From positions 507,842,001 to 507,906,000 of the forward strand of contig JBNRSN020000003.1 in assembly GCA_051313645.2 (NCBI GenBank): DNA of 64,000 nt, given 5' to 3'. A model generated the notes under the pieces. The model searched no databases. It was not told the DNA's origin and saw nothing but the letters and a program-made list of their open reading frames with translations. A program made the translations under genes and the position numbers. Origin of the DNA: Centroscyllium fabricii. Its lineage: Eukaryota. This document shows positions 1 to 64,000 of this stretch, piece after piece; the stretch's first letter is position 1, and each line of letters starts with the position of its first letter.

Positions 1-317
1 TCTTATCCGAAACCCTTGGGGCCAGATGTGTTTCGGAATTCGGAATTTTTCAGATTTTTGATATTTTCACAGTGAAATTAAACTCAAAATCACAAAATAA
101 CAAAAAACATCGGAGAGCAGCAGAAGCACGTGTGACTGGTAGCAGCGCTGAGACACAAATGACGCCTCACACCTGCGTGGGTCAAGCGTCGGCCGCGTCG
201 GGTCATGTTTGGTGCAACTCTGGTCATGTCGTGCACACGAGTGACGCTCCACGAAAAAACTTACGGTTTTCAGCGCTTTTCGATTTTCGGAATTGTGGAT
301 AAGGGGCTGATTACCTG
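1..317. mobile_element. Tigger/pogo-type non-autonomous DNA transposon (MER46/Zombi-like), cut by the window start
   Basis: Ends in ...ggataaggggctgattacctg|TA; starts with cttatccgaaa; repeated ttcgga motifs. Confidence 0.65.
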
Positions 318-1960
318 TATTGAGAGTCTTTTGGAATAGAAATACTTAAGTGTCTTTCCTAAGAGGTGATGCTCTATTTTGGCCAGTAAAAAGGCGGCTT
401 CATGAGGATCAGCAACATTGGTGTCGGGATCAGGTGTAATGTGTTTGTGTCCAAACCTATCTCCAGCTTCTACCATTATGTAATGTTAAAGATCAGCATG
501 ATTTCCATGCTTGGGAACCAAATTAGTTATATAATGTAACTAAAGGTTTATTATAACCTAGAAATGGTATCCAACGATAATTCACATGAGTAGGTCTTTT
601 ACAGTCAGATTAGCAGTAAGGACATTTTAGGTCTCCATAAAGCTGCATACCTACTGGAAAGAGTGACTGACTTTTCAGTGAAATTTTCTTCATAACCTTT
701 CTTGGCAGGAATGCTTTTGACTTCTAAGAAAGATATGTCCCTTGGAAAACTTTGTTGAGAATAAATGCAGTGAAATTTTTCAGAAAATAAAATCAAAATT
801 TGACATCAGATTTTACTTTTCAGAAATAAAGATTTATCTTGGTCGTCTTATTGAGGGCCATTTAACCACCTTATTCTTTAAAATGTTATAGGTCAAGGTT
901 GGCATTCGTTGGAAAATTCATAACGGCCAAAAGTTATTTTAAAATGTGAACATTTTGCTTCCTTATATCTTTAACTAGTCACAAGCTTGTATGTCCTGTA
1001 CTTGTCTGGTTTGTTTATTTTCAAACTGAATTCTTCATAAAAAATCCTTTTTCCATCATCCTTTTCACAGTCCTTCCATCCAACTACTCATCACCATGCA
1101 ACCTTCTCCACCTGGGGGGATAGCATGGTCTGTGTTGTAGATGCCTCCATAGATTAAGAGGCGCTCTGTTGTATGGTGACTAGAAGCCATCTCCTAACTT
1201 TTTCATGTTGCATTTTATGAAATATTGGATATTCACTTAATTATACATATGCACTATTATTACATAAAGCATTTTATATGAAGAGGACAGTTAAAGATGA
1301 GTTCCTGCTTCCATTTTGGGTTTGTACATATGAACTTGGTCATTGTACCACTGGTGTATATGTTCACTCAAAACTAACTCCGGAAGGCAGTTGTTGCATT
1401 TTGTGGCAGGAGGATCAACGCAATTACCATGACAAATATGCCACAGTAACATTACATAAGTGATAAAGACATTTCTATCATGTAGTGATGATTTAAGATT
1501 AAAAAAACTTTTATACAGTGCCTTTAACAAAGAATATCCCATGGCACATCACTAATGGGTATAAGGAAAATGGATGCCAAGCCAGGAAGGGAGAGCACGC
1601 GCGGGTGCGTTCCTCCTGTTCCCTCGCCGCGACCCAACCCCCGACCCCCCCCCTCCTGCCACTTTCGACCCCTCGCTCGCGTCCTCGCCCCCTCCTCCGC
1701 TTTCTTCCCCTCGCTCACGCTCTTCCCCCACCCTCGCCCTCTCTCCCCCTCCCCTCGGATCTCTACTAAGTAGGCTGTTTGTCAATTGTAATGGATGTGG
1801 GATGATAATCAATGGAAATCAACAGTTGCAATGATAGGATTTATCATGCACAAATAGTCTGCACTAAGTACCACTTAGTTTCAATATTCAGTTGTTCTTG
1901 TTCCATATATCTTTATTAAATAACCCAGTAAATAGCAATGTAAAATCTGTGCTTTTTTAA

Positions 1961-2862
1961 TCAAGTTTCAAGTTTACTTTATTTGTCACTTACATCATTA
2001 TACATGTACAAAGTGTAGTGAAATGCTTAATCGCAAGCTCCATGTCTGTGCTCTCCGGATAACAATAAATACAAATAATAATGAATAATTACAAGAGGAA
2101 AAAGGCATTCAATCGTCAGGGAGCAGTATACCGACCCTTGGCAGCGTTTTCATTTAGGATCCGGATGGCTTGGGGATAAAAGCTCCTCCTAAGCCTCTGT
2201 GTACTGGTCTTAATGCTGCGATAGCATTTTCCTGACCGCAGCAGTGAGAAGAGGCCGTTGTTCGGGTGACTAGGATCCTTAATGACCTTCTTAGCCTTAG
2301 TCATGCACCGCCTGGTGTAGATATCCTGCAGGTTAGGGAGTGCACCCCCGGTGGTACGTTCTGCCGACCGTACTACCCTTTGCAGGGCCCTACGGTCTTG
2401 TTTAATGCTGTTACCATACCTGGCGGTGATGCTCCCTGACAGGATACTCCTCAATAGTATATTTATAAAAGTTGTTTAGTATTTGGGGGGACATTCAAAT
2501 TCCCTCAGGCTCCTGAGATGGTAAAGACGCTGCCGCGCCTTCTTCACCAAGGTGTCTATGTGAAGGGACCATGTCCGGTCATCAGAAGGATGGACCCCGA
2601 GGTATCTGAAATTACTCACCCTCTCTACTGGGGTCCCATCGATCTTGAGAGAGTTTTTGTACCTCTCCTTCCTCCCAAAGTCCACTATCCGCTCCTTTGT
2701 CTTGCTGATGTTCAGGAAGAGGTTGTTGTCCTGGCATCACAGTGACCAGTTCTCCACTTCCTTCAGGTAGGCCTTCTCGTTGTTGTTGGTGATCAGGCCC
2801 ACTACAACTGTATCGTCCGCAAACTTGACGATAGTATTGGAGTCATGTGTGTACAGGGAGTA
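1961..2862 (-). mobile_element. Rex1/Babar LINE 3' fragment
   Basis: ORFs 2476..2685 (FRYLGVH...KKARQRLYHLR) and 2116..2454 (ALQRVVRSAER...DPSHP...RSFYPQAIR); KFADDT at about 2810-2825; short repeat tail at 1961. Confidence 0.85.
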
Positions 2863-3019
2863 TGGTAATGTGTTACTTGACATTACATTCATAAAAGTAC
2901 ATGATGCAAAGCATTTGGTTTTAATATGTTGTGTGCCAGTTTAGTGATGGGACATGTAGAAGCCACTTAATGAACTTCCTGCAGTTCCCCACAATGTTAA
3001 AGTCTGTCTTTTCATGCAG

Positions 3020-3123
3020 TATGTATTGGAGATGGAGGCAAAGATGGACCAGTTACGAGCGCTGGTTGAGGCTGCCGATAGAGAGAAGGTGGAGCTTCTG
3101 AACCAGTTGGAAGAGGAAAAAAG
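3020..3123 (+). CDS. CLIP1: CLIP1 (CLIP-170) coding exon, [35 protein letters not shown]
   Basis: Acceptor tgcag|TAT, donor AG|gtacta; 104 nt, phase 0 to 2. Peptide is nearly identical to recalled human CLIP1 [35 protein letters not shown]. Confidence 0.95.
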
Positions 3124-3489
3124 GTACTAGTTACTAACATGGATTTTGAAGTATCATCATTGTGACTTTCTTTTGTAAATGTACATAATAATAATATACT
3201 GCAGCTTGTAGAAAAACTTCTATATGGAGTCACCAGTGTTACTGTAGATCAAACAAAGCTTTATTTGATATGAAGCAACTCAAAGCTCAGTTATCCTTGA
3301 AACTGCAGACACAATTTTACAGCAGCAATTTTCTACTATGGTTGTCTTCCGAGCATAGGTTCCTTCCTACCTTCCTTTCTTCCTAATATTGAACGTTCAA
3401 TACCTCAGGATCTGATATTCTTTCCCCCTAAGAGAGTGTTGGTTGGCTCTTTCAGCAATTACTACTTTGTCTTTTGTTTTTATCAATAG

Positions 3490-3550
3490 GAAAGTGGAAG
3501 ACCTTCAGTTCCGTGTAGAGGAAGAGTCCATTACCAAAGGTGATTTAGAG
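3490..3550 (+). CDS. CLIP1: CLIP1 coding exon, (R)KVEDLQFRVEEESITKGDLE
   Basis: atag|G ... GAG|gtaaac; 61 nt; phase fits the previous exon; peptide identical to recalled human CLIP1. Confidence 0.95.
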
Positions 3551-4284
3551 GTAAACAACCTACTGATTTGCAGATATCCTGAACGAAAGACCATGACTGT
3601 GTGGTTCAGAAGCTGATGGGAATACCTATCGCATGTATAAAAAAACCTGTTAGCTGATAGTGCTTTAATAGAGAACAGTAACACGGAACAATTTTACCAA
3701 CACCTGTTGGTAGAAAAGGGATGAGAGGTTGTGAACAGTTCACACTTGTAGCTGATAATTGCTGATTAACAGAGAATTGGGGCTTAAATATCTCAACTTT
3801 TCAGATTAATTGCCATTTGGATGATTGGGTTATTCGGCATGGCGCTTGTGGCTAAATGGCTGCAGTGGTGGCAGGAAATTGTTGATTAATTAACAGTTTA
3901 TAACCTTATGTCCTCATCAAAAAGTGCCATTTTACGTGATTAATTTTTTGGTGAAACAAGTGTTCCATTGAGGACAAGGGTTTATTCTGTGTGTGTTTAA
4001 CACGTTCTGTTGCTGCTTTATAATAATGTCTTTACATTCAACTTGGATATCAAATATTTGGGAATCCCGTAAATATGTGAACTATACTTATAAAACTGGC
4101 AGCCTTTGGTCCTTTGAATCAGAATTAATTTACTTCAACAAAATTATTTTAGGGTTTCCTTGGTGTGTTTACAGCCTTGCTTTCTAATCTTTAATGCTGG
4201 TTTATGGCAGAATATATAGAGTTCTTAATTTTCTTTTAAATCTCTGGAAATGTTCAGTTTAAAAAAAAAAAAAAAAAAAAATTA

Positions 4285-4615
4285 AATCAAGGACAGGAGG
4301 AAGGAAATAGGTATAGCTTTGGGAAATATTTTTGGGACCATTATAAACCCTGGAAGAAGAGTTGAGTATAGCAAATGGTATTTAAAAAGGGATTGAGATA
4401 TGAACTGTGGACCAATTAGTTTGACATCTGTAGTGAAGAGAATGCTTGAGCGTATTATATAAGAGCCATCATCCAAAAGCACGGAATCGGCAGCAAAGAT
4501 TTGGAAGCAGTCAGTCTTGCCTCTTTAATCTGCTTGAATTCTTTGATGAGATAACTGCTAACTGATGAGAGCTATCCACTGTATCTGGAGTACTTGGATT
4601 TTAAAGCCTTTACTC
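4285..4615 (+). mobile_element. Old CR1 LINE RT fragment
   Basis: Decayed PISLTSVV..MLE, NLLEFFDE and YLDF motifs. Confidence 0.6.
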
Positions 4616-7600
4616 ATTTCCATTTTTATACCTGATTTAAAATAAAATGAAAGTTCAGTTTTACAAAAATAGCTGTCCAAAAGTTTGAACTGACATTTTG
4701 CTAGTTGTATATGCATTTTAAACTATTTTTCAATTTAATTTAAAACAACATAATTAGTGGGTATAAAAACAGATCAGAGAAAACACTTCATTACACATCA
4801 GACATTTGAGCTGACAGAACTGGGTAGAATCAATGCAAGGATTTTTACTCGCCAACTTGTGATCTTCTGTCCATTCATTTGTCAATTTTTGAATGGAAAT
4901 CAGGAATGATTTTAAATTGAGAATTTGAGGGAGAATTAATAAGAATTGAAAATGAAAATCCTTAAGATTGTTAGTATGTATTATCTTTCAAAGCCTGTAA
5001 TAGCAAACTACTAATAATCTTTCACTAATTATTTAAACTTGAAAAGGGACATAACTGCAAGATAAAGCTGGGAATTATTTGGTATCAGTTCCCAGGCAGA
5101 AAATGTAATACCCGTACTGTTAGCTGTAGAGCCCAAATTGTTGTCAAGCAAGTACATTTAAGAACAGGTGTCTAAACCATCTTAAATCTTTCCTGTACAG
5201 ATTTTACACGAGTAATATTTTGTGTAACTGCATGGAAGGTACTGCATAATTTGGGGAGTTGGAAGTAACATTTGTACAGAAATAATAATGCTTAGATTTA
5301 GTAGCAACATATAACATTATTTCAGTTGTCCCATCTGTTCTGAAATGACACTTAAACTGCTGAAAAATCTTTGAATTATATCATTTCCATGCTCCCAATA
5401 AATTTTAAATATTTTTGGACTTGAAATATTATTGAAATAAGAAACTCTTGTATATTTTTTAAGCTTTTTGGTACGTGATTTATGCCATATCCCTTATGAG
5501 ATCTTTCTTGTTTATCAACAGATGGAAAAAAACTAGCATTCCATGTGATTAATAAAAATTATGTAAATGTTATATTTTTATGCATTCTAAATTGACCTTA
5601 TAAAATATACAAACATAATCCTCATGGTTATAGAGTCCCACATTGCAGTGAATTTACTAGTAGTTTTTGCCAACGTAATTGTTTTAAAAAAGGAATAAGT
5701 ATTTGCTGGTATCTGTCCTGAATACTGATGTCTGTGGCCTTTGCAATAAAAGAGAAGTCTCATACTTTCTTTTCTAATGTATTTAGCAGATATTTTTGGT
5801 ACATAGCGTTTGAATGGCTGTACCTGATGGAGATTTAAAAAAAACCTTAACAAAAGCCTTTGCTTCCCAATATTACAAAATATCTCTCAATTTACTGAGA
5901 TGTTATGTCACTTGCCTTAGAAAAGGCAAGGGTAGCTGGAGGATTGTGAGTTATAATTTTAGATTTAAGGCAAGAAAGTTGGCTGTAAAATACATATTAA
6001 TGAGTAGAGGGAAGCAAAGAGGAGTGAAACATGTAATAGAATATAAGAATAGAATAGAATTTAAATACTTCTATGAAGTCTGCCTTTAACCACCACCTTT
6101 CCAGACTTAAAGGTCAAGCTTATCTAATTTTCCGTCATAACTCACCCTTCTTAAAGCTCTGTAATGAGATTACAAACTAACTTTCAAAAACTATCGTTTG
6201 CTTTTATTGTAATGTTTAAAAAATCAACTTCGCAGTAGGAACAGAACATCATGTTGCAAGATTATAGCCTGGATAAATCTCAAAAATACAGGTCAGTCCA
6301 CATTTATTTTCATCGATATGGAATTAGAGTATTTTAAAATCAAAAATTAGATGTAAAAATCTTAATTGTAAGGGAGGACTTGAATATCCGCTTTGAATAA
6401 CCTATAAATGGAAGTTGTGATTTATACTTCCTGACACACACACTGTTTAGATTCAACAAGAATTCTATTCATTGAAAAAGATCCAATTAGTAGAAATATA
6501 ACATTTAAAACCATTACAAAAAATATAAATTTTATGCAGAAATATTTTATTGTGTGATGTGCTTAAATAACATTTTTGTAGAATGAAAAAAAATCTGCTG
6601 AACATTTTCTGATTAGTTCTAATAAATTTCATATGCAAATGAAATAAATTAAGTGGAATTTAGTATAAGAGACAGAAATGGGCAAAATGAGGACTGTAGA
6701 AACAAGTTTAAGAAACCTTTTGGACCAAAGCCTGCCAGTTTTATCAGGAAACTTTGGATGTCTTCGAAAACAGTGTTGTTTAAATGTAGAGCATTGGGAT
6801 CTATGAAGCTTGAATGGTTCTGTATTGATATGTGGAAACATGAAGGATGTTTCGGAGCATCAGTGTAGAACGTAATATTGTTGCCTAAAAATACTGGCCA
6901 AAACTAAACTAAGAGAAACATAGAAACATAGAAGTTACAGTTGACAAGTTGCAGGAGAGCACAATTAATGGGTTGCCAATCTATATATAGGGATCTTTAT
7001 ATGGCAAGATTGTAGGGACTTTTGTACAGAATTGTGCTGAATTTATAATTTACTTTTTAAGCTATAAAGTTGAAATAGATGATTGCTGTCTTTTGAAAGA
7101 ACTTTACATTAATAGAGAGAATGGTATATGGTGTAGAACATGTGAAGGCATCCAATGTTTAAAATAGTTTCTAATCAGAGCAAACCAAAATACTAATTTG
7201 AAACAAATACAAGAACTAACTGCAGTGACTGTTGACTTACTGATATGCATGTTGCTTTCACAGCTGCGCAGAATGAAATGCAATATTTACAATGACGAGT
7301 GATTATGCTGTAAACCCCTAGTCAATTATAGGCTTATTATTACCAGTTTTGCTGTCATTGTTGTATGACTGCCCACATGTTACATTGTTTAAAAACGACA
7401 CAACTCCCAAGCATCACTTCATGAGGATGTTCCTTACTTATTTAAAAAAGACACATAGATATTTGCTTAAGTTTTGTAGGCAACAAAGGAAAATTATACA
7501 TTGATGGGCTATTTCTCCTTCAGTTTGAGTTTCATACAAACACTTGGGGTTTGATTCATCTATTCATGGGGAAACTTTAAAACTGCTCCATGCCTCTCAT

Positions 7601-8042
7601 AAGACCCATGTGCATGATTGGTGCTGGCTCCTCTGTACTCTCATCAGTGGTCAAGAGTTTGTTTTCTTGGGTTCTGAGTCTGCCACGCCACTCGGTTACA
7701 TATTGTAAGTTTGGCAGGTGGGGAGAGACCGAACAGGAGAGAAAACATTTCTCTCTTTAATCAGGACTGACTTGTCTGCATGCATCATGAGTCTCAGTTC
7801 TGTAGCTATTCACTGGATTTCCCGCCCCCCCCCCCCCCCAAGTTGACCGGTATGGTTGGAGAGATGTCATCCTAGCTCTTGCAAAAGAAAATCACGAGAT
7901 AGATTGAAAGGAAATCCACTATCCTTTTATTTGACTCAGCCATGAAGATGTTGCCAGCAGAGATTTTAATTCACTTTCTGTGAATTTTCATTTCACTACT
8001 TCTGGGATTTGGTATGACATTGAGTCCAGAGGAGTTTATATA

Positions 8043-8842
8043 TTTTTTATTCATTCCTGGGATGTGAGTGTCAATGGCAAGGCCAGCATTTATTGCCCAT
8101 CCCTAATTGCCCTTGAGAAGGTGGTGGTGAGCTGCCACCTTGAACCGCTGCAGTCCGTGTGCTGAAGGTACTCCCACAGTGCTGTTAGGGAGGGAGTTCC
8201 AGGATTTTGACCCAGCAACGATGAAGGATCGGCGATATATATTTACAAGTCAGGATGGCGTGTAACTTGGAGGGGAACTTGCAGGTGATGGTGTTCCCAT
8301 GCGCCTGCTGCCCTTATCCTTCTAGGTGGTGAGGTTATGGGTTTGGAAGGTGCTGCTGAAGAAGCCTTGGCGAGTTGCTGCAGTGCATCTTGTAGATGGT
8401 GCACACTGCAGCCACGGTACGCCGGTAGTGCAGGGCGTGAACGTTTAAGGTGTCTCCTTAATCAAGTGGGCTGTTTTGTCCTGGATGGTGTCAAGCTTCT
8501 AGTGTTGTTGGAGCTGCACTCATCCAGGCAAGTATTTCATCACACTCCTGATTTATTCCTTGTAGATGGTGGAAAGGCTTTGGGGAGTCAGGAGGTGAGA
8601 ATTTGCCGCAGAACACCTAGCCTCTGACCTGCTCTTGTTACCACAATATTTATGTGGCTGGTCCAGTTAAGTTTCTGGTCAATGGTGCCCCCCAGGATGT
8701 TGATGGTGGGAGATTCGGCAATGGTGATACCGTTGAATGTCACGGAGCAGTGGTTAGACTCTCGCTTGTTGGAGATAGTTATTGCCTGGCACTTGTGTGG
8801 CGTGAATGTTACTTTCCACTTATCAGCCCAAGCCTGAATGTC
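8043..8842 (-). mobile_element. Non-LTR retrotransposon 3' fragment (CR1/L2/jockey group, exact clade uncertain)
   Basis: Minus strand reads KLDTIQDK...SFIVAGSKSWNSLP followed by an AATAAA-containing tail; a second decayed copy lies at about 61690-62040. Confidence 0.65.
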
Positions 8843-9256
8843 TTTGATTTTCTTTATCTTGTATCCCTGATTTGCAGCAGTGTATAGGAATTATTGCAAG
8901 AGACCAGCTTGGAAGTAGCTTTTGATGGCTGAACCAAATAGTTTCTCCTTTTATCCCAAAATGGTTTTGTGTTCATCAGTGTTGATGGCCTGCTTTGTTT
9001 ATTTGACAAGGCTGCTAGGTTGTTCTTCAGTGCTGCTGTTCATGTGGTGTGTTGTGCTTTCATGGAGTACGAAGGCTCATTGTTCTTGCTGACCCCAGCT
9101 TTTCCAGCTGGTGACCTTTCTTATAATTTGGGTTTAATTCAGTTACTTTTTTCCTGTGCCCAATGCAAAAGTTTGCTTATGTAGGCAAACCTTCATTCTT
9201 TGAACTGAAATGTGACTTTTTGCGTGAGGTAATCTGGGACATTGGACCACAGTGTA

Positions 9257-9556
9257 AACATAGGAACAGGAGTAGGCCATTCAGCCCCTCAAACCTGTTC
9301 CGCCATTCAGTGAGATGAAAGCTGATCTGCGACCTAGCTCCATATACCCGCCTTTGCCTCATATCCCTTAATACCTTTGGTTAACAAAAATCAATCAGAT
9401 CACCCTTAACTTTCTAAATTCCAGAGAATACAACTCTAGTTTGTGTAATCTCTCCTCGTAATTTAACCCTTGGAGTCCAGGCATCATTCTGGTAACCCTA
9501 CACTGCACACCCACCAAGGCCAATATATCCTTCCTAAGGTGTGGTGCCCGGAACAG
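9257..9556 (-). mobile_element. CR1 (HER1-like) 3' fragment, internally deleted
   Basis: LRKDILALVGVQCRVTRMMPGL...LYSLEFR plus the tail gaatggcctactcctgttcc. Confidence 0.8.
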
Positions 9557-10853
9557 TGAGCCCTTAAACCAGTGAGATTTGCATTGGAAAAATACTGTTC
9601 CCACCTCACACCAACTGATAGTGAACACCATGCTGACGGGTGAATCAAGTTTATTGAGCAGCAATGTTGAGCAGAAGCTGGAGCAACAAGCAGCAGATTT
9701 AGCTAGATTATAACATTCCATTTAACTTACTGTATCCATTTCACAATAAAGGTTCTGAATCCTTTAGTTCTCTGCAGTATTTCAAACAGCTTGGAGCATG
9801 CATTCTTGATGAAAAGCTTTTAAATGAGAAATGAAACCCATGAGGCATCTGCTAGACTTTGCCCTTACAGCGAAAAGCGAATTGAAAACAAGTCCTGTGG
9901 GTTATATCCTGCTCTTTCCATATAAATCCAAGTTATTGTTTGCTCTTTAATGTTAAGATCATCATAAGGTATCCTTAATTACCCATACTCAAAGCAGTAA
10001 ATCAACATAGGGCTTAAAGGCACAAAGACGGCCTGACTTGTCAAAGGGTCTGAACCCGAAACGTCGACTCTATATTTCTCTTCACGGATGTTGCCTGGCC
10101 TTCTGAGTTTTTCCAGCATTTTCTGTTGTTATTTCTGCCTGACTTGTTTCCTGATTCACATTTTTGTAATAGAACATTGCAACACTGTCACAATGGGTGA
10201 GAGTTTCCCCCTCCAACCAAACTTGGTGGAATGACAATACTAATAATCGATTATCTGCAGTGCTTGTATACTCACCAGGGTTGTAGATTTGTTCATTCCC
10301 CCTCACTTCCCCCATGCAATTCAATGTCAAATTCAAACTCCTTATTTGCATACCAAGCTACAGAGACCAATAGCTTCCCTTAAGAAATTGCTCAGAATCC
10401 ATTTAGAATTTGTTAAAAAATTATTTCATTATATAATGTGGAGAGTCTTCTCATTTGAAATTGGACAGATCTTTGATCTGTTACAGACTTGTCAGTCAGT
10501 GCTATAGTTTGGACTAAGACCATGCCTCATTCCAAAGAATATTAATCACAGCGAGTCTCGAGGCCTTCCCTCCAGTGATTTTTGACTTGCTTGTTCTCAA
10601 AACCCATCTGATGCCGATGCTTATGGCTCTGGTTGTAATTCGCATAGTTCCAGTGCTCAACTCTAATGTTGAGTATCTGCTATTCTAGTGTGTGAATAGT
10701 GCTTTGAATTCCTCTTCAAATCCAGTATGACTCTTCTGAAAAGCTTCAACATTATCCAACATGTCATAGAAACATAGAAAACATAGAAAATAGGTGCAGG
10801 AGTAGACCATTCGGTCCGTCGAGCCTGCACCGCCATTCAATACGTTCATGGCT

Positions 10854-11935
10854 GAACACAAGAACACAAGAAATAGGAGCAGGAGTAGGCCAATCGGCCC
10901 CCCGAGCCCGCCCCCTCACCCATCAAGATCATTGCTGATCCTACCCTAACCGTCATACCACTATCACCCTTCTCCCACCCAAAGAACCGTGTGATCTCCT
11001 GGGAGAGGCGAAAAACCGGATAAAAACCCAGGTCCAATTTGGGGAAAAAATCCGGGAAATTCCTCTCCGACCCCAATCCAGGCGATTGAAACTTGTCCAG
11101 GAGATCACTCAGGTCTTACTATACTAACCATAACTCAGGCCCACTTCCCTGCCCGCTCCCCGTAACCCCTAATTCCCTTGTCTGCTAAAAAACAGTCTAT
11201 TTCGGTTTTAAATTTATTTAATGTTCCCGCTTCCACAGCTCCCTGAGGCAGTGAATTCCATAGATTAACCACCCTCTGGGTGAAGAAGTTTCTCCTCATC
11301 TCAGTTTTAAAAGAGCCCCCCCTTATTCTAAGACTATGCCCCCTAGTTCTAGTCTCCCCGATCATTGGAAACATCCTTGGCGCATCCACCCGATCAAGGC
11401 CCCTCACGATCTTATACGTTTCAATAAGATCGCCTCTCATTCTTCTGAACTCTAAAGAGTAGAGTCCCAACCTACTTAACCTTTCCTCATATGTCAATCC
11501 CCTCATCGCTGGAATTAACCGTGTAAACCTTCTCTGCACTGCCTCCAGGGCAAGTACATCCTTTCTTAAGTATGGACACCAAAACTGCACACAGTATTCC
11601 AAATGCGGTCTCACCAATACTGTGTACAGCTGCAGCAAGACCTCCCTGCTTTTATACTCTATCCCCCTAGCAATAAAGGCTAAGACTCCATTGGCCTTCC
11701 TAATCACTTGCTGCACCTGCATACTAACTTTTTGTGATTCATGCACTAATACCCCCAGGTCCCTTTGCGTTGTATTACCACGCAGCTCCTCCCCATTTAG
11801 AAAATAACTTGCTCTATGATTTTTTTTTCCAAAATGTATAACTTCACATTTATCAGTATTAAATTTCATCTGCCAAATTGCTGCCCAATCGCCTAGCTTA
11901 TCTATGTCCTTTTGCAGGCTTTTTCTGTCCTCCAA
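10854..11935 (-). mobile_element. Young 5'-truncated CR1 LINE with an extended structured 3'UTR; a separate CR1 tail abuts at 10764-10853
   Basis: Intact 266-aa ORF2 C-terminus (VRPHLEYCVQFW...WNSLP); stop at 11135; (TTCTTGTG)n tail. Confidence 0.92.
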
Positions 11936-13551
11936 TTCTTTATAAAGTTCCCATGGAAGGCTATCAAGAAAACCTCACCAAACTAAAGGTTAAACCCTTT
12001 ATTAGCACCTTGGAACTGACCAGGAAAAGTTGTAGCAGTTCATTTGTCAATATTGTGCTGCCAACAGAATATTTAGGAGATTAGATTCTCTTGGAAAATA
12101 CATTTGTTTCAGGAACTCAGCAGATTATTCTGAGCTATTAACTCATCATCATGAAATACTCGTACCTCATGCAGAGTATGTGCATAAAATAAGTTGAGCA
12201 AAGAAGTAGCTGCCCAATTTTGCATAAAGGGACAAATTCGTTTCCCGTATAATCTGATGGATACAGAGTTATACGCCAGAGCCAATTTTGAGGCGAATAG
12301 AAATCCTGCTAAGGGAGTAAAGCATCATGTTTATGGAACAAGTTGCTTGATGTACTCTGTGAAGTAGGGCACATTTTTAGTTTTCACTTCCTTTTTTTGA
12401 GGCTGAAAGAACCATCACATCTATTTGTCGCTTTGAAGATGTGGGCACTTGCTGTTTCTGTTACTATTGTGTCATCCCCTCTTTTGTGGAATGGTACTCT
12501 AACTTATAGTCAAATCATTATTTCTTGGCTCAAATTTCAAGTGTGGGTATCAGCAGAACACTAGTTGTCCAGAAGGTCCTTGGATGGTCCAAGCAAGCCC
12601 TCCTGAGTTAAAAGGTTCAGCTTGCTGCTCTAGCACTCGCTTGTATCCTTTCCAAGAGCTGCCCTTGTATATGTTGTTGAAGTATCATTACCTTATTAGA
12701 ACGGTTTGAAGAAAGCGATTGTATCTGCTGTTCTCGCAGCTCAGTGTTTTTGTCATTTTTGTATTGTTGGTGTCCTTTGAGTGTGTGTGAAACCTGAGCT
12801 GTTAAAAGAAAGATTTTAAAAATTGAAGATCTTCCAGACACAACCACATGCACAATCCTCCCCCACTCCATTGCTCATTATTTAAAAAATCTAATAGGAC
12901 TTCATATACATCTCACAAGGAGGCATGTGACTAGTTTACATTTTTTCAATTATATGAATGAATGACCAACTCCAAACCCAAGTGCATTTAAAAGCCGCCT
13001 TTGTGCAACCAGAAAAAAAGTGAGAAATATGCTTTGAATTATATTGTAAATTAGATCATCATTAAATTACTTGCAAATAGATTAAAAAGTATCAAGGAAA
13101 ACGGCATAAAGGATTTCTTGCTTTGCTTTGATCTATTAAGATGTTTTGCCTTTAGCTGTAATTGCAAATCACGTTTCTGTTTAGTTAAACCAATTCGGTT
13201 TCAAACACACACAAGCAACAAAGGGGTTTACAGTATTAAACTAAAATTTAAGTATTAACTGTTCTGATTTGAACTGTGCTGATATTAAAACTGTACACTT
13301 ACTGCATGAAACTTTTGAATCTGCCTTTTTTTAAACTGTATTTCCCTTTAATTGTTCCCCATTTATCCTTTCCTCTGCATACCTTTGATACCATTTTCCA
13401 TTAAACATTTCTGTTTTCTTCCATCCTGTTTCTGTGTCCAATTTACCCTTTGCTTTCCTAACTGTTATAAAAGGCAGACGGTGCCGGTGGCTAAGCCTGC
13501 ATGTGGCTCCCTCCTGTCGTGCTGGCATGTGATGGTGGCACTGGTGTGTTC

Positions 13552-13699
13552 NNNNNNNNNNNNNNNNNNNNNNNNNNNNNNNNNNNNNNNNNNNNNNNNN
13601 NNNNNNNNNNNNNNNNNNNNNNNNNNNNNNNNNNNNNNNNNNNNNNNNNNNNNNNNNNNNNNNNNNNNNNNNNNNNNNNNNNNNNNNNNNNNNNNNNNN
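13552..13699. other. Assembly gap (148 N)
   Basis: Run of N. Confidence 0.99.
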
Positions 13700-14199
13700 T
13701 CAATGAACTCCATTCAGTTTATCAGCATGTACCCAAAACTGGTTATTAGTCACTAAGATTAACTTTATTGTAGTAATGTTTGACCCCTAGAACAAAAAGT
13801 CTATCGATGCACTAAGGAAAATTGATTTTTTTTTAGTAGCCTCAGGTTTATTTTAGAATGAGATTTTGTCATTATCTCGTCCCAAAGTGTTGAATAACCA
13901 AACAATTAATTTTTAAAGAAACGTTTTGCATTTCTGGTATTGCATTAGTTTAGGTCTCCTTACTCCGTGCATCCTGGCTTTGACTGAGTGGGCAAGCAGG
14001 CAGTCTGCTCACAGACTTCTTCGAACGGTGTTGTGTAACCAGTTGATGGGAGCTGTGCGAGATGCCCAGGCTAACTTGTCCTTCAGTTTTCCCCACACTG
14101 GCTCAGGAAAGCACCTCCACCCACATAGCATCATCCTGAAGATCGAGCTGAAAATAGAAGTCACTGTTGTGGGCACTAGTGGTGTAATCCCACATTCTA

Positions 14200-14290
14200 C
14201 CACTGTGCGGTGCAGTGCAGTGTGTCAGTGTGTCAGTGTGTCAGTGTACCAGTGTGTCAGTGTACCAGTGTGTTAGTGTACCAGTGCGCT
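14200..14290 (+). repeat. Short tandem repeat (CAGTGTGT/CAGTGTAC)n
   Basis: Directly visible 8-bp units. Confidence 0.85.
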
Positions 14291-14734
14291 GTGCCACTAG
14301 GTCACCTACATGGTGATTGTGTCCAGAAAATATTAAATGTGTGTTTTTGATTAAATTAAAACTAAAATGTATTTTAAAGACAAAGGTATTTTCTACAGGT
14401 AAATACTTTTGGTGCAAGTATCTATCTCTTTATATGCTCCATTCTTTTTGAAGTACCAGCTTTATTTTCAGAGAAATCTTCTTTTCCCCATAAGTCCTAG
14501 AGGAAATCTATTTCACCAAAGATATGATCCAGTTACAACAGTTGCGGGGTCATGGAGTGCAAATGCTACCTTGCATTGACGAGCATGGTTGCTCAGCTTT
14601 TAGATCAGATTGATCTGGCGATGCAGCGTTACACCCGAGGTTTTTTTTCGATGAGCTGCTTTTTTCTTATTTTCTCACCATTTTCATTGGTCTTCCCGTG
14701 CCATGCACAAACTGCAGCAGAAGGAGCTGGGTGA

Positions 14735-15546
14735 CCAAATTCCAATCCTTCTGCAGTTCCCACCGCAAACTCCATTCCTTAGCCACCGATTCCAACCCCA
14801 TCACTGGCCATTGTCTCGGGCTGAACCAGATTGTTCGCAAGCTCGGCATCCTACTCAACCCTGAGCTAAGCTTCTAACCCCATATCCTCTCCACTACCAA
14901 GACCACCAACTTCCACCTCCATAATATTGACCATCTCTGCCCCTGCCTCAGCTTATCTGCTGCTGAAACCCTCATCCATACTTTTGGTATCACCAGTCTC
15001 AATGTTCTCTTGGCCAGCCTTCCATCCGCCACAAACTTATGCTCATCCAAAACTCTGCCCGTATCCTAGCTCACACCAAGTCCCATTTACCCATCACCCT
15101 TGTGCTCGTTAATCTACATTTGCTCCCTGTCCATCAACGCCTCAAATATGAAATTTTCATCCTCGTGTTCAGATCCCTCCATGGCCTTACCGCTCCCTAT
15201 CTCTATAACCTCCTTCAGCCCTACAATACTTCGAGAACTCCGCATTCCTCCAACTCTGGCCACTTGTGCATTGCCCACTTCCTTCACCCCAGCATTGCTG
15301 GCAATGCCTTCAGCCATCTCGGCCCTAAGCTCTGGCATTCCTGCTCTAAATCTCTCCGCCTCTCCACCTCCCCCTCCTTCTTTGAGACGCTCCTTAAAAC
15401 CTATCTCTTTGACCAAGCTTTTGGTCGCCTGTGCTAATGTCTCCTCCTTTGGCTCTGTGTCAATTTTTGTCTAATTGCACTCCTATGAAGTGCCTTGGGA
15501 TGTTTTACTACGTTAAAGGCGCTATATAAATGCAAGTTGTTGTTGC
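14735..15546 (+). mobile_element. L2 LINE 3' fragment
   Basis: IQNSARIL...LHLLPV...KTYLF; tail ggcgctatataaatgcaagttgttgttg. Confidence 0.85.
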
Positions 15547-16862
15547 TTTGAACTGGCCATTAGGAGTTACCAACTGATGATTGTTCCTTCTGTTTACATT
15601 TCTTTGCTCACCTGGAAATACCTGGTCTTTGCTTTATGTTATTGCACAGCCGCATGGCCGAGAGCAGGAACCCACAAGCTGCAGTGAACCACTCGGTTTT
15701 GCCACTTAAGTAGATGTCACCATGGGTCCGTAGAAGAGCTTTCCAATATTAATTTCTCTGAAAGTAAAGAAAAAGCATGAAATGTACATACCTATAGTTA
15801 GTCATACTTTTCCCAAAGCAAACCGTAGGAAATGGCTGTGCAGCTACTCTCCTGTATACTGTGGTTGACAATCAATTCACTTCTCAAATTCCTGTTTGGC
15901 ATCATCAGTGCACCATGTAGCCAAAGTTTTAAGAAATATTTATGCAAAGATCAATAAGAATGTTTAATTGCTTTAAAAATCTATGCAATGTTTGGCATTT
16001 TGAGCTCATGCTTGATAATGGCAATGTGGACTTGTTCACAGTGCAGCGGTGCTTCATAACTATTTTGGCATTGCATGACAAATAGAAAATAAACAGAAGT
16101 GTTTTACTTGTCTTTGAAGTGGCATTCACTGTTAATAGTGAGTTTGCGTAATTATTTTAAAATAGTTAACTCCAGTTTCTGTTTAATCTCTAATTATAAT
16201 TTTTATTAAAGCTGCATAGTTGCCATGGATTCTGTTCAGGATGGAAACTCCCGATTGCCGTTCAATATATCAAACATTTTCATACAAAATGTGACTGATT
16301 CTGCCACTTTTAAATAGTTGTAGATATGGAGTTTAAAGAGAGTGATCTTCAAATACAGGGCTCTTTTGAACATTATAGCATTTAAACTCTTCAGTATTCA
16401 CCATTGACCAATTAGTGAGGTTTCAGGAAATAGTAATGGGATAATTAGGGACTTCAGGCTCCGAGCTGCGAAGAGGTCCTAAATAAACTTATCTTCACGA
16501 GAGAAAAGAGGCTGGAGTGGACATATCCAAATTTTTGAAATGCTGAAAGGAATGAATAATGTAAATGCAAGCAGATTATTTTAATTTAAACTGTGAATGT
16601 AGACTAGAAGAGTATAAAAATGACCAGCCCAAATAAATCTTGAAATTCAAAGGATTTTCCCCCCAACTGTGTTACATATAGTTGAATTAGACTTCGCACA
16701 AAGCAGTTAATATTGTGTCAATTAACACACTTTTTAAAAAGCTGGGTGAACACCTGATTTGGAGCCAGCTTGAGGATTATAAAAAAGATTATTGTGGAGT
16801 TTAGCTTGAATTACCTTTGGCGGGAGGAGACGAGGGGAAAATGTACAGTATTTTAAGAGACA

Positions 16863-17249
16863 GGGCGGCATGGTGGTTAGCACTGTTGCTTCATCGCACT
16901 GGAGAGCCGGGTTCAAATTCAGCCTCTGGTACTATCTGTGTGGAGTTTGCACATTCTCCCCGTGTCTGCGTGGGTTTCCTCCGGGTGCTCCGGTTTCCTC
17001 CCACAGTCCAAAGATGTGCGGGTTAGGTTGATTGGCCAGGATAAATTGACCCTTAGTGTTAGGGGGATTAAATATGTGGGGTTACGGGGATAGGGTGGGA
17101 TGTGTGTCGGTGCAGGCTCGATAGGGATGTGGGGAGAGGGCAGGGGTGGGGTTCTGGGTTTGGGTGATCAGCCATGATCGCATTAAATGGCGGAGCAGGC
17201 TCGAAGGGCCGAATGGCCTACTCCTGCTCCTATCTTCTATGTTTCTATG
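16863..17249 (+). mobile_element. HE1-type V-SINE (tRNA head, V-domain, CR1/HER1 tail)
   Basis: B-box ggttcaaat; V-domain tgtgtggagtttgcacattctccccgtgtctgcgtgggtttcctccgggtgctccggtttcctccc; closely similar copy at 59891. Confidence 0.9.
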
Positions 17250-17738
17250 GGTTCGGTGGAGCACTTGATGGAGCAGATTGTACCTGGTGTGTGCAAGGAA
17301 CAGTTTGAATCTACCGAGCAACTTTTCCTTCTCCGTATTTCCTTGTGTTTGTAACTAAACGGAAAAGCTTGTAGTTGACTCGGTCTGTCGTTGTCATGAA
17401 TACAGACAACATATCAATTTGTTTGTACAGTATTCAGGAGTTTCAATTTTCTACACGAAACCTTGATGATCCATCCTTTAATTACTATGAACCGTTGGCC
17501 ACAGTGGAAATTTTATTAGATGTCATTTTACAGCACAAGCAACGGCAAAGACACAATGTCTCAACATTTACTTTTGTTTTCCCCATCCCGTCTGAAAGCA
17601 GTGATTGTCACTGGGATGCAGTTCCACTTTGTCCAAGTGACCTTTCGTCATCCACGCTCCTGGATAGTGTCACCAAACTATTATACCATGGAAGGCATCA
17701 CAGCCAAGCCTGATTCTTTCCTCGCCGAATGTCCACAT

Positions 17739-18054
17739 TGTGACCGAAATAACGACCTCGTGGACGAGTAGTTAGAAGGGTGAAACAATACGGCTTTTAT
17801 TAACTAAATGGTGGGACATGCACCAGCTAGTCGACCGTCCCCAGGTATGGCTGGGGGATGGGAGACGGCCACTTATATACCTCCTCCTGGGAGGGAGGAG
17901 TCGCGGGCGGAGCCAGCCTGGGCATGTCCAGGTAATCGCATAACAGATAATGTACAACATGGCATTAGGTACGATTACATAGATACAAAACGGGGTGAGT
18001 ATATACAATAGGAAACAGTGGGAAACAGTGGTTTATCACATTCACCCCTTCTTT
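17739..18054 (-). repeat. Gypsy 3' LTR (302 bp, 17739-18040) plus polypurine tract
   Basis: Direct repeat of 22137-22426; minus-strand AAAGAAGGGGTGAA (18054-18041) abuts the LTR. Confidence 0.92.
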
Positions 18055-18107
18055 AAAACAAAAGTCCGGCGGGGTGAATGCAACAGTTCTTTTATTTATT
18101 TATTTAT

Positions 18108-21100
18108 TCATAAATTAAGTCGCTCCGGCGGCCTGGTGATCCTTGTTGAGCGTCGCACCGCTGGTGGTGTCCGCGGTCGTGGAGTGGCCGGCCGAGTCGG
18201 TTGTAGCGATGGTGCTGATGCTGGTTGGCGAGCGGTGATCGTCGGTTGGTTTCTGGGTGGTGGTGCCCTTATACTGACAGTAGGAGGCGCGCTCTCTACC
18301 TCGTCGTCTGACTCTAGGGGGCGTGCACTGTGGAGCCATGCTGGAGGCCATGCCGTGCTGCTCGCAGGTGCCGGGTGAATGTACCGGGGTGCTGGATCCT
18401 CGTGCCGGGGAGCGTACCTTGGCGCCGGTGGCTCGGGTGGCGTGACTGGCCGCGGTGGCCCGGGTGGGGTGGCTGGCCGTCTTGGGTGCGCGGGCTGCTG
18501 GGCGGGGCGTCTTGGGTGCGCGGGCTGCTGGGCGGGGCTGGGTTTGGGGACTCCCCCTGGCGCCAGGCCCTTGATGGACACGGTGTCCTCCCTCCCGTCG
18601 GGGTACGCCACGTAGGCGTACTGGGGATTGGCGTGCAGGAGGTGGACCCGTTCGACCAGGGGATCTGCCTTGTGGCCCCTCACGTGCTTCCGTAGTAGGA
18701 CCGGTCCCGGGGATAGTAGCCACAATGGTAGCGAGGTCCCGGAAGCCGACTTCCTGGGGAAGGCAAAAAGTCGTTCGTGAGGGGTGGCATTAGTGGCCGT
18801 ACACAGGAGGGACCGGATAGAGTGGAGTGCTTCAGGGAGGACGTCCTGCCATCGGGAGACTGGGAGGCTTTTAGACCGTAGGGCTAACAGGATGGCCTTC
18901 CAGACAGTGGCATTCTCCCTCTCTACCTGCCCGTTCCCCCGGGAGTTGTAGCTGGTAGTCCTGCTAGTCGCGATGCCTTTGGCTAGCAGAAACTGACGCA
19001 GCTCGTCACTCATAAAGGATGCTCCCCGGTCACTATGAATATAGTTGGGATAGCCGAACAGGGAGAAGATGCTGTGGAGGGCTTTGATGACAGTGGCGGA
19101 GGTCATGGCAGGGGATGGCAAAGGGGAAGCGGGAGTACTCATCAATCACATTGAGGAAGTACACATTCCTGTTGGAGGAGGGAAGGGGCCCTTTGAAATC
19201 GACGCTGAGTCGTTCAAAGGGGCGAGTGGCCTTAATCAAATGCGCCCGGTCTGGCCGATAGAAGTGCGGCTTGCACTCCGCGCAGACCTGGCAATTGCTG
19301 GTCAGGGTCTTGACCTCCTCGATGGAGATGGGAAGGTTGCGGGACTTCACGAAGTGAACCAACCTGGTGACCCCCGGGTGGCAGAGGTCATTGTGTAAGG
19401 TTTGGAGGCGGTCTGTCTGTGCGCTGGCACAGGTACCGCGGGATAGGGTGTCTGGGGGTTCGTTAAATTTCCCGGGCCGGTACAAGATATCATCATTAAA
19501 CGCGGAGAGTTCAATTCTCTACCTTAATATCTTGTCGTTCTTGATCGTACCCCGCTCTTTGTTGTTGAACATAAAAGTGACTGATCGTTGGTCAGTCAAC
19601 AGGGTAAAACGCTTGCCGGCCAGGTAGTGCTTCCAGTGACGCACTGCTTCAACGATGGCCTGGGCCTCCTTCTCGACTGAGGAGTGTCGGGTCTCGGGGC
19701 CCTGGAGGGTACGTGAGAAGAAGGCCACGGGTCTGCCCGCCTGGTTAAGGGTGGCGGCCAGGGCAAAGTCCGATGCATCGCTCTCTACTTGAAATGGGAC
19801 GGACTCGTCCACAGCGTGCATCGTGGCTTTTGCGATGTCATTCTTAATGCCGCAGAACGCCGCGCGGGCATCTGCGGACAGGGGGAATGAGGTGGATTTA
19901 AGCAGTGGGCGAGCTTTGTCCGCGTAATTGGGGACCCACTGGGCATAATATGCAAAGAAACCCAAGCACCGTTTAAGGGCCTTGGGGGAGTGGGGGAGGG
20001 GAAGCTCCATGAGGGGGCGCATGCGGTCCGGGTCGGGACCGATGACCCCATTCTCCACAACACTGCCGAGGATGGCCAGGCGGGTGGTACTGAACACACA
20101 TTTTTCAGTGTTATAGGTCAGATTAAGTGTTTTGGCGGTGTGGAGAAATTTCTGGAGGTTGGCGTCATGGTCCTGCTGATCGTGGCCGCAGATGGTCACG
20201 TTATCGAGGTACGGGAAAGTGGCTCGCAGCCCGTACTGATCGACCATTCGGTCCATCTCTCTCTGGAAGACCGAGACCCCATTCGTGACGCCAAACGGGA
20301 CCCTAAGGAAGTGATAGAGGCGACCGTCAGCCTCGAAGGCTGTATAGAGACGGTCCTCTGGGCGGATGGGAAGCTGGTGATAAGCAGACTTCAGATCTAT
20401 GGTGGAGAACACCCTGAACTGGTTGATCTGATTCACCATGTCCGCTATCCGGGGAAGGGGGTAAGCGTCTAACTGTGTGAACCGGTTTATGGTCTGACTG
20501 TAGTCAACGACCATCCGGTTCTTCGCTCCGGTTTTCACCACCACTACCTGCGCCCTCCAGGGGCTATTACTGGCCTCGATAACCCCCTCCTTCAGGAGGC
20601 GCTGCACCTCGGACTTAATAAAGTCCATGTCCCCAGCACTGTAGCGCCTACTCTTGGTGGCGACGGGCTTGCAGTCTGGGGTGAGGTTGGCAAAGAGCGA
20701 GGGAGGGGCGACCTTAAGGGTCGAGAGGCCACAGGTAGCACGCCGGGGGTGCTGCGCTGAGCACCGGTTGCTGACTGCGAGCGAGGGAAGGGGCCCACCG
20801 TACGCCATGGTAACGCTTTGGAGGTGGCACTGGAAGTCCAGACTCAATAGTAATGGGGCGCAGAGCTGCGGCAGCACGAAAAAGCTACAATTATCAAAAT
20901 GCACGCCCTGCACAGTTAGGGCCACTGCGCAACGCCCAGAGACGTCCGCCGATTCAGATTTAGAAGCCATCGAAATTCTTTGGCTCGCTGGCATAACCTT
21001 AAGGGAGAGGCGCTCTACTGTCTCAGGATGAACAAAACTCACCGTGCTCCCACTGTCGAAAAGGCACACCACGTCTTGTCCGTTCACTCCCACCAGCATC

Positions 21101-22113
21101 ATCGATTTCCCAAGCGATTGGGTCTTGTTCTGGTCGAGAGTTACTGATGCTAAAATTGGGTCAGCCGATTCCTCATGATCCGCAGAGTAGTCCTCCGGGG
21201 CCGGTCCCCAAGATGGCTGCCGCCATGCGGTGTACTGCGGAGGGGGTGGCTGGGTCCAATATGGCGACTGCTGCCACGCGGGGTGCTGAGTGGGGGATGG
21301 TTGAGTCCAATATGGCTGCTCCCATGTTCCACACGCGGCGCTGCCCGGTTTCGGTTTAGGGGCTGATGTGGTCGCCTTACAGACTTTCGCATAATGTCCC
21401 TTTTTACCACATTTTGAGCAGGCCGCTTCTCTTGCCGGGCAGCTACGTCTCGGATGCTGAGACTGCCCGCAGAAGTAACATTTAGCCGTCTTTGCGTGAG
21501 CGGCTGCGATCATTTCTTCCGCCGGCCGTTGCGCCGGCGTTGTCCAAGATGGCGGGGCTGGGCCCGCATAGTTGCCGGAATACGACGAGAGGTTTAGCGA
21601 GGCCACGTCCAGCACGTGTTCCAGATCCGTAGTTGCCTGCAGGTCAAGGCCGTTCTGCTCTAACAGCCTCTGTCTTATATAGTCCGACCTGAGGCCTGTG
21701 ACATATGCGTCTCTGATTAGACTGTCCACATGGATCGGGGCCGTTAGCGCTGTGCAGTCACAGGCCCGTGAAAGCACTCTCAGCGCTCTTAAAAATTCCA
21801 CGCTGGACTCACCGGGTTGCTGCTTCCTGGTGGCTAGGAGATGTCTGGCGTGGACGATATTGGGTGCCTGGTTGTACTCCACCTTGAGGATCCTGATAGC
21901 ATCCAGAAACGATGATGCGTCCACGATCATGGAGTACACCTGAGGGCCCACCCGGGCGTTGAGGAGCCATCGTTTGACCTCTTCGGTCCTAACGACCGCT
22001 GCGTTCGCTCTCAGGTACGCATCGAAAACACTATACCAGTGTGTAAATGTGTTTGATGCACCTGGTGTCCGGGGGTCCAGTTCAAACGTCGCTGGCTTGA
22101 GCATCGCTTCCAT
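18108..22113 (-). pseudogene. Gypsy gag-pol polyprotein with two disabling lesions
   Basis: ATG at 22113; CYFCGQSQHPRRSC and CSKCGKKGHYAKVC; protease LFDSGS; RT LDAYPLPRI...YLDNV; RNase H SDAS; premature TAG at 19521-19519 (KILR[W]RIEL); integrase HHCC and VDF/SDRG/VERE; frameshift near 19107 (FAIPC^MTSAT). Confidence 0.93.
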
Positions 22114-22136
22114 CTTCAAAATTTAGTTAATAAAAT

Positions 22137-22426
22137 TGTGACCGAAATAACGACCTCGTGGACGAGTAGTTAGAAGGGTGAAACAATACGGCTTTTATTA
22201 ACTAAATGGTGGGACATGCACCAGCTAGTCGACCGTCCCCAGGTATGGCTGGGGGATGGGAGACGGCCACTTATATACCTCCTCCTGGGAGGGAGGAATC
22301 GCGGGCGGAGCCAGCCTGGGCATGTCCAGGTTATTGCATAACCGGTTATGTACAACATGGCATTAGGTACGATTACATAGATAGAAAACGGGGTGAGTAT
22401 ATACAATAGGAAACTGGTTTATCACA
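22137..22426 (-). promoter_or_regulatory. Gypsy 5' LTR (290 bp) with TATA box and poly(A) signal
   Basis: On the minus strand, TATATAA at 22277-22271 and AATAAA at 22199-22194. Confidence 0.85.
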
Positions 22427-22676
22427 CACATATTTCAGCTTTCGAGCAGGAGTAACTGGACAATGATCAGAGCAGGATCTTCGGCTGATTTTTTTTGTTT
22501 TTGTTTTATTAACCCCTTCCGAGCCCAGAGGAACTGGGCCAATTTTTGCCTACTCATCGCTGCTGCTAAGATCAACTAATTCAGCAAAGACTGGGAACAA
22601 ATTTGTTTTTTTATTATTAGTCGTACATGTTTACAAGAAAAGTTCTTGTCATGTACTGCAGCAAACAGTTCAGCTA

Positions 22677-23174
22677 CAGGTTGAGCACCGTTAATCCATT
22701 ACCTGAAAAACCGACAACTTTGAACGTCCGGCAATAATTTCCACGACTGCCCTGCATGTCGTGCAAAATGGCCGCCGCAATTGATGCTTTGGCGAATGAT
22801 CTGCGCAGGCGCCGCCGAACGGCGAGCACATGCGCAGATCATTCACAGTGGTCTCTCTGAGCTGATAGCGGGCCGAGCCGGGACTCCCCGATCGCGGGCC
22901 GGGACTCCTCGAACGTGGGCTGGGCCAGGACTCCTCGAACGCGGGCTGGGCCGGGACTCCCCAAACGCTGCTGGGCCGACACTCACCGAACAGGGGCCGG
23001 GACTCCCCGAACGATAGGCGCATGCGCAGACCACTCAAAATGGCCGCCGGCCTTTCGCGGTGGCCATTTTGAATGGTCTGCGCATGCGCTCGCCGAAGCT
23101 TCAATCGTTCGTGATTTTCACTTTCCCGGCACGGGCCTGGTCCCGCCCGTGCCGGATTAACGGTGCTCAACCTG
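22677..23174. mobile_element. Tc1/mariner-pogo MITE, 21-bp perfect TIR CAGGTTGAGCACCGTTAATCC, TA TSD
   Basis: ta|caggttgagcaccgttaatcc ... ggattaacggtgctcaacctg|ta; CpG-rich interior. Confidence 0.92.
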
Positions 23175-23294
23175 TATTACATTTCTTTGGACTCTATCAT
23201 ATGTACATGGCTTTTGTTTACTGTTTGAGGCGTGGTTTTTCAGGTAACTTGCTCTGTATACAAATGTGAAGAAATTAAATGCACTATGTTTTTC

Positions 23295-23710
23295 TTCTCT
23301 AACCCGCCCCCTCACCCCCCTTTTCCTGGGGATGGTGATGCATGCCAGGGTACCAGTTCATGGGCAGTGGCAGCCCTTTGGTACTCCTACCTGGATGGCC
23401 ATTATTCATGTGTGTCTAGATAGTGAGTGTCCGCAGCCTATTTAAGGGTAAAGGGTGTCGCAGTCAAACCTAGTCCTGCTAGCACACCACACTTTCTGGC
23501 AGGTTTTACAGCACAGTGATCAAGAGTGAGGGCCCAGGCTGACCTTTCACTCTGTAATCAAGGCAAACCGTGTCGAATTGATGTGCCTTCACCACTACCC
23601 CAACTGATATTATCTAGTATCACGGACAGGGAATTGAGTCTGGGGCTTTGCTGGTCCGTATAGCTGAGCATCACACTACATGATTCCTTTCCCACACAGC
23701 CACTGGAGGA
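23295..23710 (-). mobile_element. Ancient tRNA-SINE resembling AmnSINE2; related copies at 17680-17738 + 22432-22600 (split by the Gypsy), 29640-29830, 40840-41390 and 48850-48935
   Basis: The copies share motifs such as cacacatgaagaatg, ctatccagtgac and accaggaagctcccaggtttgatc; the family name is from a recalled consensus. Confidence 0.6.
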
Positions 23711-24227
23711 ACTACACAATTATTTACGTATATTCTACATCAAAACTGAAAGAGCTATACTGGTTGATGTAAGAAAACTACTAGGCACTTGGTCTAGGCG
23801 TTAAACAAAGCTTTAATCAGCTGTTTTACAACATTGAGGTCTAGTTGTGTCCTTCACAAGTTCCTGTTAAGAATGTCCTGTGCAAGCTGGGCCCATGCCC
23901 GAGTATTTATACTCTCCCTGGACAGCGCCACCTGCAGGCCGCTCAGTATTATTTCATAAGTCAGTCTTTCATGAATGACTGACTGATTCATGTCACTGGT
24001 TATAGCTAATTAAATGTACAGTTGGTCTATTTGAATCTTCAACTTGTTAGCAAGGCCATTGAACAATAGTATTGCAATAATTTTCTTAGTGATATTATTT
24101 ATAGGAATAAAATGGTCTCAACTATTATAAAATTTAATGTATTAATTGTAAAGAAATATGAAAATGTATGTCAGTATATTTCACTTAGTTATATTTGTGT
24201 TTCCTTGGGGTGGGAAATGCATTATAG

Positions 24228-25172
24228 GTGGCCACAGTATCTGAGAAGTCTCGGATTATGGATCTAGAAAAGGATCTTGTGTCACGCACGAAGGAGGTCT
24301 CGGAGCTTCGACATAGACTCATAAGCACTGAAGGTTCAGGTGGTATGGACAGTACCTCACCTCTATTGGAAGAAATCAACTGTATGCGCGATAAACTTGC
24401 AACAATGAGCAAAGAACATCAAAATGAACTTAATACATTGAAAGAAAAACTTGAAACCTCAGAAAAAGCCCACCAAAAGGTACTTCAACAACTGCAAGCT
24501 GCCAGTGAAAAAATATCCAAGGAGAATGAGACTCTTAAGTCCAAATTGGATCAAGCCAATATTGAAAATGTGGATGTTATTAGCCTATGGAAATGTAAGC
24601 TGGAGTCTGCAATTGAATCTCATCAGCAAGCCATGGAAGAACTCAAGTTATCTTTCAGTAAAGGAGCAGGTCCCCAAACTACAGAGCTTCTAGAACTGAA
24701 GAGTACATTTGAAAAGCTTAAAGCAGAGCATCAAATGGAACTTGAGAATATCAAAATTAAGCAAGATTTCGAAAAGTCTGCCTACGTAAAAGAGACTGAA
24801 GATCTAAAATCTCGACTATTAGCAGTCACTGCAGATAAGGAAAAAGATATAGAAATTCTCAAGTCTCAACTGGAATCTGTTACAAATCAACACCTGGTAG
24901 AGATGGAAGAGACCTTGACAAAGCTACAGGACACTAAGCTGAAGGTAAAGGAACTGCAGGTGTTGCAGGTTAAGAGCAATGAACAGGCACAAATTGTAGA
25001 GGCCCTAACAGCTAAAGTGACAGCAGCTGAGCAGAAGGTGATGGGATATGAATTGCTGCAAGAAGTTGAGGCACAAGGTAAAGAGGAAATCAAAAGACTT
25101 GAAGGGAAGCTTGTGGCCATTGAGTCACAAATGAAAATTAGTGACGCTTTAACACTTTCTGAAGGTAGCAAG
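24228..25172 (+). CDS. CLIP1: CLIP1 large coiled-coil exon, VATVSEKSRIMDLEKDL...SEGSK (315 aa)
   Basis: tatag|GTG ... AAG|gtttgt; 945 nt, phase 0-0. Corresponds to ORF 24228..25235; matches VATVSEKSRIM, WKxKLExAIxSHQQAMEELK and QHLVEMEETL of CLIP1. Confidence 0.95.
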
Positions 25173-27448
25173 GTTTGTATCTATTTTTCCATCATTTTAT
25201 TTTACGGCCATTTTTATCCCCTTTTCAAGTTTTGATTTGGTTTATTAAATGAGTTTTTTAATCGAAAAGCATCCATAAAAATAACTATCAGGGCAATAGA
25301 AATATGTGGTAAATTTTTTGGTTAAATATTTAGAATTTTGTGAAATTTGAAAGACGTTTCCTTACAAATAAAAACTATAAATGTACATTACCTTTTAAAA
25401 ATAAAGGCATAATACAAATGCTAACCTTTTATTTAGTTTGATTCATGAGTTTTTAATTCATTAAAAAGCCTTGCAGTTTTTGCAATGTAAATTTGTGATT
25501 TTAAGAATCCAGATATTTTTTCTTTTCTGTCAGTGAATATGATGCTCATTTAGTCTGTAGGAATAGACGTTTTTGACAAATTAGTCTCTGACTTCAGTTG
25601 GGCATAAAATTGCAAGAGGTCATAAAATTGCAAGAGGTCATATTTGTCCCATTTTTATTATAAGGCTGTTAAATTGAGGAATTTGTGTGTGGGGGTGGGG
25701 GGGGGGGGGGGGAGAAATAAAAGTGATTTCTCAAATCTCCAAGAACAAAATAATATCCACATGTTTCTACAGTCTTTGGTTATCATGTATAACATGTAGC
25801 GTTGGCATTGAAATTGGGAGTCAGGATCATTCCTAGTACATTTTTGTATGTGGTGTGCATAGCAGAGGCATATTTGTCCAGAATAAGGATAGTGTAGGAA
25901 TAATATGACACAATTGTTATTCCATGAAGTGTTTCTGTATTCACAAAAATACTCTTATGTAGGCTGTGCCCTCTACCTTTTTTAATTAAGGAATATTATG
26001 TTAAACATTGAAATTGTCATGCAGTATTCCAATATGGGGAATGTGTGTACTTGCAGATAGTTCTAGGTGTGTTACTGGTGTTAAAATTTAGACAAAACAT
26101 TGAAACCCGCCTATGTTCATGTGCCTGTAACAACTTACTTGTCATCTCTAAGTTCAGAAACTGCATTATCTCTTTCCTACATAAGACTGCTTATTTAGAT
26201 AGCTGAGAGTTTTGCATGTATCTATGGTAAATGTAAACAATTCCAAAATTCTCAACAATTACATTACTGCAATATGGACACTTACAAATGCATAGCCATT
26301 ACACATCCTTTAGTTATAGCAATTTTTGAATACCTAAGTTTGAATTTGAACTGTGATTCAAAAATATAATCTAAATGAGATAGAGTTCCCATAAACGACT
26401 TCCCTGTTAAATATGCATCCAGTTACATATCAGCACATCATTGTGAAAGATAATAAATGAATATTGAATCCATAGTTTTATACAAACTATACTAAAAATA
26501 TTGTACATTTCCGTGTCTATTTTGTAATTCTTACTGAAAAAGAACTAAACTACTGCATCATGTCGATATTGGTTCAACAGCAGAACTGCTAGTTACTTGT
26601 CTAATTTATTTTCCATGGAGTAACACCATCCAATTCTTCATTCATTAGAATATAGATATATAAATATTTCAGTTAGTTTTAATTTTCCTAAGAGGATCTC
26701 TAAATTGGGAGGAGTAAGCTGCTGATTTGAGTTGTATTCAGTAATGGGGTAAAATATAATGGATCCACTTGTGCTATGTGTTAGACTCTGACTCTCTCTT
26801 CATTGCCAAATTGTTGCATGGCATATGTTTGCCTGTAATGTATTGATTTATCCACATTTCCATTTTGTTGATTTTGATTAAAATTAAAATACAAATTTCT
26901 GCTTGTTACATCTATATTAGTTTTTGCTGCTAAACCAAAGCTGCATTATTCAAGATGAACGTTGTGTTTGACCTTTAGTAAGAAACCAGTTATTTTATGG
27001 GAAGAATGTTTAAATACAGCAAGCTTCAGAGAAAATGGTCTTGAACATTTATTTAGCATTTCTTACTTTCTTTATGTTGACCAGCTTACATCATTCTTGA
27101 ATGGTGGTGTCGAATCTAACCAACCTACCTGAGTTATTACTGATGTTGCAGAGCCTGAGAAACTGAAATTTGCAATAAATGATAAATCATTTGGAACAGT
27201 TTAGTATATTCATAGGTAAACCATATATAAACGTGCATCTGTTTTTATTCTGGTCATATACCTTTGTCTTGTTCGAACAACTCAAATTGGACTTGGTACT
27301 AAAACTTCAGTGAATTATTTTGGATATTGCAGCTTTAAATTTGTATTTTATCACTTTTCAGTTTATTCCTGATTTTTATTGTTTCAGCACATTCATCCCT
27401 TTTACCTCTATTTTTATTTTTGCAATGAATTTGCATGCTTGTTATTAG

Positions 27449-27553
27449 GCCAAACAACTTGAGGAACGAAATCAGTCAGTTGCTAATCTGGAGCAAAGCT
27501 TGGCTGTAGTGAGCCAGGATAAGCAAACTTTGGAGCAGCAACTGCATTCCATG
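27449..27553 (+). CDS. CLIP1: CLIP1 coding exon, AKQLEERNQSVANLEQSLAVVSQDKQTLEQQLHSM
   Basis: attag|GCC ... ATG|gtaagt; 105 nt, phase 0-0; similar to human [21 protein letters not shown]. Confidence 0.88.
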
Positions 27554-28295
27554 GTAAGTGGCCCACTGCACTTCATCTTCTGTGTCAAAAAATCAGTTTG
27601 AAGCAAGAATGAGACACTACATAAGGTAGGTGTCAGTTTTTCTGTCAACCTTCTCAAATGTGGATATTTGTCAAGGGAACAACTACAACTGTTAGTTTCT
27701 GGTCAAATAATTAAGAGAACAATCAATCCTTGTTGGTAGTTATGGTGGCGCTTATTGAGGACGCGCAGAGAATCGCCATCATCTACAAGATAATGCCTAT
27801 AGTTCAATAATTATTGTTTTGCATCCTTGTTTACCAGTATTTGAGAATAGGGTAAATTGAGTAAAATTTGACCCTGATTTTTTTTAATCCTACGTCTGCT
27901 TCAAGAATTTGATCTGGTTCTGTCCCATGTTGTAAATGAAAAGCAGTAACAATATTTCAGTTTGAACAGTAACTTATTAGAGAAAGTATGTTGTCAAGAT
28001 GGATGTAAATAAGACTCCTTGGATCTGAAACCTAAGGTCTTTAGTGATGCCAAAATAGGAATAAATAGAATTAAAGGAATAAATAGAATTAAAGGTTATC
28101 AAAATGTATTTTGTGATTATGACAACATGCATATTTTAAGTATTACTGTATGAAATAACTTTTACACCGTAGTAAATTTCTGTTTTTTAAAATCTATCTT
28201 ATAATCTTGAGCAACGATGGACTACCATTAATTTATTGGCCTGGGATAAAATGACTTTTGAAATTTTTTTAAATATGTGGTTTGCTCACTTTCAG

Positions 28296-28353
28296 AAAGA
28301 AAAGCTTGACAACACCTCAGAGACACAGCAGAAACTGCAGCAGACTATACTAG
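28296..28353 (+). CDS. CLIP1: CLIP1 coding exon, KEKLDNTSETQQKLQQTIL(E)
   Basis: ttcag|AAA ... G|gtaaat; 58 nt, phase 0 to 1; positional match to human [20 protein letters not shown]. Confidence 0.88.
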
Positions 28354-28384
28354 GTAAATTAAACTTGTTTAAAGGAGAAAATTG

Positions 28385-29605
28385 TGAAGGGCTTCCCTGA
28401 TTGAATTTGTTAAGGTACTGCATAAGAGATTTATGGCTCAGATTATGGTGCGTGGAATTAAAGGGAATGTGGCCACATGGATAAAGAGATGGTTGGAGGG
28501 CAGAAAGTGAACAGTCAGGTTAAATGGAAGTTTCTCAGACTGGAAAGATGCGGAGAGTGGCATTCCACTGGGGTCTGCGTTGAGGCTGCTCTACCATATA
28601 CAGAATACTTGGACTTGGGAGTTAAGGGAACACTGTCAAAATTGCCAATGACACCAGATTGGGGGTATGTCATATTGAGATGAAGATCGTGAAAGACTGC
28701 AGGTCGACGTATGGTAGCAGGATGGGCAGGTAGGTGGTAAATGAAGTTCAAGGTAGAAAATGTGAAATTCATTTTGGAAGTAAGAATAGGGTAAGGAAAT
28801 GTACCAATGGGTGAGTAGAGGGACCTTGATATAGAAACTAGGAGCAGGAGTAGGCCATTCAGCCCTTCGAGCCTGCTCTACCATTCAATGAGATCATGGC
28901 TGATCATCCAAACCCAGTACCCTGTCCCTGCCTTGTCCCCATATCCCTATCGAGCCTGTACTGACACATATCCCACCCTATCCCCGTATGCAGTTACATA
29001 GGTAAATAAGGGATGGCAGCATGATAAGGCCACTAAAGTGAAAATGGAATCATTGAGTTGTATGTAGAGCTATAGAATACAAATACACGGAGGTAATGTT
29101 GAACTTTCCAAGATCTTAGTTCGGCTGGTGTTGGAATATTGTTTGCAGTTTTGGACACCCCGTTATAGGAAAACAATAAAGGCAATAGAAAAGGCGCAGC
29201 GTAGATTCACTAGGATGTTACCAGGGACGAGCAGTTACAGATATTAAGAGAGACTTAAGAAATTAGTGCTTTTTCACAAGAGCTGAGAAGGTTACTTAAT
29301 AAAGGTTTCACAATTATGAAGGGCTGTGATAATGTTGTTTCTATGGTCAGTGAGACAGTAACAGGAGGGCACACACAAAAACTTACTTACACAAGAGGGC
29401 GGTGAGAATGTGGAATTCTGCACCACAAATCATTGTTGAAGTAGAGTCTATAAATTCTTTTAAAAGGAAATTAGCTAGTGGCTTGAAAAGGAGGAATATT
29501 TAAAAGCTATGGTGAGCGAGCAGGAAAATGGGATTAGACTGCGTAGCTTTTGTGGAGAAAAACAATGACACAAACTTGATGGGTCATATTGCTTGTTTCT
29601 GTGAT
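28385..29605 (+). mobile_element. Decayed CR1 LINE with a younger SINE/CR1 tail inserted antisense at about 28830-28987
   Basis: Decayed LEYCLQFW/RFTRM-like sequence; the insert matches the HE1 3' part. Confidence 0.75.
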
Positions 29606-30002
29606 GCTATGTTATGGAGCAGAAAATAGACAAGATACCAGTTGCTGATCACTATCCAGTGACTGCATGCTAGAATGTGTGGCCATTTGGATCAGGTTTG
29701 CCTGAGAATCTGGATGTGACCCTTATAATTGACTAGCCTGCTGACCCTCGTTGTGTAGGCTCACACCTGAAGGTGATCAGTTGAGTGAGTTACCAGCGCC
29801 CAAGGAACCGTCCTCCAGCATGAGTAACGACCGTGGAAATCTGGTGTAGTTAATTTGTACAGATATCATTGGATGCTTTTGGAAGGGTAATAGTTATTCC
29901 TCAACCTTTTGGGCAAAATTAATATTGAAAAATGTGTTTGAAAATTTTATCCCATGTTCTTTTGCATATTAAAATATTTTAATGTTCCATTTTCATAATT
30001 AG

Positions 30003-30086
30003 AAACACTTTCAGAACTCAATGTGAAAGAGGAGGGAAACATTTCACTTTCGTCTGAGTTAGAGGAGCTAAAATCTCAGCTTTCTG
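30003..30086 (+). CDS. CLIP1: CLIP1 coding exon, (E)TLSELNVKEEGNISLSSELEELKSQLS(A)
   Basis: attag|AA ... G|gtgagt; 84 nt, phase 1-1; similar to human [28 protein letters not shown]. Confidence 0.88.
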
Positions 30087-30354
30087 GTGAGTAATTTGTG
30101 AAGTACTTAACCATGTGTCTAAATAATTGAACACCCTAAGTTAGTGTCGGATTAATCACCCAACCTGACTGTCAGTTGAAGCTGAGATGTCAAAGTGAAG
30201 CCTCTGAACAGCCCACCATGCTATGGGTGGTACTGTTGGGTGACTTGACATTGGTCCCATCTTAATGTTATTTGTCTCCCTTCATCTTTGTTTTCTTTGA
30301 CAAATAGGACTGGCAAGCCTCTGAGCGCTTTACAGGGCAGAAGGCAAAAATAAA

Positions 30355-30760
30355 TTCTGAGGAGGAGCGAGAGGGGAAATGGAAAGATTCAGAGAGGAGG
30401 CATGTTTAGGATGTTTTTGAAAACTGAGTAGGAGATGGTAAGGTGGAGGGAGGTCCAGAGGGTAGGAGCATAGTGACTTACAGAGGCCACCAGGGAGTAA
30501 GACAGTGTCAGAAGAGCCAGACGGTATATGTGGGTTGTGTAGCTGGAAGAGATCACTGAGATAGGGCGGGATAAAGCATTGAAGGATTTTAAAGCAAGCA
30601 AGAGAATTTATCAATCCACCCAGGCGTAGGGAGCCAGAAGAGCTTAGCAAAGACTGGTGTGATAGTAACATGGGACTTAGTGTGGGTTGTGGCATTCTGA
30701 GTGAGCTAGAGCTTGTGGAGGCAGTGAGACTGCCAAGGAGAAGCAGAAGTTGAACCTTTC
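30355..30760 (-). mobile_element. Old L2 fragment
   Basis: ORF 30330..30695 contains PPYLSDLFQ; resembles the other L2 copies in the window. Confidence 0.55.
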
Positions 30761-31292
30761 CTGTGAGACTTTGTCAAAAGCTTTCTGAAAGTCAAAATAA
30801 ACGAGTTCTATTATCTATTTGATCTGTAACGTCCTCGGAGAAGTACAGGAGGTTTTTTAGGCAGGATCTCCTTCTAAGTCGTGATTGCTGTTACAAAATA
30901 TTGAATTGAATTGAATTAAATTAAAGGGACAGACTTACAAAGTGAATAAATGAATAAAATTAAACCACAGTGCACATATATTCATTCAACCTCCAACATA
31001 TAAAGAATTTGCACTATACCAAAACTGCTCAAAAGTTTAATAATGTAAAATAGGCATTTACCCATGGCTAATAACGGCTAACCTGTGTTTGGTCCCAGTA
31101 CGAATACGTGTAACATTTGTGAAAATCTGCCCTGTTAATTTCCAGAAATATTTGTACACTTGTGTTCCTTTCTTCTTGAGATATTTTGATTCTTGAAAGA
31201 TTTTTTATCACTTTTTGTACGACATATTTTACACATTACACATGTTGCTGTTTACATTTGTGTGTGTGTGTGTTGGATTCTGTTTTCATCAG

Positions 31293-31449
31293 CTGTGGAG
31301 AGAAAAATGAAAGTTGAGGAGGAAAAGGCTGAGCAACTAGCTGAGGATAAATCCAAACTTGAGAATACCATCTCCGAGATGATGAAGTCTTCGGGGGATA
31401 ACTCTGCTCAGCTCACAAAAATGAACAAAGAGCTGAAAGACAAAGAAAG
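31293..31449 (+). CDS. CLIP1: CLIP1 coding exon, VERKMKVEEE...MMKSSGDNSAQLTKMNKELKDKER
   Basis: atcag|CT ... AG|gtacct; 157 nt, phase 1 to 2. The SGDNSxQLTKMN motif and the long rod point to CLIP1 rather than the shorter CLIP2. Confidence 0.93.
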
Positions 31450-31899
31450 GTACCTTGCTGAAATTTGATTGTGATTACTATGAATGTTTATTGATGTTGA
31501 GCAAATGATTTATTCTTGACTTGCCAAGTCTGTAAAACTGATTTCTAATGTCCCTTAATAAAAGTTGTTTGTAAAAATGTTTCGAAGCTAGTTCATATCG
31601 CAAAACTTTATTAATTTATATTTTAGTGCCCAGAAGAGAAAACCGTACAATGGAATCATGTTACATGTAGGTTGCAATGGACAAAAATATCATAACCAGA
31701 CTTGTACACACTGTAACAAGACTGACAATGTGAGGGATAAACTTGGGATTTGAGAACAATTTTGCTGATGTTAGGGGTTGCATTTTTTGTATTGTTTCAT
31801 TACTTTTGTGTTTTTTGTCTTTTGTTAGACATTTCTTTTGCTCCTCTATATAGCTGTTTGGCAATTAATCAAATAAAAGCGTTGCTTTTTTGTCTTCAG

Positions 31900-32065
31900 G
31901 AAGCAGGATGAATTACAAGCTCTGTATCGTCAATCCAATGAAAAGATTGCCTGTTTGCAGGAAAATTTGGAGCAAATCACACGTAAAACAGAACAGACCC
32001 AGCAGGAGGAGCTACAGAAACACCAGATTGAGCTTAAAGCAATACTGAAGAACATGACAGATCTG
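31900..32065 (+). CDS. CLIP1: CLIP1 coding exon, KQDELQALYRQSNEKI...KNMTDL
   Basis: ttcag|G ... CTG|gtacga; 166 nt, phase 2 to 0; open coiled-coil frame with EQTQQEE (human EQSQQEA). Confidence 0.9.
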
Positions 32066-32500
32066 GTACGAACAACTATTCAGATGTTCTTTTAGTACCG
32101 GCTTTGAATAAGCTTGAATGTTTCCCAAAAGGTTATAACCTTCTGAAGAGGAAAGTACTGTCTGTGCAGCATTTTAAATGTCTACTCTTAAAAATACAAT
32201 TTAACCAACTTTATTACATTAAAAATGTTGTTCACAGAAACTTATCAACTACTATTTCATGCAGTTATTGTATAATTGTTTTAAATTTATACAGTTCAGA
32301 TTTATCAAGTGTAATGAAAGAGCATCTCAATACTTTGTGAATTAGTGATTAATTTGAATGTGGGATCTTTTGTGTTGGGTAATATTCCACCTCAAATATA
32401 CAGCATTATCAATATCAGAAATTATTTCAGATCTAAATAATCAGACAAATGTATGAAAGAAACAGAACATACTGGCAAATGGCTACCTGATTTTAAGGTT

Positions 32501-33270
32501 CAGGTACACAATCCCTTATCGCAACTCTGAAAACCGAACGTTTTTTCGGAGCGTCACATGACCTGAGTTGTGCCAAAATAACTTAATTTTTTTTCTCAGC
32601 TGGGGATATTGTGCTGTTTTCTGGATCTGAAGTAGCTGGAAATTGGGTATTGTCACCTGTCCCTGCTAGCTAGGATGGTTAGAATCCAAACGCTGAAAGA
32701 TTTCATCCGCTTCCTCCTCCTCAAGGAGCCGAGGTTCATTTTCGCGGCGATGCTGCTGGCCACCGACATCCTAGCTGCCAAGGTGACAGCTGGAGCTGGC
32801 CCGGTGACGGTTGCTAGGGGGAGCGGAAGATTTCTATCGCAACAGTAGCCCGGCTCCGGCCGTGGTTAAACTTTATAGGTGTTTGGGGGTGGTGGGGGGG
32901 AGGGGTGGGGGGGAGGGGGGGGGCAGGAGGAGAGAGAGATTGGTTAAAGAATTAGCAATGTGGCACTGAGGTGGAGAGGGTAACCTGAGGAGGTGCTGCC
33001 ATTCCCAGCGATTGCCCGCTCCGCTTCCCCTCGCCTGCCTGCCACCAGCTGACTGACTGAACTTGAAGCTGCTTCCAGTAGCTTCACCCTACAGCTCACC
33101 TTGTCCCTTGAGACGTTCTTGATCTCCCATTCACTGAACAGTTTCAGTGTGTAATTCAACACAGCAATGCGCATGCATTTTGCGCATGCGCACTGGGCAC
33201 CATTACGAAAACCGAAATTATACGAGACCCGCCTAGTCCCGAGGTTTACAGATAAAGGGTTGTGTACCTG
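32501..33270. mobile_element. Pogo/Tigger-like MITE, TIR CAGGTACACAATCCCTTATC
   Basis: caggtacacaatcccttatc ... gataaagggttgtgtacctg|ta; left TSD reads tt. Confidence 0.8.
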
Positions 33271-33496
33271 TATTACACTTTCTTAACATTTGCAGAAATG
33301 GCATCTTCATTTCCTTCTGTATTGCACTTTTACTTGCTCTGCAAGTTCACATTTTTTTAAGATCCATTCTCTTACATTTAGAAAAGTTATATGCACAGTT
33401 TTAGGTGTCTGAGAAGCTTATGCTGTGGTGTTTTGCTACATTTTCGTGAGGTTGGAAATTGCAAGGGCTGTTCTAATTGTTTGATGATTCGCACAG

Positions 33497-33712
33497 CAAA
33501 GGCAGGTGGAGATGCACAGCGCACACAATAAGGAGCTGCAAAGCAGTCATGAGAAAGTCCTTTCAGAAATAAATGCTAACAATGGTACTCTAGTGAAAGA
33601 GCTCCAGCAGGACCTACAGGAAACCAAGCAAACACTAAAGAGCTCTCAGGAGAATAATAAAGAAAGGGAAAAACTGGTAGAAGAACTGGTGAAGCAAGTG
33701 GAACAGGTCCAG
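33497..33712 (+). CDS. CLIP1: CLIP1 coding exon, QRQVEMHSAHNKELQ...KQVEQVQ (72 aa)
   Basis: cacag|CAA ... CAG|gtattc; 216 nt, the same length as the recalled human segment EKKMETS...QADKAK. An in-frame alternative acceptor is possible at 33506. Confidence 0.88.
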
Positions 33713-33967
33713 GTATTCTTGCAACTTTGGGTGGTTTATAAACAATATTGCATTTTTGAAGTCTGTATGTTTTGCAATGAAATGGTGTCTAACCATTTAC
33801 TTCGCAATGCAGAGAGCCCAGAGGTTGTTGGAGAACTTGTATATGATGTAATTTATTGTCTACTTGTCTGCATCCAAGATGTTGGCTCTTTATTTAAAAT
33901 AAAATCAGTTTTAGTTTAAATTTTGTAGTTTATTTTCTGATTTTGAGACCATGCCTATAGAATGATA

Positions 33968-34828
33968 CATAAGAACATAAGAAATAGGAGCAGGAGTAGG
34001 CCATTTAGCCCCTCGAGCCTGCTCCGCCATTTAATGAGATCATGGCTGACCTGGTTTTGGGCTCGGCTCCATTTCCTTGGCCGCACCCCATAACCCTTCA
34101 CTCGCTTATTGTTCAAAAATCTGTCTATCTCCACCTTAAGTATATTCAATGACCCAGCCTCCACAGCTCTCTCGGGCAGAGAATTCCACAGATTTACGAC
34201 CCTCTGAGAGAAGAAATTCATTCTCATCTCCGTTTTAAATGGGCGACCCCTTATTCTGAAACTATGCCCCCTAGTTCTAGATTCCCCCATGAGTGGAAAC
34301 ATCTCTTTATTTACCTTGTCGATCCCCCTCAGTATTTTATATGTTTAAATAAGATCACCTCTCATTCTTCTAAACTCCAATGAGTATAGGCCCAACCCGC
34401 TCAATCTTTCTTCATAAGTCAACCCCTTCATCTCGGGAATCAACCTCGTGAACCTTCTCTGAACTGCTGCCAATGCAAGTATATCCCTCCTTAAATAAGG
34501 AGACCAAAACTGTATGCAGTACTCTAGGTGTGGTCTCACCAATACCCAGTACAGTTGTAGCAATACTTCCCTACTTTTGTACGCCAACCCCCTTGCAATA
34601 AAGGCCAACATTCCATTTGCCTTCCTCCTTACTTGCTGTACCTGCATGCTAACTTTTTGTTTTTCATGCACAGGGAGGTCTCTCTGTACCACAGCATTTT
34701 GTAATCTTTCTCAATAATCATTTGCTTTTTTTATTTTTCTTACCAAAGTGGATAACCTCACACTTGCCCACATTATACTCCATCTGCCAAATGTTCACCC
34801 ACTCACTAAGCCTGTCTATATCCCTTTG
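33968..34828 (-). mobile_element. CR1 (HER1-like) 3' fragment
   Basis: ORFs 34345..34692 and 33955..34302; (TTCTTATG)n tail. Confidence 0.9.
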
Positions 34829-35702
34829 CTTTCATGATATATATTTACTTGCTGTATCTTAGACACAAATGATTCTGTTTGGGTAGTAAATGGTAAATAT
34901 ACATTGAATTAATCCTGTATTGCACATTTGGCTTTTTGAGGCAACTTCTATTGCACATTCTACACTTAAGATTAAGTGGCTTGTGAATCAGCAGCAAATT
35001 CCGAATATGCCTTGTATCCTACATGAGTTAATAGTTGATAATAGAACTACTGGCTCATGCACTACTATGGCAGTGTCTGGAGTTCAATAATTATCTTAAA
35101 AGAACTGATTTTTAACTACATTCTCAGTACTTAAATGCTGTATTCAGTGAATAAATGCTCACACCATTTGAGACTCGTGGACAAGATGACTTCTTAGGGT
35201 TAGAATAAATGTACCAAAGCGCAGCTAATAAAGGCTGGTGGCAAATATCTGTGACCTGCTCAGTCTTGCCTCTCCCAAATATGCATAGTATCTAACATGA
35301 ATTTGGTTTGTTAGGAAATATAGAACATGTTTTATTTATTTATCTTTCATGACGAGAATAGTAGATGCTACATAAGAATAGCTATTTTTGCTGTTACTTT
35401 GTTTAATATGCTAATTTATGCACATTTTTATTTTAGAGAAACTTGCATTTGTAGCAGCAATAGTAAGACAATTCTTATTAGTTGGCTGTTCATCTGCACC
35501 CTGTGGATTTATTTCTTGCTTTTGTTTTCCATTCATCATGTTTTATAATGTTCCTTTGTGTTTGCTGTGCTCTTGCAGAAAATTAGAAACACTTGTCATT
35601 TGGTACAAGAAAGTCTTCGGGTTCCTCAGCTGATTTTATCAGGAACAAATTCGTGTTCCTTTTTTGCAGAGTTGCCACTCTCCATGATGGCTTTTGGCAA
35701 TA

Positions 35703-36152
35703 CAGGTTGAGCACCGGAAATCCGGCACAGGCGGGACCAGGCCTGTGCCGGGAAAGTGAAAATACCGGCAGAATGAAGTCGGTCAGTGTGCATGCGCGCA
35801 CCATTCAAAATGGCCGTGCGCATGCGCACAACATTGGAAATGGCCGCCGAACGTCCTTGCGGAGTCTCAGCTGCGGTTTGTGCCTCCTGATGACGGCCAG
35901 CAGGCTGCTCCGGGGAACCGCGCGCTTCACCATGGCGGGCGCTCGGGACTCGCACATTCAAAATGCGGCGCGCCCTGATGCCACGGAAGGCCCGGGTTGT
36001 CCGGCAGCCATTTTGAATGATATGCGTTCGGCGCATGCGCAGATCATTCGCTGAAGCCACAATGGCGGCTGCCATTTTGCGCACGCGCAGTGCAGTCGGG
36101 GAAGACTGAAGCTGCCAGCGTTTCGGGTCACGGATTACCGGTGCTCAACCTG
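35703..36152. mobile_element. MITE of the same family as 22677-23174, in opposite orientation
   Basis: ta|caggttgagcaccgg ... ccggtgctcaacctg|ta; its left end is the reverse complement of about 23110-23174. Confidence 0.9.
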
Positions 36153-36944
36153 TATAACAATTTGAACAGGCATAAATTTAGATGGGCCTGTAACGTTATA
36201 AATGCTTGCTTTGGCACACTGTGGTCAAGAAGTAAATTAAAATTATAGACTGATGCTCTACGTCATCATACCATATAGACTCCGTCATTTGGTCGTATTT
36301 TGCTGCGAGCAACGAACGAACGACGACTTGCACTTACCCATAGATTTTTTTATGGGGTATTGCACAGCAAGTTGCTGTTAGCTAAACATCCAAACGGCAC
36401 GGCGCCCTCCACAGAGCATCTGGGACCTGTGAGAACAAGGCAAGCAACAATGGGGGAGAAATTGGGTACCTCTACGCCTCCCGCTATCACCTCCGAAGGG
36501 TGATAACAGGGCACTAACCACTTGCCACCCGGGCCCAGCGAGAATATCGGCTCCCGCTAAATTCAGCGGGAGGTTTGCAGCAGCGGTATGGCGTTGCGCC
36601 CCGATCTCCTTTGCCCGGACATGAACTTCGGTGGTTGAGGTAGGGAAAAAAATAATCAAATGCTCGTTTTTCCCCCCACCTTTCTCTTTTTCCCCCCCCC
36701 CCTCCCGCTCAATCAGCCCGGCACTCTGCTGCAGTGCATCAGGCTGATCGGGCCGGATTGCAGCTGCTGTTGGGGACCAGGTAAGTCGCTTTCCCCTTGC
36801 AGAGCCTGCAGTGATGGCCCTTCCCTTTAAGGGAGGGAAGGAGCCTTCCAACACGGCAGCACTGCACAGCCCATTGTGCAGCGCTGCACACCTACTGCCT
36901 GTTGTGCTCCAGGAAGGAAGTGGAGAGCTTGATTTAGAAATCCT

Positions 36945-37685
36945 GTCCAGTGCCCCAAACACCTCTTCCAGGTGAAACAGCGATTTACTTGTACTTGCAA
37001 TCTAGTATATTGTATTCGCTGTTCACGATGTGGTCTCATCTACATTGGGGAGACCAAACGCAGATTCGGTGACCGCTTTGCGGAACACCTCCGTTCAGTT
37101 AGTGAGGGGGACCCCGGGCTTCCGGTTGCCTGTCACTTTAATTCACCGCTCCATTCCCATTCAGACCTCGCTGTCCTCGGGTTCTTGCATTGTTCCATGG
37201 AAGCTCAGCGTAAACTCAAGGAACAGCATCTCATCTTCGAATTAGGCACTTTACAGCCGTCCGGACTCGATATCGAGTTCAACAACTTCAGATCATAACC
37301 TAGGCCCCTGTTACATTTTTATATATTTTTTATCCACACCTTTGGTTTGTGCCTTTTCCCTTTTTTCTCTCCCACATGGCAGCTGTCTCTCATTCTGCCA
37401 GCGCATTTTACACTTCATCTAGAGCCATCTGTCTCTTTACTTGTCCTATTACTATCTCGTCTCATCTTGAATACTCTTAATGTCTCTTCACTTCCCTTTT
37501 GTTCTTTCATCCCCTCCCCCATTTCCCAGTCTCCAAACTGGCCTTTTAATCTGTTTCATTTCCTGCCTTTATTCTCAGTTCTGATGAAGAGTCACCAACC
37601 TGAAACGTTAACTCTATTTCTCTCTCCACGGACGTTGCCTGGCCTGCTGAGTTCCAGCGTTTTCTGTTATTTTGGATTTCCAGCT
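36945..37685 (+). mobile_element. Penelope-like element 3' part (GIY-YIG endonuclease plus pLTR)
   Basis: ORF 36972: NLVYCIRCSRCGLIYIGETKRRFGDRFAEH...VACHFN...EQHLIFELGTLQPSGLD. Confidence 0.88.
37577..37613 (+). ncRNA. Minimal type I hammerhead ribozyme motif in a Penelope pLTR
   Basis: agtt-CTGATGA-(weak stem II)-GAAAC-GTT-aact; stem I is AGTT/AACT. Confidence 0.65.
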
Positions 37686-37943
37686 GTTCCCCTAGTTTTA
37701 CAGTTTATAAAGAATGAATGTTACACCAAACTTTATGGCAGATTTTTTAGTTTTGCTCGAGCACTGTGATCTAGGTCAGCGCACTTTCATTCCTCCTTAA
37801 ATCTGCTGAGAAATCCAAGGACAGTTTTTTATCTTGTGCTGGAGCAGCACACTTTACCTTTGTATTGTCTTTAATCCATGCTGTTTTCATTTGCCTGCTT
37901 GACTATGTTTTTGTTTTCCTTTCTCCCCACTTAAATTCTGAAG

Positions 37944-40229
37944 TCTTTAACCAGTGAGCTAGCATCAGCCAAATCTCAGTATGAGCAAATAGCAGAGGAT
38001 ATAAGCGCTCTAAAGGGGGATAAAGAACAGATGATCCAGCAAGGAGATGCACTAAAATTCGAGAAAGAGTCCATATTCTCTGAACTGTCAGAGCTGAAGT
38101 TACAGTATATTTCCCTGCAGAAAGAGCAGCAAGTGTTAGAATCAAAGAATGAGGCGCTCCAGTTGGAAAAGACAGCATTTCTAACAGAAAGGCAAGATTT
38201 TGAGTGTAATCAGCAACAACTTGGTCTGGAAAAGGATGCTTTAGCCACTGAAAAAGTCCAGTTTCTCCTGGAAATCAAACAATTGCAGCAGCTACTTGAT
38301 ACGTTGTCAAAAGAAAACGACGCCCTCCGAGCCTCGCAATCCAATCTAAGCAAACTACTGGGAGAAGTTCAGATAAACAGCAAAGTAACAGAATGTGAAC
38401 GAGCTCAGCTGCTTCAAGAAAAGGAAGAGTTGTTATTGGCCCACAGGAAAGTAATTACAGAAAGAGAGGAACTTACAAAAGAAAAAGACAAGATTACCCA
38501 AAACTTCCACAAGTCATGTGAAGAGACAGCAATTGCTCTTGAGAAGCTGGTGAAAGAAAGGGACGATCTGATGGTGGAAAAAGACTCTCTCTCACTGAAA
38601 TACTCAAAGCTTGAAGCTCAGGATGAACACTTAGCAAAGGAGAAAATTCTGTTGAAATCGGCAAGTGATGAGCTTGCATCTGAAAACGAAACTCTTGAGA
38701 AAGAGAAGGGAGATCTTGGTTCACGTTTGCAGAAGACCGTCTTTGAAAAGCAAACCATCATTATTGAAAGGGATCAACTACAGAATAGTCATGATCTTTT
38801 GAAGAAAGAACTAGAAAAATATATGAAGGAAAATGCAGAACTTCAGGCCTCAAAATCCAGCCAGTCAAAACTCTTGGATGAGATTACGAATAGCAGGGAG
38901 GTAACAGACTCTGAACGTGCCCAGCTGCTCCAAGAGAAGGAAGAGCTAATTACATCTCAGAGAAAACTAACTGTAGAAAGGGACGAACTTGCAAAGCAAA
39001 CAATGGAGTTGACTGCAAAGCTGCAGAAAACAATTGAGGAGGCAGCCATCATTGAGAAAAAGCTGAGTGAAGAAAAAGATGCTCTAAAAACAGAGAAAGG
39101 CTCACTTTGGCTGAGGCAGTCACAGCTCGAAACCCAGTGTGAATCTTTACAAAAGGAGAAGGAGACCTTGGAATCAAAAAGCAATGTGCAGTTGTCAGAA
39201 AATGAATCTCTCTCAGACGAGATAGTCGCATTTAAATCAAAGCAACAGCAGGTCGTCTCTGAAAATACAGCCATAGCTGCAGAACGGGATCAGCTCCTTG
39301 GCAACGTTGAGTTCTTAAAGAAACAACTTGATAAATTGGCCAAAGAAAATGGAGAGCTGCAGGTGTCTCAGTCAAGTTTGTCTACACTTTTGGATGAGAT
39401 TCAGAACCGCAAAAAACTTGTGGATTCAGAGAGACTTTGCTTGTTGCAGGAGAAGCGGAGACTGGCAGCTGAACTTCAGGAACAGTGCTCTGAAACAGAA
39501 AAGTTTATGACACAGCGGGTGGAATTAGAGGAAAAATATAATAAATTGAATGAACAGGTGAGAGCACTTGAAAACCAACTAATACAAGAAAGGGATGCAG
39601 CAAAAATGGAAAAAGAGACTCTCATTATGGCTCATTCAAAACTTGAAAGTAATTTCCATCTATTGCAGAAAGAAATGGGTGTTCTTAAAGCTAAAAATGA
39701 TGAACTACTTTCAGAAAAAAACTTGCTAGTAAAAGAGAAAGAGGTCATTGATGCTGAACAAAAGAAGTCTGCTAGTGAGAAAGAAGACCTCGTAGCTGAG
39801 AAGAATTGGCTGAGGTCCAGTGTTGAAGAGCTGAAGAAGGAGTTTGATATATTAACCAAAGAAAAAGTAGAGCTCCAGGCTTCACAGTCAAAACGTTCGA
39901 GACTCTTGGATGAACTTCGCAGTCGCCAGGAGGTGTCCGACTTGGATCGGGTAAAGCTATCGGAAGAGAAAGATGATTTACTGGCAACAGTACAGAAACT
40001 CCATACAGAAAAAGAAGAGCTTGTTCGAGGGAAGGACGGGCTAGCGGAATCCCTCTGCAGGTTGCGTGAAGAGGCTGCTCTTTCTGCTCAAGACAAGGGA
40101 GAAACTGTAGCAAAGCTCCAGCAACTGGTATGTGAGAAGGAGCTTTTGCTGAAACATGAAGAGGACCTTGCTTCCAAATTAAAAGATCTTCAGGTTCATC
40201 AGAATATTACTTTATCAGAGAAGATTGAG
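37944..40229 (+). CDS. CLIP1: CLIP1 giant, probably alternatively spliced, coiled-coil exon, SLTSELASAK...NITLSEKIE (762 aa)
   Basis: Pyrimidine tract then tgaag|TCT; open frame through ORF 38031..40334; donor GAG|gtacca at 40229 (an alternative phase-0 donor at 40193 is less likely). Phase 0-0, so it is skippable in frame. The start resembles the SLTYLLTSAK exon recalled from long mammalian CLIP1 models. Confidence 0.85.
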
Positions 40230-42072
40230 GTACCAAATATAAGCATTCAGATAAATCCAGAAAGTTATGGGCACTTTTGTTCACTAATGAGTGCACTAAC
40301 CGGTTTGGTTTTGAACTTTTTTGATCACTATTAACCGTGTTTGTCAACTATGCTTTCGATTACATTAATTCTGGGAAATGATTTTTGTGGCTTGTCACTC
40401 CAATAAATGGTGTGGGCATTTTGCACGGGTAATTATAAAAGTCCTGTTTCTGATTTTTCCTGAATTAATTTGCATTATATGAAGTTACAATTCTTGTTTC
40501 TAGGGTGTGGATAAAATGAAGGTTTAAGTATGCTTTAAAACAGAAATGGTTTAGATTTTTCTGTTCATTTTAGTTCTGTTCGAGTTTACCAAAAGGACTA
40601 TTTTACATGTTCTCAAATTTAACAGATTGGTTATCCTCAACAAATCCTTTTCTTGGTTATTTAAAAAAAAAATCATCCTGATTTTCTTGTCACAATTTTG
40701 TGTTTTAAACAAAATGCAATTATTTTTAAAATCTTACAACTTCACACTTATCCACAGTGAGACTGCCAACAGCTAATTTCAACAAAGGCAAAACCGATTT
40801 GAAGCCATTAGGCAGAAATGTACGAGTGTAAACTACTGAGTGAGTGAATGCATTGTACTCAACCATACAGACCAGGAAGCTCCCAGGTTTGATCATGATC
40901 TGTGCGGAGTTCGCTGATTGTGGTTGGTTTGCTACTACAACTGTTCGAAGTGGCTCTAGAATAGGGAAGAAAAGAAAGGATTACATTTAGCGAGTGTCAA
41001 AGAAATGTCTCAATATGTTTCACTCACAAAGGATCACTGTACTTCGAAGTAGTGAATTGTTTTTTCTTTACTTCTCTGTGAAACACCTTGAAACACTTTT
41101 ATATTTAAGATGTTTTATAATTGCAAGTTGTTGTAATCGGAGTAGTTAGTGATGGGTGGAGTATTCACCAGGGTTTCCACTCCTGTTCACTATTCAGTGA
41201 CACCTGGTGGACAGTGGATGCACATGAGAAAGATGCGAGGTCAGGATCACTATCAGCTGTGATTTCTTCCACGCGCCTGTCTGTGGTTGAATAGATGTGG
41301 ACACTCACCATCTCCGCTCACACATGAAGAATGAGCACTTGATAAAACACCAGAGGGGTGCCAGTGCCCATGGAAGCATACTATGCACTAAAGAAAACTG
41401 GTGGGCAAGGGATGTGAGGTTGTACATTTAAGCTAGTCCTTTGAAATTTAATAGCGAAATCTACTAATAAAAATTCCAAATTGTGCTTTGTATTTAAAAC
41501 AAGCTAAATGAATACCGAGAATTGGCAACTAAGTAATATGTGGCATACAATGTTTTAATTATCCTCAAAACCTAATTTAATGTCTGATTCTTCAAAATCA
41601 TTTTCTCTTTGTAATTCACAAGGTGAGTTGGCTTGTTGGCAGTTTCTAATGTCTGAATTTTAGCTTTGGTTTTCCCTATGTTAATTATTATTATTTTTTA
41701 AATCAGTGGCATGTTTGGCATGAAACTGGATTTGACACATTGGAAACGTATGATTTTACTGCATATTCTTTCTGCAGAATTTTAAAGAGTATTTAATGGT
41801 AATGGTGACTAACATTCGACATGATTCTGTGGAATGTGAAAATACAGGTTCAGCTCAGAAAAATATGGTTAAAATTTCTAAATAAAACCAGCATGATGAA
41901 TTTCTAACATCTATTTTTCAAAAGTCAGGATTACATCACGTGCCAGACATCAATTAACTTAATCTGTCCACATGCAAGAAGTGCTTTAAGTAACTTTCAG
42001 AATTTTCCTGTAACCTGTTTCAGTGAAACTTTAAACATTTATTTCACACTATGAAATGTTTTGTATTTTTAG

Positions 42073-42210
42073 GCTTCAAAAAAAGCTGAAGAGGCTGGAA
42101 AGACATTAGAGCAGGTTATGAAGGAGAAAAATATACTGGACCAACAGAAGACTGAAACTTTGGTAGAATTGAAAGAGTTCAGGCTGAACAACCAGAAGCT
42201 TCAAAATGAG
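42073..42210 (+). CDS. CLIP1: CLIP1 coding exon, ASKKAEEAGKTLEQVMKEK...NQKLQNE
   Basis: tttag|GCT ... GAG|gtaaga; 138 nt, phase 0-0; similar to human [23 protein letters not shown]...NAKLQNE. Confidence 0.92.
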
Positions 42211-42517
42211 GTAAGAACTGACCCATTGCTTTGTTCTATGTGGGCTCCAGAATATTAGACAGAACATAGTATATAAAGCATTGCTCGAATGAGACATAAG
42301 CCAAGGATTGCAAACCGCTGATGTTAAATTGCAACCAAGGGTAGCTTAAAAATAGAGTGGACCTGTCTTCTCTAATTATTGTTTTAGTTAAATTAAGTGT
42401 CTGTTCTTAATATTCTCATGTCATGTCTTTGATTAATGTAATAAAAATGGTGTGCATTTCCTCCTGTCACATTGAACTTGGCAACGCATTTTCTTTAAGG
42501 TACTTGCTAGACAATTT

Positions 42518-43490
42518 AACAACTTGCACTTATACAGCACCTTTATAACGTAATAAAATACCCAAGGTGCTTCATAGGAGCGTAATAAGATAAAGATAGA
42601 CACTGAGCCAAAGAGGGAGACATTAGGACTGGCAACCAAAAGCTTGGTCAAAGAGGTAGGTTTTAAGGAGTTTTTTAAAGGAGGAGAGAGGGGCGAAGAG
42701 GTTTAGGGAGGGAATTCCAGAGCTTAGGGCCTAGACCGAGGAAGACATGGTCACAAATGGTCGGACAAAGGAAATGGGGGAGGCACAAGAGGCCAGAGTT
42801 GGAGGAACATAGAGGTCTCTGTGTTGTAGAGCTGGAGGAAGTTGAAGATGAGGAGGAACGAGGCCGTGGAAGGATTTGAACAGGAGGATGAGAATTTTTA
42901 TTCGAAGAGTTGATGGATTGGAAACCTATGTAGGTCGGCAAGCACAGGTGTGGTGGGTAACTGGGATTTGGTGCAAGGTCGAATACGGGCAGCAGAGTTT
43001 TGGATGAGCTCAAGTTTATGGCGGTTGGAAGATGGGAGGCAAGCCAGGAGAACATTGTCAAGGAGTCAAGTCTGGAGGTGACAAAAGCATGGATGAGGGT
43101 TTCAGCAGCAGATAGGCTAAGGCCGGGACGGAGAGGAGCGATATTAGGGAGGTGAAAGTAGGCAGTCTTTGGTGATGGGGAGGATGTAGGGTTGGAAGCT
43201 CAGCTCAAGGTCAAATAAGACACCGAAGTTGCGATCAGTCTGGTTCAGCCTGACGCAGTGGCCAGGGAGGGGATGGATTTGGTGGCTAGGGAACAGGGGC
43301 AGTTTGTGGCGGGGGCCAAAGATGGTGGCTTTTGTCTTCCCAATGTTGGAGGAAATTCTGGCTCATCCAACATTGAATGTCAGCACAGAAGCAGTGGAGG
43401 GGTCGAAAGGGGGGGTGGTGGTGAGGTGGAGCTGGCTGTCATCAGTGTACATGTAGAACCTGACGTATTTTTAGATGATGTCACCGAGAG
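42518..43490 (-). mobile_element. L2 LINE 3' fragment
   Basis: Reverse complement of the 14735-15546 family; tail aacaacttgcacttatacagcacc. Confidence 0.82.
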
Positions 43491-43758
43491 GCACCACAAC
43501 CTCCGCTGCCCATTTTGGCACTTTGTTCTCCCTCTTTCTCCCACCCTCCTTCCCAACAATTGCTGCTCCCAGGTTTTCTTGTCTCTTTTCCCACTCTTCA
43601 CCTGAATCTCTCCATGGCTCCCTGAATCTGTCCCACTACATGTAACCTTGTTTGGTCATTTCAGCTTTTACCATGGCAGCAACAGGGCTTGGTTGCGGCT
43701 GCAGCGGGGCTTGAGTGTCGAGCAAGAGTGATGCCAGAAGCCCCGGTAGGGCGGGCAG

Positions 43759-43884
43759 CAATGTTCCCTGTAAGCTGCACAGCCGGCTTGCCAGCTTTTC
43801 AATACAAAAACAGCGCATATGCGGTATTTTGACTGGCCCCTTAAAATGGCAACGCAGGGCCAAACGAAATTAGAGGGAACAATT
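43759..43884. mobile_element. 126-bp hAT-type MITE
   Basis: TIRs caatgttccctgtaa / ttagagggaacaatt; 8-bp TSD GCGGGCAG vs GTGGGCAG. Confidence 0.65.
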
Positions 43885-44116
43885 GTGGGCAGCCAGTTGA
43901 CGAGGATATGGTGCTGCTTCTACCTGCCTGGAAATAACCATACACTCCAACAAAGGTTTAAAGTGGTTATACGTTATGTATACCCTCCACCACAACCCTG
44001 GATATTACACTCCGCTTAGGATCTGTTAGCAAAAGTGGAATGGTGCATTCGTGATGAGAGTGTTTTCAGTTAAGAGCAAATTTTATTGGATAAGTCAACT
44101 TTAAAATAAACATATT

Positions 44117-45062
44117 GGCCGCGAAGTTGGCACCTTAGCGCCGGCCCATTAGCGCTGACAATCGGCGCTAATGGGCCAGCGCCGGCCTAGTGCCAAAATT
44201 AGCACCGGGCGCTAAATTGGCATAGTGATTAGCGCCGGCGCTAAATGTTAGCGCTCACTAATTAGCTATCAGCAATCCTCGTGGAAATGCGTGTGCAACG
44301 CCTACCCGCCGGGCTGAGCCAGAAATGTGCTTTTGCGCCAGTCCACCCCGCCCCGCGCTGCCAGCGCCAGCTTCGGCAAGTGCTGCAGTGGGTTTGAGTG
44401 GCCGCTACAGCGCTGCTAAAAGGGCCACCCTCCCTCTTCAGTCCGAGCGGCCAGCTGATGGGGAGGAGTCGGCCTGAATGGCTAATTGATGAGAGAGCGG
44501 GGAGGGGGGCCGCCCGACCCCCCTCCCTGCTCTCTGATCAGTTGCCGATCGGGGGCCGTCCGACCCCCCCCCCCCCCCCCCCTCCCCACTCTCTGATCAG
44601 TTGCCAATCGGGGGCCGCCCTACCCCCCTCTCTGATCAGTTGCCGATCCAGCAACTGATCAGAGAGCGGGAAGGCGGGTCAGACGGCCCCCGATCGGCAG
44701 CTGAACAGAGTGCAAGGAGGGGGGAGGGAGATTGGCAGCTGGTCAGAATGCGAGGAGGGGGGGGGGTGAGGGAGGCCCGTGGTCGGCAACTGATCGGAGT
44801 GCGGGAGGAAAAGATGCTGCTCTGCTTCCCCTTTAAGACCTAATCGGCTGCAGAGGTCATGAGGAAGCAAGCAGTTAGTGAGGGAGCGCTGCGCCCGGGA
44901 ATGGCAATTAGCGGCAAGATATTGGCTGCCTGGAAGCCATGCAAGAGGTAAATTAGCGCCAAAATCTGCAACGACGGTGCTAATGCCAATATCGGCCACT
45001 TCGGCGCTAATTTTTAGCGTAGCGCCAATTTTAGCGCCGATGCGCTCACGAATTTCCCGCCC
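44117..45062. mobile_element. GC-rich non-autonomous DNA element (possibly PIF/Harbinger-like) with subterminal TTAGCGCC arrays
   Basis: Imperfect TIRs ggccgcgaagtt / aatttcccgccc; sharp GC boundary against AT-rich flanks; TSD not clean. Confidence 0.55.
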
Positions 45063-45831
45063 ATAGTGTTTAACTCGAGTGAGAGAATTTGTTTTGCTGG
45101 TAAGTTACTTCCTGAGCAATTAACAAGTTATTTCATCGCTCACTTTGGGCTGCTTCGGGCTTGTGAATACCAGTCTGAAAATGTCCAACCTCCCCATATT
45201 CTTGACCAAGACACATTTTTGGGTTCACTTTCCTTATTGGCTAAAAATCTAGCCCATTGAGCTAGTTTGTTAGTTATCAGGTAACTAGGGAGCAAATACT
45301 GTTCTGTTGGGACAGATAATTGAGCATGAATAGCATGTGGAAGTATCCAAAGGCAGGTAAATATTGGCCCAGATTTTCATGCATTGGTGAGATCGGCGAC
45401 ATACGCCGTTGCCATCCAGCGCGCTGATTTCACCATTGATAACATCTTCCATATTTTCCTGCATTTCTAAGCCGAATAAACCACAACGAGCATGGTGGCA
45501 AATCAGAAGCCATGTGGTCAATGTTTGCTATAGTTCTTTAGTGACGATACTAAATCTTACAACTTGATCCCTTCTCAAATTTGATTTGTTTTTTAAAAGA
45601 TTCATTTCTGGGTCCTAGCAACCATCTAATCATCTTTCTGGTTTTTATGTAAAACTGACCAAATTGAAGTCCTCACTTCTCCAATCAGACCTCCTCAAAT
45701 CTATTCATGTTAATATAACACCATATGCAAATTTGATGAAGCAATAAACTGAAAAATGCCATTTTAAAAAGACAGTGAAAACTGTCAAAAGTTGCTGTCA
45801 ATCAAGTTGTATTGCATGATTGTATTGCATA

Positions 45832-46072
45832 AGTCCAAAGATGTGCGGGTTAGGTTTATTGGCCAGGATAAATTGACCCTTAGTGTTAGGGGGATTGAAT
45901 ATGTGGGGTTACGGGGATAGGGTGGGATATGGCTCGATAGGGATCGAGGGATATGGGGAGAGGGCAGGGGCGGGGTACTGGGTTTGGATGATCAGCCATG
46001 ATCTCATTGAATGGCGGAGCAGGCTCAAAGGGACGAATGGCCTACTCCTGCTCCTAGTTTCTATGTTTCCAT
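45832..46072 (+). mobile_element. 5'-truncated HE1-type SINE
   Basis: Matches about 17005-17249. Confidence 0.88.
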
Positions 46073-48318
46073 GATTGTCCTTCATAAATTTCAGCTTGGA
46101 GTTCTCGCAGTACAAATGCCCCAGGAAATTTTGGCGTGGCATAAGTAATGCAAACATTTTCTGGAAAATCTGCATTGGGTTTAGCTTCTAATTAACTTCA
46201 GTTGAACATATTATTTCATTAGTCAAAAGTCCATGCGCACTTAATTAGAAACTACATTAATAGACGGTTAACAAGAGTCTATGGAACCTATTCAAGTACA
46301 AACTGTAATTAAGCAGTCGACTGCATACTTATGCTTGGATCACTCGGCTGGGTTTAGATGCTGTCTCCTGTTTTCCCGAAGTGACAGGTAGCAAGTGCTT
46401 TTCCCCCTCTTTTATAGTAATCTGGTTGCCCATATATGGTCACATTTGTGACTATTACAATTTACTTAAGTCGTTGAGTTTTAGCATGTGACCCATAGGT
46501 CATTGAGTTTAACTTTGTTGGGCATCCGACAACCCATAGGCCATTGAACAGATTGCTGAACACGCAGGACCAAAGGGGCCTCATCCTTATCAGAACCTGT
46601 TCCATTGTCTAAATTGATCATCCTTTTAGACAGTGGTCAATTATATTTCATTACACGTCAGCCAAAATACCTTCCTACGCAGCTGGTAAACTTTCTGTAT
46701 GGTTTGCTCGAGATGTTTTCTCGGCTGGAACAACCTGCAATAGAATAGTCTATGAATATCTAAACCATTATTTTCTAAGAAATGTTAAAGTAAAATAAAG
46801 GTTAAAATGAGTTGTGCGCTTTAGAACTGGTGTTGAACGATGCTTTAAAAAGTGAAATGAGAGGAAAAATAGCTGGATTTGCATTTTTGATAGTAAAATA
46901 TTTTTGTTAATTATGTGATTGTTTCTGGAAACAATCTTGTATATGTTATGTAATCTGGTTTGCTGGAAATTTCAGATTTAAACGTCACAGCTTGATAATC
47001 CTGTAAATTGTGCATCATTCCTGGATACAGATCAGTAATGTAATTTACTTCAGTTGTTGTGTTGCTGTCGTTCATGGCTTCTGACCTGATTAAAGCTGAC
47101 AGCACTGTCAGGCAATTTTCTGGTGTTTAAAGATGAAGTATGTGTTATCAGGGATAAATATTCCAATTTGCAGAATGCAGCACAAGAAAGGCAGATTTGT
47201 TTTGTTAAAAGTACTTGCATTTTATTTATGACTGGATTTATTTTTCCTGTCTTGCCCAAATGCCAGAAAGGCTAACTCTACGTAAGGTACATGGATAAGA
47301 GATTTGGTGGAAGAGACATAAATCTTTCAAACAATATCATCTTTTTGTGATGTTTTCAGGAACTCCTGTTTTTAATGAGTTCTTAGAAATAAAGGTGAGA
47401 ATCTGTGAGGCCATAAAGCTTTACATGATGCCACTTATGCATAAAATCTGATTTGTTGGGAGTGTTACAGCTAAAGATTCAGCAGCCTGTGGTAGTCGGA
47501 CAGCTGGTTGGAGGCTGTACATCAGAATCGTTGTGTAATGCAACTGAGCCCTGGTGCATATGACAGATGATGGCACTGAGCATTCCGGTGCATTATATCG
47601 CACGTATAATTGGATCATACCTTCAGAATAATTTTTCAAGGAAGAAAATATCTTAATATTAACAGTAATGGATATCAGAGCTTTACAGGATAATTATTCC
47701 CCTTATTACTTCTCTGTGCAGCTTAAGGTATGATTTTTAAGGAACAGGTAATGTTCAGTTTTCTTTATAAATAACCTAGTGAGCAGTAATGGTATATTCT
47801 GGTAATCAGTAATGTGTGTTGTACAATGAATGATTTTACAGCAATTAAGATAAATTGTGTAGGCTTCTGTGTTTCTCAGAAGCGTTTTATTGGGTTTCTT
47901 ACATTTGAAGGAGTCACTATCTTTACTCAGGTAGGCTGCAGTTATAATTTTATTCAAAGATGGGGAAACATCTGGAAAGCGGCAGTGTTTGGTTTTGGTA
48001 CTAAATCACAAAGCAGTGATGGAACTTGCATTCAAAGGGAGGCTTTAATTTTTTTGTATAAGGGATGGTGGTAAGGACAGTTCTGTTTTTCTTTACTGAT
48101 AGACAAGCTTTTGCAGTGCTTGAGGCACAGCAGGATGGATTCTCTCTTCATAATAGCCATTTTCTTTTCTGCTAATGTGTTGGAGCAAAAGCTGCCTTTA
48201 ATATTAGAATACAGTCAGAGATGTCAGTTATTTGTTTTATTTTCTATACCGTTCTGGAAGATTCTAAAAATATTTTATTTGACTGCAGAAACAAAATACA
48301 TTTTTTTTCCTTTGTCAG

Positions 48319-48425
48319 CTGGAAGCTCTTAAGGAACAAAACACTAAATGCCAAGAAGATTTGAGCCATTCGAAACAGCAGCTCAGCTCTGAGAATAAGA
48401 GAATAGGAAGCCTTTGCAAAGAAAT
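48319..48425 (+). CDS. CLIP1: CLIP1 coding exon, LEALKEQNTKCQEDLSHSKQQLSSENKRIGSLCKE(I)
   Basis: gtcag|CTG ... AT|gtgagt; 107 nt, phase 0 to 2; similar to human [28 protein letters not shown]. Confidence 0.92.
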
Positions 48426-48935
48426 GTGAGTAACTGCATTTAATGTTCAAAATAATTGTGATATTGTTGTATAGATAGATTCTTCATATAACAGTGTTGT
48501 CATCTTTTAACTCTAGAGCACAAATGACTTAATTTCACCAATCTTCATTAACTTCTCTATTTTCACACAACACAATAGTAGAGAACTGAAGAATTTATTC
48601 TGTGCGAAACACCAGTCCATGGAAGGCTTCTTGTGACCTTAATGATATTAAAGTACAGCATTTTTTTTGTTCACCACCAGGAGGGGTACACTCTGTTTGC
48701 ATTTTTCCCTCCGTGGGGAGATGCTTGGCATCTGAACGGCACCTCCCTTTGCAGGATGGTTAAAATTGGGAACTCATACAAGACTAAATCTTATATGCAG
48801 CATTGTCAAAATTGCACTGCCAGTCAGTCTGTAGCTAAAGGGTTAACGTATTTTACCCTCCCTCCTCCACCAATTTTCTTTGCTCCTCTCCTGAAGGCAT
48901 TAATTTCTTACTGGGTACCTCGCCTGGCCATTCAT

Positions 48936-49249
48936 CGAATCATAGAATCCCTACAGTGCAGATAGAGGCCATTTCGGCCCATCGAGCCTGCACCGACACA
49001 TATCCCACCCTATCCCCGTAACCCCACATATTTAATCCCCCTAACACTGAGGGTCAATTTATCATGTCCAATCAACCTAACCCGCACATCTTTGGACTGT
49101 GGGAGGAAACCGGAGCACCCGGAGGAAGCCCACGCAGACACTGGGAGAATGTGCAAACTCCACACAGATAATCACCCGAGGCCGGATTTGAACCCTGGAC
49201 CCTGGCGCGGTGAGGCAACAGTGCTAACCACTATGCCACCGTGCCGCCC
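48936..49249 (-). mobile_element. HE1-type V-SINE with a different LINE-derived tail
   Basis: Reverse complement of the tRNA head and V-domain; tail ctgcactgtagggattctatgattc. Confidence 0.88.
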
Positions 49250-49534
49250 ACTGGAAGATTTTTTTTAATGCTATGTACACATTGTATAGTTCAAGTTACG
49301 ATACCTCGCCAAATATAATCTTCATTATCAGAAGTTCAGATCTCTGGAAGGAATGCTTTCATTGAATTTATACACTACCTAAATCTTCAGCATTCCATTT
49401 TGAATACAAAACAAATAGTGAGTAACCGCAAATAAAGTGTGATTAATTCCATCATTATTTTAAATTGACTCCTAATCCTTCTCGTGTATATATAATCCTT
49501 ATTTAACCGGGAAATCTCACTCATTTCAGAAACA

Positions 49535-49885
49535 GCAACAACTTGCATTTACATAGCGCCTTCAACAGTGCAAAAATGTCCCAAGGCGCTTAACAAGAGC
49601 GTTACCAATAAAAAAAAATGTTTGACATCGAGCCACAGAAGCAGATATCAGGACAGATGACCAAAAGCTTGGTCAAAGAGTTTGGTTTTAAGGAGCAACT
49701 TAAAGAAGGAGAGAGGTAGCGAGGCGGAGATACTTTGAAAGTGAATTCCAAAGCTCAGTGTCAAAGCAGCTGAAATGACAGCCGCCAATGGTGGAGCAAT
49801 TAAAATCAGGGATGCGCATGGTGCCAGAATTGGAGGAGCGCAGATATCTCAAAGGCTTGTAGGGCTGGAGGAGGTTACAGAGATT
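49535..49885 (-). mobile_element. L2 3' fragment
   Basis: Tail caacaacttgcatttacatagcgcc and ccaaaagcttggtcaaagag shared with the other L2 copies. Confidence 0.8.
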
Positions 49886-49949
49886 AAAAAAAACAAATCC
49901 TGCTTTTATTACTTTCTTTAAAGACTAAATAGAAAAGTACATTGTGGGA

Positions 49950-50170
49950 AAGGAGTCGTGCAGTGGGTGGTCTTTCACCTCTGGGATCAGTGTTCAAATG
50001 TAGCCAAGAATGATGAGATGGCAGTTCCCTCTGCCTACAAGGTCCTATGTGAACTAAGTTTGGGCATTCACAGTCCTGTTCCTAGTGGGTTGGGCCTAAA
50101 ATTGTTAATTTGTTGCTGTGGCAACGTCACCTAGACATGCCTAATGATTGTTTGAGTGGAGAAGTGTAAA
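49950..50170 (+). mobile_element. LF-SINE-like ancient SINE
   Basis: ctttcacctctggg...gttcaaatgtagcc...cctatgtgaa...cagtcctgttcctagtgg resembles the recalled LF-SINE consensus. Confidence 0.55.
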
Positions 50171-50194
50171 AAATGCAAACTTATGTGTTCGAGA

Positions 50195-50865
50195 CTAAGA
50201 CCTCTCATTTCCACCTCCGTAACATCGCCTGACTCCACCCCTGCCTCAGCTCATCTGCTGCGGAAACCCTCATCCATGCCGCTGTTACCTCTAGACTCGA
50301 CTATTCCAACACATGCCTGGCCGGCCTGCTCCTGTTTCTTGTGTTCTTAGTTGTACAATACACATAAGGATATCAGCCTTCAATGTTTTGCACTCCTGGC
50401 TGGCCTCCCACATTCTACCCTCCATAAACTTGAGGTCATCCAAAACTCTGCTGCCTGTGTCCTAACTCGCACCAAGTCCCGTTCACCCTTCAGCCCTCTG
50501 CTCATTGACCTACATTTGCTCGCGGTTAAGCAATGCCTAGATTTTAAAATTGGCATCCTTGTTTTCAAATCCCTTCATGGCCTCGCCCCTTCCTATCTCT
50601 ATAATCTCCTCCTGCCCTACAACCCTCCGAGTTATCTGTGCTTCTCCAATTCTGGACTCTTGAACATCCCCCATTTAATCGCTCCACCATTGGCAGGCGT
50701 GCCTTCAGCTGCCGAGGCCCTATCCTCTGGAATTCCCTCTCAAAAACCCCCTCTCTACCTCCCTTTCTCTTATCTGTCCTAATATCCCCTTATGAAGCTC
50801 GGTGTCAAATTTTGTTTGATAACGCGCCTTGGGACGCTAAAGGCGCTATATAAATACATTTTGTT
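50195..50865 (+). mobile_element. L2 3' fragment
   Basis: ORF 50351: IQNSAACVLTRTK...FKSLHGLAPSYL; tail ggcgctatataaat. Confidence 0.82.
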
Positions 50866-51587
50866 GTCATAGAGCAGTTGTGGTTGAAGCACATTGTTAG
50901 GGTGGAGTTGAAGGAGCTTTGCTCTTGCAGCTGCCTGTGTTATATCTCCCCTGGGATTGCTTGATGCTGACATTAAGTGCCAGAAATGGAAAGTGTTCCA
51001 TTCCCAACCACAAACATCTTTCAATTAACCAAACACACAAAATTGAACTGCATTTTCAGCATAGTTTTACAGTGTTGTCAAATCTCTGCAATAACCAAAA
51101 AAAAATGCTAGTACAGTTATTGATGGAACTTCTTGGTGAAAAAGAATGCTTGTAGTTGAGGAGTAAATACATTACTTTTGGAAAAATTTAATCTGTTTTT
51201 GCTTTCGACAGTAATGCTGGTACTGTCAAAGATGTTTTTGGCAAATAGCACTTATGTTAGTATATTCATATTTTAGAAATATTTAAAGAAATGTAACCCG
51301 AGTGGTAAATACTTTGAATGTTAAGTATAGAAACATAGGCGATAGGAGCCATTCGGCCCCTCAAGCCTGCTCCACCATTCAATGAGATCATGGCTGACCA
51401 TCCAATTTCAGTATCCTGTCCCTGCTTTCTCCCCATATCCCTTGATTCCCTTTAGCCTTAAGAAATATATCGAACTCCTTCTTCAATATATTTAATGAAT
51501 TGGCCTCAATTGCCTTCTGTGGTAGAGAATTCCACAGATTCACCACTCTCTGGGTGAAGAAATTCCTCCTCATCTCTGTCCTAAATC

Positions 51588-53635
51588 ATAGAATCATAGA
51601 AGATAGGAGCAGGAGTAGGCCATTCAGCCCTTCGAGCCTGCTCCGCCATTCAATGAGATCATGGCTGATCTTTTAGCAAGCTAGTACCCCGTCCCCGCCT
51701 TTTCTCCGTAACCTTTAATCCCTTTAGCTTGAAGAAATATATCCAATTCCCTCTTGAATATGTTTAATGAACTGGCCTCCACCGCCCTCTGTGGCAGGGA
51801 ATTCCACAGGCCCACCACTCTCTGAGTGAAGAAATTCTTCCTCATGTCTGTCCTAAATGGTTTACCCCTTATCCTTAGACTGTGGCCCCTGGTTCTGGAC
51901 TCCCCCGCCATTGGAAACATTCTCTCTGAATCTAGCCTGTCCAGACCTTTCAGAATTTTATACGTCTCAATGAGATCGCCTCTCAATCTTCTAAACTCCA
52001 ACGAGTACAAGCCCAGACTACACAATCTCTCCTCGTAGGTCATTCCTGCCATTCCAGGAATCAGCCTGGTGAAACGCCGCTGCACTCCTTCCATGGCAAG
52101 AACATCCTTCCTCAGGCGAGGCGACCAGAACTGTACACAATACTCGAGGTGTGGTCTCACCAGTGCCTTGTACAGCTGCAGTAAGGTATCCTTATTCCTA
52201 TACTCGAACCCTCTTGATATGAAGGCCAACATACCATTTGCCTTCCTAACCGCCTGCTGCACCTGCGTGCTCGCCTTCAGCGACTGGTGCACAAGAACAC
52301 CCAGGTCTCTCTGCACCTCCCCATCTCCCACTCTATTGCCATTTAAGTAGTAATCTACCCTCCTGTTTTTGCTCCCAAAGTGGATAACCTCACATTTATC
52401 CACATTATAGTGCATCTGCCATCTATCTGCCCAGTCCCCCAACTTATCCAAATCGCCCTGCAACTTCCTGACACCCTCTTCAGAGCCTGCCCCCCCCTCC
52501 TAGTTTGGTGTCATCCGCGAATTTGGAGATATTACATTCAATTCCCTGATCCAGATCATTAATATATATTGTAAACAGCTGAGGTCCCAGGACAGACCCC
52601 TGCGGTACCCCACTAGTCACCGGCTGCCACTCAGAAAACGAGCCGTTAATTCCAACTCTCTGTTTTCTGTCTGCCAACCAGTTCTCTATCCACATCAAAA
52701 CTTTGCCCCCAATCCCATGAGCCTTAATTTTACATGCTAATCTTTTATGTGGAACCTTATCGAAGGCTTTCTGGAAGTCAAGGTACACCACATCTACTGG
52801 CTCTCCCCCATCTATTTTCCGAGTTACTTCCTCAAAGAATTCCAATAGATTAGTTAAACATGATTTACCTTTTGTAAATCCATGTTGACTCTGTCCGATC
52901 TCATCCCTAATTGTCAACTGCTCCGAGATTACATCCTTGATAATGGACTCGAGCATTTTGCCCACTACTGATGTAAGGCTTACTGGTCTATAATTCCCTG
53001 CTTTCTCTCTGCCCCCCTTTTTAAATAGTGGGGTAACATTAGCCACCCTCCAATCCGTGGGTACTGATCCAGAGTCTATCGAGTTCTGGAAAATGATCCT
53101 TAAAGCACCCTCTATTTCCAGGGCTACCTCTTTAAGTACCCTAGGATGTAGATTATCAGGCCCTGGGGATTTGTCGGCCTTCAATCCCTTCAACTTCCCC
53201 AAAACCATCTCCCTAGAAATACTGATATCTGTCAGCTCCTCCCTTGCATTAGACCCTATGTTCACTGCTATCCCTGGGAGGTTGCTTGTGTCCTCCTTTG
53301 TGAAGACAGTACCAAAATATGAATTTAGTTGGTCTGCCATTTCTTTATTCCCCATTATATATTCCCCTGAATCGGACTGCAAGGGACCGACTTGTGATTT
53401 TACCAATCTTTTCCTCTTGATGTACCTATAAAAGCTTTTGCAGTCAGTTTTTATGTTTGCCGCAAGCTTACATTCGTAATCTATCTTCCCCCTCCTGATT
53501 AATCCCTTTGTCTTCCTTTGCTGTATCCTGAACTGCTCCCAATCTTCCGGCCTAGTACTTTTTTTGGCCAATTGATATGCCCATCTTTTGGATTTAATGT
53601 TGTCCCTTATTTCCCTTGTTATCCACGGTTGAGTC
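51588..53635 (-). mobile_element. Young 2-kb CR1 LINE (RT domain) nested in an older CR1 (51327-51587 + 53636-54172)
   Basis: ORFs 52480..53637 ([30 protein letters not shown]) and 51681..52463, separated by a single +1 shift in a G-run; the host rejoins as ctgtcctaaat^ggcttacccc. Confidence 0.92.
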
Positions 53636-55839
53636 ATGGCTTACCCCTTATCCTTAGACTGTGACCCCTGGTTCTGGACTCCCCGACCATCGGGAACATC
53701 CTTCCTGCATCTAGTCTGTCTAGTCCTTTTAGAATGTTATAAGTTTCAATGAGATCCCCTCTCATTCTTCTAAACTCTAGCGAGTATAAGCCCAATCGAC
53801 CCAATCTCTCAGACATCATTCCTGCCATCCCAGATATCAGCCTGGTGAATCTTCGCTGCACTCCCTCCATGGCAAGAACATCCTTCCTTAGATAAGGTGA
53901 CCAAAACTGCACACAATAGTCAAGGTGTGGTCTCACCAAGGCCCTGTACAACTGCTGCAAGACATCCTTGTCCCTGTACTCAAACCCCCCTCGCTCGAAG
54001 GCCAACATACCATTTGCCGCCTTAACCGCCTGCTGCACCTGCATGCTTACCTTCAGTGACTGGTGCACATGGACACCCAGGTCTCGTTGTACCTCCCTTC
54101 TCCCAATCTATTGCCATTCAGATAATAATCTGCCTTCCTGTTTTTGGCACCAACGTGGATAACCTCATTTATCCCATGTATTTGCTCCCATGTATTCCTG
54201 TTTGCCTCCTCAATATTCTTTTAAGGCAAAATGCAGTTCTATGTTGCAGGCTCTCCGTGGAGCCCTGTTTATAACTTGTGCACTGGTGAGAAAGGAAAGT
54301 GGAGGGGTGGGGGGGCGGAATCTTGAGTTTATTTGAAAAGGACAGCTCACTATTGGTCGGAAATCAAGCACCAATGCTAGAAAATGGACAAACTCCAGGG
54401 GGATTTATACAACTGCAGCATACTCTTTTGTCTTTCTCGCCAGCACAGATTTCTTTCTGGGCTCTATGAAAGAACCGTTTAAGATTCTTTTCCTTGAATT
54501 TTTGAAGAATAGAAAATTTGCATAGGATTCATCTAGAGGTGAGGCAGTAGAACATTTAAATAAAATATGACAATCCAACTCTTTATTTCAATGTTGCAGT
54601 AATTTGTATCCAGTATCACCCCACTTTGTTTTATAAATGCTTGTTTAGAAATAATTTGAGGATGCAACTAATTTATCCTGAATATGAGAAAAATCCTCAT
54701 TGCCCATTATCTTGATGAACAACACTGCTGGAAAGTGATGGACCAGCATGTTGGTGTCTGCTTTGTACTTTGTGGTCCCTATTATGTAATCAATCATTGC
54801 CACAAGTAAGTTTTACATAGTGTAGTATTTAATTTACTGCAAGAAACATTTTATTTGGATAGTGATTTTAACCCATTAGAAAGCAGATGACCGTTGTGAT
54901 AAATTGACTGGGAAGTTATGATGTGCAGAAAATACTGTGCAGATGTCTTAACTTCAGTGTGGTAATAGTATTTTGCCACAGCTGAAGACATTGAATTAGT
55001 CAGTAGAGGATATTCTTATGATGTATGCTACCTCTGTTAAAGCCACACTGGTGAAGGCAGCTACTGCTACAACTGTGGTTTAATTCGACGTCTTCCTGGT
55101 AGACATGGTGACGCCACAGTGAATAATTCTGTTGCCCTTTGATCGATGTCTATCCAGATGTGCAACGATAAATGAAAATAAAATGTTAACATTGCTATTT
55201 TAAGCAAAATATCTTGATGGCAGAGCACAGTGATGCCACATGATATAGTATAGAAGGGTGGGATGTTCACTCGTGACTTTTTTGTGCTCCACACAATAAG
55301 TTTTCCGTTAATTACTTGTGCTATAATAGGGAGACCAGGTGCTACTCTAGTGGGAGGGGGAAAGGAAAACAAATGGGAGCGTCATCCCAGGCCACATTCA
55401 CATCCAAAAGATTGGTTATAGAGTGACCCTCAGCAGGGCTTTGCTGTAATCACTTTCCTGCTCTTAATGACAAAATAATACAGTACAACACACAGGGAGA
55501 CTAAAAGAGGTAAAGGGAAAATAATTCATGAAGTATAATTAGAAAATGCCCTGTGTAATTCATGAATGAAGTCAATATCAACAGTGAAATATGAAGTGGT
55601 ATTACACAATCCCTCGTATCTCATTCTTCATTTCAAATGAATTATGAAACCAAGTTGTTGTACTGAATTTTTTTCAAGCTATTATAGATACTGTGATGTT
55701 TTTAGATCAGACTGGTTATGTAAATTCAAATTGAGTACTGAATATGTACCATTATTTTATAACCATTCGCTGAGTACTTTAACACTATATAAGCTGAGAT
55801 TTCATCAGAATTGGATATCAATTACTATAGCTGACGCTT

Positions 55840-56338
55840 TTTAATTCTTCCCCCACGCGGCAGAAGCGGGGTGATTCATGGTATGGTACTGTCCATCCGC
55901 CGTCTGTGGATAATTTCTGCTCATCAGAATAAGTTTAAAATGCTTCATCAGATTTTAAACACGCTTCATCAGGTTTTAAGTACACTTCATGGGTGATAAC
56001 TTCGCATCAAACACTGAGTTTCTTTCAACAATGGGCATGCTGGCACCTATATGTGCATGTGCGCGCACGTTTGCGTCCATGAACACTGATTTAGCACCTC
56101 AGTTTTTACAATACAAAGCTTCATAAGTAGCCTCAATCATCAGACACAAAGTCTCTTCACAAATGGGCATGCCGGGAGATGTGTATGCATGTGTGTGTTC
56201 ATACATCTATAAATTGTGTGACCTACTTCTGACTCAGTATATTGGAGATGTTGCCTTAGATTTTAACTAAGTTTGTTAACTTATTATCAGTCATTGAGTT
56301 GCTTTCACAAATGTGCATGCTGATTTCATTCTTGTTTT
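55840..56338 (+). mobile_element. Possible Helentron-associated (HINE/DINE-like) non-autonomous element
   Basis: T-rich start, a cccc..gcgggg hairpin, gtccatccgccgtctgt, three internal aatg(g/t)gcatgc repeats, and a cttgtttt end. Confidence 0.35.
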
Positions 56339-56856
56339 GTAATCCTCCTGTGCTGTTTAAAGTATCAAGCAGTGTTAGTGAACTGGGTAGTGTGCTTAAG
56401 ACAAGTTTATATATTCCCCAGTGAGCCAATTAAATGAAATTTGTATTTTGATGTGTAAAAACATTGTTTGAAAATATATGTTCAACTACAGTTTTTCAAT
56501 AATTACTAATTTGAATGTTTTTCCCGACATTCTGTTGTAGCATAAACGATGTGAAAAATATTGTCATAATCTATTACAAATGCTGAATATTTGTAATCAT
56601 TAAATTTCAAGGTCCATTTTATCCTGTTCTGTACAAAACCTAATGACGTTACTGTGTGTAGTATGTTACTGCAGTGTCGTCTGGTTTTAAATGTTCATGT
56701 CATTGAACTACATTTTTCACTGTTCAAAAAAAAATACATTCGTTTTCTGATTCAGGTGAAATTTAGTTGCTTAATGGCTTTACCAGCAGTTACAGCTGAT
56801 GACTGGAATTGTTTCAGCTGATTTTTGTTGGTTAGGCTTGATTCTCACAGATAATA

Positions 56857-58924
56857 GCAAAATACTGCTGATGCTGGAAATCTGAAATAACAACACAAAA
56901 TGCTGGAAACACTCAGCAGGCCAGGCAGCATCTGTGGAGAGAGAAAAACAGAGTTAACGTTTCAGGTCTGTGATCCTTCGTCAGAACTGGAAAAAGTTAG
57001 GGATGTAGCAGGTTTTAAGCAGGTGCAGAGACAGGGAAAGGGGGGCGGAGAGGAGGAAGGAACAGTGCTTCCGACCTGTCTTCCTTTTTCCTCAGCCGAG
57101 GATTCCCCTCTACCGTGGTTGGCATTCTGTCTAGGATTGAAGGCAGGAGAGATTAAATGTTACAAATGGGGATGGCAGAATCATCAACAGCTGCCACCTG
57201 AAAAAATGGGGGGTATATCGTCTGAAATTGTTGAATTCAATGTTGAGTCCAGAAGGCTGTAAAGTGCCTGATTGAAAGATGAGGTGCTGTTCCCCGAGCT
57301 TACGTTGAGCTTCATTGGAACAGTATAAGAGGCCGAGGTCAGAGTGGGAGTGGAGGGGAGAATTCAAGTGACAAGCGACTGGAAGCTCAGGGTCACCCTT
57401 ACGGACTGAATGGAGGTGTTCTCCCAATCTGCATTTGGTCTCCCTAATGTCGAGGAGACTGCATCGTGAGCAGCGAATACAGTATACTAAATTGCAAGAA
57501 GTACAAGTAAATCGCTGTTTCACCTGGAAGAAGTGTTTGGGGCCCTGAACAGTGGGGAGGGAGGATGTAAAAGGGCAGATGTTGCATCTCCTGAGCTTGC
57601 ACAGGAAGGTGCCGTGGGGAGGGGAGGGGCTGTTGGGGATGATTGAGGAGTGGACCAGGGTGTTGCGGAGGGAGTGGTCCCTTCGGAATGTTGAAAGGGG
57701 AGGGGAGGGGAAGATGTGTTTAGTGGTGGGAATCACGTTGGAGGTAGAGGAAATGGCGGCGGATGACCCATTGAATGTGGAGGCTGGTGGGGTGAAAGGT
57801 GAGGACAAGTGGAATCCTATCGTGGTTCTGGGAGGGAGAAGGGGTGAGAGCAGAAATATGGGAAATGGAACGGACATGGTCAAGGGCCATGCCAACCACG
57901 GTAGAGGGGAATCCTCGGCTGAGGAAAAAGGAAGACCGGTCGGAAGCACTGCTGTGGAAGGTGGCATCATCAGAACATATGTGGCGGAGACGGAGAAACT
58001 GGGAGAATAGAATAGAGTCCTTACAGGAAGCGGGGTGGGAAGACATGTAGTCCAGGTAGCTGTGGGAGTCTGGGCTTGTAGTGGATATTTGTCGATAGCC
58101 TATCACCAGAAATGGAGACGGAAAAGTCGAGGAAGGGAAGAGTCGGAGATGGACCATGTGAAGGTGAGGGAAGGGTGGAAATTGGAAGCAAAGTGAATTC
58201 AATTTTCTAGTTCAGGGCGCGAGGAGACGGCACCGATATAGTCATCAATGTACCGGAAAAAGAGGTGAGGGAGGGGACCCGAGCAGGACTGGAACAAAGA
58301 ATGTTCCACATATCCCACGAAAAGGCAAGCATAGCTGGGGCCCATGCGGGTTCCCATAGCAACACCTTTAATTTTGAGGAAGTGAGTGGAGTCAAAGGAG
58401 AAGTTCTTCAATGTGAGAACAAGTTCAGCCAGGCGGAGGAGGGTGGTGGTGGATGGGGACTGGTTGGGTCTCTGTTCAAGGAAGAAGCGGAGCACCCTCA
58501 GGCCATCCTAGTGGAGGTGTAGAGGGATTGTACGTCCATGATGAACCGGAGGCGGTTGGGGCCATGAAACTGTTAAAGTGGTGGAGGGCATTGGAAGAGT
58601 CACAAATGTAGGTGGGAAGAGACTGGACAAGGAGAAAAAATTGAGTTGAGATAAGAAGAAATCAGTTCTGTGGGGCAAGAACAGGCTGAAACGGTGGGTC
58701 TACTGGGGCAGACCGGTTTGGATCGTGGGAAGGAGGTAGAAGCGGGCTCTGTGGGGTTTGGGGACTATGAGGTTGACAACCATGGAGGGAAGATCTCCAG
58801 AGGAGATGAGGCTTGTGCCAGTCTTGGAAATGATTGCTTGATGTTTGGTGGTAAGGTCATGGTCCAGGGGGAGGTAGGAGGAGGTGTCAGAGAGTTGGCG
58901 TTCAGCTTCTGCACGGTCAAGGTC
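56857..58924 (-). mobile_element. Penelope-like element (RT + GIY-YIG + pLTR), 5'-truncated and frameshifted
   Basis: GVAMGTRMGPSYACLFVG...RYIDD (58199..58495); YLDYMSSHP...SQFLRLRHICS; NLVYCIRCSRC...IRETK. Confidence 0.9.
56952..56988 (-). ncRNA. Minimal type I hammerhead ribozyme motif in a Penelope pLTR
   Basis: Minus strand agtt-CTGACGA-aggatcacagacct-GAAAC-GTT-aact; core intact. Confidence 0.72.
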
Positions 58925-59259
58925 AGTTATTCTCACAGACCCTGTTGCCTACATTAAATAGCAGCAATCTTTTTCTAAAACTATAGTATAGGTTTCTTCC
59001 CATGTTTATAATAAAGTAACTTTCTGTTGAATGAAATAAGATGTTTATGTATTGCTGATATTTAACCAAATTTGTTACTTTAAAGTTGTGAACAAATATA
59101 TTAAATAGGTTTGAGAAACAAAGTTGTATTAGTACATGCATATGCTCTCTAAATGACTGCAATAAACACGGGGGTCTAGTGTTTAATTTATCTATTGCCA
59201 CTAGTACTCTATTTTGTCACCTTACAATCATCCAAACTTAAATATCAACAAAAACCTAA

Positions 59260-59496
59260 ATTTATAGAATGCTTTTAATGTAGAAAAGTGCTTCACAGAG
59301 ATGTAATCAGAAATAAATGAACCAAAAAAAGATGTTGGAAGGGGTGACCAAAAGCTTGGTCCAAGAGATTTTAAGGATGGTCTTGAAGTAGAAAAGGGAG
59401 GCAGAGGGGCTTAAGCTGAAAATTGGTAAGTGCATGGGGCCTAGACTGCTGAAGGCACGGTTGCCATTGGTGGGACAAGTGTAAGTGTGTGTGTCG

Positions 59497-59547
<51 letters not shown>

Positions 59548-59800
59548 GGTCAGATTCGGAGGAACAGAAAGTTGAGGGGATAGAGAGGGGTGAGAACATG
59601 AAGGGATTTAAACACAAGAAGGCAAGTTTTAAATTAAAGACTCTGGGGTATGGGAGCTAATGTAAATCGGCAACGAGATGGTTGAGTGGGATAGAATACA
59701 GGCAACAGAGCTTTGGATAAGCTGAATTTATAGAGGGTGCGAGGCCATCCATTGGAATAGTTGAGTTTGAGATGACAAAGGCATTAATGAGGATTTCAGC
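59260..59800 (-). mobile_element. Decayed L2 3' fragment containing a (TG)n microsatellite at about 59490-59540
   Basis: gtgaccaaaagcttggtc motif shared with the other L2 copies. Confidence 0.65.
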
Positions 59801-59890
59801 ATTTGGTTAAACTTAGGCTATCTTTTATAAATTTCCCAAAATTGGAGCGAATGGGACGGAATGTTTTCCAGAATACTCTTAGAACTGCCA

Positions 59891-60281
59891 AGGGCGGCAC
59901 GGTGGCATTGTGGTTAGCACTGTTGCCTTACAGCACTAGAGACCCGGGTTCAAATCCAGCCTCGGGTACTATCTGTGTGGAGTTTGCACATTCTCCCCGT
60001 GTCTGCGTGGGTTTCCTCCGGGTGCTCCGGTTTCCTCCCACAGTCCAAAGATGTGCGGGTTAGGTTGATTGGCCATGATAAATTGACCCTGAGTGTTAGG
60101 GGGATTGAATATGTGGGGTGACGGGGATAGGGTGGGATATGTGTCAGTGCAGGCTCAATCGGGATTGAGGGATATGGGGACAGGGTACTGAGTTTGGATG
60201 ATCAGCCATGATCTCATTGAATGGCGGAGCAGGCTCGAAGGGCCGAATGGCCTACTCCTGCTCCTATCTTCTATGTTTCTA
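59891..60281 (+). mobile_element. Full-length HE1-type V-SINE
   Basis: A-box tggcattgtgg, B-box ggttcaaatcc, V-domain, CR1 tail. Confidence 0.9.
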
Positions 60282-63019
60282 AACCTTGATCTGCATATAG
60301 TGGTATCACCATTTAGAAATAAATGTTTAGGTGCTTTAAAACTAATTTTGCTACTCGTGCATTAATTATGGTATTTAGATATGACCTTAAGCAAAATTTT
60401 CTTTTGCGATACGGATTCTTTTTTAGTTATTGCCACTGCTGTAATCACAGGGCACTACATTGACTTTTCTAATCTAGGTGGCCAACAGAGAGAAAGGTTT
60501 GTGTTAGCCATATACCTGAAACATATTGTACTTTCCCATTCCAGCTGCATAAAAGCTATGTGGGAACATTTTCTTAACATGCACTACATCTGATACAAAG
60601 CTCCTTTTTAATATGTTTCTTGTTCCAAGAAATGCATAATATCCACATCTTTAGGACGGGGTAGTTATTTGCTAACTATCTTTTGCAATTTATTGACTTG
60701 ATTTAATAGATTTTTGCATATTTTTTGAGGAAGATTTCTTCATGTACTATCTAATAGGCATTTTATTTTTTCTTATTTTGAAATACAAGCCTTTAAAAAT
60801 GAGTCACAAATTTAAAAACTAATGAGTATAAACATCAAGGTGCCTTTTATTTTTGTTTTGCAATTTGATAAATGATTGATCTATAGCTGCAGTAAAATTG
60901 CATGATGCCTTTAATTTGTGATCACATTTTACACATCTTAACATGAGCTACTTATTGACCTAGTTATACACTGATCACCAGTAGGATTTTTACTTTTTTG
61001 ACTACTTCAGATACACCCTGGTAGTTATTGAGGCAAAAATCATTATTTCCCCAGAATGGATGTTCTGTGGACCATAGATATGCTTAGGAAGATATTTTGA
61101 ACCTATTTACTTGAACATAATGCAGCGTAAATTCTTGTTATCTGGAGTGATGACTATCCCAAATTGAGCTCTTTACTGATGATGTTATAAGTGGCACTGC
61201 TATAGTTGCCTATATATGTTATATATGTGTGTATGTGGCTCTGCTATAGCTGCCTCTCTATCTATATATCACACGCACAAGTGAGTCCCTGAAATGATTG
61301 GTCAGTGAGAACATTGTGACTGAAAACTTTCACTTATGATGGATCCCAGATCATTTAGCATTTAACTACCTCTTTACATTTAGATATATAAAGAACAATT
61401 GTTAATCTCATTTATTTGTTGAGTGCTGTGACTGGTCTGTGAGAACAATGTGACTGAAAAATCTCATCTATGATAACTGTTGTATATTGGTCCCTGATAA
61501 CCAGGTGACTATTTGGTAACTGCTACTCATCAGTCCCTGATCATTTGGCATTTAAACTACCTCTTTACTTTTAAGCATGTACGGTGCTATTGTTGATGTC
61601 ACTTTTTTAGCAAATGTAATTGATCCTTTGGCCAAAGTACTTTGTGAATAATAGCACAGGAAACCAGCTACTACAAAGGAAGCAAAATGTTTTTTTAATT
61701 CTCGGGATGTGGGCGATATGTTACATTTATTGCCCATTCCTAGTTGACCTGAGATGGTGGTAGGCCTTCTCCTTGACGTACTGCACTTTGTGGTGATAGA
61801 ACTCTTAGAATAGCGTTAGTTAGGAAGTTCAAGATGTTGATGGTGGGCAACTCTACTATGGTGGTACCATTTAATGTCAAGAGGAGAGGGCTGGAGTTCC
61901 TCTAGTTCAAAGTTTTCATTACCCAGCACTTATGTGGCTTGCTACTTGTCAGCCCAATCCTTGATGATATCCAGGTCCTGCAGTAGGCTGGCATGGGCTG
62001 CTTCATTGTCGGGATTGTTGTCAATGGAGATAAACACTGTGGAATCAGCAGCTTTCATGAATACGTCCAACCAGAGTTGGAAACCCTTCTACCTCCCTCC
62101 CGTCATTTAAACTCCTTCTCAAAACCCACCTTTGTGACTAAGCTTTTGGTCACCTCCCCTAATATCTTCTCATTTGTGAGATAAGTTTGGGCATTCACAG
62201 TCCTGTTCCTAGTGGGTTGAGCCTAATTTTTTTTTCTCACCTCTGAAGTGCTTTAAAACATTTCTCTACATTTATGACATGATAGTTCAAGTTGATTTTA
62301 CGTGAATTCAAGTTTCACAGTAATGATTTGACACTTTTTCATTTGATTAAATCCTGAAACCTAATGATTCATACCATTCTAGTGCATCCTTTTTATCCCT
62401 TGCATTCATATTTTTCCCCATGTAAAAATGTATTGTCCTTTTGTAAGGTTCTTCCTACCCTATGCTGATGTCACACACAATTCCCCAGCAACCTCCCAGT
62501 CTATTTTTGCTAGACACAAAAGGCATCAAAGAGTATGGGGAGAGAAGGGGAATATGGTATCAAGAGAGAGGATCAGCCATGATATTGAATGGCGGAGCAG
62601 GCTCGGATGGCCTACTCCTACTTTTCTGTGCTCCGAATGCATGCTAGCAATCTGGGCAGACTGGCCTACTAGATATTTTTTTCTCTCTCCCTGTGGCACA
62701 TCACCTCCACTTGATGCCTCCTCCTGACAGCCCACACAATCTGGAGCTCCCCATATGGAGAATTATGAGGATAAACTTGCATTAACCAAACACCAGTCCC
62801 CAGATTATTGCATCCTAAGCAGTATCATCTTCCCACTGAAAAATGCTAAATTGAAGAAACCAAAAAAGCAAACACGATTTCAGTTTTATAATTAAACTGT
62901 TATTTTTTTCAGTTCTTTCAAAACTAATAACGTCTTTTGGGTTTCTTGCTAAAAATGACAACCTTTTTAATATTCAATTAAAAAAATTAACTGGATATTT
63001 TGTTTCAATTCAGATGTAG

Positions 63020-63830
63020 AATTTCATTTACTATTCATTGTTCTGATTTCCACCCATCCTTCACCTTCACATGGTCCATTCTATCTCCTCCCTGCCCTTT
63101 ATGGACTTTTCTCTCTCCATTTCTGCCAGTGAGCTTTCCACATACACCTATTAACTCCTACAAATACCGTGGTTATGCATCTTTCCATCCCACCCGCTAA
63201 AAGAACTACATCCTTTTCTCTCAGTTTTTCCCAGCTCTATTGTATTTGCTTTAATGACTCTACTTTCCGCACTAAAGCATCCAAAATATCTTCCTTTTTC
63301 CTCAGCTGAGATTTAGGTTGGAGACTCTTAGCCAGAGAACATTGCTGGCACAGGTTTGAGGCCATGTGTGAACCTGCTTTTTTCTTCTTGCAATTAGTGA
63401 ATCTGCCCGTGCTTTGTTTTAATTTCAGATCTGCTGCATATGCAGCTTATTTTTTCTTTGTTTTTCCTTATTTTCTCAGGTTTTTTGTGTGGAGCTCTTT
63501 TGTGTCTTTTTTACCCCCCCCCCCCCGCTATTTGCGTGTTCCTTTGTCCTTTTTTCTATCTCTGCACCATCTCACAGATCCTTTATATCATCTAAGATTT
63601 CTACTGAGCACATTGCAGACCATTTAATCCATTAACACCCTCACTGTGATTGGTGGAGCTGCTGATTCTCTTCCCCTCCCCTGCCCCATTTTCTCTTTTC
63701 TACCCTTATTGAAATGTTTGATTTTTATCTTCAGTTCTGATAAAAGGGCACATCAAAACCTGTTTTTTTTTAATTTTATTTTTACAGATACTGACAGACC
63801 TACTGCATATTTTTGTTTCTAATTTCAGAT
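63020..63830 (+). mobile_element. Highly decayed Penelope-like fragments
   Basis: FHPSFTFTWS motif; pLTR-like end ctgacagacctactgcatatt...atttcagattt. Confidence 0.55.
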
Positions 63831-64000
63831 TTGAGATTTTCCTTTTAATGATGCTGTATCTTGTTCACTATCCCTCAGCAGGAGAAAATGGACACTCCCC
63901 CTGCTATTTTTTTTTCTGTACTGTTTTTTTTTTTCCAGCCTGTACCATTAACCATTGCTGAATGTTTCCAGGTTTTCTGCCAGTGCTGTTCTCAGCTACC

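Follow-up and report, generated by a model that had tools for sequence, protein, structure and literature searches.

The locus raises the question of why a single CR1 LINE copy, within the window (the whole 64-kb stretch of Centroscyllium fabricii DNA analyzed here), carries a U-rich, strongly self-complementary cassette in its 3′UTR, and whether this cassette could act as an ENE and hold a poly(A) tail, as an initial annotation had proposed. The element itself is a CR1 LINE, in that a CR1-type ORF2 is followed by a 3′UTR ending in a hairpin and a short repeat. The best named relatives of the ORF2 product, among 2,296 relatives, were proteins from skates, rays, sawfish, and sharks (62-70%). 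The copy is 5′-truncated, its resemblance to other copies in the window beginning near 11915-11960, and an RVT_1 domain was found on a related CR1 copy in the window. The terminal unit ends ~135 nt past the cassette, and loose contig ends from one sequencing run (X13) fall at 10854 with mixed flanks, marking a common element end.

We compared this copy to the three other CR1 ends in the window, the terminal units of which start at 34049, 51668, and 51397. The distance from ORF2 to the terminal unit was ~12-20 nt in these three versus ~200 nt here, and the cassette was absent both from them and from the SINE-type tails in the 64-kb window. The modular insert that had been claimed (roughly 190 nt) was upheld as an extra segment of ~185 nt that the three other ends lack, but its status as a gain was not shown, and loss from the other CR1 lineages fits the distribution equally well. 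V-SINE-like repeats (e.g., 16861-17249) had only the terminal unit in common with the cassette-bearing CR1. Because cassette-free CR1 copies and V-SINE-like tails exist in the window, the cassette is dispensable for recognition by the reverse transcriptase. With regard to possible sources of poly(A), the reported lack of a downstream A-tract was borne out, with no A-run of six or more in the 1.8 kb downstream. No poly(A) signal was present inside the element, and the nearest ATTAAA and AATAAA were 1,039 and 1,335 nt downstream, respectively, both in host DNA. An A9 run was located inside ORF2 at 11828.

Several V-SINE-like copies with a tRNA-like head, a central domain, and a CR1 tail were present in the window, with 86-93% identity; we take V-SINE to be the appropriate name for repeats of this composition. 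The HE1 V-SINE/HER1 pair of sharks is listed in PMC3747384. CR1 3′ ends were also arranged head to tail at two places in the window (10940-10765 and 51858-51327), such that new copies may insert at the microsatellite ends of earlier CR1 copies.

The cassette sequence quoted in the initial annotation was located at 11108-10991 on the minus strand (118 nt), within the CR1 3′UTR. RNAfold returned -50.5 kcal/mol for this strand (z -3.61, with 0/200 shuffles as good) and a predicted three-way junction with an 11-bp closing stem, a side hairpin, stems of 7, 6, and 4 bp, and two nested U-rich internal loops (Table 1). The fold described earlier was thus recovered in its closing stem, side hairpin, 7- and 4-bp stems, and both loops, but the middle stem comprises 6 bp, not 5. 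When the whole 380-nt 3′UTR was folded, the cassette structure was unchanged and the loop U residues were unpaired at ~0.9. An ENE-shaped descriptor, composed after the sequence had been seen, had two matches on both strands of the 64 kb, both nested in the cassette, and none in 30 shuffled windows. In the fish copy each loop looks like a nested repeat of the other along both strands, and the second loop probably arose by local duplication of both loop strands. Rfam 15 gave no family match in the window, and 10700-11300 together with four homologues (below) gave only sub-threshold chance scores; no ribozyme family in Rfam matched the cassette.

Table 1. Features of the cassette, the CR1 element that carries it, and related repeats in the window.
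Feature	Position in window	Strand	Basis or remark
P1 closing stem, 5′ strand	11108-11098	-	RNAfold; pairs with 11001-10991
P2 side hairpin, 19 nt	11087-11069	-	Conserved GAUCGCC...UGGGGUC arms, invariant U.G pair
P3 lower stem (7 bp; partner strand 11008-11002), 5′ strand	11068-11062	-	Two G-C pairs beneath loop
Lower U-rich loop, 5′ strand, AAUUUC (AAUUUU in homologues)	11061-11056	-	RNAfold and homologues
P4 middle stem (6 bp; partner strand 11021-11016), 5′ strand	11055-11050	-	RNAfold
Upper U-rich loop, 5′ strand, five U and C	11049-11044	-	RNAfold
P5 apical hairpin, 4 bp, 9-nt loop	11043-11027	-	RNAfold; pairs slightly better on plus strand
Upper U-rich loop, 3′ strand, five U	11026-11022	-	RNAfold
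Lower U-rich loop, 3′ strand, five U and CG (homologues: six U and G)	11015-11009	-	RNAfold and homologues
3′ strands of P3 (11008-11002) and P1 (11001-10991)	11008-10991	-	RNAfold
CR1 ORF2 3′ end, 279-aa open frame with stop codon	11974-11135	-	Open reading frame and similarity
Linker, stop codon to cassette, variable	11134-11109	-	ORF2 frame ends 26 nt before cassette
CR1 terminal unit, hairpin region and microsatellite	10940-10856	-	Common to other CR1 copies; no AAUAAA
Second adjoining CR1/SINE-type terminal unit	10858-10765	-	Repeat comparison
V-SINE-like copies	16861-17249, 59898-60281, 48978-49249, 45832-46073, 28831-28988		Repeat comparison

Homologues were sought with a pattern derived from the window sequence, the degenerate positions of which were chosen partly on prior expectation. 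The tight form of the pattern matched eight loci in metagenome contigs, seven in genome contigs, and none in viral contigs, and four of these 15 loci (L129, L130, L132, and L135, all in metagenome contigs) were homologues of the cassette. L131, L133, L134, and L136 failed the pairing test and were used as controls, the seven genome-contig loci were chance matches, and 120 prokaryote-labelled loci matched by a loose pattern were likewise attributed to chance and reused as controls. A pattern for the side hairpin recovered 62 + 1 loci, with a U-run after the hairpin in 0/63. Searches with the CR1 protein retrieved a single CR1 contig, without the cassette, from genome contigs, and none from viral contigs; that contig belongs to a bacterial genome record, and its amniote-type CR1 3′ end (L001:285-1140) is probably vertebrate contamination.

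The four homologous loci had mutual identities of 77-95% over 250-990 nt. One of them (L129) also contained an amniote-type CR1 end, best matched by proteins labelled sea turtle (68-73%), and since this end is sea-turtle-like and the loci are alike, we term all four sauropsid-type. They may come from birds, and turtle CR1 elements may, as the initial annotation suggested, carry a similar motif. OVEX1, considered as a source of the homologous loci, was not explanatory, based on the available part of PMC2717909. The homologue modules were not behind a CR1 ORF2. In L130 (635-1100, minus strand), L132, and L129 a G+C-rich, multi-copy vertebrate repeat was observed in which the module lies in tandem, decaying copies of ~175 nt.

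Base pairing was retained to a far greater extent than sequence. In the lower-loop region 12/12 pairs were kept in L129, L130, and L135 and 11/12 in L132, six of them by two-sided change, in accordance with the covariation of stems that had been anticipated. Specifically, all seven P3 pairs were kept in 4/4 homologues, three via two-sided change, while the first five pairs of P4, with three two-sided changes, were kept in three of the four and 4/5 pairs in L132. The stem strands themselves were identical to the window at only 12/24 positions (13 in L132). For nine pairs the search pattern placed no two-sided constraint; the homologues kept 8-9 of these, 11 other pattern matches kept 1-6, and in 0/120 of the loose-pattern chance loci were all nine Watson-Crick. 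The lengths of the loop strands (6 and 7 nt) were fixed and 11/13 of their letters identical, mostly as demanded by the search pattern. The U-tracts were kept in the homologues as well (AAUUUU, and six U plus G), as foreseen in the initial annotation, though the pattern largely demanded this. That annotation had treated the side hairpin as incidental, which proved incorrect: P2 belongs to the conserved core, with 14/19 nt identical to all four sauropsid-type loci (three letters being set by the pattern) and a bulged G common to fish and sauropsid-type copies.

A covariance model built from the four homologues only, with the window copy excluded, placed its top window match at 10991-11108, exact to the base (38.5 bits, E 6e-8), and gave at most 16.7 bits to other pattern-sharing loci. 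Its second window match, 44447-44559 (E 0.005), was rejected as a G+C-rich hairpin without U-loops. The surrounding 44447-44700 is G+C-rich, with nested inverted and direct repeats. In the model-fitted alignment of eight copies, which leans towards structure, two-sided changes were found in 16/42 pairs versus 4.9 in shuffled alignments and 1-4 with partners slid; in the same alignment they affected 5/14 model pairs of P1. The two G-C pairs beneath the lower loop were present in 8/8 aligned copies. A MAFFT alignment (A1) had set the homologue loop against the upper fish loop and was replaced by pair counts from anchors and from the model-fitted alignment. Because the four homologues are 96% alike, this evidence amounts to two independent lineages. 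Based on these comparisons, the pairing has been maintained by selection between cartilaginous-fish CR1 and sauropsid-type DNA.

The homologues contained a single U-rich loop beneath a long G-C stem. Because 0/4 of the sauropsid-type homologues have a second loop, the "double" arrangement is probably not the conserved form, so that the designation of a double ENE fits only in part, covering the two loops of the fish copy and not the homologues; the conserved unit appears to be one U-rich loop together with the side hairpin. Second tandem copies in L129, L130, and L132, which lay outside the pattern matches, had lost the AA and the side hairpin and retained P3, the stems, and longer U-tracts. 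As the tandem second copies keep the U-loop arm and drop the side hairpin, this arm is what persists. No A-run was found near the module in 3/4 homologous loci. A suggested likeness to amphibian CR1 was recovered as a trace: in the available part of PMC4316615 (supplement file 2), the Xenopus consensus CR1-2_XT holds, between ORF2 and its terminal unit, 14 nt equal to the homologue 3′ arm, covering the end of the lower-loop 3′ strand and P3. Other occurrences of this 14-nt motif in the supplement were unrelated. According to that portion of the paper, the ORF2/3′UTR boundary was cut from the alignment as ambiguous, and because the authors removed it, the rest of the Xenopus module is invisible.

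We also examined related fish copies in 24 sequencing runs, 20 of which, from nine studies, contained the stretch or part of it; contigs of four (X1, X10, X13, and the RNA run X16) were compared. Contigs of X1, X10, and X13 covered the cassette, including both loops, and since one X10 contig (180 nt, three differences, one gap) spans the ORF2 stop to the cassette end, the link between ORF2 and cassette is not unique to the window copy. The linker at 11109-11134 had several substitutions and deletions in one diverged X10 contig. Moreover, among 27 pieces listed of 43,330, the eight from X1 all matched 10985-11115 only, with 11-19 differences, and four of the eight contigs continued into unmatched sequence; diverged fish versions therefore cease to resemble the window at the closing stem. 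At least seven positions inside the cassette differed among the 40 differences listed of 102, the others of which could include U-tract changes. Of the seven, four were unpaired, two were A-to-G opposite U, and one was at 11053. The sole loop change among the listed differences adds a U (C-to-U at 11044 in the upper loop, at 84% of contig depth in X1 and 93% in X13). The G-to-A change at 11053, at 38-67% of contig depth, would break a P4 pair unless its partner, which is not among the 40 differences listed, also changed. The first G of P2 is an A in the window copy, and at 11087 a G made up 97-100% of contig depth in X1, X10, and X13. The three contigs of X16 did not cover 10907-11137, and say nothing on expression.

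Which strand carries the structure is not decided by stability. The plus strand of the cassette folded equally well (-50.2 kcal/mol, z -5.28), and strand energies were near equal in 5/5 sequences (differences ≤2.4 kcal/mol), so folding energy is no guide; G.U counts in the minimum-energy folds did not separate the strands either. The apical stem P5 did pair slightly better on the plus strand, as had been remarked. However, the concern that the G.U pattern might favor the opposite strand was not substantiated: the U.G pair in P2 was kept in 8/8 aligned copies and two fish-copy variants were A-to-G facing U. These features, together with the U-rich strand being the sense strand of the element, modestly favor the minus strand. 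The central proposal of an ENE-shaped, conserved module on the element strand of a CR1 3′UTR was sustained, with homologues outside this fish.

With respect to function, we favor, with moderate confidence, a model in which the cassette is a cis-acting ENE of one CR1 lineage, gripping a poly(A) tail acquired downstream of it so that CR1 RNA is stabilized. An intronless CR1 transcript would read past its microsatellite end and be polyadenylated at a flanking signal. The poly(A) tail would then turn back and enter the loop, where it would pair with one U-strand and receive Hoogsteen contacts from the other, with perhaps 3-4 U.A-U triples in the lower loop, ~5 in the upper, and A-minor contacts on the G-C pairs beside the loops. 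Deadenylation of the clamped tail would be slowed, leaving more RNA for retrotransposition. Consistent with this, both loops have the U-tracts on both strands and the G-C pairs beside the loop that characterize ENEs, one strand running GG-(A)U-tract-CC and the opposite strand GG-five U-two nt-CC. According to section 5 of PMC12501189, the part available here, triplex formation by Evade requires both U-tracts and flanking G-C pairs.

The main weaknesses of the ENE reading are that no poly(A) source is encoded, that the U-tract on the lower 5′ strand is short, and that the side hairpin is conserved, for which an ENE offers no explanation. CR1 3′UTRs have been described as without poly(A) tails (PMC2734521), and the 5′ strand of the lower loop, with AA and three U in the window copy and four U in the homologues, is short for an ENE. 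Also counting against it, the identity of the lower loop to the homologues is largely fixed by the search pattern, G-to-A at 11053 would break a P4 pair unless compensated, and the cassette is missing from many CR1 copies and SINE tails. Finally, neither the three-way junction nor the invariant side hairpin features in the ENE descriptions consulted, and both are suggestive of protein binding or a tertiary contact.

The 11-mer that the initial annotation attributes to the 3′ strand of KSHV PAN is present in the window at 11028-11018. Like the single-domain ENE of the PAN type, as described in the portions of PMC7583470 (section 3.4) and PMC13541005 available to us, the cassette has a U-rich internal loop between short stems with G-C pairs at the loop and a 2-nt extension on the 3′ strand, and it has no genomic A-tract, so that the third strand would be the poly(A) tail. 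Unlike that ENE, the cassette is LINE-borne, forms part of a three-way junction that includes a conserved side hairpin, has a lower 5′ strand of AA and 3-4 U, and has no poly(A) signal right behind it. With double ENEs (TWIFB1; Evade), going by reviews and PMC12501189, it has in common two U-rich loops with a short duplex between them, an upper loop that is more canonical than the irregular lower one, and a location toward the 3′ end of the transposon RNA. In contrast, the known hosts of double ENEs, in the same sources, are plants, fungi, a slime mould, and a stickleback retrovirus, in DNA and LTR elements, and the double form of the cassette is confined to the fish copy. Moreover, the lower domain of the TWIFB1 type is described with a bulge of 3 or 4 nt and a break in its A-minor stem (available sections of PMC7583470), whereas the cassette has a 2-nt CG and a continuous 7-bp stem, an interrupted stem appearing only if AA pairs with UU.

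Similarities to the MALAT1/NEAT1 triple helix (PMC6633196; PMC12609000 supplement) include a purine-rich lower-stem strand ending in AGG and paired to CCU, an upper stem opening with CC/GG, and a G-containing bulge before the lower stem, and the MALAT1 ENE layout as printed in PMC6633196 is the junction layout of both cassette loops. The closest likeness to MALAT1/NEAT1 was found in the second copies of the L129 and L132 tandems. The cassette loop is, however, much shorter and not interrupted by C/G, and neither an encoded A-rich tract nor a tRNA-like RNase P substrate is present downstream. The CR1 terminal hairpin and microsatellite, as covered in the available parts of PMC4316615 and PMC8665684, also form structured RNA in the CR1 3′UTR, and these parts describe no other structure there. 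That hairpin occupies the last 85 nt of all copies and is shared with SINEs, whereas the cassette is restricted to some lineages and located further upstream, within the part of the alignment that the former study cut as ambiguous.

Three other accounts must be weighed against the ENE. The cassette could be a protein-binding RNP element for export, localization, or the loading of ORF1p, ORF2p, or a host factor, the U-loop and side hairpin forming a recognition surface without any triplex, and this we regard as rather unlikely. LINE RNAs lack introns and require signals for export and packaging, and the features kept between fish and sauropsid-type copies, namely 14/19 letters of the side hairpin with its bulged G and U.G pair, the junction, and the fixed loop lengths (6 and 7 nt), are those that such a surface would comprise. 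Yet the tandem second copies drop precisely the side hairpin while keeping the U-loop arm, the fish lineage gained another U-rich loop, likewise with the ENE layout, and the cassette-free CR1 and V-SINE-like elements of the window show that reverse-transcriptase recognition does not need it.

An element that has no poly(A) signal, and genomic CR1 ends without poly(A), might instead point to a triplex with an internal A-run, such as the A9 in ORF2, or to 3′-end formation (a pause, a cleavage, or an exonuclease stop) on a CR1 RNA without a poly(A) tail, for which a compact junction of three helices so close to the 3′ end would be suited. We consider this quite improbable, given that there is no MALAT1-like A-rich tract or tRNA-like processing signal downstream and no Rfam ribozyme family, that three of the four homologous loci have no nearby A-run, and that the terminal unit required by the reverse transcriptase is downstream and must remain on the RNA. 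The near-equal folding of both strands in all five sequences would be expected of a mere passenger, be it an old inverted repeat that the LINE takes along when it is copied or a fold whose role lies on the other strand or in DNA, and the one RNA run (X16) had no cassette transcript, although its three contigs are uninformative on expression. Such a passenger would not be expected to change six of 12 pairs on both sides while leaving every pair intact in three homologues, to lose its similarity to diverged fish contigs right at the closing stem, or to have an invariant U.G and two A-to-G changes opposite U that fit the U-rich strand only; we therefore hold this account to be very improbable.

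Beyond the ENE of one CR1 lineage, a more ambitious scenario can be drawn, which we judge unlikely: an ancient mobile ENE, of at least jawed-vertebrate age and spread by CR1, that left the LINE and was amplified in tandem in sauropsid repeats, acquired a second loop in cartilaginous fish, could supply host transcripts with a poly(A) clamp, and is possibly kin to MALAT1/NEAT1, the stem junctions of which it resembles. In many non-mammalian vertebrates CR1 dominates the repeat content, and if the cassette is a working ENE, CR1 copies could be among the most numerous ENEs in animal genomes. It would also follow that CR1 RNA acquires a poly(A) tail and shields it, even though the genomic copies have none, and the way in which stringent LINEs terminate and protect their RNA could then be tested directly. 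Lineages of CR1 with and without the cassette in one genome offer a natural comparison, and even if the module is not an ENE, it would represent a deeply conserved RNA structure in a CR1 region that alignments discard.

The ENEs listed in the available part of Brown 2020 (PMC7583470) come from dsDNA viruses, dicistroviruses, MALAT1/MEN-beta, plant, fungal, and slime-mould transposons, and stickleback retroviruses, and the review passages accessible to us name viruses, MALAT1/NEAT1, such transposons, and one fish retrovirus, but no LINE; neither "CR1" nor "vertebrate" occurs in the accessible part of a 2026 review (PMC13541005). No ENE in a LINE was found in the literature searched, with the earlier survey supplements (Tycowski 2012, 2016; Torabi 2021) being places where a CR1 element could be listed. 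The cassette motif was absent from the portion of the Galbraith 2021 supplement available as text (32,272 characters of a 3.9-MB archive), and searches of paper main texts for its strings gave unrelated matches only.

The window contained two further features of note. An LTR retrotransposon at 17737-22414 has 280-bp repeats that are 97.5% identical and encodes protease, RT, RNase H, and integrase domains in separate frames. Additionally, a 799-aa stop-free frame (37935-40334, plus strand) has a strong A skew and no Pfam match, and is possibly a large host exon.
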